The translations under genes were made by a program, and so were the position numbers. A DNA stretch of 64,000 bases from an uncultured Gemmatimonadales bacterium (GTDB lineage: Bacteria > Gemmatimonadota > Gemmatimonadetes > Palauibacterales > Palauibacteraceae). Below the pieces are notes generated by a model that saw only the letters and a list, made by a program, of their open reading frames with translations, was not told the origin of the DNA and ran no database searches. Of the stretch, positions 1 to 64,000 are shown piece by piece (the stretch's first letter is position 1; every line of letters starts with the position of its first letter). The stretch covers positions 18,025 through 82,024 of the forward strand of contig CAMYMV010000006.1 of NCBI GenBank assembly GCA_947259585.1, written 5' to 3'.

Positions 1-534
1 TTCGCGGCTACGGGTCAGACCAGCATCATGATCAAGGGCCGGGGAATCGCCGTCGATGCCGTCGTCTCCGACTTCGTCGCCGGAGCGGCCGAGTGCCTGG
101 TCCTCGACGCGGACCCGTCAGCCGACGTGATCGTCGTCGAGGGCCAGGGCTCGCTGGTACACCCCGGGTACTCGGGCGTCACCCTCGGCCTTATGCACGG
201 CGCCCTGCCTCAGGCGCTCGTCCTGTGCACGAAGCCCGAGCGGAAGACCATCTACGGCGGCCATCACGATTGGGTGAAGATCCCGCCGCTGGACGAGGTG
301 GTCCGCCTCCACGAGGACGCGATGGCGTGGGTGTGTCCGGAGGAGCGCGTGCGCGTCGTCGCGGTCGCCTGCAACACGCATGGAATGTCGGAGGCGGAGG
401 CCCGGCGGGAGATTCGAAATGCCGAGGAGCTTACCGGCCTCCCTGCAACCGACCCCATCCGGTTCAGCGCCGCCTTGCTGGCCGATGTGATCCTGCCGCG
501 TGCGCGCGATGCACGGCCCGGGGAATGGCGATAG
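1..534 (+). CDS. DUF1611-like domain protein, C-terminal part (5'-truncated by window edge)
   Basis: The frame is open from nt 1 and the stop is at 532-534. The motif VEGQGSLxHPGYSGVTLGLMHG is reminiscent of the DUF1611 C-terminal domain. Codon usage is GC3-rich. Confidence 0.45.
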   Translation, partial: FAATGQTSIMIKGRGIAVDAVVSDFVAGAAECLVLDADPSADVIVVEGQGSLVHPGYSGVTLGLMHGALPQALVLCTKPERKTIYGGHHDWVKIPPLDEVVRLHEDAMAWVCPEERVRVVAVACNTHGMSEAEARREIRNAEELTGLPATDPIRFSAALLADVILPRARDARPGEWR

Positions 535-595
535 AATAGGTCCGTCCATCAACTCGACTTCATCATCAATGCCAATTGGAAACATCATAGAGATC

Positions 596-2545
596 ATGAC
601 GAGATCCCGTTCGGCGCTTCCGGTACTATCCTTCCTCACGCTTCTCGTTCTCTACGGCCTGTCCGGCTGCAGCTCCGAGCCGACCGCCCCGGAGCGCGAC
701 GAAGCCGACCTCTCCATCACCAAGTCCGACGCCGCCGACCCCGTGACGATCGGAGACGAGATCGTCTACACGATCACCGTCTTCAACGGCGGGCCGGATG
801 GCGCGACGCAGGTTGAGCTGACGGATGGCGTGCCCTCGGGCACCAGCTTCGTGTCGGCCAATCCGTCGCAGGGAACATGCGCGAACGCGAACGGGACGGT
901 GACCTGTACCCTCGGGAGCCTGGCCAGCGGCAGCAGCGTGACGATCACGCTCAGGGTCACCGCGACGCTGGGCGGAGAGGTGAGCAACACCGCTTCGGTG
1001 AGCGGCGACGAGGACGATCCCAACAGCGGCAACAACAGCGCGACGGAAACCACGACCGTAGAGCTCGACCCGGCCGACCTCTCGCTGACCAAGGAAGATG
1101 AGGGTGCGGTACTGCCGGGTGCCGACATCGTCTACACGATCACGGTCCGGAACGACGGACCGGGCGACGCAACGAACGTCCAGGTCACCGACGACGTTCC
1201 CGAGGGGACGACCTTCGTCTCGGCAGTCGCCTCGCAGGGTTCCTGCGCCGAGGCGGGCGGCACCGTGACCTGCGATCTCGGAAGCCTGGCGGACGTTGCC
1301 ACCGCGACCGTCACGCTCACGGTCGGGACGGAGGCGGCGGGCCTGGTGGAGAACACGGCCACCGTCTCGGCCATCGAGCCGGATCCGAACGAGGTCGACA
1401 ACTCGGATACCGAGATCACCAATGTGGTGAGCGTGACCACGGACCTGGCTATCACGAAGGTCGCGGAACAGGATCCGGTGGCTCCCGGCGAAGAGATCGT
1501 CTACGTGATCGGCGTGAGGAACCGGGGACCCAGCGATGCGGGCGCCGTCCGGGTCACGGACGACTTGCCCGAGGGCACCACGTTCGTCTCGGCCGAGGCG
1601 TCGCAGGGCGCCTGCTCCGAAGAGGGCGGCACGGTTACCTGTAACCTCGGGGGGCTCGATTTCCTTTTTGACGCGACCGTGACCCTCACCGTGGAGGCCG
1701 GCGACGCTGGCGCAGTCATCAACACGGCCATCGTGTCCGGCGCTGTCCAGGACACGGTCGAGAGCAACAACACGGCCTCCGATACCACCACCGTCACGCC
1801 GCTGGCCGACCTGTCGGTCGACAAGGACGATGAAGCGGATCCTGTCGAAGTGAGCAACAACATCGTCTACACGCTCGTGGTGACGAACCTCGGACCGAGC
1901 ACCGCCACCGACGTCGTGGTCACCGACTCGTTGCCTGACACCACGGACTTCGACGAGTTCACCACCACGGATGGCGTCTGTGACGACCGGCAAAACGTCG
2001 TCACGTGCGAGGTCGCGCAGCTGGCTCCGGGCGACACTGTGCGGATTACCATCGAGACGACGACCGAACAGACCGGGTTCGTGAACAACCTGGCTCTCGT
2101 GACGAGCTCCGTCGCCGATCCGGACCTCGAGAACAACACGGACAGAGCGGGCACGAATGTCACGGGCCTGCAGGCCGACTTGTCGATCACCAAGACAGCT
2201 CAGGCGAACCCGGTCACCGTCGGCAACAACATCGTCTACGCGATCGACGTCCTCAACAACGGACCCGACGACGTCACCGATGTCACCGTCACGGACGTGG
2301 TGCCGGCGGGAACGACCTTCGTGAGCGCCACCGTGAGTCCGGGCTCATGCGGCCTGGGCGGCGGGGTCGTCACCTGTGACATCCCCACATTGCCCAGCGG
2401 CGTGGGCACAACGATCACGCTAACGCTGCAGGCCGATCAGGTAGGGGACGTGACGAATACGGCGACGGTGAGCCCGCCGCCGGATGCGGAGGATCCGGTC
2501 TCGGGCAACGACTCTGACTCGGAGACCGTCACCGTCGACCCGTAG
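596..2545 (+). CDS. DUF11 (conserved repeat domain) surface lipoprotein with six ~100-aa repeats
   Basis: A signal peptide with lipobox (LSGCSS) follows the ATG at 596. About six tandem repeats of the pattern DLS(I/L)TK..P...G..I.YTI.V.N.GP..AT.V.VTD.(L/V)P.GT.FVSA..SQG.C......V.C.LG.L match the DUF11 repeat. The track start at 500 would add a non-signal extension. Confidence 0.7.
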   Translation: MTRSRSALPVLSFLTLLVLYGLSGCSSEPTAPERDEADLSITKSDAADPVTIGDEIVYTITVFNGGPDGATQVELTDGVPSGTSFVSANPSQGTCANANGTVTCTLGSLASGSSVTITLRVTATLGGEVSNTASVSGDEDDPNSGNNSATETTTVELDPADLSLTKEDEGAVLPGADIVYTITVRNDGPGDATNVQVTDDVPEGTTFVSAVASQGSCAEAGGTVTCDLGSLADVATATVTLTVGTEAAGLVENTATVSAIEPDPNEVDNSDTEITNVVSVTTDLAITKVAEQDPVAPGEEIVYVIGVRNRGPSDAGAVRVTDDLPEGTTFVSAEASQGACSEEGGTVTCNLGGLDFLFDATVTLTVEAGDAGAVINTAIVSGAVQDTVESNNTASDTTTVTPLADLSVDKDDEADPVEVSNNIVYTLVVTNLGPSTATDVVVTDSLPDTTDFDEFTTTDGVCDDRQNVVTCEVAQLAPGDTVRITIETTTEQTGFVNNLALVTSSVADPDLENNTDRAGTNVTGLQADLSITKTAQANPVTVGNNIVYAIDVLNNGPDDVTDVTVTDVVPAGTTFVSATVSPGSCGLGGGVVTCDIPTLPSGVGTTITLTLQADQVGDVTNTATVSPPPDAEDPVSGNDSDSETVTVDP

Positions 2546-2761
2546 AGGAGACCATCAAGTCCAACCAACGACCACCGCGCGTGAAGAACGCCGAATCGTC
2601 GGACGCCGGGCGCGGCTGAGGTCCGCTGCGAGGGGCCGGAGGGATTCCGCGACAAGCGATTCAGGGCGACGGCGGCGAGACCCCGCAGCAAAGCGAGGAG
2701 GCTCGCCGCCCAAAGCCCGTAAAGCGAGCGTGGGACCCTTCGGCCCCACCCAAGGAGAACC

Positions 2762-3535
2762 CTAGCCGCGCTCCTCTTCCACGATCTCGGCGTCCTGAAC
2801 CTCTTCGCCCCCCTCCAGCACCTTGAGCTCCGCCTCCTCCACGTCATCAGGGGCCGGAGGCAGCAAGCCCATGTCCCGCTTCAGCTCCAGAAGCCGATCC
2901 TCCACGTCCGGTGTGGCCGCGGCCAGCAGGTCGAGCTCGCGCGCCAGATCGTCGCCTTCTAGCTCCTCGGTGACCTCGGCGGCCGCGATGGCCCGGCGCT
3001 CCTCGGTCTCGATCTTGTCGGCCATCTGATCGAAGGCCCGGAAGGCGCTGCGGTCCTGAAGGCCGGTGATCGTCTCGTGAATGCGCCGCTGTGCCTGCGC
3101 ACGCTTCTGCTTCGCGATCAGGAGGTTCTTCTTCCGCTTCGCCTCCTCGATCTTCGCGTTCAGCTGGCGCAGCGAGTCCTTGAGGCGCTCCGTGTCCTCC
3201 CGGTGCCTTTCCCACTGCGTCTGGAGCTCCTGGGCGTGGTTGGCGTGCTCCTGAGCCCGCAGAAGCGCCTGCTTGGCCAGGTCGTCCCGGTCCTCGCGCA
3301 CGGCCAGGCGGGCTCTCTTCTCCCAGTCCACGGCCTGACGCCGCTCTTCCTCGACCTGAGCCCTCAGCTTGCGCTCGTCCGCGATCGCGACGGCCACTTC
3401 CTGCTTCGCCTGTGCGAGCTGCCGCCGCATGTCCTCGATGATCTGCGTCAGCATCTTCTCGGGGTTCTCGGCCCGAGCGATCAGATCGTTGAGGTTGGAG
3501 CGGATCAGCCGCGAGAGTCTATCGAACAATCCCAT
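2762..3535 (-). CDS. pspA: Phage shock protein A / IM30 / Vipp1 family (PspA)
   Basis: The N-terminus MGLFDRLSRLIRSNLNDLIARAENPEKMLTQIIEDMRRQLAQAKQEV is the canonical PspA start. The rest is a long coiled-coil. ATG at 3535 (cat at 3533-3535 on the plus strand). The track ORF start at 3598 adds 21 aa. Confidence 0.85.
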   Translation of the reverse strand: MGLFDRLSRLIRSNLNDLIARAENPEKMLTQIIEDMRRQLAQAKQEVAVAIADERKLRAQVEEERRQAVDWEKRARLAVREDRDDLAKQALLRAQEHANHAQELQTQWERHREDTERLKDSLRQLNAKIEEAKRKKNLLIAKQKRAQAQRRIHETITGLQDRSAFRAFDQMADKIETEERRAIAAAEVTEELEGDDLARELDLLAAATPDVEDRLLELKRDMGLLPPAPDDVEEAELKVLEGGEEVQDAEIVEEERG

Positions 3536-3542
3536 CGGAAGG

Positions 3543-4112
3543 TCAGTCCGTTTCGAGGTTCTGTTTGTAGGACGAAAGCGCGAGGGCGATGCTCTCAACC
3601 GAGGCCTGAAACTCGGAGAAGTCCAGGTCCGCCAACTCCAGCGTGTCGCTGAGCAGGATCTGCCCGTTCTCCAGGCCGTAGGCGCCGTGGACCACCTCGG
3701 TCGCGTTCAACTCGAGGAGCCGGCCGTAGAGCTTACGCTGCTCCTCCTCGTCCTCGGGCGCTCGCTGCACGTCGGAACGGAGGACGATAACTGGCGGCGC
3801 GTGATTCACCAAGATCGCCGGCAGCTGCTCCTCCTCGCCCGCGCTCGGATGGACCGCCCAGATGCCCTCCCCGATCTCCTCGTAGTCCAGCTCGGTTCGG
3901 ATCAGGTAGCTCTCCAGGTCTTCAAGGCCGATCATGTGCTTGTATCCTCTCCAGCGCTCGGCGCCGTCGCTCAGCGCCACCAGCTGCTCGGAAGTCCCCG
4001 TCGGGGCCTCCAGCGCCCGCTTCTCCCCGGATTTCTCGATCGACGCCGCGATGGCGCGGGCAATCGGTCCGAGAACGAACATGATGAACAGAATGGCGAG
4101 GATGAACGTCAT
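3543..4112 (-). CDS. Membrane-anchored YbjN-like (T3SS-chaperone-like fold, tentative) protein, co-operonic with pspA
   Basis: ATG at 4112 is preceded by CAGGAGCGGGGA, with AGGAG 7 nt upstream. The N-terminal TM helix is MTFILAILFIMFVLGPIARAIAA. The cytoplasmic acidic domain carries ...LLELNATEVVHGAYGLENGQILLSDTLELADLDFSEFQASVESIALALSSYKQ, resembling the YbjN/DUF family. Its stop at 3543-3545 lies 8 nt from the pspA ATG. Confidence 0.5.
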   Translation of the reverse strand: MTFILAILFIMFVLGPIARAIAASIEKSGEKRALEAPTGTSEQLVALSDGAERWRGYKHMIGLEDLESYLIRTELDYEEIGEGIWAVHPSAGEEEQLPAILVNHAPPVIVLRSDVQRAPEDEEEQRKLYGRLLELNATEVVHGAYGLENGQILLSDTLELADLDFSEFQASVESIALALSSYKQNLETD

Positions 4113-4183
4113 TCCCCGCTCCTGGTTTCCGTACGAGCCGCCCGCCATCGGGGTTTCGCGGGCGATGATCTTCGCAAGCGGAA

Positions 4184-4212
4184 ACGTTAACGCACAATCA
4201 GGCGGCGATCAA
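4184..4212 (-). promoter_or_regulatory. Candidate sigma70-type promoter for the ybjN-like/pspA operon
   Basis: On the minus strand the sequence reads TTGATC-N17-TAACGT. The -35 maps to plus 4207-4212 and the -10 to plus 4184-4189, about 65 nt upstream of ATG 4112. This is a weak consensus match only. No sigma54 motif was found here. Confidence 0.25.
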
Positions 4213-4308
4213 CGCGTTCCCGATCCCACGGCGGAGTTCTCCAGGCTTCAGGTGCAGCTTCCGGAGGCTCGGCTGGCGCCGGAAGGAATGTAGCGCGGCC
4301 TATGAGAA

Positions 4309-4347
4309 CTGAGTAAAGAAAAGCCCCATCCTGGTTGGATGGGGCTT
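4309..4347 (-). terminator. Rho-independent terminator downstream of the acidic lipoprotein gene
   Basis: The plus strand reads AAGCCCCATCC-tggtt-GGATGGGGCTT, a perfect 11-bp stem with 5-nt loop at 4321-4347. It is preceded on the plus strand by AAAGAAAA, which is a U-tract after the hairpin on the minus strand. It lies 86 nt beyond the stop of gene 4433..6919. Confidence 0.6.
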
Positions 4348-4395
4348 CCCTTAGGAGGTGTGCCTCTCCCTCAACGCGCGAGGAAGGGTTGGGCG

Positions 4396-4419
4396 AGGAG
4401 GCCGAAGCAGGCCTCCTCG
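4396..4419 (-). other. GC-rich stem-loop without U-tract, 14 nt after the lipoprotein stop
   Basis: GAGGAGGCC-gaagca-GGCCTCCTC, a 9-11 bp stem. No T-run follows on either strand. It may be an RNA-stability hairpin upstream of the true terminator. Confidence 0.4.
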
Positions 4420-4432
4420 CGCTGTTATCCGA

Positions 4433-6919
4433 CTACTGCCACTGGAAGGTTTTACCAGCTACCGCGCCGATCTCCAGTCCGTCGTCCGTGCCGTCCTTCC
4501 GCTCCGCACCGTCGTCTGCCGTGATCGTGAAGCAGTACAGAACATCAGTGAACGGGGTGAGGTTCGCCGCCGTGAACAGGACGTCGAAGTCGCCGCCGCC
4601 GGCGTTGACCTCGGTCGTGACATCCACGATCACCGTAGCGCCAGTCGCGTCGTCGTTGCCGCCTTCCGGCGTCACCAGCACGTCGTCTTCGTCGACGAGA
4701 TCCTCACCGCCAGCATCGCAAGTATTTAGTCCTGCGACGCTGAATGCCGTCACCTGGACGACCGCACTCGTGACGGCCGTGCCGTCGCCGTTGCGGTCCA
4801 CCACGCTCGCGTCGAGAACGAACTCGACCGTCGCGGCGTTCGAGCTGTTCAGGCCGGTGATCCCACCGAAGCCGATGATCGGCTGGTTCGTGTCGATAAT
4901 GACCGAGTACGAGGCCGTTGACACGTTGTTCTCGACCTGAGCCTTGTCGGGCACGCTATGCGTGAGCGCGTAAGTGCCGTCATTGTTGCCGTCGCAGGCG
5001 TAGGTCAACCCGGCGTCGGCGGTCTCGTTGCAGATATAGCCCGAGAACATCCCGTCAGCGGCTAGCGTGCCGAAAGCCTGGGCTGTCTGCACCACGAAGT
5101 CGTTGAAATCGTCGCCCGGCGAGTCGTCGATCTCGACAAAGACCAGCTCGCCGTCGCCATTGCCATCGGCACACGTGGTCGTGGCTGGATTGGTAGCGGG
5201 ACCACAGCCGGTGTCCTCCACGCCGGCCCCTGGATCGCCGCTGGCCAGATCCGGGTCGAGCGCCTCGAACATGACGTTCTCGCACAGCGTCTCGTCGAGC
5301 GGATCGCCCGGCAACGCGTTGTTCGGATCGCAGCCGCGCAAGTCCGGATCCACGCCGTCGAAGGTCAGATCCGGGTTCCAGACGAACACCGGTGTAGTTG
5401 CATCCGGCATGAGCTCGTCGATAACCGGACCGGTGAAGTCCGCTCCCAGCTGGCCGCTGATCACGACCCCGCTCGGCGCGTCGAGCTCGGTGATGAACTC
5501 GTCCTCGATCTGGAGGTCCATCGTGCCGTCGCTCAGCTTGTTGCCCAGCAGGTCGCCCACCTCGGCGATCTGGATCGTGTAGGCGTCGACCGGCGCGCCT
5601 GCCTCGCCCGTAGCGGCGCACTGGCCGTACGCGGTCGCGAAGGTGTTGAGGCCAAGCGCCTGATCCGTCGTCCCGTCGTCGCCGCACGCGTCATCCTCGG
5701 TCAGGTCGGCGACGCCGAAGACGGGCGTGAGGAAGAGCACGAGGTTGCCGACGTCGCCATCCGCGTAGTCCCACGCGGCCAGCACGGTCGTGGTGCCCAG
5801 AACCAGGCCCACCCCGTCGTCGTCGACGATGGTATTGCTGTCGTCGCGAAGGTCGAAGTCGCCGTCCGAGAACAGGTTGTTCGTGAAGCCGGCGGCGTTG
5901 CCGTCGTTGATCGGGTATTCGTCGTCGATCCATACCTCGCACGGATCGTCGTCGCAGAGCGGAGCGCTGAGGTCGATGTTCCGCTCGTCCCCGCTGTCAA
6001 AGAGATCGGAGAAGTCCGAGGTGATGTTCGTGCCGTCGCAGGCCAGCACCTTGTTCGCCCAGACGTTGATGTCAGTGTCCTCCACCGAGTCCTCGTTCCG
6101 GGACTCTTCATCGACCCAGGTCGGATCCGACGTCGGAACGTCCCGATAGAGGGCCATCGCCTCGTAAGGCGCCGCGTCGTCCGTAACGGAGCTTGAGGTG
6201 GACGTAAAGAGCATGCCCCCGTTGTTGGTAATCGTCACCTCGCAGACGCCACCGAAGTCGTCAAGCGAGGAGTCGAAGAGGATCGGGCACGCATACCAGC
6301 TCAGGTCGATGGGTCCACCCCACCAGCCCTGCTCATCCAAGCCGACGACCCGCGGCCCGATGTCGTTGGAGACGACGGCCACTGTGTTTTCGTTTTGGAA
6401 GTTGAGGGGGGCAACCCTGGTCGCACTGACCGTGCTGCCGTCCTGCAAGGTCAGTCGGGCCGCGATCGTGTGGTCCCCGTTCTCGAAGCGCCCCATCAGC
6501 GTCTGGCCCACGCATTCGCCGATACCTTCGGCGGTGTCGAGCGTGCAGGAGACCTCCTGCACGTCGGCGCTAAAGCCGACAGCTGCCTGACCCGAGAAGG
6601 TCTGGCAGGGCACGACGTCGGAATCGACGAGGATGTCCAAGGCAGCGGCCTCGAAGCCACCCGTGTCGTAGCTGATGTTGACGCTGATGAACCGGCGATC
6701 GAACGCACTGCCGACCGGGCCCTCGTCGAGCTCGCCGAGCTCGGCGCCATCATCGAACTCGGCGATAGAGATGATGCTAATTTCTGCGGCTTCTGGCGGG
6801 GGCGGCGGTGGAGGCGGCGGCGGCTCCGTGATAATCACGTCGTCCGCGCAGCCCGCCAGGCCGATTGCCAGCGCCCCGACAAACAACACCAGGGGGTTGG
6901 TAGCTTTCAGCTTCATCAT
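4433..6919 (-). CDS. Large acidic secreted lipoprotein (828 aa) with poly-Pro linker; function unknown
   Basis: Start MMKLK with AGGAGG 6 nt upstream. The signal peptide carries lipobox LAGC. A P10 run follows, then a Asp/Thr/Gly/Asn-rich, Cys-containing body (many DxDxDG-like stretches, possibly Ca-binding). TAG stop at 4433-4435. Confidence 0.7.
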   Translation of the reverse strand: MMKLKATNPLVLFVGALAIGLAGCADDVIITEPPPPPPPPPPEAAEISIISIAEFDDGAELGELDEGPVGSAFDRRFISVNISYDTGGFEAAALDILVDSDVVPCQTFSGQAAVGFSADVQEVSCTLDTAEGIGECVGQTLMGRFENGDHTIAARLTLQDGSTVSATRVAPLNFQNENTVAVVSNDIGPRVVGLDEQGWWGGPIDLSWYACPILFDSSLDDFGGVCEVTITNNGGMLFTSTSSSVTDDAAPYEAMALYRDVPTSDPTWVDEESRNEDSVEDTDINVWANKVLACDGTNITSDFSDLFDSGDERNIDLSAPLCDDDPCEVWIDDEYPINDGNAAGFTNNLFSDGDFDLRDDSNTIVDDDGVGLVLGTTTVLAAWDYADGDVGNLVLFLTPVFGVADLTEDDACGDDGTTDQALGLNTFATAYGQCAATGEAGAPVDAYTIQIAEVGDLLGNKLSDGTMDLQIEDEFITELDAPSGVVISGQLGADFTGPVIDELMPDATTPVFVWNPDLTFDGVDPDLRGCDPNNALPGDPLDETLCENVMFEALDPDLASGDPGAGVEDTGCGPATNPATTTCADGNGDGELVFVEIDDSPGDDFNDFVVQTAQAFGTLAADGMFSGYICNETADAGLTYACDGNNDGTYALTHSVPDKAQVENNVSTASYSVIIDTNQPIIGFGGITGLNSSNAATVEFVLDASVVDRNGDGTAVTSAVVQVTAFSVAGLNTCDAGGEDLVDEDDVLVTPEGGNDDATGATVIVDVTTEVNAGGGDFDVLFTAANLTPFTDVLYCFTITADDGAERKDGTDDGLEIGAVAGKTFQWQ

Positions 6920-7333
6920 GCACTCCTCCTAAGGGATGCAGTACTGCGGTTCCAATAGTTTATGCGACCTCTATCGGCCGCCCCACGTTGAATCGGTACT
7001 GCCTGTAACTGATTTCTACTCCGCGCCCTATTCCCGGGCGAAAGCAGTCGTCACGAAAATATCAGGCCAATGGACAGGGCGACAAGACTACGTGAACGCG
7101 CCGGTGACGTATCATTCTCTCCAAGCCGTCGCTGTACGCTCGCTGGCCCTGCTCAGCAGCCCGAAGTTACCCGCAAGTCCCTTATGTAGCAAGGGGCTTC
7201 GCTCGACAATAAGGTTCCGTCAGAACAAAAAATTTCCTGCACATCGCAGGTTGAATCGTGAATTGCAACGCTGTACGCACCAGAGCCTCCGTAGCGCTGG
7301 GCCACCGCATTGCGGTCGCGGCCAGCCACGATC

Positions 7334-7351
7334 CGCAGATTCTCGTGCCAC
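7334..7351 (-). promoter_or_regulatory. sigma54-like -24/-12 motif (TGGCACG-N4-TCTGC) in AT-richer intergenic island
   Basis: The minus strand reads tatgTGGCACGagaaTCTGCgg, the reverse complement of plus 7333-7354. GG/GC spacing matches the RpoN consensus TGGCACG-N4-TTGCW with two mismatches in the -12 element. It lies about 420 nt upstream of the lipoprotein ATG. Confidence 0.25.
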
Positions 7352-7479
7352 ATACCGTTGCTATTAGGGACGGGACGGTTTTGAGAGTATCGCATAAGCC
7401 AGGCCGCCAGTCAAGGCCAGGAAGGACACTTAGGCCGGTTCGTCTCGCGCCGTATCTTCGCGCCGATTCGGGCCCGGTG

Positions 7480-10476
7480 TCACAGAATCCGCCGCAAGGA
7501 CGTTCCAGTGTGGCTGTCATCGGCCGCAGCCACAACCTCCGGCGGTCCCGCCGCCACGATCCGCCCACCGGCCCCTCCTCCCTCGGGCCCCAGATCGATC
7601 ACCCAGTCGGCCGTCTTGACGACGTCGAGCTGGTGCTCGATGACCAGCACGGTGTTGCCTTTCTCCACGAGCTTGTGCAGGACGCGGAGCAGCAGGCGTA
7701 TGTCCTCGAAGTGAAGACCGGTGGTGGGCTCATCCAGAATGTAGAGAGTCCGGCCGGTGCTCCGCTTGGAGAGCTCCGTGGCCAGCTTGACCCTCTGGGC
7801 CTCACCGCCCGAAAGGGTCGTGGCCGGCTGGCCGAGGTGGATGTAGCCGAGCCCCACATCATGGAGGTAGGCGAGCTTGCGGCGGATCGTCGGCACCGGG
7901 TCGAAGAAGGAGAGCGCATCCTCCACGGTCATGTCGAGAACGTCGGCGATGCTCTTCCCCTTATATAGAACCTCCAGCGTCTCCCGGTTGTAGCGCTTCG
8001 CGCGACAGACATCGCACGGCACGTACACGTCCGGCAGGAAGTGCATCTCGATCTTGACGAGGCCGTCGCCCCTGCAGGCCTCACAGCGCCCGCCCTTCAC
8101 GTTGAAGCTGAACCTCCCCGGCGCGTAGCCGCGGATCCGAGACTCGGGTAGCCGGGCGAACATCTCCCGGATCGGTGTGAAAAGGCCCGTGTACGTGGCC
8201 GGGTTGGAGCGCGGGGTGCGGCCGATCGGGCTCTGATCCACGTCGATCACCTTGTCGATCTCCTCCATCCCTTCGATCGCCTCGTGATCGCCCGGTACGG
8301 CGCGGGCCCGGTAGAGCTCGCGCGCCAGCCTGCGGTAGAGGATCTCCTCGACCAGGGTGGATTTCCCCGACCCCGAGACGCCGGTCACGCATATGAAGAG
8401 CCCGAGCGGGAACTCGACGTCGATGTCCTGAAGGTTGTGCTCGCGCGCGCCCCGCACGACCAGCTTCTGATGCCCGTCCGGCGAGCGCCGTCGCTTCGGC
8501 ACCGGGATGCTCCGATCGCCCCTGAGGTAGGCGCCCGTCAGCGACGCCTCGTGGCCCAGCAGATCCTCCACCGTCCCCGACACGATGACCTCGCCGCCGT
8601 GCCGGCCGGCGCCGGGCCCCATGTCCACGACGTAGTCGGCGGAGCGGATCGTCTCCTCGTCGTGCTCCACGACCAGGAGCGTGTTGCCCAGATCGCGAAG
8701 CGTTTCGAGCGTGTCCAGCAGACGCCGGTTGTCGCGCGCGTGGAGGCCGATGCTCGGCTCGTCCAGGACGTAGAGCACGCCGACCAGCCGGCTCCCGATC
8801 TGGGTGGCCAGCCGGATCCGCTGGCTCTCCCCCCCGGAGAGCGTCTCGGCCGCCCTCGAGAGCGTGAGGTAGCCGAGCCCGACATGCACCATGAAGCGGA
8901 GGCGGGAGCAAACCTCCTTGAGGATGGGAGCGACGACTTCCGCCGTCCGGCTGGTGGCTCGAGCGAGCATCTCCTCGAAGAGCTCCAGCGCCTCGTCGAT
9001 CGGAAGCTCCAGCACGTCGGAGATCCGCCGCCCCCCCACCGTCACGGCCAGGCTCTCGGGCCGCAGGCGGGCACCGCCGCACGCCTCACAGGACGAAGCG
9101 ACCATGAAGGCTTCGAGCGCCAGGCGCACCCGGTCCGCCTGCGCTTCCCGGTAGCGGCGCGCCGTGTCGGCGACCGCGCCCTCCCAATCCAGCTCCGGGT
9201 CGCCCTCCAGAACGGCCTCCCGCTGGGCGTCCTCCAGCTCGCCCCACGGAGTGCCGAGCGAAAACCCGTGCTTTTCGGCCAGGGCCGGCAGGATCCGCCG
9301 CCTCAGCCGTCCGGTCGGCCCTCCCCACGGAAGGATGACGCCTTCCATGATGGAGATCGGATCACCCCCCACGATCAGGGAGGGATCGGGCCGCTTCTGA
9401 AGGCCGAGGCCGTCGCACTCCGGACAGGCCCCGTACGGCGAGTTGAAGCTGAACTGACGGGGCTCGAGCTCGGGTATGCTCAGCTCGCACGCCGGGCAGG
9501 CGTACTGCTCGCTGAACAGGTGCCGCCCATCCTGCGGCGAATCCATCTGCAGCACCTCGACGGTGCCGGCCGCCATCCGGAGCGCCGTGCCCACGGAGTC
9601 GGCCAGCCTCTCCCGATCCCGCCCCCGAACGGCCAGTCGGTCGACGACCACCGAGATGTCGTGGCTCGCGCGGCGGTTCAGTCGAGGCGGATCGCTCAGC
9701 TCCACCAGCTCGCCGTCCACCCGCGCCCGCACGAACCCCTCCTTGACCGCCTCCTCGAACAGATCGCGGAACTCGCCTTTGCGGCCCCTGACGAGGGGGG
9801 CGAGGACCTCGATCTTCGTTCTCTCGGGCCAGGTAAGGACCTGCTCGGCGATCTCGGTGGCCGACTGCGGGCGAACGGGCCGGCCGCAGTTGGGGCAGTG
9901 AGGAGTCCCGGCGCGTGCCCAGAGGAGGCGGAGGTAGTCGTGGACCTCCGTGACCGTTCCGACCGTGGAGCGCGGGTTCCGGCTCGCGCTCCGCTGCTCG
10001 ATCGCGATCGCCGGGGAGAGCCCCTCGATCTGATCGACGTCGGGCTTCTCGAGGACGCCGAGGAACTGCCGGGCGTATGCGGAGAGCGACTCCACGTATC
10101 GGCGCTGGCCCTCGGCGTAGATCGTATCGAAGACCAGGGAGGATTTGCCGGAGCCCGAGAGACCCGTCACGACCACCAGGCGATCGCGGGGAATCTCCAC
10201 GTCGATGTTCCGGAGGTTGTGCTCGCGGGCGCCGCGCACGACGAGCGTATCGGACTCGGCCCGGCCCTCCGTGTCGCCAGAGCCCGCCGCTTCGCCGGAG
10301 CCCGCCACTTCGCCAGAGCCCTCCGCTTCGCCGGACCTCGCCTGCACCCCCGAGCCCATTTCTTCGTCGGGGGCGATCAGAACGTCACCCGGGCCGGTCT
10401 GTGCGTCACCCGGCTCCGTCATCCGCGCCTCCGGGCCGGCTACCGCCGAGCCCGCACCGTTCTTCCGCCGCGCCAT
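7480..10476 (-). CDS. uvrA: Excinuclease ABC subunit A (UvrA)
   Basis: Two ABC ATPase modules ([10 protein letters not shown], twice), zinc-finger Cys clusters, and [20 protein letters not shown]. An N-terminal extension of about 75 aa of low-complexity SGEA repeats leaves the true start uncertain. Candidate starts are 10476, 10422 and 10359. Confidence 0.9.
10273..10344 (-). repeat. 18-bp tandem repeat x4 (TTCGCCRGAGCCCGCCRC) inside uvrA 5' region
   Basis: Direct tandem copies were seen on the plus strand at 10273-10344. They encode [21 protein letters not shown] in the uvrA frame. The unit is a multiple of 3, so copy-number change would preserve the frame. Confidence 0.5.
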
Positions 10477-10477
10477 C

Positions 10478-11398
10478 CTATCGCGGCACCAGGATACGCC
10501 CGGCGCCGGGCATCACCTTGGCCTCGAGCGGCGTTTCGCCCGCCGCCTCACCGTCGATCTGCACTGCAACCGGCGGATCCGCCTCGACCTTCACGCGCTT
10601 CGCCTGGATGAAGAGCATGCGGTCGTCGCCCGCATACCTCTCGCGCGCGACTCGCCAGAGCATCGCCGCCCAGTCCGGAAGCTTCCGAGCCGCGAAGATG
10701 CAGACATCCAGCAGTCCGTCCTGAAAGCAGGCGCGGGGCGCGAGCTTGATGTCCATCGGCAGGGGCGAGACGGCCAACTGCCCGACGTTCGCCACCAGGA
10801 TCATCGACGCCTGAACCTCGAGCTCACGGTCGTCCACGACGAGACGGAACTTGGACGAGCGCGGCGCCAACGCGCTCTTCAGGCCTCCTAGGACGTAGGC
10901 GGCCGGTCCCAGCAGCTTCTTCATCTCCGGCGTCGCCGCGGCGATCAGCTCGGCATCCAGCCCTGCGCCGGCCATGAGCGCGAACACGTCGTCGCCGGCT
11001 CGCCCCAGGTCGATCTGCTCGACCTGTCCCTCGACCGCCACGCGCACAGCGCCTTCGACGGAGGCGGGGATGTCGAAGTTGTTCGCCAGCTGGTTCCCGG
11101 TGCCGAGGGGAAGGATCGCGACCGGGACCTCCGTTCCGGCCGTCCCCCGCAGCGCCTGAGCGACGGTGCCGTCCCCCCCGGCCGCCACGACTGCGCGGAC
11201 CCCTTCGCGGGCAGCGGACCTCGAGATCTCGAGCGCCTCGGCCGGGCTCGCCGACGTTACCAGATCGAACGGGACGTCGTGCTCGGCGAAGGCCGAGGCG
11301 ATCCGGCGGCGCATGACGACCGGCGATTGGCCGCCGCTCGCGGACGGGTTGATGAGGACGAGGAAGCGCTCGGCGCTCGGGTAGGGGACCTCAGGCAC
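10478..11398 (-). CDS. Diacylglycerol kinase catalytic-domain family lipid kinase (YegS/DagK-like)
   Basis: [13 protein letters not shown] ... [10 protein letters not shown] ... PLGTGNQLA ... MAGAGLDAE are the DAGK_cat signature motifs. Confidence 0.8.
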
Positions 11399-12278
11399 TT
11401 CGGCCGGCCTGCTCCTCCAGGCGCCGCACCCGCTCTTCCGTCGGCGGGTGGGTGCGGAAGAGAGAGGCGAACGCCCCGCCGGTCCCTCCGCGCAGCGGGT
11501 TCACGATCGCCAGGTGGGCCGCCGCCGGGTTCACCTGCATCGGGATTCGGCGGGCGCCGTTCTCGAGCTGGCGAAGCGCACTGGCGAGATCGAGCGGCCG
11601 ACCCGAGATGTCGGCGCCCACCCGGTCGGCCCGGTACTCCCCCGTGCGGCTGATCGCCATCTGGACGAGCATCGCCGCCAGCGGAGCGAGTATGAGCATG
11701 AGGATCCCGGCGATCGCGCCTACGGCACCCCTGTCGCGCCCGCCGCCGAACCAGAAGCCGACGCGGGCCAGCGTGACGATTGCCGCCGACATCGTCGCCG
11801 CGACCGTGCCGACGAGCATGTCGCGGTTCTTGATGTGGGCCAGCTCGTGGGCCAGCACGCCGCCCAGCTCGTCACGGCTTAGGCCCTCGAGGATCCCTTG
11901 CGTGACGCACACGACGGCGCGCTCCGGGCTCCGGCCGGTCGCGAAGGCGTTGGGCTGCGAGCTCGGCGCGATCGCCACCGTCGGCATCGGCAGGTCCGCC
12001 CGCCGCCTCAGCACGTCCACCATCGCGTACAGCTCCGGCGCCTCCTCGGGCCCCACCACCTGGGCCCTATACATGCGGAGGACGATCCGGTCGCTGAACC
12101 AGTAGCTGCCGAAGTTGAAGACGGCCGCGAACAGGAGGGCTCCCACCATCCAGTTCGAGCCGCCGAAGAAGCCCGCGATCCCGACGAACAACATCGTCAG
12201 CACCGCCATCAACCCAAATGTCTTCACGTAACTCATGAGGTCACTGTCATCTTCCGTGTCATCCTGCCGTCCTATCAT
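11391..12278 (-). CDS. htpX: M48 zinc metalloprotease HtpX
   Basis: HELAHIKNRDM supplies the HExxH motif. Four TM segments are present. The C-terminus matches HtpX. The start is either the track start at 12278 or the ATG at 12236 (MSYVKTF...). Confidence 0.8.
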   Translation of the reverse strand: MIGRQDDTEDDSDLMSYVKTFGLMAVLTMLFVGIAGFFGGSNWMVGALLFAAVFNFGSYWFSDRIVLRMYRAQVVGPEEAPELYAMVDVLRRRADLPMPTVAIAPSSQPNAFATGRSPERAVVCVTQGILEGLSRDELGGVLAHELAHIKNRDMLVGTVAATMSAAIVTLARVGFWFGGGRDRGAVGAIAGILMLILAPLAAMLVQMAISRTGEYRADRVGADISGRPLDLASALRQLENGARRIPMQVNPAAAHLAIVNPLRGGTGGAFASLFRTHPPTEERVRRLEEQAGRSA

Positions 12279-12380
12279 CCGACGGCGGTCCTACACCCCT
12301 CGGATCCGCGACGGTCCGCTCCACTTTGGCAGAGGCGCCCGCGGCTCAGGGATACCGTACGTACGACCCCTCGCGCCCCT

Positions 12381-12404
12381 CTACATGTACACCTGTACAG
12401 GTAG
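12381..12404 (+). repeat. 24-bp palindromic element copy 1 (CTACATGTACA-CC-TGTACAGGTAG) with conserved flanks
   Basis: A near-perfect inverted repeat with 11-bp arms and 2-nt spacer, one arm mismatch. It is flanked by GCGCCCCT...AGTAAAAGGGGG. The same element and flanks recur at 58036-58059 in opposite orientation. It sits in the 255-bp gap between the tamB-like stop and the htpX start. Confidence 0.5.
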
Positions 12405-12533
12405 AGTAAAAGGGGGTGCAACGGGCCCGCGTCGTCGGGGTGTCCCAGCGAGCGAGCATTGGCTCCGCCGCGATCCTCCCGCCTGAGAGGCGCCCCCAGG
12501 GCTCCGCACCACGAAGAGCCGGCGGTCAGGAAG

Positions 12534-15500
12534 TCAGTACGACCACTCCCGGAAGACGAAGAGCCCGAGGCTCTGCTGCGTCTCCAGGTTAGATCCCGCC
12601 GAGAACAGCCGCTGGAAGCGGTTCTCGTAGCGTGCCTCCAGCGTCCACCCTTCCGCGAAGTACCACTCCAGGGAGACGTCGGGCCGCCGCCCGTCCAGCG
12701 GCTGTGTGTAGGTGAAGAAGACGTCCGGCCCGATGTACGTCCCCACCTCCACTTCGGCGCCCGCGAAGAAGCTGGCGTTCGAGGCTCGCAGCTGGTCGGT
12801 GCCGGCGGATCGCACCTGGAAGAGGTCCAGCCCCAGGTCGCCGACCATGAGCGGCTGGAGCTGAGACCCGAACAGACCGAGCGTGGCCTGCTGGCCCAAG
12901 CCCAGAGCGGTAGCCGCCCCCTGGTTCTCCGTGGCGAACGCCCCGCATGGCCCTCCGAGGGTCAGATAGCAGATCTGGTCCGACTCGCTGAGAGGCGGGT
13001 CGCTGGTAAGAGCCACGTCCATGTCGGAGATCGTGCCCGTCAGGCGAGCCTCGATGTCCAGCTTGCCCCGATCCGTTCGCGTCTGGTGGGTGGCCACGAT
13101 GTCCAGCCTCGGGTTCGGGGTGGGCGAGCCTATGAACTCGATCGTTCCCCCCTCGATCCTGAAATCGCGGCTGCTCGGCAGGCCCTGGAGCCGAAAGCGG
13201 TAGTTGCCCCGCACGAGGTTGAGGCGGCCGACGATCCGCATGTCCTGCTCTGCCGGGTGCATGAGCACGTCGATCTCTCCCCCCAGCTCCACATCCATGT
13301 CGGGCGACCGGAGCCAGGCTCCCGGCCCGACCTCCACGTCCAACTCCGCGCGAAGGGTGTAGAGGAATGATCGCTGCTCGCGCTCGATCAGCCGGCGCTC
13401 CTCGACGAGCGTCGTGTCGATCAGGCTGGCGATCTGTGGGTCGGTGAGGTCGACCACGTCCGGTCCGCGAAAGACCTCTCCCAGCAGGACATTGCCCTCG
13501 CTGAGCCGAACCCGGCCGCCGAGCGTGGGCTCCCGGTAAGAGCCGCCGAGGACCCCATCTCCGGTCACCGCGAAGTTCATCTCCCGCTTGTCTATGGCGC
13601 GGAGCGCGTCGAGGCGGAGATCGAGGTCGAAGGTGGGATCGGCGAAAGTCCCGACTCCCAGCGTGCCGGTCGCCGTCCCCTCGCCGCCGAGCTCCGATCG
13701 AAGCCGGAAGCTCTCGATCCGTGCCTCCTGTCCGTCGAACGTCACCTGCCCCTGCATGTCCGTGTAGCGGACCTGAAGGGGAATCATCCAGGCCGATCCG
13801 TCGGAGAGCTCGAGATCCCCTTCGTAGCGGAAGCCGCCCGGCCGGCCGAGCACGCGAACCGTCCCGTCGAGCTGGCCCTCCACCTCGGTCATGTCGGAGT
13901 TTATCAGGCGGACGATCTCGAATGGGAGCTCCTCGATCCTCACGTTTACGTCGATCGCATCCTCGGGCATCCGCTCCTCGACGGACGTGAAGGAGAGATC
14001 CGCGCGGACCTCCCCTTCGGCCCGGATGGCCGCCCTTCCCTCGCCCATGAGCTCGATCCCGCCCTGAAGGCGCTCGTTCGCGTAGGCGAGGTCGGCCGTG
14101 AATAGGGTGAAGGATGTCGAGTCGAGCTGAGGCCTCTCGGCGACAAGCCGCACATCGATGAGCGGCGACTCCGCCGTCCCGCGCACCTGCAGGCTCCCGC
14201 GCATGAGGCCGTCGACTCGCGAGTCGCCCGGAGCGAGCTCGAGCACCGCACCGACGGGAAGCTCGAAGAGCTCGAGGCCGAAGTCGACGCCTCCCGAGGC
14301 CGGAATCCCGCCATCCAGCCGAACCCGGGATCCGGCTCCGTCCGAGAGAGCCAGCTCGTCGATGACGAGGCCGGAGTCTCCGTAGACGACCCTCGCCGTC
14401 TGCTCCAGCTCGTAGACGTGCTCCCGGAACCTCGCGTCCAGCCGGCTCAGAGTGATGGCCGTCCGTTCGACCTCATCCTCCTCATCCTCTTCTTCTCCCA
14501 CGAATGCGTCGTGCCGGAACTCGCCTTCCGTGGTGATCGACACGGCGGGCGAACGCTCGGCATGGCCGTTGAAGGAGGTCCAGGCGCCCCCCCGCCGGCC
14601 GAGTTGGACGATCAAAAGATCCAGCGGCTGCGACCCGACGAGGCCTCCCGCGAATCCGTAGGCGGTCGCGTCGACCGAGAGGGTGTCCCGGCTCCTCAGG
14701 TTCCTCACCCGGGCGGTCCCTCTCAAGGAGTCCGCCGAGAAGCCGCGGTAGCCGCCTTTGTCGATCAGCACCGCCAGGCGGATCCCCGGGCTCTCCGTGT
14801 TGCCGAAGAAAGCGCCTGAGCCGCTCAGGGTGCCGGCGATCGTGTCCGTCGCGGCGCCGACGGCGGCCTGCGAGGGTGCGAAATCCGCCAGCAGATCCTC
14901 CTGCGCCTCCCGGCTCGCGGCCGCCGGCACATCGGGCATGAGGTCCGATGCGGGCCATCGGTTGAACCGGGAAAGATCGGAGCGCACGTCGAGGAGGAGC
15001 GTCCCGGTCGTGTCGGCGGCCAGCCCGAAGGTCCCGCGGCCGTCGACGCTCGCCAACTCGCTGCGAATCGCGAACGTGTCCACCCGGGCGATTCCGCGTC
15101 CGACCGAGAAGCGGAGGAGGCTCGTGTCGATCCGGGCTCCCTCCACGATCGAAGGCAGGACGGCGAGGTCGAACGTCGCCTCGGCATCGGCGGGATCGGT
15201 CCCCTCGCCACGGACACGCCCGCTTACGGCGAGGTCCGTGCTGGGCCCACCCTCGATCCACTCCCGGAGCTGGATGTCGCTCGCCTCCAACTCGGCCTCG
15301 TACGTCTTTCGCTCGGAGGCGAGGTCGAAGCTCCCGTCGAACGAAAGGCTGCCTCGCGGAGTGAGGAGGTCCGCCTGGGCCCGCAGATCGCGGGTGGGGC
15401 CCGAGAGCGAGACGGCACCGCGAACCGAGCCTATGAGCGTCGCCTGGGGGATGTACATGTCGACGGCTATCAGCTGGAGCGGACCCAGCGTGGCATCCAG

Positions 15501-17129
15501 CTCGACGGCCGGCGTCGGCTTGTGGATCGCCAGGCCGCCGTCGAGTCGCGAAACCACGCCCGAGGCGGTTCGATGCTCGAAGTTCGCTACCACGCGGACC
15601 GTATCGTCGGGCAGATCATCGACGACCACCCGCCCGTCGATGCGCCCCTCGAACTGGTTGGGAAGCTCGACGATCGCCGTCCAACGCGGCTCGAACGCCG
15701 CGAGATCGAGGACGAGACCGCTCATCAGGCGCGGCTCCACGATCCCGGCCTTCCCCGCCATTCTCACGCGGGACGGCTCCGCCTCTCCGTCGAGGCTCTC
15801 GGCCGTCAGGTCCGCGACCAGGTCGATGGCGTCCATCGGCCCGGTGCCCGACAACGGCCCCCTCAGGTAGCCGTCGATCAGGCTCTCCCGCTCCAGGATC
15901 TCGTCCACGAGCTCGAGGCGGAGGGGATCGAACCGTACGCTCAGGGAATCGAAGCTCGGCATAATGCCCAGCTCCACCACCATGCCTCCATCCATGCGGG
16001 AGTCCCGCACTCGGACCTCCGAGTCTCGCAGCTCGACGAACGTGTCCCCACCGTGCGAGCGGATGACGACGTCGCCCGGCCCGCCTCCTTCCCGCGGGAC
16101 GGGGATCGGAAGCCACTGGAGATCCGCGAACCCGATCGGATCGCCGTCGAGGTCGAAGCGAAAGTCCGTGCCCTCGCCGCTCTCCGTGTTGTCGCCGCTG
16201 GCGATCCAGCCGCGCCCGGTGAGCCGGCTGGCGCCCAGCTCCGCCTCGCGGACCTCGAACCGTATGCTGTCCTCGAACACCATCGAGCCGTCGAATCGGC
16301 GGAAGTCGAGCGGCTGGGTCACCGCCTTGATCCGGGCGCTCATCTCCAGGTCGATCCGGACCGGCTTTTCGGGCTCGGCAATCCGCACGAGCGGAAAACG
16401 CCCGGAGAGCCCGGTCGCGCGGATCACCCGAACGAACCCGTCACCTTCGGGCTCGACGTTCCACACGGTCTCGCCGGCAAGCGCAGCCCGCGCCGCCGCC
16501 TCGTAGGCCTCGCCGGTCAGGTCATGCGCCCACGGCCAGATGAGCGCGACCTCGCCCTCGCGGACCTGTCCGTCGAGGATCGCCACGCGAACGCCCTCGG
16601 GCTCCAGCGCGGGCACGGGCGGCGGAAACGGCGTGGGGGCGGGAATCGGCAGCAGCCGCTCATCGGGAATCGTGTCCGGCTCGCCGCCGAAGATGCGGTC
16701 GAAGTTCCAGTCGCCCTCGGGATACTGACGCAGGATCAGCTTCAGGCGATCCGCGGACAGCCGCCGAAACGTGTAGCGTTCGCCGAGGATCCCGAACGGG
16801 CTATAGGAGAGCCGAACGTCGTCGAGCTCCACGAACAGCTCGCCGTCCGGCCCCGAGATCCTGACGCGCTCCAGATGGACGCGGGTGAGCAGGTTGCCTC
16901 CGACGACCGGGCCCAGCTCGACCGTTCCGTTGAACGCGCCGGTCAAGGCGCCTTCGATGTAGGAGAGCGCCTTGTTGCGCCCTAACTCCGTCTGCGTGGC
17001 GCCGAAGAGGGCGACGGCGGCGCCCAAGCTGACGAAGCCGGCCAGCACGCCGGCCGCCCGCACGAGGTACGTGGCGGCGATCCCGTGCGCTCTGAGCACG
17101 CTCCTCAGCCAGCTTCGGGGCGACTTCAT
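12534..17129 (-). CDS. tamB: Translocation and assembly module subunit TamB-like (AsmA-family, DUF490 C-terminus), 1531 aa
   Basis: An N-terminal signal-anchor helix, a very long beta-rich body and a conserved C-terminal region typical of TamB. The ATG at 17127-17129 shares its A with the TGA of the upstream Omp85 gene (TGATG). Confidence 0.8.
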   Translation of the reverse strand: MKSPRSWLRSVLRAHGIAATYLVRAAGVLAGFVSLGAAVALFGATQTELGRNKALSYIEGALTGAFNGTVELGPVVGGNLLTRVHLERVRISGPDGELFVELDDVRLSYSPFGILGERYTFRRLSADRLKLILRQYPEGDWNFDRIFGGEPDTIPDERLLPIPAPTPFPPPVPALEPEGVRVAILDGQVREGEVALIWPWAHDLTGEAYEAAARAALAGETVWNVEPEGDGFVRVIRATGLSGRFPLVRIAEPEKPVRIDLEMSARIKAVTQPLDFRRFDGSMVFEDSIRFEVREAELGASRLTGRGWIASGDNTESGEGTDFRFDLDGDPIGFADLQWLPIPVPREGGGPGDVVIRSHGGDTFVELRDSEVRVRDSRMDGGMVVELGIMPSFDSLSVRFDPLRLELVDEILERESLIDGYLRGPLSGTGPMDAIDLVADLTAESLDGEAEPSRVRMAGKAGIVEPRLMSGLVLDLAAFEPRWTAIVELPNQFEGRIDGRVVVDDLPDDTVRVVANFEHRTASGVVSRLDGGLAIHKPTPAVELDATLGPLQLIAVDMYIPQATLIGSVRGAVSLSGPTRDLRAQADLLTPRGSLSFDGSFDLASERKTYEAELEASDIQLREWIEGGPSTDLAVSGRVRGEGTDPADAEATFDLAVLPSIVEGARIDTSLLRFSVGRGIARVDTFAIRSELASVDGRGTFGLAADTTGTLLLDVRSDLSRFNRWPASDLMPDVPAAASREAQEDLLADFAPSQAAVGAATDTIAGTLSGSGAFFGNTESPGIRLAVLIDKGGYRGFSADSLRGTARVRNLRSRDTLSVDATAYGFAGGLVGSQPLDLLIVQLGRRGGAWTSFNGHAERSPAVSITTEGEFRHDAFVGEEEDEEDEVERTAITLSRLDARFREHVYELEQTARVVYGDSGLVIDELALSDGAGSRVRLDGGIPASGGVDFGLELFELPVGAVLELAPGDSRVDGLMRGSLQVRGTAESPLIDVRLVAERPQLDSTSFTLFTADLAYANERLQGGIELMGEGRAAIRAEGEVRADLSFTSVEERMPEDAIDVNVRIEELPFEIVRLINSDMTEVEGQLDGTVRVLGRPGGFRYEGDLELSDGSAWMIPLQVRYTDMQGQVTFDGQEARIESFRLRSELGGEGTATGTLGVGTFADPTFDLDLRLDALRAIDKREMNFAVTGDGVLGGSYREPTLGGRVRLSEGNVLLGEVFRGPDVVDLTDPQIASLIDTTLVEERRLIEREQRSFLYTLRAELDVEVGPGAWLRSPDMDVELGGEIDVLMHPAEQDMRIVGRLNLVRGNYRFRLQGLPSSRDFRIEGGTIEFIGSPTPNPRLDIVATHQTRTDRGKLDIEARLTGTISDMDVALTSDPPLSESDQICYLTLGGPCGAFATENQGAATALGLGQQATLGLFGSQLQPLMVGDLGLDLFQVRSAGTDQLRASNASFFAGAEVEVGTYIGPDVFFTYTQPLDGRRPDVSLEWYFAEGWTLEARYENRFQRLFSAGSNLETQQSLGLFVFREWSY

Positions 17130-19381
17130 CAGAACGCCTGGCCGATCGCGAAGTGCACCCTCAGCCTCCTGAAGAACTCCTTGAACAAGCTGGGTTCGTC
17201 GAAGCCCACCGGGTCGTAGACCACGGGAAGCGGAACCTGGGAGAGCGAGCCGTCCTCCAGCTCGGCCACCACTTCGCGCAGGCGCGGACCCTGTGTGTTG
17301 TACCCGAGGTCCAGCCGTATGGGCCCTATCGGACTGGAGAACCGGACTCCAGCGCCCGGCGTGAACGACGGCCTTTCCAGCGTGGTCACGTCGTTGTAGA
17401 CATCGCCCCAGTCCAGGAAACCGACCAGCTGCCAGCGGCGAGTGAGATAGTAGCGGAACTCGAAGCTGCCCTCGATCATCCCGTTCCCGCCCTTCGGGCG
17501 CTCATCGAAATCGTTGGCCGCCGTGTCCGCCAGGGCGATCGCGCACTGCTGGAGCGGCGTGTCCGCGCACTGGGTAACCGAGTCCATGACGAGCACCGTG
17601 GGCCCGAGCAGGTTCTGCCGGTACCCTCGTACGCTGTTCGCCCCACCGCCGTAAAACCTCTTGGCCGGGTTCACGATCTCGTCGCTTGCGGCCTGTCCGT
17701 CCGATCCGAAGATGATGCTCTGGGAGGGCTCGACGACGCCGCCCCTCAGATGGAAGGCGAACACCCACTGCGGGCTCAGCTTCTGGTAGGCGGCCAGATC
17801 GAGCGCGAAACGCACGTAGCGGTACTCGGAGCCCGTAAAGGAAGCGGCGAACTCCGCCTGCGGCGTGACCCGGTAGCCGCGGGTCGGGTTGAAGCGGGTA
17901 TCGGTGCGGTCGTAGACGAACGTCGCGACGATCGGAGAGAGCCAGCGCGGCTCGGTGAGCACTTCGATGTCGTCGGGATCGCAGATCCCGAAGCTGGCGC
18001 AGAAGAAGATGTCCGTGGACTTCGGATCGAAGGACGTCAGCTGGGGCCGGTATGAATAGGTAGTCGTGAGCCGGGGATTGATCCGTCGACTGATGCCGAT
18101 CGCGGCACCCACGCTCGTGCTCACGAAGATGTTCGGAACGCTCTCGCGCTCGAAGAAGACCTCGCCCAGGAGCCGGTTCTTCTCCGAGATGAAGTACGGT
18201 TGATCGAAGTCCGCGCTGGCCCGCCAGGTGAACTGCTGGAAGACCGGGTCGTTGCCCACGTCACTGCATGGGAAGCCCCCCTTGAGCGCTTCCGCCCCGA
18301 TGTTGCCCACTCGGCCGGAGAGCGTGAGCAACCGTCCCTCGCCCAGGAAGTTACGGTGTGAGAAATCACCCTCCAGGACCCCGCATTCGGTCGTGCTGAG
18401 GCCGGCGCCCGTGCGGAAGGCGTTCAGGTTTGCCTCCGTCACCGTCACTGTAACGTCCACGAGGGTATCGACATCCTCCCGCTGAGTCGCCTCTATGCTG
18501 GCGAAGCGGAAGGCCGCCACATCCAGCAGACTGAGCTGGCTATCGCGGATCTTCTGCTCGCTGTAGTACTCACCGGTGCGAAAGGCGAGGAACTGTCGGG
18601 CGAGAGACTCCTCCACCTTCTCGGTCCCCTGGATCGATATGGAGCCGATGCGCGCGCGGTCACCGGCCATCACGGTGATCGTCACATCGGCTTCCAGCTC
18701 CTCGCGCGGAATGAAGTACTCGGACAGCACGGCCGCGCCGACGAACCCGATGTTGAGCAGACGGTTTTCGATCTCCTGCTTGCCGCGTTGGAGCTCGAGA
18801 ACGTCGAACGGATCACCCTCCTCGAGCGGGAAGCCTTCCAGGAGCCCGACGGTGTCGGAGAGCTCGGAGAGACCCTCGAAGCTGAGCGATCTGACCCGCG
18901 TGGGGGCTTGCTCATCGATCAGGAAGGTGACGTGGACCTTCGCATCCTTCGCATCCTCTGCATCCTCTGCCCCTGCATCCTCTGAATCCTCTGCCCCTGC
19001 ATCCTCTGAATCCTCTGAATCGTCGCGGCCACTCTCGACGAGGGTGTCCACGACGACCTGGCGGTAACCCCGCTGCCGGTAGAAGACGCGAAGCCGGAGC
19101 ATGTCGAGCGGAAGCTCCTTCGCGTTGAGGTTCCGCCGGTTGTGTGCGATCCCCCAGTCGGTGAACGGACAGAGCGGGATGGGCGCCACGAAGAGAAAGG
19201 TCTTGCAGGAGGTGGCCTTGTTGACGATGGCAGCCGCAAGCTCCTTGTCGGAGAACGCTTCGTTCCCCTCGAAGCTGAGCTTGGCCAGCTCCCGCTCGGG
19301 AGGCGCCTGTGCACGAAGTTGAGCCGGCGCGAGAAGGAGCGGGACCGCCACCAGGAGAGCGCGCGACTTCACGCCGATCAC
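17129..19381 (-). CDS. Omp85-family outer membrane protein (TamA/BamA-like) with POTRA domains and C-terminal beta-barrel
   Basis: POTRA-like segments (e.g. ITVMAGDRARIGSISIQGTEKV) and a bacterial surface antigen (D15) barrel are present. Start is re-called to the GTG at 19381. This gives the signal peptide M-IGVKSRALLVAVPLLLAPAQLRAQA. The GTG overlaps the TGA of the upstream small ORF (GTGA). The track start at 19618 adds 79 Arg/Gly-rich residues with no signal peptide. Confidence 0.75.
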   Translation of the reverse strand: MIGVKSRALLVAVPLLLAPAQLRAQAPPERELAKLSFEGNEAFSDKELAAAIVNKATSCKTFLFVAPIPLCPFTDWGIAHNRRNLNAKELPLDMLRLRVFYRQRGYRQVVVDTLVESGRDDSEDSEDAGAEDSEDAGAEDAEDAKDAKVHVTFLIDEQAPTRVRSLSFEGLSELSDTVGLLEGFPLEEGDPFDVLELQRGKQEIENRLLNIGFVGAAVLSEYFIPREELEADVTITVMAGDRARIGSISIQGTEKVEESLARQFLAFRTGEYYSEQKIRDSQLSLLDVAAFRFASIEATQREDVDTLVDVTVTVTEANLNAFRTGAGLSTTECGVLEGDFSHRNFLGEGRLLTLSGRVGNIGAEALKGGFPCSDVGNDPVFQQFTWRASADFDQPYFISEKNRLLGEVFFERESVPNIFVSTSVGAAIGISRRINPRLTTTYSYRPQLTSFDPKSTDIFFCASFGICDPDDIEVLTEPRWLSPIVATFVYDRTDTRFNPTRGYRVTPQAEFAASFTGSEYRYVRFALDLAAYQKLSPQWVFAFHLRGGVVEPSQSIIFGSDGQAASDEIVNPAKRFYGGGANSVRGYRQNLLGPTVLVMDSVTQCADTPLQQCAIALADTAANDFDERPKGGNGMIEGSFEFRYYLTRRWQLVGFLDWGDVYNDVTTLERPSFTPGAGVRFSSPIGPIRLDLGYNTQGPRLREVVAELEDGSLSQVPLPVVYDPVGFDEPSLFKEFFRRLRVHFAIGQAF
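18935..19020 (-). repeat. Nested 9/24-bp tandem repeat encoding an acidic (DSEDAGAE)n insertion in the Omp85 protein
   Basis: The plus strand carries repeated GCATCCTCT / GAATCCTCT / GCCCCT units. The protein segment is DSEDSEDAGAEDSEDAGAEDAEDAKDAK. The unit is in-frame, giving VNTR-like low complexity. Confidence 0.5.
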
Positions 19382-19656
19382 CGCGGCGGGCGTTCCGCTC
19401 CCTCGGCTTCTGATTCGGCGTCCGGTCCGGGGACCTCGAGCTCGGCCTCCGTCTCCGGGACCTCGAGCTCGGCCACTGGCCCGCCGACCTCGAGCGCGGC
19501 CTCTGGCTTCGCCGGCCCCGGCGGACCCTCGGACAGGGGCTCTCGCTGCATCCAGATCCGGGCCAGATAGAAGGTGGCCGCTCCTACGGCTGCGCCAAGG
19601 GCACCCGCGAGCGCCCACTCCGCGTCCGTCATGTCCCGCCGCCGGTAGTACGTCAC
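19378..19656 (-). CDS. Small membrane protein (92 aa) with one TM helix and Pro/Glu-rich repetitive tail
   Basis: GTG at 19656 has GGAG 8 nt upstream. It lies 3 nt after the TGA of the upstream phosphoesterase gene. The TM helix is WALAGALGAAVGAATFYLARIW. The tail is PEAALEVGGPVAELEVPETEAELEVPGPDAESEAEG. Its TGA overlaps the GTG start of the Omp85 gene. An alternative reading of the same DNA is the Omp85 N-terminal extension. Confidence 0.45.
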   Translation of the reverse strand: MTYYRRRDMTDAEWALAGALGAAVGAATFYLARIWMQREPLSEGPPGPAKPEAALEVGGPVAELEVPETEAELEVPGPDAESEAEGAERPPR

Positions 19657-19659
19657 GTG

Positions 19660-20556
19660 TCAGCTCCGATCTCGACTCGAGAGAATCTTCGCCTCGTTCG
19701 CCTCCCCGCCGGCGGTCTCCGCGCCGTCACCCCGCTCCAGCCACGCCGAATCGCGCGAGCCGAAGCGATGCTCGCTGTGGGGCCGGAAACGCCGCTCCAC
19801 ATCGCACCAAAGGTAATGCCTCACGACGATTCGCTCCCGGTCCGCCTCGATCCAGTTCAGGCTGTTCTTGAGCCTCTCCCTGCCCCGGCCTCGCGAGGAG
19901 GTGGTCGTGCCGCACTGAACGATCACGATCCCCGTCTCGCGCCTCTCGCCGGGAAAGAAGTCCAGCGAGTCGCCGATGTAGGCGCGATGCAGGTGTCCGG
20001 CAAGCACGAGGTCCACCCCGATATCTGTAAAGACCCTCAGAGCCCTCCGAGCGCCACTCATCACGCGGTCGTGCTCAAAATCGGGCGGCGGAGCGAGGTG
20101 GTGATGGGTGACGACCACGCGCAGATCCGAGTCGGGGGCATCGGCGAAGGCCCGGCGAGCAAACTCCAGCTGCCCGCGGCGAAGCTTCCCGTTCGTGGGA
20201 CGGGCGGGCCTCGTGGAATCGAGCGCCACTATCGTCAGGGACTCGAACCGGTAGACCTCGTTCAGGGTGTCGCGGAGGTGCCTGCGGTAGAGCGCGTGAG
20301 GCGAGAACATGCGCTCCCAGACCCGATAGAGCGGGACGTCGTGGTTGCCCGGCGTGACGACGATCGGGAGGTCGAAGCCGCGCAGGTATTCGGCGGCGGC
20401 CTCGAACTGTTGCCGCTTCGCCCGCTGGGTGAAGTCGCCGCTCGCCACGAGAAGGTCAGGCTTCGCGAGACCGGCCAGCTCCCTGACGGCGGCGGCACGG
20501 TCCGGAAGAAAAGGCGGGCCGAAGTGGATATCCGAGACGTGGAGGATGCTCGGCAT
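19660..20556 (-). CDS. Calcineurin-like metallophosphoesterase
   Basis: The N-terminus from ATG 20556 reads MPSILHVSDIHFGPPF. The motifs GDFTQ ... GNHD are present. This start lies 12 nt after the lgt stop. The track start at 20808 adds 84 aa overlapping lgt. Confidence 0.7.
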   Translation of the reverse strand: MPSILHVSDIHFGPPFLPDRAAAVRELAGLAKPDLLVASGDFTQRAKRQQFEAAAEYLRGFDLPIVVTPGNHDVPLYRVWERMFSPHALYRRHLRDTLNEVYRFESLTIVALDSTRPARPTNGKLRRGQLEFARRAFADAPDSDLRVVVTHHHLAPPPDFEHDRVMSGARRALRVFTDIGVDLVLAGHLHRAYIGDSLDFFPGERRETGIVIVQCGTTTSSRGRGRERLKNSLNWIEADRERIVVRHYLWCDVERRFRPHSEHRFGSRDSAWLERGDGAETAGGEANEAKILSSRDRS

Positions 20557-20567
20557 GGCGGATCGAC

Positions 20568-21458
20568 TCAGGCCCCCGACTCTGCCGGCCGTTCCCGAAG
20601 CCCGGCGGAGTCGTCCGCGCTCACCTCCGTCGGGTCCGGCCGCGGTCGGCTGCGGCTGGCAACCAGGTACACACCCACGAGAAGAACCAGGACGCTGATG
20701 GACTGCGCGAGCGTGAACGGACCGAGGAAGCGATCGTCCTTCGCCCGGAGGAACTCGACCAGGAAGCGCTCGGCCGAGGCGAGGATCATCCAGACGCCGA
20801 AGAGCCATCCGGCGGCGTGCGGCCTCTTCCTCAGCTTCCAGAGCACCAGGAAGATCAGGAAGAGCAGGGCGCTCTCGTAGAGCTGCGTCGGGTGGACCTC
20901 CAGCACGGCCGAGTCGGGTATGTCGGCGGGAACGTCGGCTCCGAAGTCCCGTCTGAGGTTTCCGGCCGTCGTCGGCGGGTAGCCGTCCGGAAAAGCGACC
21001 CCGACCCAGGAGTCGGTGGGACGGCCGTAGTCATCCCCCACCATGAAGCAGCCGATCCGTCCGATCGAGTGGGCGAGCGCGAGGCCGGGGGCCGCCACGT
21101 CCGTGACGTGCAGGAAGGACTGGCCGCGCCACCTGACCACCAGGGCGACGGCGAGCGTCCCGCCGATCAGTCCCCCGTACCAGACGAGGCCGGAGCGCGA
21201 GAAGATCGCGGCCGCGGGGTCGGCAAAGGTCCGATCCCAGGTCAGCAGCAGGTAATAGACCTTGGCTCCTATCATCCCGCCGACCAGCGTCGCGAGGAGG
21301 ATGTCGCCGGCGAGATCGGTGGGCTCCCCCAGCTCCCTGAGACGGACGCGAATCGTCTGATAGCCCGCCAGGAAGGCTATCGCCAGAAAGACGCCGAATG
21401 AGGTGATCGTCAGCTCCCCCACGAGGGGCAGGTTCACGCGGAAGAGCTCCGGAAGCAT
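20568..21458 (-). CDS. lgt: Prolipoprotein diacylglyceryl transferase
   Basis: Multi-TM protein carrying the Lgt signature G(R/I)GCFMVGDDYGRPT and YGG near the conserved region. Confidence 0.9.
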   Translation of the reverse strand: MLPELFRVNLPLVGELTITSFGVFLAIAFLAGYQTIRVRLRELGEPTDLAGDILLATLVGGMIGAKVYYLLLTWDRTFADPAAAIFSRSGLVWYGGLIGGTLAVALVVRWRGQSFLHVTDVAAPGLALAHSIGRIGCFMVGDDYGRPTDSWVGVAFPDGYPPTTAGNLRRDFGADVPADIPDSAVLEVHPTQLYESALLFLIFLVLWKLRKRPHAAGWLFGVWMILASAERFLVEFLRAKDDRFLGPFTLAQSISVLVLLVGVYLVASRSRPRPDPTEVSADDSAGLRERPAESGA

Positions 21459-21459
21459 G

Positions 21460-22518
21460 TCAGGCGTCCTTCGAGATACCGGGAAACGGAAGCGACGGAT
21501 CGGCGCTCAAGTCGAGGCCGTCTCGCTCGCCCGCGGCCAATCGGTGCTCCGCCAGTCTCGCCACCATCGCACCGTTGTCGGTGGCGAGCCGGGGCGTCGG
21601 AGCATAGAGCTCTCCGTCGGCGGAGAGTACCTCGGCGAGCCGCTCCCGCAGGGGGGCATTGCAGGCGACGCCTCCACCGATGATCACGCGGCGGCAGCCC
21701 GTCAGTTCAGTGGCGCGCAGCGTCTTCGTCACCAGCACCTCGATGACGGCCGCCTGGAACTCCGCCGCCAGGTCGTCGCGCGCTCGCTCCATAGCGCCCT
21801 CGCTCTCTTCCTCGATCTCCGCCACGAGCAGCGAAAGGGCGGTCTTGAGGCCGCTGAACGAGAAATCGAACCAGGCAGGATCGTCGGGCCCGGCCGCGGT
21901 CGACAGCATCGGCCGCGGTAGCGAGTAGCGCCCGGGCCGGCCTCGCGCCGCCGCGCGCTGGATCTCGGGCCCTCCTGGATACCCCAGGCCGAGGCGGCGG
22001 GCCACCTTGTCGAATGCCTCGCCGGCCGCGTCATCACGCGTCTGACCCAGCAGCGCGTACCTACCCCACTCCGGCACCCAGAGAAGCAGCGTGTGCCCCC
22101 CGCTCACGAGGAGCGCCACGAAGGGGGGCTCGGCCTCGGGGCGCTCGAGCGAGTTGGCGAACAGGTGCGCCTCCATGTGGTGGATCCCGACGATCGGAAG
22201 GTCCTGGTCGAACGCGAGGGCCTTGGCCCAGTTGACCCCGACGAGAAGGCAGCCGATCAGGCCGGGGCCGGTCGTCACGCCGACACCCGCCAACAGATCC
22301 GCCGACATTCCCGCCTCCTCCAGCGCGGCTTCGACGACCCGGTCCAGCTGACGGATGTGAGCACGGGCCGCGATCTCCGGCACGACCCCGCCGAAGGCGC
22401 CGTGCACATCCTGGGAGGCGACGACGTGACCGCGGATCGTCCCGGCCTCGACGATCCCCGCAGATGTCTCATCGCACGAGGTCTCGATCCCGAGGACGGG
22501 ACCGCTTTTCCAGGTCAC
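21460..22518 (-). CDS. tsaD: tRNA N6-adenosine threonylcarbamoyltransferase TsaD (Kae1/YgjD)
   Basis: LGIETSCDETSAGIV start, with the HMEAHL metal-binding motif and the GGVACN motif. Confidence 0.9.
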   Translation of the reverse strand: MTWKSGPVLGIETSCDETSAGIVEAGTIRGHVVASQDVHGAFGGVVPEIAARAHIRQLDRVVEAALEEAGMSADLLAGVGVTTGPGLIGCLLVGVNWAKALAFDQDLPIVGIHHMEAHLFANSLERPEAEPPFVALLVSGGHTLLLWVPEWGRYALLGQTRDDAAGEAFDKVARRLGLGYPGGPEIQRAAARGRPGRYSLPRPMLSTAAGPDDPAWFDFSFSGLKTALSLLVAEIEEESEGAMERARDDLAAEFQAAVIEVLVTKTLRATELTGCRRVIIGGGVACNAPLRERLAEVLSADGELYAPTPRLATDNGAMVARLAEHRLAAGERDGLDLSADPSLPFPGISKDA

Positions 22519-23564
22519 GTCCGCCGGTCCGGCCCCCTGGAGGGATCGCTAGCCGGCCCGCCGCCTTCGTCCGCCGATCCCTGGTCCAGAGGCGGCAGCG
22601 AGTCGGCAGGCGTCGAATCGGGAACCTCGGGCTCGGGTGCGAGCGGCGAGACGAGCACGCGCACCGACTGGACCACATCGGCCTCCGACCCCTCTGGCAG
22701 GCCTAGCTGAACGGTCAGCGTGACCGGTGTCTCGGGCACCGCGTCGACCCTGACCGTTGCCGTCAGCGAGCTGGCCGAGAGCGCGCGAACGGCCCGCGCC
22801 GGCCCTCGAAGGCGGACGGGCACGACCGCCTGCGCGAGCCGGACCTGGTCGGCGGCCCGTCCCGTCACCCGCAGCGGGACCTGGAGCGTGCGCTCCATCA
22901 GCGAGTCGGCCTCGATCGTGACCTGAACGCTGCGCGGTTCGACGCTGAGACGGGACGGATCGGCAGGAAGCTGAAGTACCAACCGGTACGTCTCGCTCCG
23001 GGTGACGTTGCGCAGCGAGAGCCGCTCCGTGCGGATCGAGGCCACCGTGTCCGCCACCGATTCGACGCCGCGCACGGTTACGGTCGGGGGGTCGATGATG
23101 GGCTCGCCGATGATCACGTAGCCGGGAGCGGGCGACGCCTCGATGACCGGCTCGACCTCGATCTCCCTCCTCACCCGCCGCTCGAAGCGCAGCTCCACGC
23201 TGGAGGGACGAACATCAGTGGCTCGCACGCTGAGCGCGCGATCGTACGAGACCATGTCCGGACGGAGGGAAACCTGCATCGTCGGCGACGTTACGCTGTC
23301 GACGACGTAGCGGATGCGGGGCGTCTCCAGGAAGAGCCGCTGCACGTCGCTGCGCCGCCCCTGGAATATCGTGGTGACCTCCGCGGGCAGCTGGATCGCC
23401 GCCCACGCGCTGTCCGTCACCTCGAACTCGAGGCGCGTGCGAACCTGCTCGTCGCGTCGCTCGCCGGCAGTCACGTTGAACCACAGCAGGACGGCCAGCA
23501 CGACGGCGGCCAGCTTGTAGCCCCAGTTGTCGAAGAACGCGGCCCTCCACCGGAATCGTCTAAT
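22515..23564 (-). CDS. YbbR-like domain protein (CdaR-like)
   Basis: The track ORF starts at GTG 23501, but the conserved YbbR N-terminus (I)RRFRWRAAFFDNWGYKLAAVVLAVLLWFNV continues in-frame upstream. There is no ATG/GTG/TTG in that stretch. The candidate start is ATT at 23562-23564, with GGGGGACGGG upstream. Three or four YbbR repeats follow. Confidence 0.55.
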   Translation of the reverse strand: MRRFRWRAAFFDNWGYKLAAVVLAVLLWFNVTAGERRDEQVRTRLEFEVTDSAWAAIQLPAEVTTIFQGRRSDVQRLFLETPRIRYVVDSVTSPTMQVSLRPDMVSYDRALSVRATDVRPSSVELRFERRVRREIEVEPVIEASPAPGYVIIGEPIIDPPTVTVRGVESVADTVASIRTERLSLRNVTRSETYRLVLQLPADPSRLSVEPRSVQVTIEADSLMERTLQVPLRVTGRAADQVRLAQAVVPVRLRGPARAVRALSASSLTATVRVDAVPETPVTLTVQLGLPEGSEADVVQSVRVLVSPLAPEPEVPDSTPADSLPPLDQGSADEGGGPASDPSRGPDRRT

Positions 23565-23584
23565 TGTCCCGTCCCCCTGGAATG

Positions 23585-24397
23585 CTAGTTTTCCCGTCCG
23601 CCCTGAATCATCTCGATCACGTCCGTCGGGCTGCCCGCAACGCGCACGGAGACCTCGCCGCCCTCCCGCAGCCCGAAACCGGGCGGCGGCGACTGGCCGA
23701 TGACGCGGCCCGGTGCGCCGAGCGAGGCAGGCTCGAAGGTCACCGTGCCGATCAGCAAGCCCAGGCGTGCGAGCAGCACCTCGACGTCGTCGAGATGGCG
23801 ACCTTCGAGATCGGGCACGGCCACCACCTCCCTCCCCTCGCTCACGACCAGCTGGACCTCCGAGGCCACGGGCAGCATCTCGCCCGCTTCGGGCTCGGTC
23901 CGGATTACCTCCCCTTTGCGCTGCTGAGATGCGGTCGTGCTGGTCGACGTGGAGAGGCCCAGCCGGCCGAGGACGAGGGCCGCCTGAGACTCGCTCAAGC
24001 CGGTCACGTCCGGAACCGCGACCCTCTCCGGCCCAAGGCTCAGGGTCGCCTGAATCTCTGTCTCGGGCAACGCGAACTGCCCCGGCAGCGGCAGCTGGGC
24101 AATCACGCTTCCCATCGGTTCATCCGGATGGTGGATCTCGCCCGTGACCCGAAAGGTCAGGCCGGCCGCCTCGGTCCCCTCGCCCGCGCGCTCGGCCGAC
24201 TCTCCGATCAGGTCGGGCACCACGATCAAGGCTTCGGGCGTGCGGTCCGGCGAAGAAAACACCACCGTCGCGGCGATCAGGTAGCCCGCGACGAGCGCCA
24301 CCGCACCGGCAGCGAGCGAGATGAGTCCCCTGCGAGTGGTCGTCCTGTCCATCTTCAGCTCGGGGCCGCCGAGGCCCTTCCGCCGCTCGAAGCTCAT
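23585..24397 (-). CDS. Membrane-anchored protein with three PASTA domains (no kinase or PBP domain)
   Basis: An N-terminal TM helix (LISLAAGAVALVAGYLIAATVVF) is followed by three repeats of the PASTA pattern VPDL.G.....A......GL. The ATG at 24397 is the third copy of a 23-nt tandem start repeat. Confidence 0.7.
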   Translation of the reverse strand: MSFERRKGLGGPELKMDRTTTRRGLISLAAGAVALVAGYLIAATVVFSSPDRTPEALIVVPDLIGESAERAGEGTEAAGLTFRVTGEIHHPDEPMGSVIAQLPLPGQFALPETEIQATLSLGPERVAVPDVTGLSESQAALVLGRLGLSTSTSTTASQQRKGEVIRTEPEAGEMLPVASEVQLVVSEGREVVAVPDLEGRHLDDVEVLLARLGLLIGTVTFEPASLGAPGRVIGQSPPPGFGLREGGEVSVRVAGSPTDVIEMIQGGREN

Positions 24398-24443
24398 GCC
24401 GTCTTCCGTACGAAACTCATGCCGTCCGCCACTCGAAGCTCAT
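24375..24443 (-). repeat. 23-nt tandem repeat x3 (ATGAGCTTCGAGYGGCGGAMGGS) forming two ATGA-coupled 8-codon mini-ORFs before the PASTA gene
   Basis: Minus strand: ATGAGCTTCGAGTGGCGGACGGC (24443-24421), ATGAGTTTCGTACGGAAGACGGC (24420-24398), ATGAGCTTCGAGCGGCGGAAGGG (24397-24375). These encode mini-ORFs MSFEWRTA* (24443..24417) and MSFVRKTA* (24420..24394). The rsmB TGA (24440-24442) overlaps ATG-1. Each mini-ORF TGA overlaps the next ATG. Confidence 0.8.
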
Positions 24444-25792
24444 GCCGCTCGCCGTAGTCTGACCGCGTAGCTGCCGTCCGTCTCCCGTTGCCAGGGCAGC
24501 ACCCGAAGCTCTCCCTCCGCCCCCAGAGCATCCGCCGGGAGCGCCGGGCGGCGTGGGGACGGACAGCGAGAGAAGTGCTCGTGTCGGCTCAGGAAATCGC
24601 TCACCTGTCCTTCGTTCTCCTCCGGCTCGAGCGAACAGGTCGCATAGAGGACAGTCCCTCCCGGCTCGACCAGTTCCGCCGCGGCGTCCAGAAGCTCGCG
24701 CTGCAACTTAACGAGACCCGCAAGGCGGTCGGGACCGAGCCGCCACCGAGCATCGGCTCGGCGTCTCAGTACGCCGGTCCCCGAGCAGGGCGCATCCAGC
24801 AGGACGGTTCGAGCAGCTCGGAACGGCGGCTTCCGGCCATCCGCCACCAGGGCCGGAAGATCGACGTCTCGAACGCGCGCGGCCTTCACAACCCTCATGA
24901 GGCGTTCCGGGCTTCGGTCCGCCGCGATCACGGACCCGCCTTCCCGGCTGGCGGCCAGGGCGATGCACTTGCCGCCCGGCGCGGCGCAGAGGTCGACCGA
25001 GAGACCACCTTCCAGTGGGCTCATGTACTCTACCACGGCCGATGCCGCAGGATCCTGAACGATGGCCGGGAGGCGCGCGAGCAGCTCCGTTGGATCTCCC
25101 TCGGTCAGCGCCCAGCAGCCCGGGAATCCCGGGATGGCCTCGAGCCGAGCGTCGGCGGTCGCTCGGTCGTCGGCCTCCCGCCTCCCGCCCTCGTCGCCGA
25201 GGGTGCGAAGCGTCACGCGCGGGGGCCGGTTGTCCAACTCGACGAGACGGGTCACCGTCTCGATCGGCCATCGCTCCAGCCAGCGCCGCACCAACCATTC
25301 GGGGTGCGAGCCATAGGTGGCGAAATGGGCGATCGGATCGGCCTCCGGAGCCGGAAAGAGGGCCGCCCGCTCTTCTTCGCCGAGGCGAGCCGCCGAGCGC
25401 AGCACGGCGTTGACGAACCCGACGGCGCGTGCGCCCGCCGTTGAGCGAAACGCCTCGATCGTCTCGTGCACGGCGGCGTGATCCGGGACACGGGTCTCGC
25501 GCAACTGGTAGAGGCCCAGTCGTAGCCAGAGCAGGACGGCCCGATCCAGGCGCTCGAGGGGGCGATCCACGAGGTGGAGGAGCTCGGCATCGAGGCGGGC
25601 ACGCAGGCGGATGGCGCCGTAGGCCAACTCGAGCGCCAGACCTCGCTCCAGGGGAGGCAGGTCCGCCATCCTTCGGTTGGCCGCGCGGTCAGCGTAAGCC
25701 CCCTGTTCGACGTCCTCCAGGACGCGGAAGGCGGCGACGCGAGGCAGTGTCAGCTCAGCATGCCCCCCAGCGGACTCGATGGAACCGCCCAC
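24440..25792 (-). CDS. rsmB: 16S rRNA (cytosine967-C5)-methyltransferase RsmB/Sun (NusB-like N-domain plus SAM MTase)
   Basis: The NusB-like region is ...GAYADRAANRRM. The MTase motifs are DLCAAPGGK and PCSGTG. The start at 25792 overlaps thiG by 43 nt. A later in-frame start is possible. Confidence 0.85.
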   Translation of the reverse strand: MGGSIESAGGHAELTLPRVAAFRVLEDVEQGAYADRAANRRMADLPPLERGLALELAYGAIRLRARLDAELLHLVDRPLERLDRAVLLWLRLGLYQLRETRVPDHAAVHETIEAFRSTAGARAVGFVNAVLRSAARLGEEERAALFPAPEADPIAHFATYGSHPEWLVRRWLERWPIETVTRLVELDNRPPRVTLRTLGDEGGRREADDRATADARLEAIPGFPGCWALTEGDPTELLARLPAIVQDPAASAVVEYMSPLEGGLSVDLCAAPGGKCIALAASREGGSVIAADRSPERLMRVVKAARVRDVDLPALVADGRKPPFRAARTVLLDAPCSGTGVLRRRADARWRLGPDRLAGLVKLQRELLDAAAELVEPGGTVLYATCSLEPEENEGQVSDFLSRHEHFSRCPSPRRPALPADALGAEGELRVLPWQRETDGSYAVRLRRAA

Positions 25793-26559
25793 TCCCGCCG
25801 GGGCATCCGCCCCGCCAGGTAGGCCAGCCGGCCCGCCTCGACCGCCAACCGCATGGCGCCGGCCATGATCTCCGGCCGCTCCGCCTCGGCCAGCGCGGTG
25901 TTCATGAGGATGGCGTCGGCACCCTGCTCCATCGTGATGCAGGCGTCCGACGCCGTACCAACGCCCGCATCCACGATGACGGGCACCGAGAGGCGGTCCT
26001 TGAGGATGCGCACGTTGACCGGGTTGAGGAGCCCGAGCCCGCTGCCGATCGGCGAGCCGAGCGGCATGACGGCCGCTGCGCCGGCTTCCTCCAGCTTCAG
26101 GGCGGTCACGAGGTCGTCGTTCGTGTACGGCAGCACGGTGAACCCTTCATCGACCAGAATCCGCGTCGCCTCGAGCAGCCCATCGGTGTCGGGGAGGAGC
26201 GTCGCCTGGTCGCCGATCACCTCGAGCTTCACCCAGTCGGTAAGGCCGGAGGCTCGCCCCAGGCGTGCGTAACGGATCGCCTCGTCGGCCGAGTAACACC
26301 CCGCCGTGTTTGGAAGAACGAAGAACTCCTCCGGATCCAGCCAGTGAAGGAGGCTCTCTTCCTTGGACGCGTCGAGATCCACGCGCCGGACCGCCACGGT
26401 CACCATCTCGGCGCCCGCCGCGCGGATCGCCTGCACCATCTCCTCGCTGTCCCGGTACTTTCCGCTGCCCACGATCAGGCGAGAGCGAAACGTCCGGTCG
26501 GCGATCGTCAGGGGCTCGTCCCGTACGCCCGCGCCGACCTCTTCGAGCGTCGTCGTCAT
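25750..26559 (-). CDS. thiG: Thiazole synthase ThiG
   Basis: MTTTLEEV...LTIADRTFRSRLIVGSGKY ... LPNTAGCY ... and the C-terminal barrel match the ThiG family end to end. Confidence 0.9.
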   Translation of the reverse strand: MTTTLEEVGAGVRDEPLTIADRTFRSRLIVGSGKYRDSEEMVQAIRAAGAEMVTVAVRRVDLDASKEESLLHWLDPEEFFVLPNTAGCYSADEAIRYARLGRASGLTDWVKLEVIGDQATLLPDTDGLLEATRILVDEGFTVLPYTNDDLVTALKLEEAGAAAVMPLGSPIGSGLGLLNPVNVRILKDRLSVPVIVDAGVGTASDACITMEQGADAILMNTALAEAERPEIMAGAMRLAVEAGRLAYLAGRMPRREWAVPSSPLGGMLS

Positions 26560-26562
26560 CGC

Positions 26563-26778
26563 TTACCCTCCGCCTACGAAGTTGACCAATTCCACGCGAT
26601 CACCCGGCTCCAGCTTCACCTCGGAGAGCTCGCCTCGGCGGAGGATCTGACGGTTCAGCTCCACCACGACGAGACGGCCGTCCAGCTCCAGCTCCGAGAG
26701 CAGCTCCGAGACGGCCTGGCCGACCCGTGCCATACGAGGCTGTCCGTTCACCAGTATCTCAATCTCATCCGAGATCAT
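26563..26778 (-). CDS. thiS: Sulfur carrier protein ThiS
   Basis: MISDEIEILVNGQP... ending in VGGG-stop (C-terminal Gly-Gly). ATG at 26778 sits immediately after a perfect SD, GGAGGAAGC. The track ORF extends 29 aa upstream through an in-frame (GRG)n repeat and is rejected. Confidence 0.8.
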   Translation of the reverse strand: MISDEIEILVNGQPRMARVGQAVSELLSELELDGRLVVVELNRQILRRGELSEVKLEPGDRVELVNFVGGG

Positions 26779-26849
26779 GCTTCCTCCACGGCCTCCACGG
26801 CCACCGCGACCACCGCGGCCACCGCGACCACCGCGACCACCGCGGCCAT
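26775..26849 (-). other. 24-codon Val/Ala-rich mini-ORF (MAAVVAVVAVAAVVAVAVEAVEEA) ATGA-coupled to thiS
   Basis: ATG at 26849 lies 8 nt after the thiE TGA. The mini-ORF runs through the 9-bp repeat array. It ends with a TGA at 26775-26777 that overlaps the thiS ATG at 26776-26778. Coding status is unproven. Confidence 0.3.
26783..26845 (-). repeat. 9-bp tandem array x7 (2x CCTCCACGG + 5x CCACCGCGR) in the thiE-thiS spacer
   Basis: Seven contiguous 9-mers read on the plus strand. In the three frames they encode (GRG)n, (VVA)n or (PPR)n on the coding strand. Confidence 0.8.
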
Positions 26850-26857
26850 GTTTCTCA

Positions 26858-27412
26858 TCAGGCATCGTTCCAGGCTCGGACCAGCCGGCCCGAAGCGTCC
26901 ACTGGATCTTCGGCTTCCCACACCGCTCGGACTACGGCGATCCCGCTCGCCCCCACTCTCCGAAGCGCCGGCGCCCCGGCGGCGTCGATGCCGCCGATAC
27001 CGACCACGGGCACGCCGACCGTCCGGCATCTCTCCACGATCGCCGTCCCTTGGGGTCGTACGCCAGGGTGAGTCCTGCTCGCGAATACCGTACCCAGGAC
27101 GATGTAACTCGCTCCGGCCGCCACCGCCTCCCGCGCCTCCGCTTCGGAGTGCACGGAGGCGCCGAGCGCGCACGCACCGTGCGCCCGTCGAATCACCTCG
27201 CGCGCTATCTCGACCGGGAGGCCCGTTCGGCCCAGCTGCACGGCCTGGGCACGGGCCGCGAGCGTCACATCCAGCCTCTCGTTGACGACGCACCAGCCAC
27301 CGGTCGCGGCCGCCCAGCCGGACAGGTCGGACGCCAGATCCAACAACCGGGATGCCGGAGCGTTCTTCAGCCGAAGGTGAAGGGCGAGGTCCGCGCCCCG
27401 TGCTTCCAGCAT
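26858..27412 (-). CDS. thiE: Thiamine-phosphate synthase ThiE
   Basis: MLEARGADLALHLRLKNAPASRLLDLASDL ... IVLGTVFASRTHPG ... GIGGI. ATG at 27412 has GAGG 11 nt upstream. The track start at 27808 adds 132 Gly/Arg-rich residues overlapping fmt. Confidence 0.8.
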   Translation of the reverse strand: MLEARGADLALHLRLKNAPASRLLDLASDLSGWAAATGGWCVVNERLDVTLAARAQAVQLGRTGLPVEIAREVIRRAHGACALGASVHSEAEAREAVAAGASYIVLGTVFASRTHPGVRPQGTAIVERCRTVGVPVVGIGGIDAAGAPALRRVGASGIAVVRAVWEAEDPVDASGRLVRAWNDA

Positions 27413-27486
27413 CGTCCGGCCAACCTCGAGGAAGTCCGGCCGGCTGGCCTGCGCATCGCCGGCCACGACATGGAGGAGGGGGATGC

Positions 27487-28440
27487 TCAACGGAAGCGAT
27501 CGCCGCTCGCGGCTCCGCGTCCCCGGATCCAGGCCGCCGCCTCCATGCGAGCCCGACCGGCCGCCTTTACCTCTCCGATCCGGATCGTGCCAGATCCGGT
27601 GGAGACGACCAGTCCCTCGCGAGGATCCGCCTCCACCACCGTGCCGGGCTCCGCGGCCGTCCCCGACTCCGACCCCGGCCCAGTCTCCGAACCCGGTAGG
27701 GAGGGACCGAACATCTGCACCACGGACCCCTCGAGCTCGGTCCACGCCGCCGGCCAGGGATCGCAACCCCGCATCCAGCACCCGATCTCCGAGGCCGGAA
27801 GGCTCCAATCGATCCGCGCCAGCTCGCGGCTCATCTTGGGGGCGAACGTGGCCAGATCGTGATCCTGCTCCTGCTCCGTCACGTCCCCGCTCTCGAGCCG
27901 ATCGAGGACCTCTGCCAGGGCCTCGGCCCCGAGCGCCGAGAGCCGGCCGGAGAGCTCTCCGGCCGTCGCATCAGGACCGATCGGCTCTGCCTTCTGGTGG
28001 AGGATCGGTCCGGCGTCCATCTCGCGAACCATGCGCATGATCGTGACGCCGGTGAGGTCGTGGCCGCGGATGATCGCCCAGTTGATCGGAGCCGCGCCCC
28101 GGAGCTCCGGAAGGAGCGACGCGTGGACGTTGATCGAGCCTCGAGCTGGCAGCGCCAGCACCTCGTCCACCAGCAGCTGCCCGTAGGCCGCCACCACGGA
28201 GAGGTCCGGCCGTAGCTCGGAGATCGACTCGAGGAACTCGGCGCCTCGGGCTCTCTCCGGTTGGAGAACGGGAGCGCCCAGATCGATCGCCTCCCTCTTA
28301 ACGGCGCTCTCCCTCAGGTGACGCCCACGCCCGGCCAGGCGATCGGGCTGCGTGACCACGCCGACCAGTTCGTGTCCAGCGGCCACGGCCCGGAGCGAGG
28401 GAAGAGCGAAGTCGGGAGAGCCCCAGAAGAGAATACGCAC
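27487..28440 (-). CDS. fmt: Methionyl-tRNA formyltransferase
   Basis: MRILFWGSPDFALPSL ... the SLLPELRGAAPINWAII formyltransferase core, and a C-terminal domain. Confidence 0.9.
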   Translation of the reverse strand: MRILFWGSPDFALPSLRAVAAGHELVGVVTQPDRLAGRGRHLRESAVKREAIDLGAPVLQPERARGAEFLESISELRPDLSVVAAYGQLLVDEVLALPARGSINVHASLLPELRGAAPINWAIIRGHDLTGVTIMRMVREMDAGPILHQKAEPIGPDATAGELSGRLSALGAEALAEVLDRLESGDVTEQEQDHDLATFAPKMSRELARIDWSLPASEIGCWMRGCDPWPAAWTELEGSVVQMFGPSLPGSETGPGSESGTAAEPGTVVEADPREGLVVSTGSGTIRIGEVKAAGRARMEAAAWIRGRGAASGDRFR

Positions 28441-28450
28441 GGTTACATGG

Positions 28451-28972
28451 CTACATGGCCGGAGTCGCCGACCTCTCGCTCTCCGGCCGCTTGGACCATT
28501 TGTTCAGGAGCATCTTGCGCTTGAGAGGGCTCACGCGGTCGATGAACAGGACCCCATCCAGGTGGTCGATCTCGTGCTGCAGGCAGCGGCTCAGCAGTCC
28601 TTCCGCCTCGATTCGGACTCCCTCGCCATCCGCGTCCAGGCCCTCAACGACGACACGCCCGGCGCGCTGCACGATCTCCCGGAGATCGGGGATGCTCAGA
28701 CATCCCTCCTCTTCCTTCTGCCGCCCGCTCGTCTCGACGATACGCGGGTTGATCAGCGCTCCCCGCGCGTCTTCCGGCTCGCGGATGTCGTAGACGAAGA
28801 CCCGTATCGGAACGCCGACCTGAGACGCGGCGAGACCGATGCCGTCGGCCTCGTACATCGTGTCCATGAGGTCAGCGATCAGCGCGCGGACGTCCTCGTC
28901 GACGCGATCGACAGGCTCGGCCAACTCGCGCAGAACCGGATCGCCCAGCAGCCTGATTTCCCGAGCGCTCAA
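28451..28972 (-). CDS. def: Peptide deformylase
   Basis: GIGLAASQVG, EGCLSIPD and HEIDHLDG are the three PDF motifs. Confidence 0.9.
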   Translation of the reverse strand: MSAREIRLLGDPVLRELAEPVDRVDEDVRALIADLMDTMYEADGIGLAASQVGVPIRVFVYDIREPEDARGALINPRIVETSGRQKEEEGCLSIPDLREIVQRAGRVVVEGLDADGEGVRIEAEGLLSRCLQHEIDHLDGVLFIDRVSPLKRKMLLNKWSKRPESERSATPAM

Positions 28973-29262
28973 CCCTCCTCCGAGCTCCCCATTCGGCGGG
29001 CCACCTTGCTGCGCTCGATCTCCAGGCGCGTGTCTTCGGCCGTCTTGATCGTGACCCGGTCATCCTCCAGGTGGATGATCTTCCCGACGATCCCGCCGAG
29101 CGTAACGATCTCGTCGCCTCGATTCAGGCCGGCGACCAACTCCTGGTGAGCTTTCTGCTGTTGGCGCTGAGGCCGGATCAGCAGGAAGTAGAGGATGGCG
29201 AAGAACGCGGCGAGCATGAACAGCGTGCCCATCGGGTTACCACTGCCATCCGGACTGGCCAT
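28969..29262 (-). CDS. yajC: Preprotein translocase subunit YajC
   Basis: MASPDGSGNPMGTLFMLAAFFAILYFLLIRPQRQQQKAHQEL parallels E. coli YajC (..SPMSLILMLVVFGLIFYFMILRPQQKRTKEH). The start is chosen at ATG 29262. The track start at 29331 runs into a non-triplet 11-bp repeat. Confidence 0.75.
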   Translation of the reverse strand: MASPDGSGNPMGTLFMLAAFFAILYFLLIRPQRQQQKAHQELVAGLNRGDEIVTLGGIVGKIIHLEDDRVTIKTAEDTRLEIERSKVARRMGSSEEG

Positions 29263-29310
29263 GATCCACACGTTGGCTATCACCTTGTGCCTCTCGTTGT
29301 GCCTCTGGGG

Positions 29311-29352
29311 GTAGTCGCAACTCCGCCGCAACTCCGCCGCAACTCCGCCGCG
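29311..29352 (-). repeat. 11-bp direct repeat x3 (GCAACTCCGCC) in the tgt-yajC spacer
   Basis: The plus strand reads gcaactccgccgcaactccgccgcaactccgcc. The period is not a multiple of 3, so the array is non-coding. Confidence 0.6.
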
Positions 29353-29398
29353 GCGACGGGTCGTGCATACACCGAATGTCCGTCCGCGAGCCCGCGAG

Positions 29399-31582
<2,184 letters not shown>

Positions 31583-31608
<26 letters not shown>

Positions 31609-32617
31609 CGTCCCCGGATGGTAGTTGATAGCCGAAGCGCTCGTAGGCCCTCCGCGTGGCTACCCGCCCGCGTGCGGATCTCTGGAGGTATCCGTTCTGA
31701 ATCAGATACGGCTCGTAGACCTCCTCCAGCGTGCCGGCATCTTCTCCCACCGCGACGGCCAGCGAGTTCAGGCCGACGGGGCCGCCGTCGAAGCTCTCGA
31801 TGATCAGCCTCAGTATCCGGGCATCCATCTTGTCCAGGCCGTACTCGTCCACGTTGAGCATCTCGAGCCCGGCTGCCGCCGTCTCCTCGTCGACCCGGCC
31901 ATCTCTCTTCACCTGCGCGTAGTCTCGGACTCGCTTGAGTAGCCGGTTGGCGATTCTGGGAGTGCCCCTTGAGCGCCGGGCGATCTCCCTCGCCCCGGTG
32001 TCGGTCACGGGAACATCCAGGATGCCCGCGGAGCGGTGCACGATCTCCTCCAGCTCCTCGGGCGGATAGAAGCCGAGGCGCTCCACGACACCGAAGCGGG
32101 CCCGGAGGGGGGCGGTGAGCAACCCGAAGCGCGTGGTGGCCCCCACCAGCGTGAACCGTTCTATGCGCATCGACATCGTCTGGGCACGGGGACCCTCGCC
32201 GAGACGGATCTCGATCCGGTAGTCCTCCATGGCCGGATAGAGGAACTCCTCGATCGCCGGCCGAAGACGGTGGATCTCGTCGATGAACAGGATGTCTCCC
32301 TGCTCGAGATTGGTGAGGTATGCGGCCAGGTCGCCAGGCTTCTCGAGCACCGGACCCGAGGTGAGCTTGATGTTCACGCCCAGTTCCCTGGCCAGCAGCA
32401 GCCCGAGCGTCGTCTTGCCCAGGCCGGGCGGACCGAAGAAGAGCGTGTGGTCCAGGGCCTCTCCCCGGCCCAGTGCCGCCTGGACGTAGATCTCCAGGCT
32501 TTCCTTGACCTTCTGCTGCCCCACGAACTCCTGGAAGCTCGCCGGCCGGAGCGACTGCTCCAGTCCGGCTTCGCCCTCCAGGGGTCGCGGCGTCGTTATC
32601 TCGGTTCGCTCAGACAT
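31583..32617 (-). CDS. ruvB: Holliday junction branch migration ATPase RuvB
   Basis: [19 protein letters not shown] ... the [10 protein letters not shown] Walker A ... AAA+ and winged-helix C-terminus. Confidence 0.9.
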
Positions 32618-33188
32618 GTCTCAACGCGGCTCTCACGAGCTCTTCCGTGCCGGCCGCCTCGTCTACCTCCCGCCGGGCTCGTGCGACCGCGGCCTCCGCC
32701 TCGGTCTGGCCGTAGCCGAGCGATCGCAGCGCATCGACCGCCGAGGCGCCAGCGGTCAGCGGCGCCACCTCCTCCACCGCCAGGTCGTCCAGCTTGTCCT
32801 TGAGCTCCAGCGCGATGCGCTCCGCCGTCTTTCGCCCGACCCCGCTCACCGTCTGGAGCACTTCGTGGTCCCTTGCGCGAATGGCCAGCACGATCCGGTC
32901 GCCGGGCAGCTGACCGAGCATAGCCAGCGCCAGGCGAGGGCCTACTCCGGTGGCATTCAGCAGGCGGAGAAAGAGCGTGCGGTCTCGCGAGGACCCGAAG
33001 CCGAACAGCTCGAGCGAATCGTCGCGGGAGACGAGGGCGCTGTGAAGCTCGACCTCCTGGCCCACCTCCGGAAGACGGTCCAGCATGGCCGCCGGAACGA
33101 GCAGCTCGTAGGAGACCCCACCCGACGTCATCACCTCGACCCCCTCGGGCGCCTTGTGGAGGAGCTGGCCCACGACCCGACGTATCAC
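32610..33188 (-). CDS. ruvA: Holliday junction DNA helicase subunit RuvA
   Basis: The conserved RuvA start (M)[31 protein letters not shown] begins at the GTG at 33188, directly after the ruvC stop. The track start at 33635 adds 149 Arg/Gly-rich residues overlapping ruvC. Confidence 0.8.
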
Positions 33189-33721
33189 GGCCCGCCGGCC
33201 GGCGTCGAACCGGCTGCCGACGAACCGGCCGGCGTCGCCTCGCCCCCCCGGGAACGCCCGCCCATCAGGTGGCAGAGGGCCGCCGCGCACCCGTCCGAGG
33301 CGTCCGAAGGCTCGGGCGGCGTCGCCAGCCGCAGGTGCTTGGCGACCATGTAGGAGACCTGCTCCTTCGTGGCTCCCCCCGTGCCCACGACCGCTTTCTT
33401 GATCTCGGCCGGTGGGTACTCGAAGACCGGCAGGTCGCGCTGCGCCGCCGTGAGCACGGCCACGCCGCGAGCGTGGGCGAGGACCACCATGCTGCGGACG
33501 TTCTGCCCGTAGAACACGCCCTCCACCACCACGCAGCCCGGGTCGGTTCGTTCGATGACCTCGGCCAGCCCTTCCTGGATCTCCCGCAGGCGCTCGGGCA
33601 GGGATGCAGCCGCGGGCGGCCGGATCACCCCGCACTCGACGAGCCGGAGCTCTCCGGCGGCCGATTCAACGAGGCCGTATCCCGTTCCCCGCGTTCCGGG
33701 ATCGATTCCTAGAACCTTCAT
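33185..33721 (-). CDS. ruvC: Crossover junction endodeoxyribonuclease RuvC
   Basis: MKVLGIDPGTRGTGYGLVE ... the RNase H-like fold is conserved throughout. Confidence 0.9.
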   Translation of the reverse strand: MKVLGIDPGTRGTGYGLVESAAGELRLVECGVIRPPAAASLPERLREIQEGLAEVIERTDPGCVVVEGVFYGQNVRSMVVLAHARGVAVLTAAQRDLPVFEYPPAEIKKAVVGTGGATKEQVSYMVAKHLRLATPPEPSDASDGCAAALCHLMGGRSRGGEATPAGSSAAGSTPAGGP

Positions 33722-33944
33722 CGCTGCGCAAGATAACGCGGCGCTGCAGGGAGGCTATGGCAACGCTCAGGCCGGCGGCCGCCGGAACGACCTCATCAAA
33801 GGTGCGGAGGAGACGGAGCCGCTCCAGCAAGCCGAAGGCTCCCGGAGACGGTTAGGGGGGGAACGTCGTCTACGAGCGAGTCGAGCAGGGGAACGAGGAC
33901 GTAGAAGGCGTTCGCCGCGCGGCCCCCGGGCGCCGCTCCAGATG

Positions 33945-34694
33945 TCAGGACGCAGCCGCCGCCAGCGCCTCCTCGTCCACATCCATGTTCGAGTAGACCC
34001 GCTGTACGTCGTCGTGCTCCTCGAGCGCCCCCAGGAGCCCGACCAGCTTCTCGGCTTCCCGGCCCTCGACGGCCACCTCGGACTTCGGAACCATGCCGAG
34101 CTCGGCCTCGCGGATCTCGATCCCCGCCTCGCGCAGACCCTCCTGGACGGCGTGGAAGTCCCCGGGCTGGCAGGTGATCAGGAAGACATCCGCCTCGCGC
34201 TCCATGTCCGAGGCGCCCGCCAGCACCGCGGCGTCCAGCAGGGCTTCCTCATCGTAGCGGCCGGCGTCGACGTAGATCTGTCCCAAGCGGTCAAACATCC
34301 AGGAGACCGAGCCGTCGACGCCCAGGTTGCCACCCCTCTTGTCGAAGATGTGGCGCACTTCGGCGATCGTGCGGTTCTGGTTGTCGGTGAGGCACTCCAG
34401 AAAAAGGGCCGCGCCGCCGGGGCCGTACCCCTCGTAGGTGCACTCCTCGTAGCTCGCCCCCGGCAGGGCTCCCGTGCCGCGCTTGACCGCCCTGTCGATG
34501 TTCTCGGCCGGCATGTTCTCGGCCTTCGCGTTGTCGATGGCGGTGCGCAGACGGGGGTTGAAGTTGGGATCGCCGCCGGCCTGGCGTGCGGCGACGGTGA
34601 TCTCGCGCGCCAGCTTGGCGAACATCCTGCCGCGGGCCTGGTCGTTCTTGGCCTTCTGGCGCTTGATCTGCGCCCACTTGCTGTGTCCTGCCAA
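33945..34694 (-). CDS. yebC: YebC/PmpR family DNA-binding transcriptional regulator
   Basis: MAGHSKWAQIKRQKAKNDQARGRMFAKLAREI is the canonical YebC start. It lies upstream of ruvC as in many bacteria. Confidence 0.85.
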   Translation of the reverse strand: MAGHSKWAQIKRQKAKNDQARGRMFAKLAREITVAARQAGGDPNFNPRLRTAIDNAKAENMPAENIDRAVKRGTGALPGASYEECTYEGYGPGGAALFLECLTDNQNRTIAEVRHIFDKRGGNLGVDGSVSWMFDRLGQIYVDAGRYDEEALLDAAVLAGASDMEREADVFLITCQPGDFHAVQEGLREAGIEIREAELGMVPKSEVAVEGREAEKLVGLLGALEEHDDVQRVYSNMDVDEEALAAAAS

Positions 34695-34731
34695 GCCTCT
34701 ACTCCATTACTCCATCAAGCGAGAGCGGCCG

Positions 34732-36843
34732 TCAGCGTGCAGCCAGCGCCGCCTCGCGCTCCTGCTCGGCTTCGGCGATCACCTTCTCGGCTACGTGCGG
34801 AGGCACGGGATCGTATCCCTGGAGCGTCCGGGTGTGGGTCCCCTTCCCCTGCGTGAGGGATCGGACGGCCGCCGCGTATTTGTGCAGCTCCGCCAGCGGA
34901 ACGGTGGCCCGCACGACCTGCCAGCGGCCCCTCGAGTCCATCCCGAGGATCCGCCCGCGCCTCTGGTTCAGATCGCCGATCACCTCGCCCATGAAGTCCT
35001 CGGGCGTGCGTACCTCGACCTCCATGATCGGCTCCAGCAGGACGGGGCCCGCATTCCGGGCGACGTTCCTGAACGCTACCGAGCCCGCCACCTTGAACGC
35101 CTGCTCGGAGCTGTCCACCGAGTGGTAGGAGCCGTCGTAGCACTCCGCCACGAAATCGACCAGGGGATAGCCGGCGAGCACCCCCCTGGCCGAGGCCGCC
35201 TGAATCCCCTTGTCCACCGCAGGGATGAACTTGTTGGGGATGACGCCCCCCTTGATCTGGTTGACGAACTCGTAACCCTCGCCGGGCTCGCGCGGCTTGA
35301 GCCGAATCCAGCAGTCCCCGAACTGGCCCCGTCCGCCCGTCTGCTTCTTGTGCCGCCCCTGACCCTCGGCCGTTTGCGTGAGCGTCTCCCGATAGGGGAT
35401 CCGCGGCTCTTCCGTGTCCACCTCGACGTGGTATTTCCGCTTGAGCTTTTCGAAACAGACGTTCAGGTGGAGCTCGCCGCACCCCCTGGCGATCGTCTGG
35501 CTCAGCTCGGGCTCGTAGCCGGAGCGGAATGTCGGATCCTCTTCGTGCAGCTTGTTGAGTCCGGTCGCCAGCTTGTCCTCATCCCCCCGGTGCCTGGGTG
35601 AGACCGCTATCGAGTTGTCCGTGGCGGGCCACTCGATCTCCGGAAGGGTGAGCCGACGGCCGTCCGCGCACAGCGTGTCTCCGGTGTGCGTGTCCTTGAG
35701 CTTCGCGACGACGCCGATGTCGCCCGCGTGCAGGCGCGGCGTCTCGTTCCGCTGCTCCCCGGCGGGCGTGGCCAGGTGCGTCACCCGCTCGGGAGTGGTG
35801 TGCGCCGGGTTGTACACGGTGGAGCCGTTGTCGACGGTGCCGCTGAACACCCGGAAGTAGGAGAGCTCGCCAACGTGAGGCTCCGAGGTGGTCTTGAAGA
35901 CGATTGCCGTGAACGGATCACTGTCCACCCCGGTGAGCTCCACGGCGTCCCCGCTCCGGCCTTCGGCCAGGAACGGTCCCGCTTGCTCGGGCGAAGGCAT
36001 CAGCTCCACGAGCTTCTTCATGACGGCCCTGACCCCGTAGCCGGAATCGCCCGACCCGCAGAACACGGGAAAGAGCTCGCCGCGCCGCATCGCGGCTCCC
36101 AGAACCTCGTTCACGCGTTCCCGGTCCAGCTCCTCGCCCTCCAGATACGCCTCCAGGAGCTCATCGTCGGCGGAGGCGATCGTCTCGATCAGCTCTTCCC
36201 GGTAGCGGTCGACGCTTGCCTGATGCTCCTCCGGCACCTCCACTTCCTCGTACTCGCCCTTGCCGGAGCCGGGCTTGAAGATGTGAGCACGTCCGGAAAA
36301 GAGGTTGACGATCCCGCGGAAGTCTTCGCCCGAACCGATCGGTACCTCGACCAGAATCGCGGCGCCGGAGAGGGATTCCTTTATCTGCTGGAAGGTGTCC
36401 TCGAAGGAGGCGTTCTCCCGGTCCATCATGGAGATGAAGAAGATCCGCGGGATTCCTCGCTCCTCGCAGGCCTCCCATGCCTTTTCCGTGCCGATCTCGA
36501 CGCCGTCCTGGGCGTTGATCACCACCAGCGCGCCGTCCACGACGCGCGCGGCCGCCTTGACCTCACCGAAGAAGTCCGTAAAACCCGGGGTGTCGATGAG
36601 GTTCAGCTTGACGCCCTGCCAGGGCACGGGCGCCACGGCGAGGTTGATGGATATCCCGTGGTCGGTCTCTTCCGGGGTGAAATCGGTGAGCGCGTTGCCG
36701 CGCTCCACCGAGCCGCGCCGGCGGGTCGCTCCGCCGATATGGGCCATCGCGTCGACCAGGGTGGTCTTGCCGGCTCCACCGTGGCCCACCACGGCTATGT
36801 TTCGGATCAGAGAGGATTCATACTCGGGGGCGGACGGCGCCAT
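34732..36843 (-). CDS. Elongation factor G family GTPase (EF-G paralog)
   Basis: G1 motif AVVGHGGAGKTTL, DTPGFTDF, and EF-G domains II to V. There is no ribosomal protein context, suggesting an EF-G2-like paralog. Confidence 0.8.
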   Translation of the reverse strand: MAPSAPEYESSLIRNIAVVGHGGAGKTTLVDAMAHIGGATRRRGSVERGNALTDFTPEETDHGISINLAVAPVPWQGVKLNLIDTPGFTDFFGEVKAAARVVDGALVVINAQDGVEIGTEKAWEACEERGIPRIFFISMMDRENASFEDTFQQIKESLSGAAILVEVPIGSGEDFRGIVNLFSGRAHIFKPGSGKGEYEEVEVPEEHQASVDRYREELIETIASADDELLEAYLEGEELDRERVNEVLGAAMRRGELFPVFCGSGDSGYGVRAVMKKLVELMPSPEQAGPFLAEGRSGDAVELTGVDSDPFTAIVFKTTSEPHVGELSYFRVFSGTVDNGSTVYNPAHTTPERVTHLATPAGEQRNETPRLHAGDIGVVAKLKDTHTGDTLCADGRRLTLPEIEWPATDNSIAVSPRHRGDEDKLATGLNKLHEEDPTFRSGYEPELSQTIARGCGELHLNVCFEKLKRKYHVEVDTEEPRIPYRETLTQTAEGQGRHKKQTGGRGQFGDCWIRLKPREPGEGYEFVNQIKGGVIPNKFIPAVDKGIQAASARGVLAGYPLVDFVAECYDGSYHSVDSSEQAFKVAGSVAFRNVARNAGPVLLEPIMEVEVRTPEDFMGEVIGDLNQRRGRILGMDSRGRWQVVRATVPLAELHKYAAAVRSLTQGKGTHTRTLQGYDPVPPHVAEKVIAEAEQEREAALAAR

Positions 36844-36922
36844 CTATTCCTCCTTCACTTCGTCGGGACGCAAATCTGTCGGGGGGTCCCATTCTAGGTG
36901 GGTGGCGAAGGGGTCGAAAGGG

Positions 36923-37819
36923 TCAGCCGGACCCTCGATACCTCCGGCTCATATCGTCCAGAAACTCGCGCTCCTTCGGCGTGAGCGCCTCGATCCCGCT
37001 CTCGCGGATCTTGTCGAGGATCCGGTCCACCTCGTCGAGTCGATCTCCCTCGAGTCGACTGCGGCGCTTCGAGACGCGGCGAGACGGCTCTGCCGCTCCC
37101 CCTGGCGTCGTCTTGAGGCCTTTTCGCCGCCACCGCTTCCGGAGGTCTCCCAGACGCCCCGTGAGCCTGTCCCCGTACCTCAGGTAGAGAAACCCCGTGA
37201 CGAGGCCGCCCAGGTGGGTCCAGTGGGCCACGCCGTCCCTTGCCCCACCCAGGCTGGCGTAGAGGGAGAAGAAGGCCATGAAGCCCACGAAGTACTTGGC
37301 CTTCACCGGGAGGAGGAACCAGAGGTAGATCGGAGCGTCCGGCCACTTGAGGGCGAACGCGAGAAGCAGCCCGAATACCGCTCCGGAGGCGCCGATCACC
37401 GTCGGCGTGCCGATGAGCTGTATGAGGAGCAGCGAGAAAAGGGCGCCGCCCATGCCGGCGACGAGATAGTACCGAATGAAGTAGCGCTCGCCCCACGCCC
37501 CCTCGAGCGGCGGGCCGAAGAAGAAGAGCACCAGCATGTTCGCGAACAGGTGGAAGAAGCTCCCGTGCACGAACATGTAGGTAAGGGGCGACCAGGGGTG
37601 GATGAGAAGCCGGGCCGGAGAGAAGCCCAGAACATCCACGGCCCAAGGTAGCGGAACCAGGCCGAGGACGTTCACGACGAGGAACACCGCCGTGTTCGCC
37701 AGGAGAAGGCGCTTGACCCATGGCGTCATCATCCGGGAGAGAGCGCCGCCTCCGGCGCCCATCCGGAATCCCCCGGCCGCGCCGCCGGCCGCGCCGCCGC
37801 CCCGCTCCCAGGCGCTCAT
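36923..37819 (-). CDS. Rhomboid family intramembrane serine protease with C-terminal extension
   Basis: GASGAVFGLL is the catalytic Ser motif and HLGGLVTGFL carries the His. Six TM segments are present. The start is re-called to ATG 37819, which forms ATGA with the ddl stop. The track start at 37855 is 36 nt further upstream. Confidence 0.7.
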   Translation of the reverse strand: MSAWERGGGAAGGAAGGFRMGAGGGALSRMMTPWVKRLLLANTAVFLVVNVLGLVPLPWAVDVLGFSPARLLIHPWSPLTYMFVHGSFFHLFANMLVLFFFGPPLEGAWGERYFIRYYLVAGMGGALFSLLLIQLIGTPTVIGASGAVFGLLLAFALKWPDAPIYLWFLLPVKAKYFVGFMAFFSLYASLGGARDGVAHWTHLGGLVTGFLYLRYGDRLTGRLGDLRKRWRRKGLKTTPGGAAEPSRRVSKRRSRLEGDRLDEVDRILDKIRESGIEALTPKEREFLDDMSRRYRGSG

Positions 37820-38823
37820 GCTCTCTCCAGGGCGGCGTTCGCGATACGCTCGCACAGCTCGGGGAAGGAGATACCGACCGACGCGGCCGCCTTGGGGAGG
37901 AGGCTGGTCGAGGTCATCCCTGGGAGGCTGTTCGTCTCGAGGCAGTAGAAGACCCCGTCCGCCTCGCCCCGGACGAAATCAACCCGACCGAACGATCCCT
38001 GGCGCAGGACCCGGTGGGCGGTCAGCGAGAGGCGCGCCAGCTCCTCGGGTTCGCCGGGCTCGAGACGCGCGGGTACCTCGTAGCTCGTCATCCCCGGGGT
38101 GTACTTGCACTCGTAGTCGTAGATCTCGTGGCTCGGGATGATCTCCAGAACCGGGAGGGCTTCGTCCAGCAGAATCCCCACCGTGAGCTCTCGCCCCGGC
38201 AGGAAGCGCTCCACCAGCACATCGCGATCGTAGCGCGCGGCGAGCTCCATCGCGGCCGGCAGGTCGACGGCTTCGTGCACGACCGTGAGGCCGATCGTCG
38301 AGCCGCCTCCGGAGGGCTTCACGACGACCGGGAGCCCCAACGAGTCGACGATCTCTTCGGGCGCCCGGTTCCGGGGCGCCCACGGAGGGGTGGGGACACC
38401 GGCCGCCTGGAAGAGCTCTTTCGAGAGACGCTTGTCCATCGCCACCGCCGAGCCCAGCGAGCCGGTACCGGTGTAGCGGATCCCGGCGAGGTCGAGCATC
38501 GCCTGCAGCTTGCCGTCCTCGGCCGGGCTGCCGTGCAGCGCGAGGAAGACGACGTCCGCCTCGCGAACGACGTCCGCCTCTGTGATGCGGAACAGCGCCG
38601 ATTCGTCGAACGCCGCGTGCAGGGAAGCCATGTCGGGAGGGTCGATGCCCACCTCGGCCGGAAAGAGGTCAGCCTCTCGATCGGCGGGCACGTGGCCGGT
38701 CGCCGTGTCGACCGTGTGAACGGTGTGGCCGCGCGACCGAAGCGCCTTGAGCACCTCCTTGCCCGATGCGAGCGAGACCTGCCGCTCCTCGCTCGTGCCC
38801 CCGGTGAAGAGCGCGATCCTCAC
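37816..38823 (-). CDS. ddl: D-alanine--D-alanine ligase
   Basis: MRIALFTGGTSEERQVSLASGKEV ... ATP-grasp fold. Confidence 0.9.
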   Translation of the reverse strand: MRIALFTGGTSEERQVSLASGKEVLKALRSRGHTVHTVDTATGHVPADREADLFPAEVGIDPPDMASLHAAFDESALFRITEADVVREADVVFLALHGSPAEDGKLQAMLDLAGIRYTGTGSLGSAVAMDKRLSKELFQAAGVPTPPWAPRNRAPEEIVDSLGLPVVVKPSGGGSTIGLTVVHEAVDLPAAMELAARYDRDVLVERFLPGRELTVGILLDEALPVLEIIPSHEIYDYECKYTPGMTSYEVPARLEPGEPEELARLSLTAHRVLRQGSFGRVDFVRGEADGVFYCLETNSLPGMTSTSLLPKAAASVGISFPELCERIANAALERA

Positions 38824-38875
38824 GTCACTCCCACCCTGCCGCGGTAGACTCTCACCCCGGAACCGTCGCCTTCCA

Positions 38876-40252
38876 CTATGGAATCAGGTGGTGGATGACG
38901 TCGTAGCGCGTGAGGATCCCGCGCACCGATCCGTTCTCGGCCACGAGGATGGCCGGATTCTGGCGGGTCAGACGACTCGTGATCTCCGAGAGCTCGGCGT
39001 CGGCGTCGACGACGGGGAACGGTTCGTCCGCCACCTCCCGCACCTCGTTCGCCAGCCGGACCGGGTCCTCCATGACCGCTCCGAGCAGGGCCGACTCGTT
39101 GACCGATCCGACCGGCCGCCCCTCCTCCAGCACCGGAAGCTGCGAGATGTTGTGCTCTTCGATGAGGTCGAGAGCCTCGCGCACCGACGCCCTCGGGCCA
39201 ACGGAGACGAGGGGCGTGTCGTCCGCCTTGGACTCGAGCAGGTAGGCCGCCGTCACCCTCGCGGGACGGAACATCCGGTTCTCCGCCATCCACTCGTCGT
39301 TGTAGACCTTGGAGAGATAGCGCTCGCCGGTATCGCACAGGATGCAGACGATGCAGGCCTCGGGGTCGTCCACCTCCCGCGCCACGTCGACGGCGATCTT
39401 CACGATCAGCCCGGTCGAGCCGCCGGAGAACAACCCTTCCTCGCGCGTGACGCGCCGCGCCATGTGGAACCCATCGCGGTCGCATACCTGCCGGAACTCG
39501 TCGACGAGGTCGAAGTGGAGCGTCGTTGGGATCTTGTCGTTGCCGATCCCCTCGACCTTGTAGGGCGCACCGGGTTCCACTTGTCCCGTACGGTGATAGG
39601 TCGTGAATATCGAGCCGATCGGGTCGCCCGCGATGATCCGGACCTCCGGGTTTTGCTCCTTGAGATAGCGCGCCGCGCCAGAGATCGTCCCGCCCGTGCC
39701 CGGTGAGGCTATGAAGTGGGTGATCCGACCCTCTGTCTGCTCCCAGACCTCCGGACCGGTGGTCTCGTAGTGGGCCTGCGGATTCGCGGGGTTGTAGAAT
39801 TGGTCGGCCAGGATCGCATTTGGCCGCTCCTCGGCGATGCGCTTGGCGAGGTTGTTGTAGTAGTCCGGGTGGTCCGGCGGAACGGCCGAGGGCGTCACGA
39901 TCACTTCGGCGCCAAACGCCTTCAGAAGCCTCACCTTCTCCGTGCTCATCTTGTCGGGGATCGTGAAGATGCAGCGATACCCCTTAACGGCAGCCGCGAC
40001 GGCCAAGGCCACGCCCGTGTTGCCCGACGTTCCCTCGACGATCGTGCCACCCGGTCGGAGGTCGCCTGATTCCTCCGCCGCCTCGATGATCGCCAGGCTG
40101 ATGCGGTCCTTCACCGAGCCACCCGGGTTGAACATCTCGGCCTTCCCGTACACTGGCGTTCGAGCCCCGTCCGTGACCCGGTTCAGCCGGATCAGCGGCG
40201 TCTGGCCGATCGTCTCGAGGACGTTGTCGTAGGGCGTACCGTGTATCTTCAC
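38876..40252 (-). CDS. Cystathionine beta-synthase-like (PLP-dependent CysK fold plus tandem CBS domains)
   Basis: KIHGTPYDNVLETIGQTPLIRLNRV ... GSVKDRISLAI ... tandem CBS pair at the C-terminus. Start is GTG 40252 with AGGAACGGAG upstream. It forms GTGA with the stop of the upstream tonB-C gene. The track start at 40483 adds 77 aa. Confidence 0.8.
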   Translation of the reverse strand: MKIHGTPYDNVLETIGQTPLIRLNRVTDGARTPVYGKAEMFNPGGSVKDRISLAIIEAAEESGDLRPGGTIVEGTSGNTGVALAVAAAVKGYRCIFTIPDKMSTEKVRLLKAFGAEVIVTPSAVPPDHPDYYNNLAKRIAEERPNAILADQFYNPANPQAHYETTGPEVWEQTEGRITHFIASPGTGGTISGAARYLKEQNPEVRIIAGDPIGSIFTTYHRTGQVEPGAPYKVEGIGNDKIPTTLHFDLVDEFRQVCDRDGFHMARRVTREEGLFSGGSTGLIVKIAVDVAREVDDPEACIVCILCDTGERYLSKVYNDEWMAENRMFRPARVTAAYLLESKADDTPLVSVGPRASVREALDLIEEHNISQLPVLEEGRPVGSVNESALLGAVMEDPVRLANEVREVADEPFPVVDADAELSEITSRLTRQNPAILVAENGSVRGILTRYDVIHHLIP

Positions 40253-40662
40253 GGCGCTCCGTTCCTTTCTGGCATCGGATACCGGACAGGTAGCGTCGCC
40301 CAGACGGGCACGGGCCGCTCTCCCTGCCGAGCCGGCTTGTAACGTAGCTCGCGTGCGCCTGCCACGGCGGCTGAATCCAGGCTTCGGTGCCCGCTCGTCT
40401 TCTGAACAGCGACCGAGTCGACGGCGCCGGCGGTCGAGATCCGGATCCGGAGCACCGTCTCTCCGCCGATCCGGCTGGTCCACGCATCCTGCGGATACTC
40501 GAACGGGAGCTGCTCGTTCAGCAGCGTCGGCATGTGGAACGCCGAACCCTGGTCACCGACGGCGAGGCCGCCCAATACGGGCCTCATCGTCTCGCTGCAT
40601 CCCGACAGTAGCGCCGCCAGCGCGCAGAGCCCGAGAGGACCTCGGCTTCGCCCGCCGTTCAT
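40249..40662 (-). CDS. TonB C-terminal domain lipoprotein
   Basis: Signal peptide with lipobox LSGC. The C-terminal region PFEYPQDAWTSRIGGETVLRIRISTAGAVDSVAVQKTSGHRSLDSAAVAGARELRYKPARQGERPV matches the TonB_C fold. Confidence 0.6.
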   Translation of the reverse strand: MNGGRSRGPLGLCALAALLSGCSETMRPVLGGLAVGDQGSAFHMPTLLNEQLPFEYPQDAWTSRIGGETVLRIRISTAGAVDSVAVQKTSGHRSLDSAAVAGARELRYKPARQGERPVPVWATLPVRYPMPERNGAP

Positions 40663-43364
40663 CCCTCTCGGGCCTCCTCACCCGGCTCGGCGCTCCCGCG
40701 GCCTCGTTCTCCAGCTCCTGCGAGGCGTTTCAGCTCCGCCAGCGTGAGAAGCGCTTCGATCGGCGTGAGTCGCTCCGGGTCGAGCTCGGAGACCCTCGCC
40801 AGAAGCGTCTCTCCCGCGCTGTCCCGCCTGGCTCCCTCCCCCGAAGGCGCACCCGTCTCTTCCTCTGACTCGGCTAGCTCGGCTGAGTCGGCTGACTCGG
40901 CGAACAGCGAGTACTGCTCTCGATCCAACAATCCGGCGAGCCGGCTGCCGGCGCCCGATGGGCCGCCTTCCAGCTCGTGCAGCACGCGCGTGGCTTCGTC
41001 CAAAACCTCCCGTGGGAGGCCGGCGAGGCGAGCCACATGGACGCCGTAGGAGCGGTCGCTCCCTCCCGGCTCGAGGCGGCGGAGGAAGACGATCTCGTGG
41101 CCATGCTCCCGGACCGCCACGTTGGCCGGCACCACGCCAGCCAACAAATCGGCGAGCTCCACAAGCTCGTGATAGTGGGTGGCGAATATCGTCCTGGCGC
41201 CGATGCGGTCGTGGATGTAGGCGGTGACCGCCCAGGCGATCGAAACACCGTCGTACGTCGACGTTCCGCGGCCGATCTCGTCCAGGAGCACCAGGCTCCG
41301 CTCGGTAGCCGAGTTCAGGATGGTCGCGGTCTCGGTCATCTCGACCATGAAGGTGCTTTGGCCTCGTGTCAGGCTGTCCGAGGCGCCGACCCGGGTGAAG
41401 ACGCGGTCGCAGAGCCCGATCCGCGCGCTATCGGCGGGCACGAAGGAGCCGATCTGGGCCATCAGGACGATCAGACCTACCTGGCGGAGCACGGTGGACT
41501 TGCCCGCCATGTTCGGCCCGGTGAGCACCATCACGAACCCCTCGCGATCCAGCACGACATCGTTGGGAATGAACTCCTCGCGCGGCATCATCGTCTCGAC
41601 GACCGGATGCCGACCGCCGCGGATCTCGAGGCCGAACTCCTCGACGACTTGCGGACGTGTGTAACCGCCTCTCGCCGCCGCCGAGGCGAGCGCGGCCAAC
41701 ACATCCAGCTCGGCGACGCGACGCGCGGCCTCCTGGACCCTCTCGACGCGAGCAGCGATCGCCTCCCGCACCTCCCGGTAGAGGCGCGACTCCAGCTCGC
41801 CGATCCTCACGTCCGCGTCGACGATCTTCTCCTCCCACTCCATCAGCTCCGGCGTCACGAAGCGCTCCGAGCCGGTGAGGGTCTGCTTGCGCTGATACTC
41901 CTCGGGAACTCGATCCAGGTTCGGGCGCGTGACCTCCAGGTAGTATCCAAAGACCTTGTTGTGGCCGATCTTCAGGGCGCGGATGCCCGTTCGCCGCCGT
42001 TCCCGCTCCTGCAAAGAGGCGATCCATTCCACGGCCCCGGACCGCAGGCTTCGCAGCTCGTCCAGCTCGGCTGAATACCCCGATCGGATGACGCCCCCAT
42101 CGGCCAGGGCGGCCGGCGCGTCGGGCGCGATCGCCCGCTCCACGAGATCCCGGAGGTCGTCGAGCACGTCCAGGCTCCCGCACAGCTCCCCGACTCTCCC
42201 CTCTCTGCCGCTCCCCAGCTCGCTGAGGTGGGGCAGCTCCCCGAGTGACTGGCCGAAGCCAAGGAGCTCCCGGGGGGCGGCCCGGCCGGCAGAGACGCGG
42301 GTGGCCGAGCGCTCGAGGTCGCGAACCCTTCCGAGCCTCGCCCGCAGGGAGCCACGGAGCTCCGGGTTCTCGACCAGCGTCGCCAGGGCATCCTGGCGTA
42401 CGGCGATCCGAGCCGGATCGAGCAGGGGGCGCAGAAGCCAACGGCGCAGCAGGCGCGCCCCCATGGCCGTCCGAGTCCGGTCGAGCACGTCCAGGAGAGT
42501 CGCCCCTCCATCGGTTCGGAGTGGCTCGACGAGCTCCAGGTTCCGGCGCGTCATCTCGTCCAGATGCATCGCCAGACCCGATCGCTCCACCTTTGGAAAG
42601 CGCAGGTGTCCCAGACCGGCGGGCCGCACCTCCTCGAGATAGGCGACGAGCGCTCCGGCAGCCGACACCAGGTGCCGGTCCACGGCCGGTGCCAGGCCGA
42701 AGCCTTCGCTGCTCGCCACGGAGAATCGCCGGCGAAGCGCCTCTTCTCCGAAATCGGGATCGAAACGCCAGGCTTCGCGGCGTGTCACGGTCCAGCCTCC
42801 TTCGGGAACCTCCTCTCTGTCGGAGCCCACAAGCAGCTCGGCCGGCTCCAGACGCGCGATCGCGTCCGGCAGCTCGCCGGGGAGACACTCCTGAAGATCG
42901 AATTCGCCGGTCGACAGATCCGCCACCGCGATCCCCAGGCGGTCCGTCCCCGCAACACAGACGACGAAGTTGTTGCGCCGCGCGTCCAGGAGGACATCCT
43001 CGATCGCCGTCCCCGGGGTGATGACCGCGACGACTTCACGGCGCACCAGTCCCTCTGCCTCGGCAGCGTCCTCGACCTGATCGCAGACGGCGACGCTCCT
43101 TCCGAGGCTCACGAGCTTCGGGAGGTATTCGTCGACCGCCTTCGCGGGAACACCCGCCAGCGGCACGTCGGCGCTCGCCCCGTTGTTCCGGCTGGTCAGC
43201 GTGATGCCCAGCAGCCGGCTGCCCTCTTCGGCATCCTCGAAGAACATCTCGTAGAAGTCTCCGACCCGGAAGAAGAGGATCGATTCGGGGTGGCGTGACT
43301 TGACCTCCAGGTATTGCCGGATCAGCGGCGTGTGGGCGCCGGTCCCGAGGCTCTGCGAGGGCAC
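40659..43364 (-). CDS. mutS: DNA mismatch repair protein MutS
   Basis: HTPLIRQYLEVKSRHPESILFFRVGDFYEMFFEDA start, Walker A GPNMAGKST, TFMVEM and HYHEL motifs. The start is placed at GTG 43364 (GGGGA upstream, 18 nt after the SPOR-gene stop). The track start at 43751 overlaps the upstream gene by 370 nt. Confidence 0.85.
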   Translation of the reverse strand: MPSQSLGTGAHTPLIRQYLEVKSRHPESILFFRVGDFYEMFFEDAEEGSRLLGITLTSRNNGASADVPLAGVPAKAVDEYLPKLVSLGRSVAVCDQVEDAAEAEGLVRREVVAVITPGTAIEDVLLDARRNNFVVCVAGTDRLGIAVADLSTGEFDLQECLPGELPDAIARLEPAELLVGSDREEVPEGGWTVTRREAWRFDPDFGEEALRRRFSVASSEGFGLAPAVDRHLVSAAGALVAYLEEVRPAGLGHLRFPKVERSGLAMHLDEMTRRNLELVEPLRTDGGATLLDVLDRTRTAMGARLLRRWLLRPLLDPARIAVRQDALATLVENPELRGSLRARLGRVRDLERSATRVSAGRAAPRELLGFGQSLGELPHLSELGSGREGRVGELCGSLDVLDDLRDLVERAIAPDAPAALADGGVIRSGYSAELDELRSLRSGAVEWIASLQERERRRTGIRALKIGHNKVFGYYLEVTRPNLDRVPEEYQRKQTLTGSERFVTPELMEWEEKIVDADVRIGELESRLYREVREAIAARVERVQEAARRVAELDVLAALASAAARGGYTRPQVVEEFGLEIRGGRHPVVETMMPREEFIPNDVVLDREGFVMVLTGPNMAGKSTVLRQVGLIVLMAQIGSFVPADSARIGLCDRVFTRVGASDSLTRGQSTFMVEMTETATILNSATERSLVLLDEIGRGTSTYDGVSIAWAVTAYIHDRIGARTIFATHYHELVELADLLAGVVPANVAVREHGHEIVFLRRLEPGGSDRSYGVHVARLAGLPREVLDEATRVLHELEGGPSGAGSRLAGLLDREQYSLFAESADSAELAESEEETGAPSGEGARRDSAGETLLARVSELDPERLTPIEALLTLAELKRLAGAGERGRGSAEPGEEAREG

Positions 43365-43381
43365 GGCCGTCTCGTCCCCGC

Positions 43382-44176
43382 TTAGCCGGAGGCGGGGCCG
43401 GTCAGGACGACCACGGCCTCGAATCCGCTTCGGCGCACGCGCTCCGCGTAGAGGGCAGCCGACGTGAGGTGCATGAACCGGCCGGTCCGCACGCGGTGCA
43501 GACCGTCGTCGCCGCTCGTGACCACGTAGGTCTCGAAACCCGCGCTCTCCAGCCGGCGACGGATCATCTCGGCGCCCGAGGTCTCGCCGAACGCCCCGAC
43601 CTGTACGGCGAATACGGCGCCCCCTTGCTCGCAGGCTCTCAGAGCCTCCGCAACGACCGGGCGGGTGACGGAATCCACGGGCTCCGCACGCCTCCACGCG
43701 GCGCACGCGGCTTCCAGCTCGCCGAGCGCCTCCTGAGCATGGCCCGTCCACAGCCAGGACTCACCGATACGCGGGTCCGTGGGATGGCTGGACCGCAGGC
43801 GCTCCAGGTCGGCGAGCGCCCTCTCGGGCTCGCCCCGAAGCAGCCTGAGCTGGGCGAGCCGCAGGGACGCCTCGGGCGCGTGCGCGGCATCGCCCTCGAT
43901 CGCCACCCACACGTAATCCAGCTCAGCCGAATCCGGATCGGAGGCGAGGCGCGCCCTCAACAGGCGCGCCCGGGAGAGCTCGACGGACCCCGGCGCCTGG
44001 CTCGCGCCGTACCAGGCGCGCAGCGACGCCCGGGCCTCGTCCGTACGTCCGGAGTCCGCGAGCGCCTGCGCCCTGTCGAGCTCCGAGATGTCAGAGCCCG
44101 CCGTCTGAGCATCTGCGCGGCCGGCGCCGACGATCCACAAGGTGCTCGCCGCGACGACGAGGACGCCGGGCTTCAC
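43382..44176 (-). CDS. SPOR-domain peptidoglycan-binding protein with TPR-like N-region
   Basis: The C-terminal SPOR repeat is VFAVQVGAFGETSGAEMIRRRLESAGFETYVV..LHRVRTGRF. GTG at 44176 gives the signal peptide M-KPGVLVVAASTLWIVGAGRADA. It forms GTGA with the holA stop. Confidence 0.65.
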   Translation of the reverse strand: MKPGVLVVAASTLWIVGAGRADAQTAGSDISELDRAQALADSGRTDEARASLRAWYGASQAPGSVELSRARLLRARLASDPDSAELDYVWVAIEGDAAHAPEASLRLAQLRLLRGEPERALADLERLRSSHPTDPRIGESWLWTGHAQEALGELEAACAAWRRAEPVDSVTRPVVAEALRACEQGGAVFAVQVGAFGETSGAEMIRRRLESAGFETYVVTSGDDGLHRVRTGRFMHLTSAALYAERVRRSGFEAVVVLTGPASG

Positions 44177-45192
44177 GCGGCCTGTCCGACTTCGAGGCGC
44201 AGGGACAGCAGAAGCTCCTCGAGAGCCGCGCGGTCGCCGATGCCCGACTTGGAGTGCCAGTCGGCGTCTCTCATCAGCTGCAGGGCTCGCTCGAGCCCCT
44301 CCGCGTCCCATGCCCGCGCCTGCTGAGCGTAGATCCGTGCCTTCCACTTGAGGTAGGGCTTGCCGGCCTCGCTCAGCGCCTTGCCGAGCAGGCCCGCGCC
44401 GCCCTCGATGGCGATGCCGAGGCAGATGTGTTGGTCGATCATGGCCGCCAGCAGTCCGACGGCGCTCTCACGGCTGTCCGACAGCAGAGCGGGTAGCGAG
44501 GCGAGTGCGCCTTCGTATCGGCGCGCCGCGACCTGGTCCAGCCACTCCCAGCGGTTTACCTGGCGCACGTTGGGCACCAGACGATGGACCGCCTCCAGCG
44601 ATACACGACCGCCCTCCGCGGCGTGCGAGAGCTTCTCCAGCTCGCTCTCCAGCAGGCCGAGCTCGGGCCCGATCGCATCCGCCACCGCCTGGGCGGCTCG
44701 CTCTGACAACTCGTACCCGTGGCGTCCTCTGGCCTGCTCCAGCAGCCACCCGGGCAGCGCGTCCTCTCGGGGAACCCTCCACTCGTAGCTTCGGCACCGC
44801 TTGGCGAATCCCTTCATCGTCTTCTCGGCCTTCCCGGATGCGGGCCCGGCCGTGATCACGAAAGTGAGCTGACGCGGGAGAGCGTTGAGCACGGTGTCGA
44901 CGACCTTTGCCGCCGCCGTGCCGAGCTCTTGAGCCTCCACAAGCAGAACCACGCGCCGATCGCCCAACATGGGTGGAGTGTGCAGCGCGGCCGCGAGCGT
45001 CTCCGGATCCACGTCGTCTGCACGAAACCGGTCGAGGTTGAAGTCCCTGGTCGAAGGGTCGAGGGCGTGATCGACGATCCGGCGAGCGGCGGCATCGCGT
45101 TGCTGCGGCGCGTCGCCGAACAAGAAAAAGGCGCCTTCCACGTCGCCGCGGCTCAGCGCCTGCTGCAGTTGGTTATCCGGTGGCAGAGCCAT
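44173..45192 (-). CDS. holA: DNA polymerase III delta subunit
   Basis: GAFFLFGDAPQQRDAAARRI ... VVLLVEAQEL ... AAA+-like delta fold. Confidence 0.8.
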   Translation of the reverse strand: MALPPDNQLQQALSRGDVEGAFFLFGDAPQQRDAAARRIVDHALDPSTRDFNLDRFRADDVDPETLAAALHTPPMLGDRRVVLLVEAQELGTAAAKVVDTVLNALPRQLTFVITAGPASGKAEKTMKGFAKRCRSYEWRVPREDALPGWLLEQARGRHGYELSERAAQAVADAIGPELGLLESELEKLSHAAEGGRVSLEAVHRLVPNVRQVNRWEWLDQVAARRYEGALASLPALLSDSRESAVGLLAAMIDQHICLGIAIEGGAGLLGKALSEAGKPYLKWKARIYAQQARAWDAEGLERALQLMRDADWHSKSGIGDRAALEELLLSLRLEVGQAA

Positions 45193-45267
45193 CGGTGCTT
45201 CGGTCTGCGTTATGAGTGATGGGCGGTCGTAATCGTATCCGACGACCCGGGATGCCCGACGGACCGA

Positions 45268-45822
45268 TTAGCGCGACGGATCGCTCTCCAGCGCAGACGA
45301 CCCAGTCTGCACGAGGGGCACGAAGAGTTCTTCGGATCCCGATCGGCGTTCCCAGATCGTGGGAACGGCTCCCCCGACCCATACCCGCTCGTAGATCACC
45401 GGAGTGACGAACGGCCCGGGGCTGAACAGCGACGGCACCTCTGCGCTCGGCGCCGGGACGGTCACGGCCACCGGTGCGAGCTCGACCTCGACCGGAATCC
45501 TGCTCGCGAACGGGAGCCACACGACAGCAAGGAGCCCCACCGCTGCCATCGCGACCAGCGCGGCGCCGCCGCCGAGTCGTGAGCCCAAAACCGTGTGGTC
45601 GTCGATGTGGTAGAGGCGGTGCCGCAGGCGAGGAAGGAAATCGGGCGAGGCATCGGGTCGCGGAAGCTGTCGGAACAGGTCGATCCCCTGCCTGACCACG
45701 CGATGGTATCGCGCGCAGTCCGGACATTCTCGGAGATGGGAGTCGAAATCCCGAAGTTGTTCGGGCGTCCGAAGACCATCCGAGTAGTCGGAGTAACCTT
45801 TGAGAAACTCCCCACAATCCAT
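45268..45822 (-). CDS. Zinc-binding anti-sigma factor (ZAS, HxxxCxxC) with one TM helix
   Basis: MDCGEFLKGYSDYSDGLRTPEQLRDFDSHLRECPDCARYH contains the ZAS motif. A TM helix (AALVAMAAVGLLAVVWL) follows. The gene sits downstream of an ECF sigma gene. ATG at 45822 has GGGAGAGGG upstream. Confidence 0.6.
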   Translation of the reverse strand: MDCGEFLKGYSDYSDGLRTPEQLRDFDSHLRECPDCARYHRVVRQGIDLFRQLPRPDASPDFLPRLRHRLYHIDDHTVLGSRLGGGAALVAMAAVGLLAVVWLPFASRIPVEVELAPVAVTVPAPSAEVPSLFSPGPFVTPVIYERVWVGGAVPTIWERRSGSEELFVPLVQTGSSALESDPSR

Positions 45823-46019
45823 CACGGGCAACCCTCTCCCGGGCATCGGCACACTCCGGACAACCGTTCGCGCTTCCGACGCGAACCCGAAGGCCCGTCT
45901 ACGCTTTGGGAACCGGCGATTTCTACTCGTTTGGGCAGGGGGGGTTCCCGACAAAAAAGGGCGGCCTCGAGGGCCGCCCTTAAATGCGTGTCGCGATGTC
46001 GTCGGCCGCCGCTCGCCTG

Positions 46020-46655
46020 CTACTCGAGCATGGGCGCGATGATCTGGGCGAACTTGTTCCTTGCCCGGTTGAGGCGGGATTTCACGGTCCCGAGCGTCAC
46101 GCCGGTGATCTCCGAGATCTCCTCGTACGTCTTGCCCTCCATCTCACGCAGGACGAAGACGACGCGGTGATGCTCAGGCAGCTCCTCGACGGCCTTCTCG
46201 ACCTGCGCCCGCAGATGCCGCTTCCGGAAGAGGTCGTCCGGCGCGTACGACCGGTCCTCCCACTGCAGCGGACGGTGGTCGGCATCCCAGTTCTTCTTGA
46301 TCGCCTGGAAGAGCACCATGGGATTGCGCGACCGGTTCCTGAGCTCGTTCTTCGCCAGGTTGCTCGCGATCGTGTAGATCCACGTCGAGAACTTCTTGGT
46401 CGGATCGAAGCGATGCAGATGCCGGTATACCCGCACGAAAGTCTCTTGAACGAGATCCTCCGAGCGGTCCCGATCTCCGATCGTCCGGTAGATGAAGTTC
46501 AGAAGGCGGTCGTGATAGCGCCCGACCAACTCCTGGAACGCGAACCGCCCTCCATCGAGGTACTCGGCCACAAGCTCGGCGTCATTGAGCTCCTTGAGCT
46601 CGAGCCGGGACCGCGGCTCTCCCTTTGCATGCTGTACAGCCAGCGACTTCGGCAT
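46020..46655 (-). CDS. ECF-subfamily RNA polymerase sigma-70 factor
   Basis: Region 2 reads FQELVGRYHDRLLNFIYRTIGDRDRSEDLVQETFVRVYRHLHRFD. Region 4 is at the C-terminus. ATG at 46655 has GGGGAGGG upstream. The track start at 46811 adds 52 aa. Confidence 0.8.
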   Translation of the reverse strand: MPKSLAVQHAKGEPRSRLELKELNDAELVAEYLDGGRFAFQELVGRYHDRLLNFIYRTIGDRDRSEDLVQETFVRVYRHLHRFDPTKKFSTWIYTIASNLAKNELRNRSRNPMVLFQAIKKNWDADHRPLQWEDRSYAPDDLFRKRHLRAQVEKAVEELPEHHRVVFVLREMEGKTYEEISEITGVTLGTVKSRLNRARNKFAQIIAPMLE

Positions 46656-46831
46656 TCTGGTTGTACCCTCCCCATCGCTCGCCGGGTCGCGACGCGTTAC
46701 CGTCGCGGCTCCCTCTTCGCTGAGGTCTCCGTTACGAGCGACAGCTGATTGATCTATCTCAGACATCGGCTCCAAACGCTTCCCCGTCCCGTCTCCACCT
46801 ATAGGACGCACGAGAGTCGAGGTTTGTCACA

Positions 46832-47365
46832 TCACCCATCCAATAGGGCCGTGAAGCAGCGCGCCCAGAGAAGGGAGCAGATCGTCTTGGAATCCGCGAT
46901 CTCGCCCTCCTCGATGAGACGGAAAGCTTCCGCCACCGGAAGCGTCTCCGTCTCTATGAACTCGCCTCTCTCGGGGGCGGCTCGGCCCTCCGAAAGACCG
47001 GTCGCCACGTAGATGTCGATCTGCTCGTCCGTGAATCCCGGCGTCGTGTAGATCGACGTCAGCTTCTCCAGCTCCGCCGTCCGCAGCCCCGCTTCCTCCT
47101 CCAACTCGCGCCGTGCGCAAAGCTCCGGCGCCTCGCCCGCATCGAGCTTTCCCGCCGGAATCTCCCACACGTAGCCGCCGGCGGCATATCTGTACTGCCG
47201 GAGCAGAACGACCGCGGCCCCGTCGCCGCTCGACCACTCTCCCGGCCTGTAAACAGGAAGGACGGCCACCGCGCCTGGATGGCGGATAATCTCCAGCTCG
47301 CCCACAGATCCATCCGGCAGGCGAACCCGGTCGCGGCGTACCTTGAAGAAACTGCCCCCATACAC
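46832..47365 (-). CDS. NUDIX hydrolase (ADP-ribose pyrophosphatase-like)
   Basis: The Nudix box is GKLDAGEAPELCARRELEEEAGL. Confidence 0.75.
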   Translation of the reverse strand: MYGGSFFKVRRDRVRLPDGSVGELEIIRHPGAVAVLPVYRPGEWSSGDGAAVVLLRQYRYAAGGYVWEIPAGKLDAGEAPELCARRELEEEAGLRTAELEKLTSIYTTPGFTDEQIDIYVATGLSEGRAAPERGEFIETETLPVAEAFRLIEEGEIADSKTICSLLWARCFTALLDG

Positions 47366-47478
47366 GACGCGGCTGTCAATTTGGCCGGTATCGGGGGGCT
47401 TCAGCTTCGGCTCCTTGGTACTGCCCGATACGAATCAGCCCCGAACATAGCCGAAGGTTTCCCGAAAGTCAAGGCCTA

Positions 47479-48846
47479 TCAACCGCTTTCGGCGTTTTCA
47501 ACCCTCACATCCCCCACGTCTTCCAGCATCGGCCCCACCTCGGTGGCGGCGGCCACGGCGAGCAACGTCATGGACTCCGCCGAGATTCGAGACCCGGCCG
47601 CTTCGACGATCTCCTCCGGCGTGACGGCCTCCACCCGGTCTACGTACGTCTCCCAGTAGTCTTCCGGCAATTCGTAGATCTGTTGGGTCGCCACCTTCCG
47701 CGTCACGAGGCTCGGCGTCTCGAATTGGCGCGGTAGGGACAGGGTGAGCGCGTTCTTCGCGAGCCGCAGCTCGTCAGCGTCGGGCGGACGCTCCACTAAG
47801 CTTCGGATCTCGGCCAGTATCTCTCGGAACGCGCCGGCGGCCGCCGCGCTCTCCACCGCGGTGCTCACCACGAACGGACCCGCACTGCGACGAAACCCGA
47901 ACGAGCTGCGCGCCCCGTACGTCCAGCCCTTGTCCTCTCGCAAGTTCATGTTGATCCGCGAGTTGAACAGCCCGCCGAGGATCGCGTTCGCCAGGGTCGC
48001 CGGGAAGAAATCCGGCGCCCCGTACTCCATTCCGATGCGACCGACGCGGATCTCCGCCTGGGCGCTGTGCTCCCGGTCCACGAGGAGCAGCCCGCCGGCA
48101 GGCGCTTCGCTCGACGGCGGGGGAAGCTCACTGATGCCGCCAGCGCCGGTCCAGTCGTCGAACCGGAGCGCCACCGCGTCCTTGAACGCCAGAGGGTCCA
48201 GCGCGCCGCACGCGATCAACACTGCGCCGTCGGGCAGGTACTGGTCTTCGTGGAACCCGGTCACCTCGCCGGCGCCCAGCCTGGCCACCGTTTCCGGCTC
48301 CCCACCGGCCGGCCGGCCGTACGGATGGTCTCCGTAGATCGTCCGGATGAGCCGAAGGTCGGCGAGAACCGCCGGCTCATCCAGGTGGCGCTCTATCTCG
48401 TCCAGACGTTCCTGACGGACCCGAGCGACCTCCTCCTCCTCGAACGCTGGCTCCCGGACCACGGCCCGGAGGTAGTCCAGCGCCCCATCCGACACGTCGC
48501 TGAGGAAGTGCATCGAGAGGTTGGCCACGTCGTAACCGACGCTGGCTCCGAAGGCGGCGCCCAGCCGGTCCAGCCAGGCCGCCATCTCCAGCGCCGAGCG
48601 CCCCGCCGCACCCTCGCTGAGCAGCCGGCCCGTCAACTCGGCCACGCCCCCCAGCTCGGGCCGCTCCGCCGCGGCGCCCGCCTCCAGGATGAGGCGCAGC
48701 GAGACCTCCGGCAGCTTCCGGTTCTCGGCGACCAGCAGCTTCAGGCCGTTGTCCAGACGGAAGCGATGGAAGAACGGCAGCTCGAGGGGCCGGAGCTCCT
48801 CGGAGGGAGGGGGACGGGTACGATCCAACGCGCCGGCCGTGCTCAT
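47479..48846 (-). CDS. M16 family peptidase, non-catalytic-type subunit
   Basis: Insulinase-like fold without HxxEH. It is paired with the upstream catalytic M16 gene. ATG at 48846 directly follows that gene's stop. The track start at 48933 overlaps by 91 nt. Confidence 0.75.
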   Translation of the reverse strand: MSTAGALDRTRPPPSEELRPLELPFFHRFRLDNGLKLLVAENRKLPEVSLRLILEAGAAAERPELGGVAELTGRLLSEGAAGRSALEMAAWLDRLGAAFGASVGYDVANLSMHFLSDVSDGALDYLRAVVREPAFEEEEVARVRQERLDEIERHLDEPAVLADLRLIRTIYGDHPYGRPAGGEPETVARLGAGEVTGFHEDQYLPDGAVLIACGALDPLAFKDAVALRFDDWTGAGGISELPPPSSEAPAGGLLLVDREHSAQAEIRVGRIGMEYGAPDFFPATLANAILGGLFNSRINMNLREDKGWTYGARSSFGFRRSAGPFVVSTAVESAAAAGAFREILAEIRSLVERPPDADELRLAKNALTLSLPRQFETPSLVTRKVATQQIYELPEDYWETYVDRVEAVTPEEIVEAAGSRISAESMTLLAVAAATEVGPMLEDVGDVRVENAESG

Positions 48847-50162
48847 TCGGCCTCCGAGTCCTCGGGCGAGGGAACGACGTGAAGCGACACGAGCCGGTCG
48901 TCGTCGAAGATCTCGCCGGCGAGCCCGGCGCACCCTTCCAGCGTCACCTCCCGGTAGCGGGAGAAGGCGTCGTTCACGTATGCCGGCTCTCCCCTCAGCA
49001 CAGCGGCATGGGCAAAGGCATCCGCGCGCTCTCCGATGCCGTTCAGTTGCTGCACCAGCGCTCGACGCGCCCGGTTTCTGGCTCCCTCCACCTCGTCCTC
49101 GTTCAACCCGTCACCGCCAAGACCGGCGATGGCTTCCATCATCGCTTCCTCCAGGCTCTCCGCGGAGACGCCGGGCCGGGCCGTCGCGACGACGAAGAAC
49201 ATGCCGGCGCACTCGGTAGGCCAGGTAAAGGCGTGCACTTCTCCCGCGATGCGCTTGTCATAGATCAGCCCGTGATGAAGGCGGGAGCTCTTGCCGTCCG
49301 CCAGGAGATGGCTCAGGAGATCCGACGTCTCGAACTCGGGCGCGTTGAAGGAAGGTGCGTGGTACATCAGGTAGACCCGCGGCACGTGGACCTGGTCCTC
49401 GATCGTCCCCCGTCGCTCACCATCCAGAGCGGGGGGCCGGACCTCCACCGGTGGGGGTCGGGGACGGGGCGGAATCTCGCCGAAGTACCGGTCGATGCGA
49501 CGAAGCGCGTCCTTCGTGTCGAAGTCGCCGGCCAGGACCAGGACCGCGTTGTTCGGGCCGTAGTAGCTGTCGAAGAACTCGTGGACGTTCTCCAACGTCG
49601 CCGCGTCGAGATCCTCCATGAAGCCAATGGTTGGGTGCCGGTACGGATGGCCCTCGAGGTATGCCATGCGAAGCACCGTCTCGAACGCCAGTCCGTAAGG
49701 CCGGTTCTCGTAGGCCTGCCGCCGCTCGTTCTTCACCACGTCCCGCTGGTTGTCCAGCTTCTCCTGCGTGATGCCGGGGGCGAAGAAGCCCATGCGGTCC
49801 GATTCGAGCCAGAGCGCGAGGTCCAGGTGGCTGGACGGCAGCGTCTCGTAGTAGTTGGTGCGATCGAACCAGGTCGACCCGTTCAACGTTCCGCCGGCGT
49901 TCTGGATGAACTTGAAGTGCTCGCTCTCCGCGACGTGCTCCGACCCCTGGAACAGCAGGTGCTCGAACAGGTGGGCAAAGCCTTTCCGGCCGGTCCGCTC
50001 GTCCTTGGACCCGACATGGTACATGAGGTGGACGGCCACGATGGGAGCCGCCCGATCCTCGTGCAGGACGACCCTGAGGCCGTTGTCCAGAACCTGTTCC
50101 TCGAAGTCGAAGCTGACTTCGCTCGCATCGCGTGACCGGGGAGGGGGCGAAGATGAATGACT
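48843..50162 (-). CDS. M16 family zinc peptidase (HxxEH, pitrilysin-like)
   Basis: HLFEHLLFQGSEH is the inverted zinc motif. The start is trimmed because the track N-terminus (50315) overlaps the 3' end of rnpB. The proposed start is TTG 50162 (AAAGGAG 10 nt upstream), or alternatively GTG 50192. Confidence 0.7.
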   Translation of the reverse strand, partial: SHSSSPPPRSRDASEVSFDFEEQVLDNGLRVVLHEDRAAPIVAVHLMYHVGSKDERTGRKGFAHLFEHLLFQGSEHVAESEHFKFIQNAGGTLNGSTWFDRTNYYETLPSSHLDLALWLESDRMGFFAPGITQEKLDNQRDVVKNERRQAYENRPYGLAFETVLRMAYLEGHPYRHPTIGFMEDLDAATLENVHEFFDSYYGPNNAVLVLAGDFDTKDALRRIDRYFGEIPPRPRPPPVEVRPPALDGERRGTIEDQVHVPRVYLMYHAPSFNAPEFETSDLLSHLLADGKSSRLHHGLIYDKRIAGEVHAFTWPTECAGMFFVVATARPGVSAESLEEAMMEAIAGLGGDGLNEDEVEGARNRARRALVQQLNGIGERADAFAHAAVLRGEPAYVNDAFSRYREVTLEGCAGLAGEIFDDDRLVSLHVVPSPEDSEAE

Positions 50163-50251
50163 CAAGGCCGTTCGGCTCCTTTCGTGACTCACTGACCGGA
50201 TGCCGACCGGATGAGGGTCGACGGCCGGTGACGGCCGCCGAATGTAGTGAA

Positions 50252-50650
50252 GGTTGCGGAGGGACGTAAGCCGGGTTCTGTGGCGGGGCGTTGTAGGACG
50301 CCCCGCGGAGGTCATCTGTCTCGGACGACCGGTTGCCCGGCGTCTCTAGCGGCCTACCCGGAGCTCGATCGCGGCGGGCCGCCGCTCGCTCCCTATTTGG
50401 CCTTGCTCCCGGTGGGGTTTGTCGTGCCGTCGCTGTCTCCAGCGGCGCGGTGGGCTCTTACCCCACCTTTTCACCCTTGCCTGTGCGGCCGAAGCCGCCA
50501 TCGGCGGTCTGCTCTCTGTGACACTTTCCGTCGCCTTGCGGCGCCCGGGCGTTACCCGGCACCGTGCCCTGCAGAGCCCGGACTTTCCTCGAACCGCACC
50601 TCGAGACTCGCTCGATGCCGGCCCGCGACCTCCCGTCCCTCCGCAAGGAG
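50252..50650 (-). ncRNA. rnpB: RNase P RNA (bacterial type A)
   Basis: The minus strand carries the universally conserved P4 half GAGGAAAGTCCGGGCTC. It also carries GGGTAACGCCCGGG, AAGGGTGAAAAGGTGGGGTAAGAGCCCACC, and the 3' motif ACAGAACCCGGCTTAC. The P1 helix strands TTGCGGAGGGAC and GTCCCTCCGCAA are complementary. The element is not in the ORF track and is overlapped by spurious ORFs on both strands. Confidence 0.85.
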
Positions 50651-50940
50651 TGCTACAGCGGGCGGCAGCGGATGGTTTCCCTGCGGTTTCCCTGCCCGCG
50701 GATTCAGCCATGCCGGCGCGTCGCCCAACGCCGTCGCCCAACGCCGCCACCAGACCCGGCACGGACTGTCTCAAGCGGAGCGCGGAGCATAGTTTAGGTG
50801 TGCGGGTATCCGTTCTATCCGGGCTGGATCGACGATCCGTTTCGGCTGGGATTCCGGGTATTTTCTTGTTTACGAGAGAAGGCATGCGGAACGGGTGCGA
50901 GGGACCGGGCGCCTGCACGGGTCCGCGGCACAGCAGCGGC

Positions 50941-53628
50941 ATGAGACGCTCCGGCCGGTGGCTCGGGGCGGTCGTGGCGCTGTCGCTCATCGGTTGCACC
51001 GACAGCCAGACGGCCTCGACCCAGCCGGGGGTCGGGCCGGCGCTCCTTGAGGCCCTCTCGGCGGGCGCGGACACGGTCGAGATGGGAGCCGTGATCGATC
51101 CCTCCATCGCCGTCCGCGTCGTAGCGACCACGGGTGATCCGGTGGAAGGCATCCCCGTTCGATTCCTACTCGAATCGGGTCCCGGTCGCGTCTTCCCGAG
51201 CCTCGCCGTCTCGGACGAGGAGGGAGTGGCAGAGGCGTTCTTCGAGGCGGACGGCGTCGCGGACGAGAGTCGCATCCGGGCGGATATCCCCAGCGCGAGC
51301 AATGTCGAGGCGGTCAGTTTCGATGTGCTCACCGTCCCATCCGCCTTCGTGCAGCTGGCTTCGGAGGAGGGCAACGGGCAGGTAGCCGAGATCGAATCCC
51401 AGCTGCCGCTGCCTTTCATCGTAAACGCCTCGGTGGGCGAGGGCATGCCGGTCGCCGGCATACCGATCGCCTGGTTCGTGGAGGGTGAGGTCGGCGGAGT
51501 CCGCCTCAGCGCCGACACGACATTCACGGATGAAACGGGCCGGGCCGAAACGCTCCTGACGCTCGGTCCGGAGACGGGCGTGGTGACCGTCGCCGCCCAT
51601 GCCACGCGCACGACCGCCTCCGACACGATCCGCTTCACCGCATCGGCGCGGGCGGTGCTGGAGACGGGTGTGATCGTGGACTTCGTCGACCCGTTGCCGC
51701 TGAAGGCGGGGGAGCAAGCGACGATGTTCGGCGCCGGCTTCAGCGAACAGATCGACGAGAACGAGGTCCGAGTCGAAGGGGTCATCGCCGAGATCGTGTC
51801 GGCGAGTCCGACGGAGATCTCATTCGTCGTCCCGGCCTTTCTCGATCGCTGCCTCCCCGAACGCGACGTGGGGGTCCGCGCGCTCGTCGGGGGCGAGGCG
51901 AGTAACGGCCAGCTCGTGCAGCTACAGCCGGCCCAGGCTCCGGTTGAACTGGCGGTGGGCCAGACGGCACTTCTGCGAGGAGACGCAGCGCTGTGCGTCC
52001 AACTCTCCTCGTCGCTCGGGCGGACCGACTTCGTCTTCCATGTCCAGAGCGCCAGCCGTGCGCCCGAGGCGGTCGCGTCGTTTCGGATGGGCTTGAGGGC
52101 GCCGGAGGAGAGCGAGCTGGGCTCGGCGGACCTGCTGCAGACGGAGGTCGAAGCCATCGATGAAGTCGGATTCTACGGCGAGGCGTTCGGCGAGGCCTTC
52201 ATCTCTTCGCAGGCGCTCGCGGAGCTGCTGGATCGGGAGGCGCGTCCGATGCGGGTCGCCGAGCCGGCCGTTCGCGCCGCCGTTCAGCCTGCCGATCTCG
52301 CGGTAGGCGACATCCTCCCGGTCCAGTTCGCCGTCAACTCCGACTTGTCGGTTTCCTGCGAATCGCCGGCCCGGATCATCGACGGCGTCGTGCGAGCCAT
52401 CGGCGAGCGGACGTTGATCGTCGAAGACCCACAGGCTCCGGCCGCGGGCTTCACGGACACCGACTGGCGACTCATCGCCGATGAGTTCGACGCCACCATC
52501 TACCCCACCGGCACAGCCTACTTTGGAGAGGCGGCGGATCTGGATGGCAACGGCCGGGTCACGCTGGCGTTCACGCAAGAGGTCAACAGCCTGACACCGC
52601 CGGGGGGCGGCCGGATCAACGGCTTCTTCCTCCTCAGCGACCTCGCCGCGAGCGGCAGAGAGGGCGGAGCGGGAGTCCCGGGCGAAGGAGGCGCCACCTG
52701 CCCCGCCAGCAACGAGGGCGAGATCCTCTACATCGGCGTGGCGGACCCGAACGGGGAGTTCGGGAGCCCGTTCACAAAGGCACAGGCACTGAGAGCGGCT
52801 CGCCGGACCGCCGCGCACGAGCTTCAGCACCTGCTTGCCGCGCAGCAGCGCGTCGTTCTGGGTAGCCAAGACTTCGGATCGGTCGAGGAGAGCTGGCTCG
52901 ACGAAGGGCTCTCCCACCTGGCCGAAGAGCTCGTCGGCCTGCGACTGATGGAGCTGCCCGAGGGCCAGAACATCACGTTCGATCTGATCGGGGGCGACCG
53001 CGACCGTCTCGATATCTTCAACATCTACCTGATCCCCAACTTCTTCAGCCTTGGCCTTTACATGGCCGCTCCGGGGATCGCTCCCGTCCTCGCGCCCTTC
53101 GACCCCGGCGGACTCGGAAGCGAGCAGATGAGAGGCTTCGGGCTCTTCTTCCTGCGGTGGCTCCTGGACCACCACGGCGGCGACGATCCCGCGGCGTTCA
53201 TCCGGGCGCTGGCGAGCGGCGGCGGCGGACAGCGCCAGGGGATCGCGAACGTGGAGAACGAGACCGGACGTGCCTGGGAGGATCTGATCGCCGAGTTCGC
53301 GATCACGCTCGCGGTGGACGATACGGAAGTGGCGGGTCTCGATACCCGCTACCAGATCACGACGTGGAACCTCCGCGACATATTCGCCGCGCTGAACGAG
53401 AATCCGGGTGCAGGACAACGCTTCCCCGTCCCGTACCCGCTGGCTCTCTCGCCTCTCGGCTTCGTGACGCGGGCGCTTGATTTCGACCTGAACGCCTCGA
53501 CGGAAGCCTACTTCAGACTCGCCGGCCAGAGCGAAGCCCCCGCCCTAGCGATCGAGCTGTTCGGGCAGGACGGTGCAGCCCTCCCGCCCACCGCCGTCGC
53601 GCAAGTCCTGATCATGCGAACGCGGTGA
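50941..53628 (+). CDS. Secreted lipoprotein with gluzincin-like HExxH...WLDEG metallopeptidase motif
   Basis: ATG 50941 gives MRRSGRWLGAVVALSLIGC (lipobox). Ig-like beta segments lie N-terminally. AAHELQHLL is followed 20 aa later by WLDEGLSHLAEE (M1-like E third ligand). The track start at 50419 overlaps rnpB. Confidence 0.55.
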   Translation: MRRSGRWLGAVVALSLIGCTDSQTASTQPGVGPALLEALSAGADTVEMGAVIDPSIAVRVVATTGDPVEGIPVRFLLESGPGRVFPSLAVSDEEGVAEAFFEADGVADESRIRADIPSASNVEAVSFDVLTVPSAFVQLASEEGNGQVAEIESQLPLPFIVNASVGEGMPVAGIPIAWFVEGEVGGVRLSADTTFTDETGRAETLLTLGPETGVVTVAAHATRTTASDTIRFTASARAVLETGVIVDFVDPLPLKAGEQATMFGAGFSEQIDENEVRVEGVIAEIVSASPTEISFVVPAFLDRCLPERDVGVRALVGGEASNGQLVQLQPAQAPVELAVGQTALLRGDAALCVQLSSSLGRTDFVFHVQSASRAPEAVASFRMGLRAPEESELGSADLLQTEVEAIDEVGFYGEAFGEAFISSQALAELLDREARPMRVAEPAVRAAVQPADLAVGDILPVQFAVNSDLSVSCESPARIIDGVVRAIGERTLIVEDPQAPAAGFTDTDWRLIADEFDATIYPTGTAYFGEAADLDGNGRVTLAFTQEVNSLTPPGGGRINGFFLLSDLAASGREGGAGVPGEGGATCPASNEGEILYIGVADPNGEFGSPFTKAQALRAARRTAAHELQHLLAAQQRVVLGSQDFGSVEESWLDEGLSHLAEELVGLRLMELPEGQNITFDLIGGDRDRLDIFNIYLIPNFFSLGLYMAAPGIAPVLAPFDPGGLGSEQMRGFGLFFLRWLLDHHGGDDPAAFIRALASGGGGQRQGIANVENETGRAWEDLIAEFAITLAVDDTEVAGLDTRYQITTWNLRDIFAALNENPGAGQRFPVPYPLALSPLGFVTRALDFDLNASTEAYFRLAGQSEAPALAIELFGQDGAALPPTAVAQVLIMRTR

Positions 53629-53717
53629 CGCGCCAGGTCGGACTGGACAGCGAGCGCCGTTCGACGAAACTTCTCCCACCCTCTCCTCGTCATCGAATAC
53701 CGATGAGAAGGCATGCG

Positions 53718-54392
53718 ATGAACAGGCTCGTACGATCGGCGACATTCTTGTGGGTGTGGGTGGGGCTCACCGCCCCCTCGCCCGCCCTTGCACAGGATTT
53801 CCCGGAGCTCGAGGAGCGGGACGAGCGGGAACGGACCCGAAGCGTCGGCGTGGTCACCGGCTACTTCGGCGTCATGGCGCCGCTGGCAAACTTGACGGAG
53901 GACCCCGAGAGCTTCAGCACGGACGTGAGCATCTCGATCGCCTTCGGGGGTGAGTTCGACTACTTCTTCAAGAGTGGCTTCGGCGTCGGGGTCACCGGGC
54001 TCTACGCTCCAGCGAAGCTGACGATCTCGCCGGAGGACGTTCCGGTCGCGGCGCCTCCCGACCTGGGCAACGCCAAGTGGACGACCCTCACCGCCAACCT
54101 GATGTACCGGGTCGATCTGAAGGGCCCGGCGGGAATGGTAGAGCCCTACGTCCTGGTCGGCGGCGGCATCCGAAATCTCAACGTCGACCCGATCGCCTCT
54201 CCGCAGGCCACCGACGCCACGAACGGGGTCTTCAACTTCGGACTCGGAGCGTTCACGCTCGTAGCAGAGCACTGGGCGATTCGACTCGACCTCCGCGGAT
54301 ACATCTCTCCGTTCAACGTCGAGGCCACCGACAACACCAGGACTCAGTTCGATACGACCATCCTGTTCGGCATCTCCTACGGCTTCCCGTAG
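53718..54392 (+). CDS. Outer-membrane beta-barrel protein (OmpW/OmpA-barrel-like)
   Basis: ATG 53718 has GAGAAGG upstream. The signal peptide is MNRLVRSATFLWVWVGLTAPSPALA. Alternating amphipathic strands lead to a C-terminal aromatic end ...ILFGISYGFP. Confidence 0.6.
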   Translation: MNRLVRSATFLWVWVGLTAPSPALAQDFPELEERDERERTRSVGVVTGYFGVMAPLANLTEDPESFSTDVSISIAFGGEFDYFFKSGFGVGVTGLYAPAKLTISPEDVPVAAPPDLGNAKWTTLTANLMYRVDLKGPAGMVEPYVLVGGGIRNLNVDPIASPQATDATNGVFNFGLGAFTLVAEHWAIRLDLRGYISPFNVEATDNTRTQFDTTILFGISYGFP

Positions 54393-54519
54393 TGGCGGTC
54401 CGACGGTACAACCAAAGGGCCGGTCCTCCTGTCCTAAGCAGTGAATCGATTCGCGGGCGCCCCCGCCTTCCCGGCGGTGCCCTGCCGTAGCCTCAGACGA
54501 CAGCAAGGAGTTTCATCAA

Positions 54520-56700
54520 GTGCGCATCCTCAGCGTGACCCTCTTAGCATTCGTGCTCGCGGCCTGCGCGAGCTCGACGACAGGCAGCGCTCCGGCCGGC
54601 ACGCCGGGCGCCGGCGTCTCACAGCCAGCCGGGGACGCCTCCGACGCAGCCGGCGAAGCCTCGGAAGCGGCTAGAGCCGATCAGGCCTCCGACACCGAGG
54701 CAGACGCCGATCAGCAGCCGCAGGACCAGAACCCGCACATCGCCGGCGACATGGTGGCGTCGGCCCGCGTGACCGACATCGAGCTCTCGCCGTCGCCGAT
54801 CGTCCTCACCCGCGGCGACGTCATCCGGGTGGAGGGCCATCTGACCGATGCCGATGGGAACCGAGTGACCGGCGCCAGGTGGGGGATCGGCGCAGGCGGA
54901 CCGATCGACATCGAGTCGATCAAGGACAGCATCCCGGACAGCTATCTGTTTCGGGGTGTGAGCGCGGGCTCGACGGAGATCTACATCGTCCTGCCGAAGC
55001 CGACCGAGGAGGGGGTCGAGTGGACCCGCATCGCGAGCTTCGATGTCGTGGTGAACGATTGGCCCGTCGCTCGGGTGGACGTCGATCCGCCGGCTTTCGG
55101 GACCTATGCTGGCAGCGTGTTCGGCCTGGAGGCTCGCGCGATCACGACTCACGAGACCGAGCACGCCACGGCGAAAGCCCGCTGGTCCAGCTCGAACCCC
55201 GAGATCGTGTCGGTGACGCCCGACGGCATCGCCACGTTCCGGACGCCCGGGCGGGCCGTGCTGACGGCCTCGGCCGAGGGCCTCGACGGCTCGTTGACCG
55301 TCGACGTGAAGCCCAACCCGGTTCGATCGGTCGGGCTCGACGCGAGCGCGAGCGGCGTACGCACCGGCGACGTGGTGCACCTTACCCCGGCCATATCGGG
55401 GAGCGGCAACCGCGCCCTGGATGATGTCAACGTCAGCTACTCGGTGTCGGCGATCGACGGCCCGACGGATGGAGCCGATGTATTCGGCGATGGCACCTTC
55501 GTGGCGAACTCGCCCGGCGCGTACCGCGTGATGGTGACGGCCGGCGGGCAATCGGCAACGGTGGTCATCGAGGCGGCACCCAGAGCGGCTCGCCGCGTCA
55601 GCCAGCTCGTGGGCCGCGGCGCGGTGTCGCACGTGGCGACCAGCGACCTCTGGGTCTTCCAGGGCAGCGACGGGCGCGATTACGCCTACACGGGCACTCA
55701 CGCCCAGGGAGGCGGAGAGCGCATGTACGCGTGGGACGTGACGGATGCGAGCTCGCCGGTGCTCACCGACTCGGTCGTGGTGGACGCCCGGGTGGTAAAC
55801 GACGTGAAGGTGAACGCGGACGCGAGTTGGGCGATGATCACCCGCGAGGGTGCCAGCAGCCGGCGCAACGGGATCATCGTGCTGGACCTGGCCGATCCCG
55901 CGCATCCCACGATCATCGCCGAACTGACCGACAGCCTGACGGCCGGGATCCACAACGTCTGGATCAACGGGGATGTCGTCTATGCGGTCAACGACGGCAC
56001 GAGCGCCATGCACATCATCGAGATGGCGGACCCGACGAACCCCAGGCACATCGGCCGCTGGGAGGTGAGACCGGGCGAGGAGAACAAGAGCCTCCACGAT
56101 GTGTGGGCGGAGGACGGCTTCGCGTATCTCTCCTACTGGGATGACGGACTCATCGTTCTGGACGTGGGGGACGGCGCGAAGGGTGGCACCGCGAGGGAGC
56201 CGAAGTTCGTCTCGCAGTACCAGTACCGCACCTACCAGCCGGAGGAGTACGGCAACACACACACCGCCTACCGGTATGGTGATTACGTCTTCACTGGCGA
56301 TGAGATCTTCGGGTGTGGCGACTGCGTGAACGGACCGCGCGGATACATCCACGTGGTGGATGTGAGCGATATCGAGAACCCGAAGCAGGTCGCCCGGTAC
56401 GAGGTGCCCGAAGCCGGGGCGCACAACATCTGGGTCGAAGATGGCCTGCTCTACATCGCCTACTACCAGGGCGGACTTCGGGTGGTGGATGTCTCGGGCG
56501 AGCTCCGCGGCGACCTCTACAAGCAGGGACGCGAGGTGGCGTGGTTCCAGTCGGCCGGAAAAGAGGGGGAGGCCGTCGTGCCGAACGCCCCCCTAGCCTG
56601 GGGACCGCAGCCGCACAAGGGCAACGTCTTCGTGTCGGACATGAACAGCGGGCTCTGGGTGATCCAGGTCGAACCGCCGGAGCGGCCGCTCGTTCCGTAG
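54520..56700 (+). CDS. Lipoprotein with Big_2-like Ig domains and C-terminal LVIVD-repeat beta-propeller
   Basis: GTG start with AGGAG 10 nt upstream. Lipobox LAAC. The LVIVD-type repeats are IIVLDLADPAHP, LIVLDVGDG, IHVVDVSDIENP and LRVVDVSGEL. Confidence 0.7.
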   Translation: MRILSVTLLAFVLAACASSTTGSAPAGTPGAGVSQPAGDASDAAGEASEAARADQASDTEADADQQPQDQNPHIAGDMVASARVTDIELSPSPIVLTRGDVIRVEGHLTDADGNRVTGARWGIGAGGPIDIESIKDSIPDSYLFRGVSAGSTEIYIVLPKPTEEGVEWTRIASFDVVVNDWPVARVDVDPPAFGTYAGSVFGLEARAITTHETEHATAKARWSSSNPEIVSVTPDGIATFRTPGRAVLTASAEGLDGSLTVDVKPNPVRSVGLDASASGVRTGDVVHLTPAISGSGNRALDDVNVSYSVSAIDGPTDGADVFGDGTFVANSPGAYRVMVTAGGQSATVVIEAAPRAARRVSQLVGRGAVSHVATSDLWVFQGSDGRDYAYTGTHAQGGGERMYAWDVTDASSPVLTDSVVVDARVVNDVKVNADASWAMITREGASSRRNGIIVLDLADPAHPTIIAELTDSLTAGIHNVWINGDVVYAVNDGTSAMHIIEMADPTNPRHIGRWEVRPGEENKSLHDVWAEDGFAYLSYWDDGLIVLDVGDGAKGGTAREPKFVSQYQYRTYQPEEYGNTHTAYRYGDYVFTGDEIFGCGDCVNGPRGYIHVVDVSDIENPKQVARYEVPEAGAHNIWVEDGLLYIAYYQGGLRVVDVSGELRGDLYKQGREVAWFQSAGKEGEAVVPNAPLAWGPQPHKGNVFVSDMNSGLWVIQVEPPERPLVP

Positions 56701-56756
56701 ACCGAGCCGGCCGGGCCGGGTGATCTTCGACCGTCTTGACCAGGAAGCGATCAGAC

Positions 56757-57965
56757 ATGGATAGAGCAGTGCTTTTGCGGTATCTCGGGCCTTTTATCGG
56801 AGCAGGCTTCGCCTTGGCTGTCGGGGCAGCTCCGATCGGGGCGTCAGCGGCCGGCCCGGCGGTCGGTGGGGCGGTGGCGGCGGGTGCATCGGCTGCGGCG
56901 GACACCCTGTTTGCCGGCGCCCGGATACCGGACGCGAACTACTGGGTGTTCGTGGCCAACGAGTCGTCGGACCTCGTCAGCCTCGTGCGCTTCGGCCCCG
57001 ATGGGGCGGCGGTGGAAGATGATCTCGAGGTCGGGATCATGCCCGCCGATCTCGACGGCGCGCACGGAGTGAGAGTTTCGCCCGACGGCCGACGCGTTTT
57101 CGTCTCGCTGGCGCACGGCACGCCCTACGGCCGGCTGTGGAGCTACGACACCGCGAACGGCGAGCTGTCCGACAGTGTGTCGGTCGGGCTCTTTCCGGCG
57201 ACGATAGCGGTCACGCCGGACGGCGGCATGGGCTTCGTCGTCAACTTCAACCTGCACGGAAACCCCGTCCCCTCTTCCGTCTCCGCGATCTTCCTCCCCG
57301 AGATGGTCGAGATGGCGCGCATCGAGACGTGCATCAAGCCGCACGGCAGCCGCGTGAACAACGCGGGAACGCGGCACTATTCGGTCTGCGTGGGAGACGA
57401 CCACCTGGTGGAGATCTCCGTGGAGCGGCTCAAGGTCCGCCGTGCCGTGAAGCTCACGCCGGGGTCGGAGCGGGTCCTGGCGAAGCCCGGCGAGGCTTCG
57501 GCGGTCCGCGCAGACAGCCCCGTCTGCGGCCCCACCTGGGCGACTCCTGCCTTCGACGATGCCCACGTGTACGTCGCCTGCAACAAGCACGGCGACGTCC
57601 TGGAACTGGACGCTGAAGACCTTACCGTCACGCGGCGCTTCGAGGCCGGAAAGGGGCCCTACAACCTGGACGTCACTTCCGACGGGCGACTGCTGCTGGC
57701 CACGAACAAAGGAGCGCAATCGGTGAGCATCTTCGACCTCGGCACCGGCGAGGAGATCGCCCGCGTCCCGACGACGCGGCCGATCACGCACGGCGTCGTG
57801 GTCAGCGCCGACGACCGGTACGCCTTCGTGTCGAACGAGGCCATCGGAGCGACACGGGGCACGATCGACGTGATCGATCTGGAATCGCTGGAGCTCGTCG
57901 CTTCAACAGAGGTCCACCACCAGCCGGGTGGCATCGACTTCTGGAGGTTCGAGCCGGCGAAGTAG
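56757..57965 (+). CDS. YVTN-family beta-propeller repeat protein (secreted)
   Basis: A signal-like N-terminus (MDRAVLLRYLGPFIGAGFALAVGAAPIGASAA). Repeated motifs follow: ...HGVRVSPDGRRVFVS, ...TPDGGMGFVVN, ...LDVTSDGRLLLATN, ...VVVSADDRYAFVSN. Confidence 0.65.
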   Translation: MDRAVLLRYLGPFIGAGFALAVGAAPIGASAAGPAVGGAVAAGASAAADTLFAGARIPDANYWVFVANESSDLVSLVRFGPDGAAVEDDLEVGIMPADLDGAHGVRVSPDGRRVFVSLAHGTPYGRLWSYDTANGELSDSVSVGLFPATIAVTPDGGMGFVVNFNLHGNPVPSSVSAIFLPEMVEMARIETCIKPHGSRVNNAGTRHYSVCVGDDHLVEISVERLKVRRAVKLTPGSERVLAKPGEASAVRADSPVCGPTWATPAFDDAHVYVACNKHGDVLELDAEDLTVTRRFEAGKGPYNLDVTSDGRLLLATNKGAQSVSIFDLGTGEEIARVPTTRPITHGVVVSADDRYAFVSNEAIGATRGTIDVIDLESLELVASTEVHHQPGGIDFWRFEPAK

Positions 57966-58035
57966 AGCCCCTTAGCCGCGGCTACGCCCTCCACTCCCTC
58001 TACCGTTCCCGCGGCCCGCAAAGGTCCTTCTTTTT

Positions 58036-58059
58036 CTACCTGTACACCTGTACAGGTAG
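58036..58059 (-). repeat. 24-bp palindromic element copy 2 (CTACCTGTACA-CC-TGTACAGGTAG, perfect)
   Basis: A perfect inverted repeat between convergent genes. Read on the minus strand it has the same flanks as copy 1 (GCGCCCT ... AAAAAGAAGG). Confidence 0.5.
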
Positions 58060-58108
58060 AGGGCGCTGCGTATGTGCGCCGGGCAAATCCCAGCATCCCT
58101 CACGAGCG

Positions 58109-58948
58109 TCAGCCGCCACCCTCCTCGGCAGCGGCCTGGAGCTCCTGGAGCCGGCGCCCGATCATCGGGTTGCCGGGAACGAGCTCCTGTGCCTTCTCGT
58201 AGGCGGCGATGGCCTCGGCCGGCTCTCCCAACATCCGGTATCCTTCACCGAGCGCGAAGTAGGAGAAACCGGACTCGGGGAAGAACTCGAGGTTCAGCTT
58301 GACGATCTCGATGCCGTCCTCCACGCGGCCCTCGCCACCCAGGCTCTCGGCGACATTGAGAAGGGTGAACTCACCGAAGTTGAAGGCGCCCTGGCCGTAG
58401 AACTCCTCCCTCAGCTCCCGGTAGCGAGCGCCAGCGGCGTCCACGCCCTCCTCGGCGATCACATGACCGAGCTCCTCCTCGAGGGTGCGTGGCACCGGCC
58501 GGCCGCGGTGGCAGGTGTAGCAGGTGAGCCGAACGGCGGGGTCCGCGCGGTCGCCGACTTCGGTCAAGCCCGGCAGGCGCTCTTCGTCCAGATACTGAGT
58601 CATCTCCAGCATGAAGCGGGCTTTCTTCTTCGTCAGCTTCTCATCCGACTCGAAGTCGAACTCCGAGAGTGGCTTTCCCTCTTCGCCTACGTGGCAATAC
58701 CAGCACCGGACGCCTAGCCCCATGGCGAAGCCGCGCATGACGCCCACCAGCTGTCGTTGCTCGATCTCCTCTGGGAGCACCTGAAGATTGTTGAACTCCT
58801 CGGGGATCTGCGCGGAACCGAGCCGGGGCAGCCCGGCGCCGAGCACCACGAGCAGGCCGAAGGCGGTGAGGAGACTCCGGCGATCGACTCGGACACGCGT
58901 AGGCAGGATTGAGCGCGGGCATCGGCTGAACGGCTCGGGTGTTCTCAC
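58109..58948 (-). CDS. Secreted c-type cytochrome-like protein (two CxxCH) with C-terminal TPR-like repeats
   Basis: A signal peptide (LLTAFGLLVVLGAGLPRLGSAQ). The heme motifs are CWYCH and CYTCH. The C-terminal helical repeats are YFALGEGYRMLGEPAEAIAAYEKAQEL. The exact start is uncertain. Confidence 0.55.
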   Translation of the reverse strand: MRTPEPFSRCPRSILPTRVRVDRRSLLTAFGLLVVLGAGLPRLGSAQIPEEFNNLQVLPEEIEQRQLVGVMRGFAMGLGVRCWYCHVGEEGKPLSEFDFESDEKLTKKKARFMLEMTQYLDEERLPGLTEVGDRADPAVRLTCYTCHRGRPVPRTLEEELGHVIAEEGVDAAGARYRELREEFYGQGAFNFGEFTLLNVAESLGGEGRVEDGIEIVKLNLEFFPESGFSYFALGEGYRMLGEPAEAIAAYEKAQELVPGNPMIGRRLQELQAAAEEGGG

Positions 58949-59061
58949 GAGGCTCCTCCTCTTGCTGTCCGGGGGTGGCGTAGATGCGATGGGTAGCCGA
59001 AGATGCGCATTAGCCTTCGATCGACCCTATCCGCTGACAACAGGAACGCAGGAGCGTCGTC

Positions 59062-62000
59062 ATGGTTCCGGTGCGACTCGAGCGATCAAAGATTCGCGCG
59101 CTTCGGCGGGCGACCGTCGCATTCCCGTTTTTCGCTATCCTTCTTGTCGTGCAGTTGTGGCTTCCCTCGGCGCTCGTGGCCCAGGCTCAGGCCGGCGCAG
59201 CCTTCGACTCCACCCTGTTCGACGGGATGCGCTACCGGATGATCGGCCCGCACCGCGGCGGCCGGGTGACGGCCGTTGCGGGGATCGCGGATCACCCGCT
59301 CGTCTACTTCATGGGCAGCACGGGCGGTGGCATCTGGAAGACCGAGGACGCCGGGAGCAGCTGGGCCAACGTCGCGGACAAGTACCTCGAATCCGCTTCG
59401 GTCGGCGCGATCGACGTCGCCGACTCGGACCCGAGCGTCATCTGGGCGGGTATGGGCTCGGCCTGCATTCGCGGCAACACCTCGATGGGCGACGGAGTCT
59501 ACCGCTCGCTCGACGGAGGGAAGACCTGGAGCCACGCCGGGCTGCGCGAGGCCGGGCAGATAGGGCGGATCGTCGTCGATCCGCGCGACCCGGACGTGGC
59601 CTTCGTCGCGGCCCTCGGCCATCCCTTCGGGCCGAATCCCGAGCGCGGCGTCTTCAGGACCCGAGACGGAGGCGCGAGCTGGGAGAACGTCCTGTTCATC
59701 AGCGACTCCACGGGTGCCGTCGACCTGGCCATGCGACCGGACAACCCCCGCATCCTCTTCGCCGGGATGTGGCGGGCGGAACGGAAGCCGTGGACGATGA
59801 TCAGCGGGGCCTCCGAGGGCGGCATCTGGCGCACGAAGGATGGAGGAGACACCTGGGAGCGGTTGGAGAAAGGGCTGCCGGAGGGCCTGGTCGGAAAGAC
59901 GGCCGTGAGCGTCTCGGCGGCCAACCCGGACCGGGTCTGGGCGCTGATCGAGGCGCCCGGGGACGAGGGCGGTCTCTACCGTTCCGACGACGGCGGGGAC
60001 AGCTGGAAGCAGGTCAACAAGGAACGCATGCTGCGCCAGCGAGCGTGGTACTACACGCACGTCTACGCCGACCCGGGAGACGAGAACACCGTCTACGTGC
60101 TCAACGTCCGCTTCTGGAAGTCGATCGACGGCGGGAAGACGTTCGAGCAGATCCAGGTGCTTCACGGCGACACACACGACCTGTGGATCAACCCGGCGAA
60201 TCCTCGCAACATCATCATCGGCAACGACGGCGGCGCCCAGGTCACGTACAACGGCGGGGAGTCCTGGTCCACGATGTACAACCAGCCCACGGCCGAGATG
60301 TACCGGCTTTTCGTTGACGATCGGTTCCCCTACCGCGTCTACGGCTCCCAGCAGGACAACAGCACGATCTCGCTGCCGAGCAAGGGAATCGGGGGGCTGA
60401 CGCCATACGAGAACTGGCGGTCCGTGGGCGGCGGCGAGAGCGGCCACATCGCCATCGATCCCAGGAACCCCGACATCACCTATGCAGGGTCGTACGGCGG
60501 CACGATCACCCGTCGGGACTACAGGAATCGCACGAACCGCAACGTCCTCTCCTACCCGCAGCTCGCGATCGGCGAGGCCGCCAAGAACCTGAGATACCGA
60601 TTCCAGTGGAACGCCCCGATCCGTATCTCTCCCTGGGATCCTGATGTCCTCTTCCACACCTCCCAGTACGTGCACCGGTCCACGAACGGTGGGCAGAGCT
60701 GGGAGACGATCAGCCCCGACCTGACACGGGACGACGCCACGAAGCAGGAGTATTCGGGCGAGCCGATCACGATGGACAACACGGGGGTGGAGGTCTACGG
60801 GACGATCTTCACCTTCGAGGTCTCGCCGTACGAGCGGGGCGTGCTGTGGGCGGGCTCCGACGATGGCCGCGTGCACATCTCCCGCGACGACGGGGCGACG
60901 TGGAGGGAGATCACGCCCTCGGCGATGCCTGAGTGGGGCACGGTGAACGCCATCGAGCTGTCAGCTCACGCGCCCGGACGCGCCTTCATCGCCGTGCACC
61001 GGTACCGGGAGGACGACTTCACGCCCTACATATTCCGGACGAACGACTACGGCGCCTCCTGGAGCCTCCTGACCCGCGACAACGGCATCGGCGCGCGCCA
61101 CTTCGTCCGCGCGATCCGGGAGGATCAGGAGCGCCAGGGCCTCCTGTTCGCCGGCACGGAATACGGGATGTATGTCTCCTTCGACGACGGAGCCCGGTGG
61201 CAGCCGCTCCAACTCAACCTGCCGGTGACACCCGTCACCGACCTCCAGGTCCATCACGGCGACCTCGTGGTCGCCACCCAGGGACGCTCCTTCTGGATCC
61301 TGGACGACCTCTCTCCGCTGCGGCAGCTGACGGGCGAAGTGGCCAGGTCGAACGCCCACCTCTACGAGCCGGCGAACGCCTACCGGGCCCGCTTCGGCAC
61401 CAGCGATCGCTTCGGGTTCGCTCCCGACACTGTGCCGACCGGCGCTCTCTTCCACTTCTACCTGGCGGAGGAGCCGACCGAGCAGGTCGCCTTGGAGATC
61501 CTCGACGAGTCGGGAGAAGCGATCCGGACCTATACGTGGGAGCCAAAGAAGGAGAAGGCGGAGGGCACGGGCGAAGAGGGTGAGGCCGGCGGTGAGGGTG
61601 GTGGCGGGGAGGCAGCCGGCGACGAAGGGAGCTCGGAAGAGCCGTTCGAACGAAGCGCCAAGGGCGATTCGATCTCCGTCCGCGCCGGGCTGAACCGGGC
61701 GAACTGGAATCTCCGCCACCAGGCCCCTGAGATCGTCGAGGGTGCCGTGTATTTCGGGCCGACCTTCGGTCCCATGGTCGCTCCGGGCCGCTACCAGGTT
61801 CGCCTCACGATCGGAGACTGGACCCAGAGTCGTGGGTTCGAGCTCCTGCCCGACCCGAGGGTGACCCTGACGGCTGCCGAGCGCGAGGCGCAGTACGAGC
61901 TCATGACCCAGGTTCGGGATCGCATCCAGGAGGCGCACGACGCCATCCGCATGCTCCGGTCGGTGCGCGAGCAGGTGAAGGCGAAGGCGGAGCTCGCGAA

Positions 62001-62337
62001 GGAGGCGGGCTTTGGGGACGGTTTCGAGGCCCAGGCGGACTCGATCGCCTCGAAGCTGACGGCGGTCGAGGATCAGCTCATGCAGACGAAGAACGAGAGC
62101 CGCCAGGACCCGCTCAACTTCCCGCCGAGGCTCGATGCGCAGCTCGTCTATCTTTACGGCGTGGTCGGAGGCGCCGACGCACCCCCGACGGACGGCGCCT
62201 ACGAGCGCTTCGACGACCTGACCCGCGAGCTGCATGCCGTTCTCTCGGAACTCCGGGAGGTGCTCGACGGCGACGTGGACGCGTTCAGCGCCGCGCTGGC
62301 CGCGGCCGGAGCGCCTGCGATCATCGTCCCCGAGTAG
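59062..62337 (+). CDS. Sortilin/VPS10-like BNR (Asp-box) repeat protein, 1091 aa, secreted
   Basis: ATG with AGGAG 8 nt upstream, followed by a signal peptide. There are many S/T-x-D-G-G-x-T-W Asp-box repeats (TEDAGSSWANV, SLDGGKTWSHA, TRDGGASWENV, TKDGGDTWERL, SDDGGDSWKQV, SIDGGKTFEQI, YNGGESWSTM, STNGGQSWETI, RDDGATWREI, TNDYGASWSLL, FDDGARWQPL). Confidence 0.75.
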   Translation: MVPVRLERSKIRALRRATVAFPFFAILLVVQLWLPSALVAQAQAGAAFDSTLFDGMRYRMIGPHRGGRVTAVAGIADHPLVYFMGSTGGGIWKTEDAGSSWANVADKYLESASVGAIDVADSDPSVIWAGMGSACIRGNTSMGDGVYRSLDGGKTWSHAGLREAGQIGRIVVDPRDPDVAFVAALGHPFGPNPERGVFRTRDGGASWENVLFISDSTGAVDLAMRPDNPRILFAGMWRAERKPWTMISGASEGGIWRTKDGGDTWERLEKGLPEGLVGKTAVSVSAANPDRVWALIEAPGDEGGLYRSDDGGDSWKQVNKERMLRQRAWYYTHVYADPGDENTVYVLNVRFWKSIDGGKTFEQIQVLHGDTHDLWINPANPRNIIIGNDGGAQVTYNGGESWSTMYNQPTAEMYRLFVDDRFPYRVYGSQQDNSTISLPSKGIGGLTPYENWRSVGGGESGHIAIDPRNPDITYAGSYGGTITRRDYRNRTNRNVLSYPQLAIGEAAKNLRYRFQWNAPIRISPWDPDVLFHTSQYVHRSTNGGQSWETISPDLTRDDATKQEYSGEPITMDNTGVEVYGTIFTFEVSPYERGVLWAGSDDGRVHISRDDGATWREITPSAMPEWGTVNAIELSAHAPGRAFIAVHRYREDDFTPYIFRTNDYGASWSLLTRDNGIGARHFVRAIREDQERQGLLFAGTEYGMYVSFDDGARWQPLQLNLPVTPVTDLQVHHGDLVVATQGRSFWILDDLSPLRQLTGEVARSNAHLYEPANAYRARFGTSDRFGFAPDTVPTGALFHFYLAEEPTEQVALEILDESGEAIRTYTWEPKKEKAEGTGEEGEAGGEGGGGEAAGDEGSSEEPFERSAKGDSISVRAGLNRANWNLRHQAPEIVEGAVYFGPTFGPMVAPGRYQVRLTIGDWTQSRGFELLPDPRVTLTAAEREAQYELMTQVRDRIQEAHDAIRMLRSVREQVKAKAELAKEAGFGDGFEAQADSIASKLTAVEDQLMQTKNESRQDPLNFPPRLDAQLVYLYGVVGGADAPPTDGAYERFDDLTRELHAVLSELREVLDGDVDAFSAALAAAGAPAIIVPE

Positions 62338-62339
62338 CG

Positions 62340-63305
62340 TTGGGGGCTCGCGTCGTCGTCGTGCTGCTGATCGCTGCGGCCTGCGGAAGCTCGCCGGAGT
62401 CGGGATCGGTCCGCGGTGACCTCACGTTCACGGTAATGGGCGACGCCCCTTACTACTGGCATGAGGCCCGCCGCTACGAGCATCTGGTCGATGCCCTGAA
62501 CGCCGACTCGCTCGATTGGGTGATCCACGTCGGTGATCTCTTCTGGAAGCCGTGCTCGGACGAGAAGATGCGCGAGCGGCTCGAGGTGTTGCAGCGGATC
62601 AGACACCCGGTGGTCTACACGCCCGGCGACAACGAGTGGACGGACTGTTGGGGGCCGCGCGAGGGTGGGTTCGAGCCCCTGGACCGGCTGGAGAGGGTGC
62701 GCGAGATCTACTTCCCGAATCCGGGCCGGAGCCTCGGAGGCACGCCGATGCAGGTCGCTTTCCAGGCTTCGGACTCCACGTGGTCGGAGTTCGTGGAGAA
62801 CCAGCGGTGGACGAGAGGTGGCATCGTCTTCGCCACGCTTCACCTCGTGGGGAGCAGTAACGGCAAGGACGACTTTCCCGGCCGGATCGAGGCCGATGAC
62901 CGGGAGGCGCAGCGCCGGACCGAGGCGGCCGCGGCGTGGCTCCGCGGCACCTTCGACGAGGCGCGCGACGCCGGCGCTCGGGCCGTCGTCCTCCTACAGC
63001 ACGCGGACCTCGTCTTCGAGGACCCGGCCGACGAGTATCGACGAGCCTTCGAGCCGTTTCTGAGCGCCCTCGAGGAGGTGGTGGCTATCTTCGACGGGCC
63101 CGTCCTGCTCGCTCACGGCGACAGCCACGACTACAACGTCGATTCACCGCTCGTGGACCGACGCACGGGACGAGCTCTCGAAAACTTCACGCGGATGCAA
63201 GTCATGGGATCTCCCGAAGTCGGTTGGGTTCGCGTCGCGGTAGATACGGCGGGGCCAACCTTCTCCTTCGAGCCGCGCCGAATCCCGGTCTGGAAGCTCT
63301 GGTGA
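62340..63305 (+). CDS. Metallophosphoesterase-like lipoprotein
   Basis: A signal peptide with lipobox-like AAAC. The motifs FTVMGDAPY, IHVGDLFW and TPGDNEWTDCW match calcineurin-like PPase motifs I to III. Confidence 0.6.
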   Translation: MGARVVVVLLIAAACGSSPESGSVRGDLTFTVMGDAPYYWHEARRYEHLVDALNADSLDWVIHVGDLFWKPCSDEKMRERLEVLQRIRHPVVYTPGDNEWTDCWGPREGGFEPLDRLERVREIYFPNPGRSLGGTPMQVAFQASDSTWSEFVENQRWTRGGIVFATLHLVGSSNGKDDFPGRIEADDREAQRRTEAAAAWLRGTFDEARDAGARAVVLLQHADLVFEDPADEYRRAFEPFLSALEEVVAIFDGPVLLAHGDSHDYNVDSPLVDRRTGRALENFTRMQVMGSPEVGWVRVAVDTAGPTFSFEPRRIPVWKLW

Positions 63306-63353
63306 GGTCGCTGCCGTGCTAAGTCAATCGCGCCAATCGAGGAAGTCGCTGAA

Positions 63354-64000
63354 ATGATCTCCCGCGACCCAATGGACCGGGAGGCCTTGCAGCTTCGCAT
63401 GAAGAAGCTCTTCACCGAAGGCTTCACGGTCCTCGACATCGCCGAGCCGCTGCTTTCGTTCGACGCGCCCGCCGAAGCCGCTGCAGCCTTGGCGGCGATG
63501 GAAAGGTCCCGCGATCCGGTCGGGGGCGTGCGGCGCGACGGCCGGGTGTCCGGGTACGTCCGCGCCAGTGATCTTCAGTCGGGAGGCGCCTGCGCGGATC
63601 ACGTTCGGGAGATCGATCCAGCCCGTGTCGTCCTGCACCGCGCTTCCCTTCCCGAGGTCGTCGAGCGTCTCGGCGAGGGCCGCGAGTATTGTTTCGTGTC
63701 TGTCCTTGGCCAGATCGACGCCTTCGTGGTGCGCGCGCACTTCGAGAAGCCACCGGCCAGGATGTGGCTGTTCGGCATGATCACGATCGCGGAGATCTTC
63801 CTCACCGAGACCATCGAATCGCTGTATCCCGACGACATCTGGACCGACCTCGTCTCGACCGGGCGGATGCGAAAAGCGCGAGAGCTCCACGCCGAGCGAA
63901 CGAGACGCCAGCAGCCGGTGCGGCTGGTGGACTGCCTCCAGCTGAGTGACAAGATGCAGCTCCTGGTTCGAGAAGAAGAGTGGCGCGAGGAATTCGGGTT
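63354..64000 (+). CDS. CBS-domain-containing protein, 3'-truncated by window edge (ORF absent from the track)
   Basis: ATG at 63354 opens a 215-codon frame with no stop to nt 64000. Codon use is GC3-rich and native-like. A CBS-pair-like N-terminus (FTVLDIAEPLLSFDAP...GYVRASDL...ARVVLHRASLPEVVERL) is followed by a hydrophobic segment. Track ORFs here are antisense or out of frame and look non-native. Confidence 0.5.
   Translation, partial: MISRDPMDREALQLRMKKLFTEGFTVLDIAEPLLSFDAPAEAAAALAAMERSRDPVGGVRRDGRVSGYVRASDLQSGGACADHVREIDPARVVLHRASLPEVVERLGEGREYCFVSVLGQIDAFVVRAHFEKPPARMWLFGMITIAEIFLTETIESLYPDDIWTDLVSTGRMRKARELHAERTRRQQPVRLVDCLQLSDKMQLLVREEEWREEFG

Follow-up and report, generated by a model that had tools for sequence, protein, structure and literature searches.

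Does the PspA protein of a Gemmatimonadota bacterium have a membrane anchor of its own? The question is raised by a 64,000-nt stretch of DNA from an uncultured Gemmatimonadales bacterium, here called the window. The preliminary description of the window placed a 189-aa gene directly ahead of pspA and suggested that its product, with one N-terminal transmembrane (TM) helix and an acidic, YbjN-like domain, could be an alternative membrane-anchor/partner solution for a PspA/IM30 envelope-stress system. Both genes were found where they had been placed (Table 1). The 189-aa frame runs from ATG 4112, with AGGAG 6 nt ahead of it, to a stop at 3543, and the pspA ATG lies 7 nt past that stop, not 8 nt as claimed.

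Table 1. Features of the pspA locus in window coordinates.
Feature	Position	Strand	Basis or remark
Hairpin, G+C-rich, possible terminator of pspA	2728-2751	minus	fold, region z -3.2; low confidence
pspA (PspA/IM30 family), 257 aa	2762-3535	minus	PF04012, E 4e-46 (Pfam)
189-aa chimeric ORF: TM helix of truncated small gene plus CesT_Tir_1	3543-4112	minus	
CesT/Tir-like (PF22550) domain, 130 aa	3543-3935	minus	Pfam, AlphaFold model, Foldseek
Deletion junction, 107 nt missing	3966-3967	minus	blastn breakpoint and alignments
Remnant of small membrane-protein gene, codons 1-48	3967-4112	minus	alignments and HMM match
ECF-sigma-type promoter candidate, GAAAC-N17-CGTA (GAAACCCCGATGGCGGGCGGCTCGTA)	4157-4132	minus	motif and conservation
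Sigma-70-like promoter candidate, TTGATC (4212-4207), N17, TAACGT (4189-4184)	4184-4212	minus	
Intrinsic terminator of 828-aa lipoprotein gene	4306-4352	minus	16-bp stem, then UUUUCUUUACU
828-aa Asp-rich lipoprotein, P10 linker	4433-6919	minus	neighbour, outside module
DUF11 five-repeat surface lipoprotein	500-2545	plus	PF01345, E 5e-137; convergent with pspA

Origin of the 189-aa reading frame

The TM helix was confirmed. The N-terminal stretch MTFILAILFIMFVLGPIARAIA is strongly hydrophobic and forms a helix over residues 2-27 in the AlphaFold model, and the same TM helix, measured in relatives, has a mean Kyte-Doolittle value of 2.49 over 19 residues. In about 620 homologues, the match to the 189-aa query is confined to its C-terminal 69%. 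These homologues are roughly 130 aa long (127-135 aa) and begin at a Met equivalent to the internal ATG 3935. The sole full-length match among them is the window's own NCBI record, and no TM fusion was found in the best 150 of 610 representatives of the CesT-like family. In all relatives examined, with identities of up to 98%, a distinct 95-aa gene overlaps the ATG of the CesT-like gene; at 88-98% identity the separate genes encode 95 and 129/130 aa and share an ATGA overlap.

The blastn alignment to the relative locus L004 stops exactly between window positions 3967 and 3966 and leaves L004 2780-2886 unmatched, and both sides of the junction are collinear with L004 at 91-94% identity. An identical 107-nt gap is present in two further alignments of the window with relatives, in which no long direct repeat or low-complexity sequence was found at the deletion boundaries. 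The HMM of the small protein matches the window only at positions 1-48 of 89, in the CesT frame; this remnant encodes a TM helix (about residues 3-24) and then a K/R-rich linker. Judged from these alignments, the 189-aa gene is a chimera, in which a 107-nt deletion has fused two genes that are separate in all relatives. The clean deletion would have taken out the cytoplasmic helix of the membrane protein and shifted the frame, so that the TM helix reads into the CesT-like gene. By the same comparison, the membrane-anchored architecture belongs to this one genome and is not the design of the lineage. We hold the gene-structure and evolutionary part of our explanation with high confidence.

Intact orthologues of the small protein (95 aa, single-pass) occur in loci L001-L006 and L009-L012. 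Among the 64 Gemmatimonadota loci with enough upstream sequence to be counted, the small gene lies upstream of the CesT-like gene in 47, and 15 have the dyad without it; thus, the membrane partner is not obligatory. The family comprises 368 clusters, matched no Pfam or NCBIfam family and, being unannotated, appears to be new. Its members are N-out and C-in and carry a cytoplasmic heptad helix that closes with the motif L(S/T)EEQxF(L/M)xRLLE. The conserved EEQxFLxRLLE helix is missing from the window's version. Because the small protein lost its most conserved part, the chimera may be non-functional. The earlier statement that no PspB-type partner is present was half true, as the TM helix is the remnant of a small partner that is PspB-like in architecture.

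It is possible, if rather unlikely, that the deletion is a loss-of-function lesion of the small gene, and that the locus produces a free 130-aa CesT-like protein and PspA. This would put the genome on a par with the dyad-only lineages, which are common and evidently viable (15/64; L089, L091, L092). The ancestral ATG 3935 and the Shine-Dalgarno-like GGAGAGGA at 3952-3945 are fully kept, and the loss of the conserved helix also agrees with a lesion. However, translation from ATG 4112 would still yield the fusion, with no intervening stop, and ribosomes reading from there may occlude internal initiation. The sequence alone does not separate a lesion from a functional tethered adaptor.

It is unlikely that the deletion is an assembly or sequencing artefact and that the three normal genes are in fact intact in the organism. 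The source is a metagenome-assembled genome (MAG), the variant was found only once, in one NCBI record on a 197-kb contig, and other members of this protein family (P0120, P0027) come from chimeric contigs. However, the loss is clean, the boundaries in relatives offer no long direct repeat or low complexity to collapse an assembly graph, the flanks keep their collinearity and identity with L004 on both sides, and deletions of this kind are ordinary strain-level events.

It is very improbable that the 189-aa protein is a genuine, selected membrane anchor, the lineage's alternative to PspB/C or LiaI/F. Its frame is intact, has a good Shine-Dalgarno sequence, is co-operonic with pspA and is annotated by NCBI as one 189-aa protein, and the CesT domain is predicted to face the cytoplasm, the compartment of PspA. 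However, among about 620 homologues and the best 150 of 610 family representatives this architecture is confined to a single record, relatives at up to 98% identity have two genes, and the deletion takes out the conserved motif of the membrane protein. Moreover, the prior chance that such an event ends up in frame is about one in three, which makes the open frame weak evidence of selection. What stands of the preliminary proposal is that a partner set other than PspBC or LiaIF is plausible; the anchor itself arose in one genome through a deletion.

The CesT-like domain and its pairing with pspA

Residues 60-189 of the 189-aa ORF match PF22550 (CesT_Tir_1, E 9.5e-21), with weaker Pfam matches to CesT (7e-4) and YbjN (0.033), the last scoring below its cut-off (14.9 vs 22). 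The AlphaFold model has pLDDT >90 over most of the domain. Its best Foldseek matches are YbjN-like 2plg, AmyR/YbjN, ExsC, SycN/YscB, SicP and CesT, and the PspA-linked BacA (8q8o) is found at ranks 39-40. The domain is strongly acidic (D+E 28 vs K+R 7 in 130 aa). Thus, the YbjN/T3SS-chaperone-like fold that had been assigned tentatively was borne out. NCBI labels the homologues 'CesT family type III secretion system chaperone'.

PspA adjoins the CesT-like gene on the same strand in 73/73 unique related loci, with a spacing of 0-94 nt (median about 6-7 nt) between the CesT-like gene and the pspA start. The pairing is also present in three distant lineages (L089, L091, L092) whose neighbours are otherwise unrelated. 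The pair is invariant across the sampled loci. Conserved linkage had been set beforehand as the test of the proposal, with unlinked homologues or a fold without YbjN similarity as the outcomes against it, and both linkage and YbjN similarity were found. In the NCBIfam scan, the window's PspA reached neither the equivalog cut-off of proteobacterial PspA nor that of LiaH. The hairpin behind pspA is without a clean U tract and was not called by the scanner used.

That the CesT/YbjN-like protein merely adjoins pspA, acting as a YbjN/AmyR-type general stress regulator or as a secretion chaperone, is highly doubtful: YbjN and AmyR, which have been described as regulators, are among its top structural matches, and its NCBI name points to secretion, but the close same-strand pairing with pspA holds in 73/73 loci and in the three distant lineages, no secretion-system genes were found among the flanking genes scanned or in related loci, and the YbjN score is under the cut-off.

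Promoters and flanking genes

The motif GAAAC-N17-CGTA has a single match in the 64-kb window (0.14 expected). Of the triad loci, 47/49 have the two-part motif upstream, as do 15/26 of the dyad loci; the spacing is the same throughout, and the spacer sequence varies. The background gave 3 matches in 673 kb. It matches an ECF class consensus, -35 tGAAAC / -10 CGTA (PMC5758882). The motif overlaps ATG 4148, which argues against a 201-aa start, and CGTA at 4135-4132 would leave a leader of only about 12 nt before ATG 4112. No matching motif lies upstream of the window's one ECF sigma/anti-sigma pair (about 45268-46650). This conserved candidate ECF-sigma-type promoter appears to be new and was overlooked in the preliminary description, which reported only a weak sigma-70-like site.

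The latter site, TTGATC-N17-TAACGT, is present. It forms a block that is invariant among the window and L001-L003, and comparable TTGnnn-N17-TAnnnT sites occur at more distant loci; it was not among the calls of the strict consensus scanner. A motif search upstream of the module found no sigma-54 motif, in agreement with the earlier reading.

The terminator described after the 828-aa gene was recovered as a hairpin at about 4316-4352 (dG -27.3 kcal/mol, z -3.9) that is conserved in L001-L003, and it separates this gene from the psp module. The 828-aa protein is indeed an Asp/Thr-rich lipoprotein (lipobox LAGC, P10 run at residues 33-42, 13.2% Asp, 8.8% Thr). It matched no Pfam or NCBIfam family and is limited to close relatives (811-815 aa in L001/L002); uvrA is directly upstream in L007 and L072-L088. 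The DUF11 protein has a likely start at 596 (MTRSRS...LSGC). Six repeats had been counted in it, and we found five by PF01345, five by TIGR01451 and five ADLSxTK repeat starts. It is missing beside pspA in L007 and L008. Both flanking lipoproteins are lineage-specific neighbours, not conserved partners.

The proposed module and related systems

Overall, the locus is probably the Gemmatimonadota version of a CesT/Tir-like and PspA envelope-stress dyad. The normal module would consist of three translationally coupled genes, encoding a membrane protein of about 95 aa, a soluble acidic 130-aa CesT/YbjN-fold protein and PspA. It would be transcribed from the sigma-70-like promoter and from the ECF-sigma-type promoter nearer the genes; given the latter, increased expression probably depends on an extracytoplasmic stress sigma factor and not on PspF/sigma-54. 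The CesT-like protein may act in the manner of class I secretion chaperones or adaptors, binding PspA and keeping it assembly-competent or handing it to the membrane, with the small membrane protein as docking or sensing partner. We infer binding to PspA or to the small protein from gene order, translational coupling and fold, and we propose the mechanism of adaptor, docking partner and PspA recruitment only tentatively, by analogy. In the window, the fusion may serve as a direct membrane tether for the adaptor; or else the membrane partner may be lesioned, and a free CesT-like protein would still be made from the retained Shine-Dalgarno sequence and start.

Ravi, Anantharaman, ..., Aravind and Gennaro (2024, mSystems; PMC11237479) have described the CesT/Tir-PspA dyad, in which, as here, a small CesT-superfamily gene lies immediately upstream of a PspA/IM30 gene on the same strand and the dyad can stand alone as a unit. 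Because this dyad is published and a Pfam family already exists for the domain, our core observation is not new. Their paper makes no mention of Gemmatimonadota or of a small single-pass membrane protein as third component. The larger operons that it describes include band-7/flotillin, AAA+, YqiJ or polyamine genes; the window locus has none of these, and its copy is in addition fused to a TM helix by deletion.

A CesT-fold gene also directly precedes a PspA homologue in YjfI(DUF2170)-YjfJ of E. coli and BacA-BacB (PA3732-PA3731) of P. aeruginosa; the crystal structure of BacA, which is encoded beside a PspA homologue, has been solved and is CesT-like (8q8o; PMC10948618). These proteobacterial systems belong to a different sequence family (DUF2170/PF09938 vs PF22550) and have larger operons. 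The bac genes have a proposed sigma-54 site, whereas the conserved upstream motifs here are ECF-type and sigma-70-like.

Class I T3SS chaperones (CesT, SicP, SycE, ExsC) and YbjN/AmyR share with the CesT-like protein the alpha-beta-beta-beta-alpha-beta-beta-alpha fold, small size and strong acidity. However, sequence identity is 10-18%, their secretion-system context is missing from the neighbourhood, and the presumed client here is PspA and not a secreted effector.

PspB of E. coli and Yersinia (TIGR02976, PF06667) resembles the small protein in being N-out/C-in and single-pass, with a cytoplasmic heptad helix, in a pspA operon. PspB homology was not demonstrable (no Pfam match; hhalign probability 5-13%). 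TIGR02976 matches 9/93 small-protein members weakly (best E 5e-4; cut-off 51.7 bits), and unrelated coiled-coil families match more of them. In contrast to the E. coli/Yersinia Psp system, PspC, PspF and a sigma-54 site are absent here.

In the sigmaW-controlled pspA-ydjGHI operon of B. subtilis, membrane proteins and an adaptor recruit PspA (PMC8581546). Its partners show no relationship in sequence or fold to those here (YdjI belongs to SPFH/band-7, and YdjG and YdjH are different membrane proteins), and its gene order is reversed, with pspA first. However, it shares an ECF-sigma-type promoter with our locus, where this is a candidate. Its soluble adaptor, which depends on small membrane proteins, recruits PspA, a functional analogy to the triad, and our proposed arrangement may be likened to YdjG/H and YdjI bringing PspA to its site.

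Gene layout and the 107-nt deletion

The PspA protein of the window scored 157.8 bits against Pfam PF04012 (cut-off 33.9), with residues 2-220 covering profile positions 1-216 of 220. Its scores were below the cut-offs of the NCBIfam equivalog models (TIGR02977, 126 vs. 243; NF045984 for LiaH, 72.7 vs. 380). Judged by these profiles, it is a general family member, the equivalog of neither proteobacterial PspA nor LiaH. The preliminary description had placed beside pspA a 189-aa gene with an N-terminal transmembrane helix and an acidic domain. We found the ORF with AGGAG at the right distance from its ATG; the first ~25 residues form a strongly hydrophobic helix, and the last 130 residues contain 28 Asp + Glu against 7 Lys + Arg. 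The longest form of the ORF has 201 aa, from an ATG at 4148. This start is not conserved in relatives and lies inside a conserved ECF-type motif, and AGGAG precedes the ATG at 4112; a 201-aa product is unlikely from these sequence features.

Features in and around the psp module (window coordinates)
Feature	Position	Strand	Remarks
DUF11 lipoprotein	500-2545	plus	convergent with pspA; likely start ATG 596, signal peptide ...LLVLYGLSGC
pspA	2762-3535	minus	257 aa; PF04012, E = 4e-46
189-aa ORF	3543-4112	minus	stop 7 nt from pspA; AGGAG before ATG at 4112
Candidate ECF-type promoter GAAAC-N17-CGTA	4157-4132	minus	directly before the module
Terminator hairpin	~4316-4352	minus	dG -27.3 kcal/mol, z -3.9
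Asp-rich lipoprotein	4433-6919	minus	828 aa; lipobox LAGC, P10 run, 13% Asp
YegS/DAGK-type lipid kinase	10478-11398		beyond uvrA; membrane-related
HtpX-type M48 protease	11391-12278		beyond uvrA; membrane-related

A search of 5.8 billion proteins returned 620 homologues of the 189-aa protein. Those among the matches listed are 117-141 aa long (typically ~130 aa), with the exception of P0001, the database record of the window's own protein, and two chimeric contigs. Their alignments are confined to the C-terminal ~69% of the query and start from an internal Met encoded at 3935. The database entries P0120 and P0027 join half of a CesT-like domain to unrelated sequence, once a receiver-domain fragment, and resemble chimeras of short contigs more than real architectures.

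Relatives at 88-98% identity keep the same neighbourhood, with uvrA, a lipoprotein of ~811-815 aa and the psp genes, and have two genes in place of the 189-aa gene. The first encodes 95 aa (MTFILAILFIMFVLGPIARAIAVSIEKSGEKRAL...LAERVDRLSEEQSFLLRVMEKE...), and its stop codon and the start codon after it overlap in ATGA; the second encodes a CesT-like protein of 129/130 aa. DNA alignments and blastn breakpoints showed that exactly 107 nt are absent from the window, corresponding to positions 2780-2886 of the related locus L004, with the junction at 3967/3966. Because 107 equals 2 modulo 3, the upstream part is shifted into the CesT frame, and since no stop intervenes, the open frame continues from the small protein's transmembrane helix and linker into the CesT-like protein. 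The HMM of the small protein matched the window in the CesT frame at HMM positions 1-48 of 89 only. The most conserved part of this protein was lost with the 107 nt, and only the transmembrane helix and linker are left.

Where relatives were checked gene by gene, the small protein has an ORF to itself, which either overlaps the CesT start (as ATGA, or by 1 nt) or reaches its stop codon a few nt short of it. Searching 1.84 billion cluster representatives with a profile yielded 610 members of the family, and the best 150 of them include no natural fusion of a transmembrane helix to a CesT-like domain elsewhere. N-terminal extensions in the 610-member set were set aside as over-called starts or chimeras. 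The preliminary description had suggested that the membrane-anchored protein could be an alternative anchor or partner for a PspA/IM30 envelope-stress system. As a design of the lineage, this idea has to be given up: the relatives have two genes, and the 189-aa "membrane-anchored chaperone" of the public record is, by comparison of the loci, a lineage-of-one chimera created by the 107-nt deletion. As a lesson for annotation, it should not be spread as a protein architecture.

Slipped-strand or repeat-mediated deletion and assembly collapse were considered as origins of the gap, and both were rejected because the relatives have no long repeat flanking the deleted segment and none of suitable spacing. 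On either side of the gap the sequence is collinear with L004, with 91-94% identical nucleotides. Given the collinear flanks and the lack of a long repeat, a genuine deletion at the level of strain or species seems to us more likely than an assembly error. The 48-codon remnant is too short for dN/dS analysis, and its divergence from L004 is probably mostly older than the deletion. The ancestral GGAGAGGA and the ATG at 3935 are intact, so this genome may still produce a free CesT-like protein.

Family and fold of the CesT-like domain

The C-terminal 130 aa belong to Pfam PF22550 (CesT_Tir_1) with an E-value of 9.5e-21 and 74.5 bits against a gathering score of 27; residues 76-198 of the 201-aa ORF form correspond to profile positions 6-125 of 131. 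The CesT Pfam score (E = 7e-4) was below its cut-off, and the YbjN profile (PF10722) was below its gathering score (14.9 vs. 22 bits, E = 0.033). An AlphaFold model with 34 homologues in the input had pLDDT > 90 over most of residues 60-189, and its element order, H-E-E-E-E-H-E-E-H, is the topology of secretion chaperones. Foldseek comparison with the PDB gave 26 matches with E ≤ 1e-3, every one YbjN-like (2plg, AmyR, YbjN) or a type III secretion (T3SS) chaperone, the latter of class I (ExsC, SycN/YscB, SicP, SpcU, CesT, SycE and others). The Foldseek matches also included 8q8o, the structure of BacA, a CesT-fold protein whose gene adjoins a PspA homologue in Pseudomonas (PMC10948618).

The sequence profile of the domain had no match in the PDB and only the fold comparison worked; kinship to solved structures thus lies at the fold level only, and on the predicted model the same is true of the similarity to YbjN. 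The YbjN/T3SS-chaperone-like fold that had been guessed for the domain is upheld by the agreement of the PF22550 match, the AlphaFold model and the Foldseek result. No T3SS or effector gene lies by the module, where the neighbours are DUF11, DUF1611, lipoprotein, UvrA, DAGK/YegS-type kinase and HtpX genes.

Linkage, candidate promoters and flanking genes

Our survey took in 88 related loci, of which exact look-ups and a genome scan supplied 8 and a metagenome scan 80; they contain 75 distinct CesT-like sequences. The pspA gene was located 0-94 nt (median ~6-7 nt) downstream of the CesT-like gene in 73 of the 73 unique loci with room, so the same-strand linkage of the window, with its 7 nt gap, is conserved. 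PspA is the sole constant neighbour of the CesT-like gene in these loci. PspA_IM30 is also encoded directly downstream in all three distant PF22550 members with downstream sequence, which come from other lineages and have unrelated neighbours.

The strict promoter/terminator scanner gave nothing useful on 2400-4500, and direct folding and comparative alignment were used instead. The absence of a sigma-54 promoter and of a PspF partner, both reported in the preliminary description, agrees with our scans: within 160 nt upstream, neither the window nor any related locus has the site TGGYA-N6-TGC, and none of the flanking genes scanned was PspF-like. The sigma-70-like TTGATC-N17-TAACGT was likewise present, at 4212-4184; close relatives share the block around it unchanged, and sites of a similar kind, TTGnnn-N17-TAnnnT, were seen in distant relatives.

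An ECF-sigma-dependent promoter is expected to have -35 (t)GAAAC and -10 CGTA/CGTC at fixed spacing; the consensus comes from the ECF-sigma promoter class of the B. subtilis sigmaW type (-35 tGAAAC, -10 CGTA; PMC5758882). GAAAC-N17-CGTA, which the preliminary description does not mention and which lies nearer to the genes than the sigma-70-like site, has a single match in the 64-kb window, against 0.14 expected. It was found in 62 of 75 upstream regions, namely 47 of the 49 triads (small membrane-protein gene, CesT-like gene and pspA) and 15 of the 26 dyads (CesT-like gene and pspA); there were 3 matches in 673 kb of background. The spacing is identical across loci and the spacer sequence is unrelated. 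In B. subtilis, pspA-ydjGHI is controlled by sigmaW (PMC8581546). From the candidate motif, we take the module to be, probably, a unit for envelope stress under ECF regulation.

The one ECF sigma/anti-sigma pair of the window is located at ~45268-46650 on the minus strand. The sigma gene (~46020-46650) has 34% identity to E. coli RpoE in a tblastn comparison, and is followed by an anti-sigma-like gene for a zinc-finger protein with a single transmembrane segment. Because no GAAAC-N17-CGTA occurs upstream of this sigma gene, the pair is not supported as the controller of the psp module.

Among the flanking genes, the 828-aa lipoprotein was as reported earlier, including its lipobox, proline run and high Asp content, and a strong hairpin stands where its terminator had been noted. 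For the DUF11 surface lipoprotein the preliminary description was right about the family but not about the number of repeats, which is five rather than six (~122 aa each, starting at residues 69, 192, 314, 436 and 559). The Asp-rich lipoprotein of 811-828 aa has no family in Pfam or NCBIfam; it is also encoded in the related loci L001 (2965-5412) and L002 (1006-3441). Its nucleotide identity between close relatives is ~76-81%, against 87-94% for the psp genes, and it is possibly a surface protein that evolves fast. The two flanking lipoproteins were rejected as functional partners, for they occur only in close relatives and are missing in L007, L008 and the group with uvrA adjacent. Over a wider stretch, what is conserved is the order uvrA ... 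psp module ... DUF1611, as compared for 28-534 and 7480-12278 of the window and for L007 and L008. By this gene order, both large surface lipoproteins came in by insertion in the sublineage of the window.

The small membrane protein and a proposed mechanism

Of the 64 loci whose upstream sequence extends over 300 nt or more, 47 have the small membrane-protein gene. It was present in 36 of 40 loci at ≥53% CesT identity and in 11 of 24 below 53%; a remoter subgroup has uvrA directly upstream, without the small gene. In one clade of JABAO contigs (L057-L062 and L071), matches to the small-gene HMM are partial or run across frames. The gene appears degraded or frameshifted there, and its independent decay may be recurrent. 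In L008, a Gemmatimonadales contig, four tandem paralogues (1149-2615) lie directly before the CesT-like and PspA genes; they have 115-128 aa, mostly two transmembrane helices, and all end in LEERVDFAERLL.

The family comprises 368 clusters of ~82-132 aa, every one "hypothetical" or mislabelled, and neither Pfam nor NCBIfam holds a model for it. Three 95-aa members (P0121, P0123 and P0133) are labelled 'nucleoside permease NupC' by JGI, a mis-annotation probably due to a weak match of the transmembrane segment (TIGR00804, E = 0.056). In alignments of the family (A4 and A6), a transmembrane helix at residues ~3-22 is followed by basic residues and then by a heptad helix with EEQxFLxRLLE at its end. 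The N-terminus is acidic or neutral, and Lys/Arg residues occur past the helix. From this charge distribution and the positive-inside rule, we infer that the protein is N-out/C-in with a cytoplasmic helix. This resembles the architecture of PspB, which also has an N-terminal transmembrane helix and a cytoplasmic helix and is encoded in the pspA operon. Homology to PspB was rejected and only the architectural analogy was kept, since the profile matches were weak and non-specific: Pfam (PF06667 for PspB) gave no match, TIGR02976 reached at most ~17 bits against 51.7 and matched 9 of 93 members, fewer than unrelated coiled-coil models, and hhalign to E. coli PspB gave 4.6-13% probability.

PspA/IM30/ESCRT-III proteins take part in membrane repair in bacteria, archaea and plastids. 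To our knowledge, the delivery of PspA to damaged membrane is largely unexplained outside the models of E. coli (PspBC) and Bacillus (LiaI, YdjGHI). The CesT-like partner has so far been a published prediction without a mechanism. The present locus family offers a hypothesis of three parts, a membrane protein, a CesT-like adaptor and PspA, likely under an ECF stress promoter, and the one fusion found in nature gives a hint as to which two of them are in contact.

Ravi et al. have described the CesT/Tir-PspA dyad, stand-alone and within larger operons (2024, PMC11237479). Since the dyad is published and the domain has its own Pfam family, our central observation is already known. Neither Gemmatimonadota nor ECF control is mentioned in their paper, nor is a small membrane partner with a single pass, and a modest novelty would lie in the Gemmatimonadota occurrence, the small membrane partner, the ECF-type motif and the unique fusion.

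By analogy to class I secretion chaperones, and leaning on the published prediction for CesT/Tir-PspA dyads, the CesT-like protein would bind PspA as a chaperone or adaptor. The small membrane protein would dock or regulate the CesT-like-PspA complex on the inner side of the membrane, and in this genome the fusion would tether the adaptor directly or just inactivate the membrane partner. The boldest reading is that many Gemmatimonadota use PspA with an undescribed partner pair under ECF control, the ~95-aa membrane protein as sensor or anchor and the CesT-fold protein as adaptor, and that the window's fusion is a 'Rosetta-stone' event yielding a working membrane-tethered PspA receptor; we consider this rather unlikely as a whole. 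If it were true, the deletion-fusion would show that both partners are in physical contact at the membrane. In B. subtilis, YdjG/H and YdjI recruit PspA (PMC8581546), and they are the analogue for the docking proposed here; the ~95-aa protein would then be a functional analogue of PspB/C or YdjG/H.

Follow-up and report, generated by a model that had tools for sequence, protein, structure and literature searches.

The window (the whole stretch of DNA that was analysed, 64 kb in length) carries on its minus strand rsmB, encoding a 16S rRNA m5C methyltransferase, and downstream of it a gene for a standalone PASTA-domain protein. These identities, which an earlier note had read from the letters of the window, are confirmed by Pfam: NusB, RsmF-B_ferredox and Methyltr_RsmB-F were recognised in the rsmB product, and the second protein matches PF03793 at 109.9 bits (gathering cut-off 23.2) over three PASTA stretches, with no other Pfam domain and, in particular, no kinase, PBP or transpeptidase domain. 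Its conserved N-terminus, MSFERRKGLGG, is cytoplasmic and is followed by a hydrophobic stretch, read from the sequence as one putative transmembrane helix. The two genes and the features at their junction are as follows.

24440 to 25792, minus strand: rsmB (16S rRNA m5C methyltransferase), 450 aa, stop codon TGA at 24442-24440; from the list of open reading frames and Pfam
24444 to 24456, minus strand: partial unit 0, the 3' tail of rsmB, tacggcgagcggc; from the sequence, the array of Tandem Repeats Finder reaching 24454
24440 to 24443, minus strand: ATGA junction 1, the rsmB stop overlapping ATG-1 (24443-24441); from the sequence and the list of open reading frames
24443-24421, minus strand: unit 1, ATGAGCTTCGAGTGGCGGACGGC
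24417 to 24443, minus strand: mini-ORF1, MSFEWRTA*, ATG AGC TTC GAG TGG CGG ACG GCA TGA
24420-24398, minus strand: unit 2, ATGAGTTTCGTACGGAAGACGGC
24394 to 24420, minus strand: mini-ORF2, MSFVRKTA*, ATG AGT TTC GTA CGG AAG ACG GCA TGA
24397-24375, minus strand: unit 3, ATGAGCTTCGAGCGGCGGAAGGG, the first 23 nt of the PASTA gene (MSFERRKG) and the same as the single-copy junction of the relatives
23585 to 24397, minus strand: PASTA-domain gene, 270 aa; from Pfam

Read on the minus strand, 24443-24375 consists of three head-to-tail units of 23 nt, each opening with ATGAGYTTCG, and the sequence through the junction runs ...cgagcggc ATGAGCTTCGAGTGGCGGACGGC ATGAGTTTCGTACGGAAGACGGC ATGAGCTTCGAGCGGCGGAAGGGC... 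Tandem Repeats Finder reports a single array at 24381-24454, with a period of 23, 3.2 copies, 72% matches and a score of 86; the extra 0.2 copy comes from the rsmB tail tacggcgagcggc, whose sequence is similar to the ends of units 1 and 2. The stop of mini-ORF1 (24419-24417) overlaps ATG-2 (24420-24418) and that of mini-ORF2 (24396-24394) overlaps the ATG of the PASTA gene (24397-24395), the frame of mini-ORF2 ending at 24394 in the list of open reading frames as well. Four ORFs thus stand in series with three ATGA overlaps between them (24443-24440, 24420-24417 and 24397-24394), so that the co-directional ATGA overlap known from -4 coupled gene pairs is found three times consecutively. On the anatomy the earlier note agrees with the sequence, the period and the translations: its three 23-nt units with their coordinates and ATGAG(C/T)TTCG openings, the overlap of the rsmB stop (24440-24442) with ATG-1 (24441-24443), the peptides MSFEWRTA and MSFVRKTA, the PASTA start MSFERRKGL at 24397 and the stop/start overlaps are all correct. 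Its "four" termination-reinitiation junctions are a miscount, since four ORFs give three such junctions.

The array is more than a chance pattern. When up to 3 mismatches are allowed, 2 matches to the array unit are observed as against 0 in 100 shuffles, and of 100 Markov-simulated windows 2 contained an array of equal quality with a period anywhere between 15 and 40. The units differ from one another at 3-7 positions per 23 nt. Within the 64-kb window no match to the 23-nt unit was found beyond its own junction, and the sequence of the unit is that of the local rsmB tail joined to the PASTA head. A GGA motif is present in every unit, and a CsrA-type regulator was considered, which may be a putative binder of this motif.

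With three candidate ATGs in a row, the position of the authentic PASTA start was established by alignment of 25 homologues, in which the N-terminus MSFERR[KR]GLG, or in distant members MS[FY]xRRxGLG, is kept down to about 45% identity. An alternative start at Met16 (24352) was rejected, as this residue is Leu in most relatives whereas MSFERR is conserved. The authentic start is therefore at 24397, which makes the two ATGs upstream of it additional ones.

An exact-sequence look-up of the PASTA protein of the window returned no contig on record. Homology-guided scans provided 156 related loci, nearly all of them from Gemmatimonadota MAGs or metagenome contigs, and exact-protein look-ups added a further five contigs (L157-L161), giving a total of 161 loci. 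In 134 of the 156 loci the rsmB gene immediately precedes the PASTA gene. Amongst the evaluable Gemmatimonadota loci, a start codon in the PASTA frame overlaps the rsmB stop as xTGA in 73 of 129; amongst relatives with at least 60% PASTA identity this 4-nt overlap is present in 12 of 15 (the exceptions being L001, L002 and L007), and in L157-L161, at 87-89% identity, rsmB likewise ends 3 nt past the PASTA start. The overlap is conserved among orthologous junctions, as is the case for -4 coupled gene pairs, and a single ATGA overlap between the rsmB stop and the PASTA start is, by this comparison, the ancestral state in Gemmatimonadota as well as the commonest one. As all outgroups are single-copy, the array is derived, an expansion from one ancestral copy. 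Some Gemmatimonadota clades have uncoupled rsmB-PASTA junctions with spacers of 7-67 nt, and these carry clear purine-rich motifs resembling a Shine-Dalgarno (SD) sequence (aaaggggaac, ggagaa) 5' of the PASTA ATG. The junctions of the window and its closest relatives compare as follows, with PASTA protein identity in brackets.

Window (100%): rsmB tail ...cgagcggc; unit 1 ATGAGCTTCGAGTGGCGGACGGC; unit 2 ATGAGTTTCGTACGGAAGACGGC; PASTA start ATGAGCTTCGAG...
L001 (97%): rsmB tail ...cgagcggc; unit 1 CTGAGCTTCGAGCGGAAGACGGC; unit 2 ATGAGTTTCGTACGGAAGACGGC; PASTA start ATGAGCTTCGAG...
L002 (93%): rsmB tail ...cgagcggc; unit 1 ATGAGCTTCGAGCGGAAAGCGGC; unit 2 absent; PASTA start ATGAGCTTCGAGCGGCGG...
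L003 (90%): rsmB tail ...ctacggcgagcggc; units 1 and 2 absent; PASTA start ATGAGCTTCGAGCGGCGGAAGGGC
L004, L005, L008, L082, L083 and L157-L161: single-copy junction, the same as in L003

Duplicated junctions are confined, among the 161 loci, to the window (3 units), L001 (3) and L002 (2). Relatives at 87-97% protein identity accordingly have 1, 2 or 3 units per junction, and the array is missing from 11 of the 14 close relatives and from all deeper ones. The earlier note had looked to orthologous junctions for variation in the copy number of the 23-mer and would have been contradicted by relatives that were uniformly single-copy; the variation is there, with one, two and three copies, L001 having three and L002 two. 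The same genomes speak against an assembly or sequencing artefact, a reading for which no supporting points were found and whose probability we regard as negligible: the three-unit array of L001 and the two-unit array of L002 come from independent MAG assemblies and bear their own substitutions. Moreover, typical short reads are longer than 69 nt, and an array of that length with diverged units is easily resolved by them.

A bootstrapped neighbour-joining tree, built from 6,354 aligned columns of the 6.35-kb locus, places the two-copy L002 with the single-copy L003 and L082 (100% bootstrap) and the window with L001 (100%). A nested history, in which one copy became two and then three, was considered and is not what the tree gives, as L002 groups with single-copy genomes. 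It follows from the placement of L002 that at least three copy-number changes, or recombination at the junction, took place in a clade of about 10% divergence or less. The history is more dynamic than that of a simple one-off scar, as judged from a multi-copy sample of three genomes.

Comparison of the window with L001 indicates how the individual units have fared. The two differ by 5.3% over the 6.35-kb locus and have equal copy number; unit 1 differs at 4 of 23 positions and unit 2, its ATGA included, at 0 of 23, and at the overall rate of the locus four or more differences in unit 1 have a Poisson estimate of P ~0.04. ATG-1 reads CTG in L001; in rsmB the substitution is synonymous and turns the last codon from GCA into GCC. 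The peptides of the mini-ORFs are not conserved across the multi-copy genomes (MSFEWRTA vs LSFERKTA vs MSFERKAA), and the frame relation is intact in every unit examined. All three multi-copy genomes have GGAAGA or GGAAAG just upstream of the real ATG where the ancestor has GGCGAG, and the common GGAA in place of the ancestral GGCG could reflect shared ancestry or convergent selection on initiation.

A second slippage array was observed at the thiE-thiS junction, where a 9-nt unit duplicates the GGAGG region before thiS. It has 7 copies in the window, 3 in L001, 2 in L082 and 1-2 in L002 and L003; gene junctions in this lineage evidently undergo slippage often.

The single-copy junction of L003 suggests how the rsmB-PASTA array may have originated. 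The pentamer CGGCG occurs there at two positions 23 nt apart (i and i+23), flanking the ATGA, and since microhomology of this kind is what slippage uses, it fits replication slippage as the probable mechanism. In the ancestor, as in most Gemmatimonadota today, the rsmB TGA overlapped the PASTA ATG, and the PASTA gene, which had no SD signal, would have relied for its translation chiefly on ribosomes fresh from termination on rsmB. Slippage between the two pentamers across the junction would then have copied the ATGA-containing segment, with a lineage-specific tandem duplication from 1 to 2 to 3 copies of 23 nt. Of the duplicated segments modelled (23 nt bounded by CGGCG, 23 nt from ATG to GGG, and 24 and 26 nt with later indels), the CGGCG model fits L002 best, with 2 substitutions; unit 1 of the window fits two of the models equally, with 3 substitutions each, and its unit 2 fits none well (7). 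The units deviate by 2-7 substitutions from any duplication model, and none of the models recovers the exact boundaries of the duplication. The part of the earlier note that took the repeats for a fossil of slipped-strand duplication of the initiation region is nevertheless well supported, by the single ATGA of the outgroups, the 5-nt microhomology 23 nt apart and the presence of one, two and three copies among relatives; its alternative, a device tuning PASTA output, is without positive support and is taken up below.

The relay follows automatically from such a duplication, because the unit contains ATGA and 23 equals 2 mod 3 (3 x 8 - 1). By sequence arithmetic, 24 nt separate the ATG of one unit from the TGA of the following one, which is hence in frame with it. 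Each extra copy is thus an 8-codon ORF that overlaps the stop before it with its start and the start after it with its stop. Had the period been 0 mod 3, the PASTA protein would have been extended at its N-terminus; with 1 mod 3, ribosomes would have entered a third frame across the PASTA start. A search of 0.89 Mb of sequence for other duplicated xTGA junctions of the relay type found none outside the rsmB-PASTA locus.

On examination of the translation signals, no Shine-Dalgarno sequence above background was found at any of the three ATGs: the anti-SD duplex energies of ATG-1, ATG-2 and ATG-3 are -2.8, -4.8 and -3.5 kcal/mol, with a window background of -3.2 +/- 2.8, and the junctions of single-copy relatives are equally poor (+1.9 to -3.8). 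A scan with a sigma-70-type consensus detected no promoter-like site between rsmB and the PASTA gene, and no terminator-like site was found at the junction, matches being limited to the PASTA coding sequence, where they are no more frequent than chance; these scans lend no support to a promoter or terminator between the two genes. There is likewise no stable RNA structure at the junction when its folding energy is compared with 200 shuffles (MFE z = +1.98, with 200 of 200 shuffles folding at least as well) and no Rfam family near it in a scan of 23000-28500, where the sole match, COG2908 inside rsmB, is at chance level (E = 0.86). Regulation based on RNA was rejected, the fold being weaker than that of all shuffles and the only Rfam match being one of chance.

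Leader-peptide systems are typically marked by short ORFs just ahead of a gene, and in this respect the mini-ORFs resemble regulatory leader peptides or an attenuator, sensing amino-acid supply, an antibiotic or nascent-peptide arrest. However, the alternative hairpins or terminator that would follow the leader ORF of an attenuator are missing at the junction, as is any Rfam match there; the mini-ORFs have no runs of regulatory codons, their peptides vary between the multi-copy genomes, and the ORFs themselves are missing in nearly all relatives. Such a role is highly improbable.

The profile of the junction is instead that of a start predicted to be served by terminating ribosomes. Disregarding the mini-ORFs, the rsmB stop and the PASTA start are 42 nt apart, and in E. 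coli reporters a distance of about 20 nt nearly abolishes coupling while 38 nt brings a loss of 80-100% (PMC10666635). Because reinitiation drops so steeply with distance, hand-off across the 42-nt gap needs the relay. As neither SD sequence, stable structure, Rfam match nor promoter is present, the PASTA gene is probably still translated by serial termination-reinitiation: ribosomes leaving rsmB would pass via mini-ORF1 and mini-ORF2 to the PASTA start, with three serial reinitiations and not one. Coupling would be retained at a yield probably below that of the single ancestral junction, and the octapeptides would be by-products that echo the PASTA N-terminus.

The same gap can also be read as uncoupling, with the PASTA start pushed 42 nt off the rsmB stop, the mini-ORFs not usefully translated, and the PASTA protein made through independent, SD-less initiation at ATG-3 in an unstructured region. 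A junction less structured than all 200 shuffles would favour SD-independent initiation, the CG-to-AA changes make the region upstream of the real PASTA ATG more A-rich in the three multi-copy genomes, loss of ATG-1 is tolerated in L001, and spacers of 7-67 nt separate the two genes in other Gemmatimonadota clades. The spacer clades, however, carry SD-like motifs (aaaggggaac, ggagaa) and the window junction does not. In addition, ATG-1 and ATG-2 sit in the context of the ancestral, evidently functional coupled start, which terminating ribosomes have no reason to ignore, and unit 2 together with its ATGA is identical between the window and L001. We consider uncoupling unlikely, though the most probable of the alternatives.

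Whether the number of units is itself under selection is a separate question, raised by the earlier note when it suggested a device that tunes PASTA output to rsmB translation. In its fullest form, the array would be an adaptive translational rheostat or VNTR in which unit number is selected and sets the PASTA:RsmB translation ratio, each added mini-ORF multiplying output by the reinitiation efficiency and slippage providing heritable, reversible tuning. The copy numbers of 1, 2 and 3 among close relatives are in keeping with this, as are the tree, with its requirement for at least three copy-number events or recombination, the intact frame relation in all units examined and the precedent for relay logic in mycobacterial MIRUs (PMC12548453). 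Yet intact frames are automatic in young duplicates of a 23-nt period. Units only about 72% alike are a poor substrate for slippage, and their 3-7 differences per 23 nt suppress slippage and mark the copies as old, not cycling. The window and L001, 5.3% apart, have kept the same copy number, and the array is missing from most close and all deeper relatives. The first step of the relay is evidently unprotected, since ATG-1 became CTG in L001. Against a selected tuning device stand this lost ATG, the rapid drift of unit 1, the unconserved octapeptides and the rarity of the array; nothing speaks positively for selection on copy number, and we judge the rheostat distinctly improbable.

Taken together, the observations are best accounted for by a tolerated, nearly neutral slippage scar of a coupled junction, in which the mini-ORF relay probably keeps the hand-off going and which is now decaying; on sequence evidence we give this reading a probability of roughly 0.65. 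Weighing the other way are the placement of L002 in the tree, the GGAA common to the three multi-copy genomes and the frequent slippage at gene junctions that the thiE-thiS array reveals. We conclude that the array is a product of slippage and survives because its 23-nt period preserves coupling. The wider importance would be modest if it is a neutral scar only, as is judged most likely. Even so, the intermediates preserved in related genomes illustrate how an overlapping stop/start junction can withstand tandem duplication: with a period of 2 mod 3 the coupling signal is rebuilt in series and not broken. They also supply a natural series of one-, two- and three-step constructs in which the efficiency of each reinitiation step could be measured. 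In annotation, mini-ORFs of this sort between operon genes do not necessarily code for a functional peptide, and gene callers will offer no explanation for the 42 nt.

Amongst known systems, the rsmB-PASTA junction is to be compared with unidirectional gene pairs that overlap by -4 nt as ATGA and are coupled by termination-reinitiation (Huber et al. 2019, PMC6728339; Huber et al. 2023, PMC10666635). As in these pairs, the ORFs on either side of each junction run in the same direction and overlap as a canonical ATGA, and none of the three junctions has its own SD; the single-copy ancestral junction is an ordinary member of the class, conserved across the phylum. To judge indirectly from the lack of an SD above background and of a promoter between the genes, translation of the downstream PASTA gene would depend on that of rsmB. 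Unlike these pairs, which are single junctions between real genes, the junction here is iterated three times via two 8-codon ORFs born of duplication. Such overlaps are enriched among genes for subunits of one complex, which RsmB and a membrane PASTA protein are not obviously.

Short upstream ORFs that deliver ribosomes form a second group, including mycobacterial uORFs and the iraD leader ORF of E. coli (PMC5574718), along with synthetic bicistronic designs, which are short ORFs for ribosome delivery as cited in PMC12548453. The likeness lies in a short, non-functional ORF, overlapping with its stop the start codon of the real gene, that would serve solely to deliver a ribosome there. However, delivery uORFs recruit ribosomes afresh at the 5' end of a transcript, in many cases through an SD of their own or as a leaderless start, whereas the mini-ORFs here would be fed by termination on a full-length upstream gene and are stacked two deep.

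Contingency repeats, as a rule perfect and short (1-7 nt), switch genes by frameshifting or by a change in promoter spacing. The rsmB-PASTA array shares with such loci the tandem repeats at a translation start region and a copy number that differs between related genomes. Its units, in contrast, are long and diverged, with 72% matches and 3-7 differences per 23 nt where phase-variable repeats have near-perfect units, and a change in copy number leaves all genes in frame. A search of full-text literature found no account of a coupled junction that had been duplicated in place to give a chain of mini-ORFs, which is weak evidence for the novelty of such a duplication.

The closest analogue is the mycobacterial MIRU, although the rsmB-PASTA array is not a member of the MIRU family. 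MIRUs (Supply et al. 1997, as summarised in PMC12548453 and PMC3184786) occur in tandem between the genes of operons, in a copy number that varies among strains; they are about 40-100 bp in size (PMC3184786), found at about 40-50 loci per genome and apparently mobile; the internal ORF of a MIRU is coupled at -4 to its neighbour, and the insertion minimally affects expression (PMC12548453). In the junction described here the small ORF of the unit likewise overlaps the stop and start of its neighbours at -4 spacing, so that a change in copy number would leave expression unbroken, and the number of tandem copies varies (1, 2 or 3 units). The period of 23 nt is below the size of MIRUs, the unit recurs nowhere but at this junction within the 64 kb of genome searched, and it belongs to a different phylum with no sequence relation to them; it was apparently born in place from local gene ends and not inserted. 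A more ambitious reading is that a MIRU-like coupled minisatellite has been caught at birth, its copy number serving as a heritable rheostat of ribosome flow from rsmB to the PASTA gene. This is a long shot, which, if true, would show how relay-ORF repeats such as MIRUs can originate, with the series of one, two and three steps giving the efficiency of each reinitiation. As a slippage scar, too, the rsmB-PASTA array points to a simple in-place route for relay-ORF repeats, so far known mainly from mycobacterial MIRUs.

The 23-nt array at the rsmB-PASTA junction is accompanied in the window by a second junction array, which lies directly upstream of thiS, and by further tandem arrays:

26786-26848, minus strand: 9-nt tandem array between the thiE stop (26860-26858) and the thiS ATG (26777-26775)
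29316-29351: 11-nt tandem array, unit CGCAACTCCGC x 3.3, 100% matches, upstream of the def/fmt region
10274-10357: tandem array, periods 18/36 nt
18942-19021: tandem array, periods 9/24/33 nt
19415-19512: tandem array, period 27 nt

The 9-nt unit of the thiE-thiS array (GGTCGCGGT / GGCCGTGGA) is present in seven copies in the window, the last of which carry the GGAGG Shine-Dalgarno motif. Its copy number was found to differ among the same genomes that were compared for the 23-nt array, with 7 copies in the window, 3 in the related locus L001, 2 in L082 and 1-2 in L002 and L003. An upstream ATG in the window leads ORF finders to predict a ThiS that is falsely extended at its N-terminus by (GRG)7.

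Periods of the last three arrays listed are all multiples of 3, and these are presumably in-frame coding repeats. The period of the 11-nt array, like that of the 23-mer, is not a multiple of 3. When arrays of comparable quality with any period of 15-40 nt were sought, six were found in the window, whereas only 2 of 100 Markov-simulated windows contained any at all.

Identity between the window and L001 is uneven along the 6.35-kb alignment around the rsmB-PASTA junction, being ~90-94% across thiG/rsmB and ~95-98% from the PASTA gene onward (91.5% for the rsmB 3' region and 97.4% for PASTA). Such uneven divergence suggests recombination, with a putative breakpoint near the junction, and this could also account for the odd phylogenetic distribution of 23-nt copy numbers.

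A possible duplication of this junction and a duplication in the PASTA gene were also seen at other loci:

L007 2970-3005 (CP070670.1, Gemmatimonadota bin741): rsmB-PASTA spacer of 24 nt
L090 287-356 (JABAOG010057780.1): 60-nt in-frame tandem duplication in the PASTA gene, close to its 3' end

In L007 the rsmB stop-to-start offset is 27, and the spacer starts with GTGAGC and ends with GGGGCGGCG, followed by the PASTA ATGAGC. This spacer may go back to an earlier duplication of the junction that has since decayed; its period would be 28 nt, and no relay results from it. The L090 duplication, seen in one metagenome contig, falls in the ...SDVI.MIQG... region. In L095 (PVMK01119510.1), the rsmB 3' end plus junction (gaaaggggaattacaggATGAGCTACAGG) is present at two positions ~930 nt from each other, and the interval between them holds half a PASTA gene. 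This arrangement reflects either tandem duplication of a long segment or chimeric assembly.

A gene for a kinase-less, membrane-anchored three-PASTA protein directly follows rsmB in 134 of the 156 loci L001-L156 (window 23585-25792). This order is conserved across Gemmatimonadota, usually with a 4-nt stop/start overlap, and the protein has a conserved N-terminal, cytoplasmic motif, MS[FY]xRRxGLG. Firmicutes possess the gene cluster fmt-rsmB-rlmN-prpC-prkC, which the Gemmatimonadota pairing of rsmB with a PASTA gene resembles; by this analogy the PASTA protein recalls a PrkC-like kinase, as if it had kept the PASTA ectodomain only.
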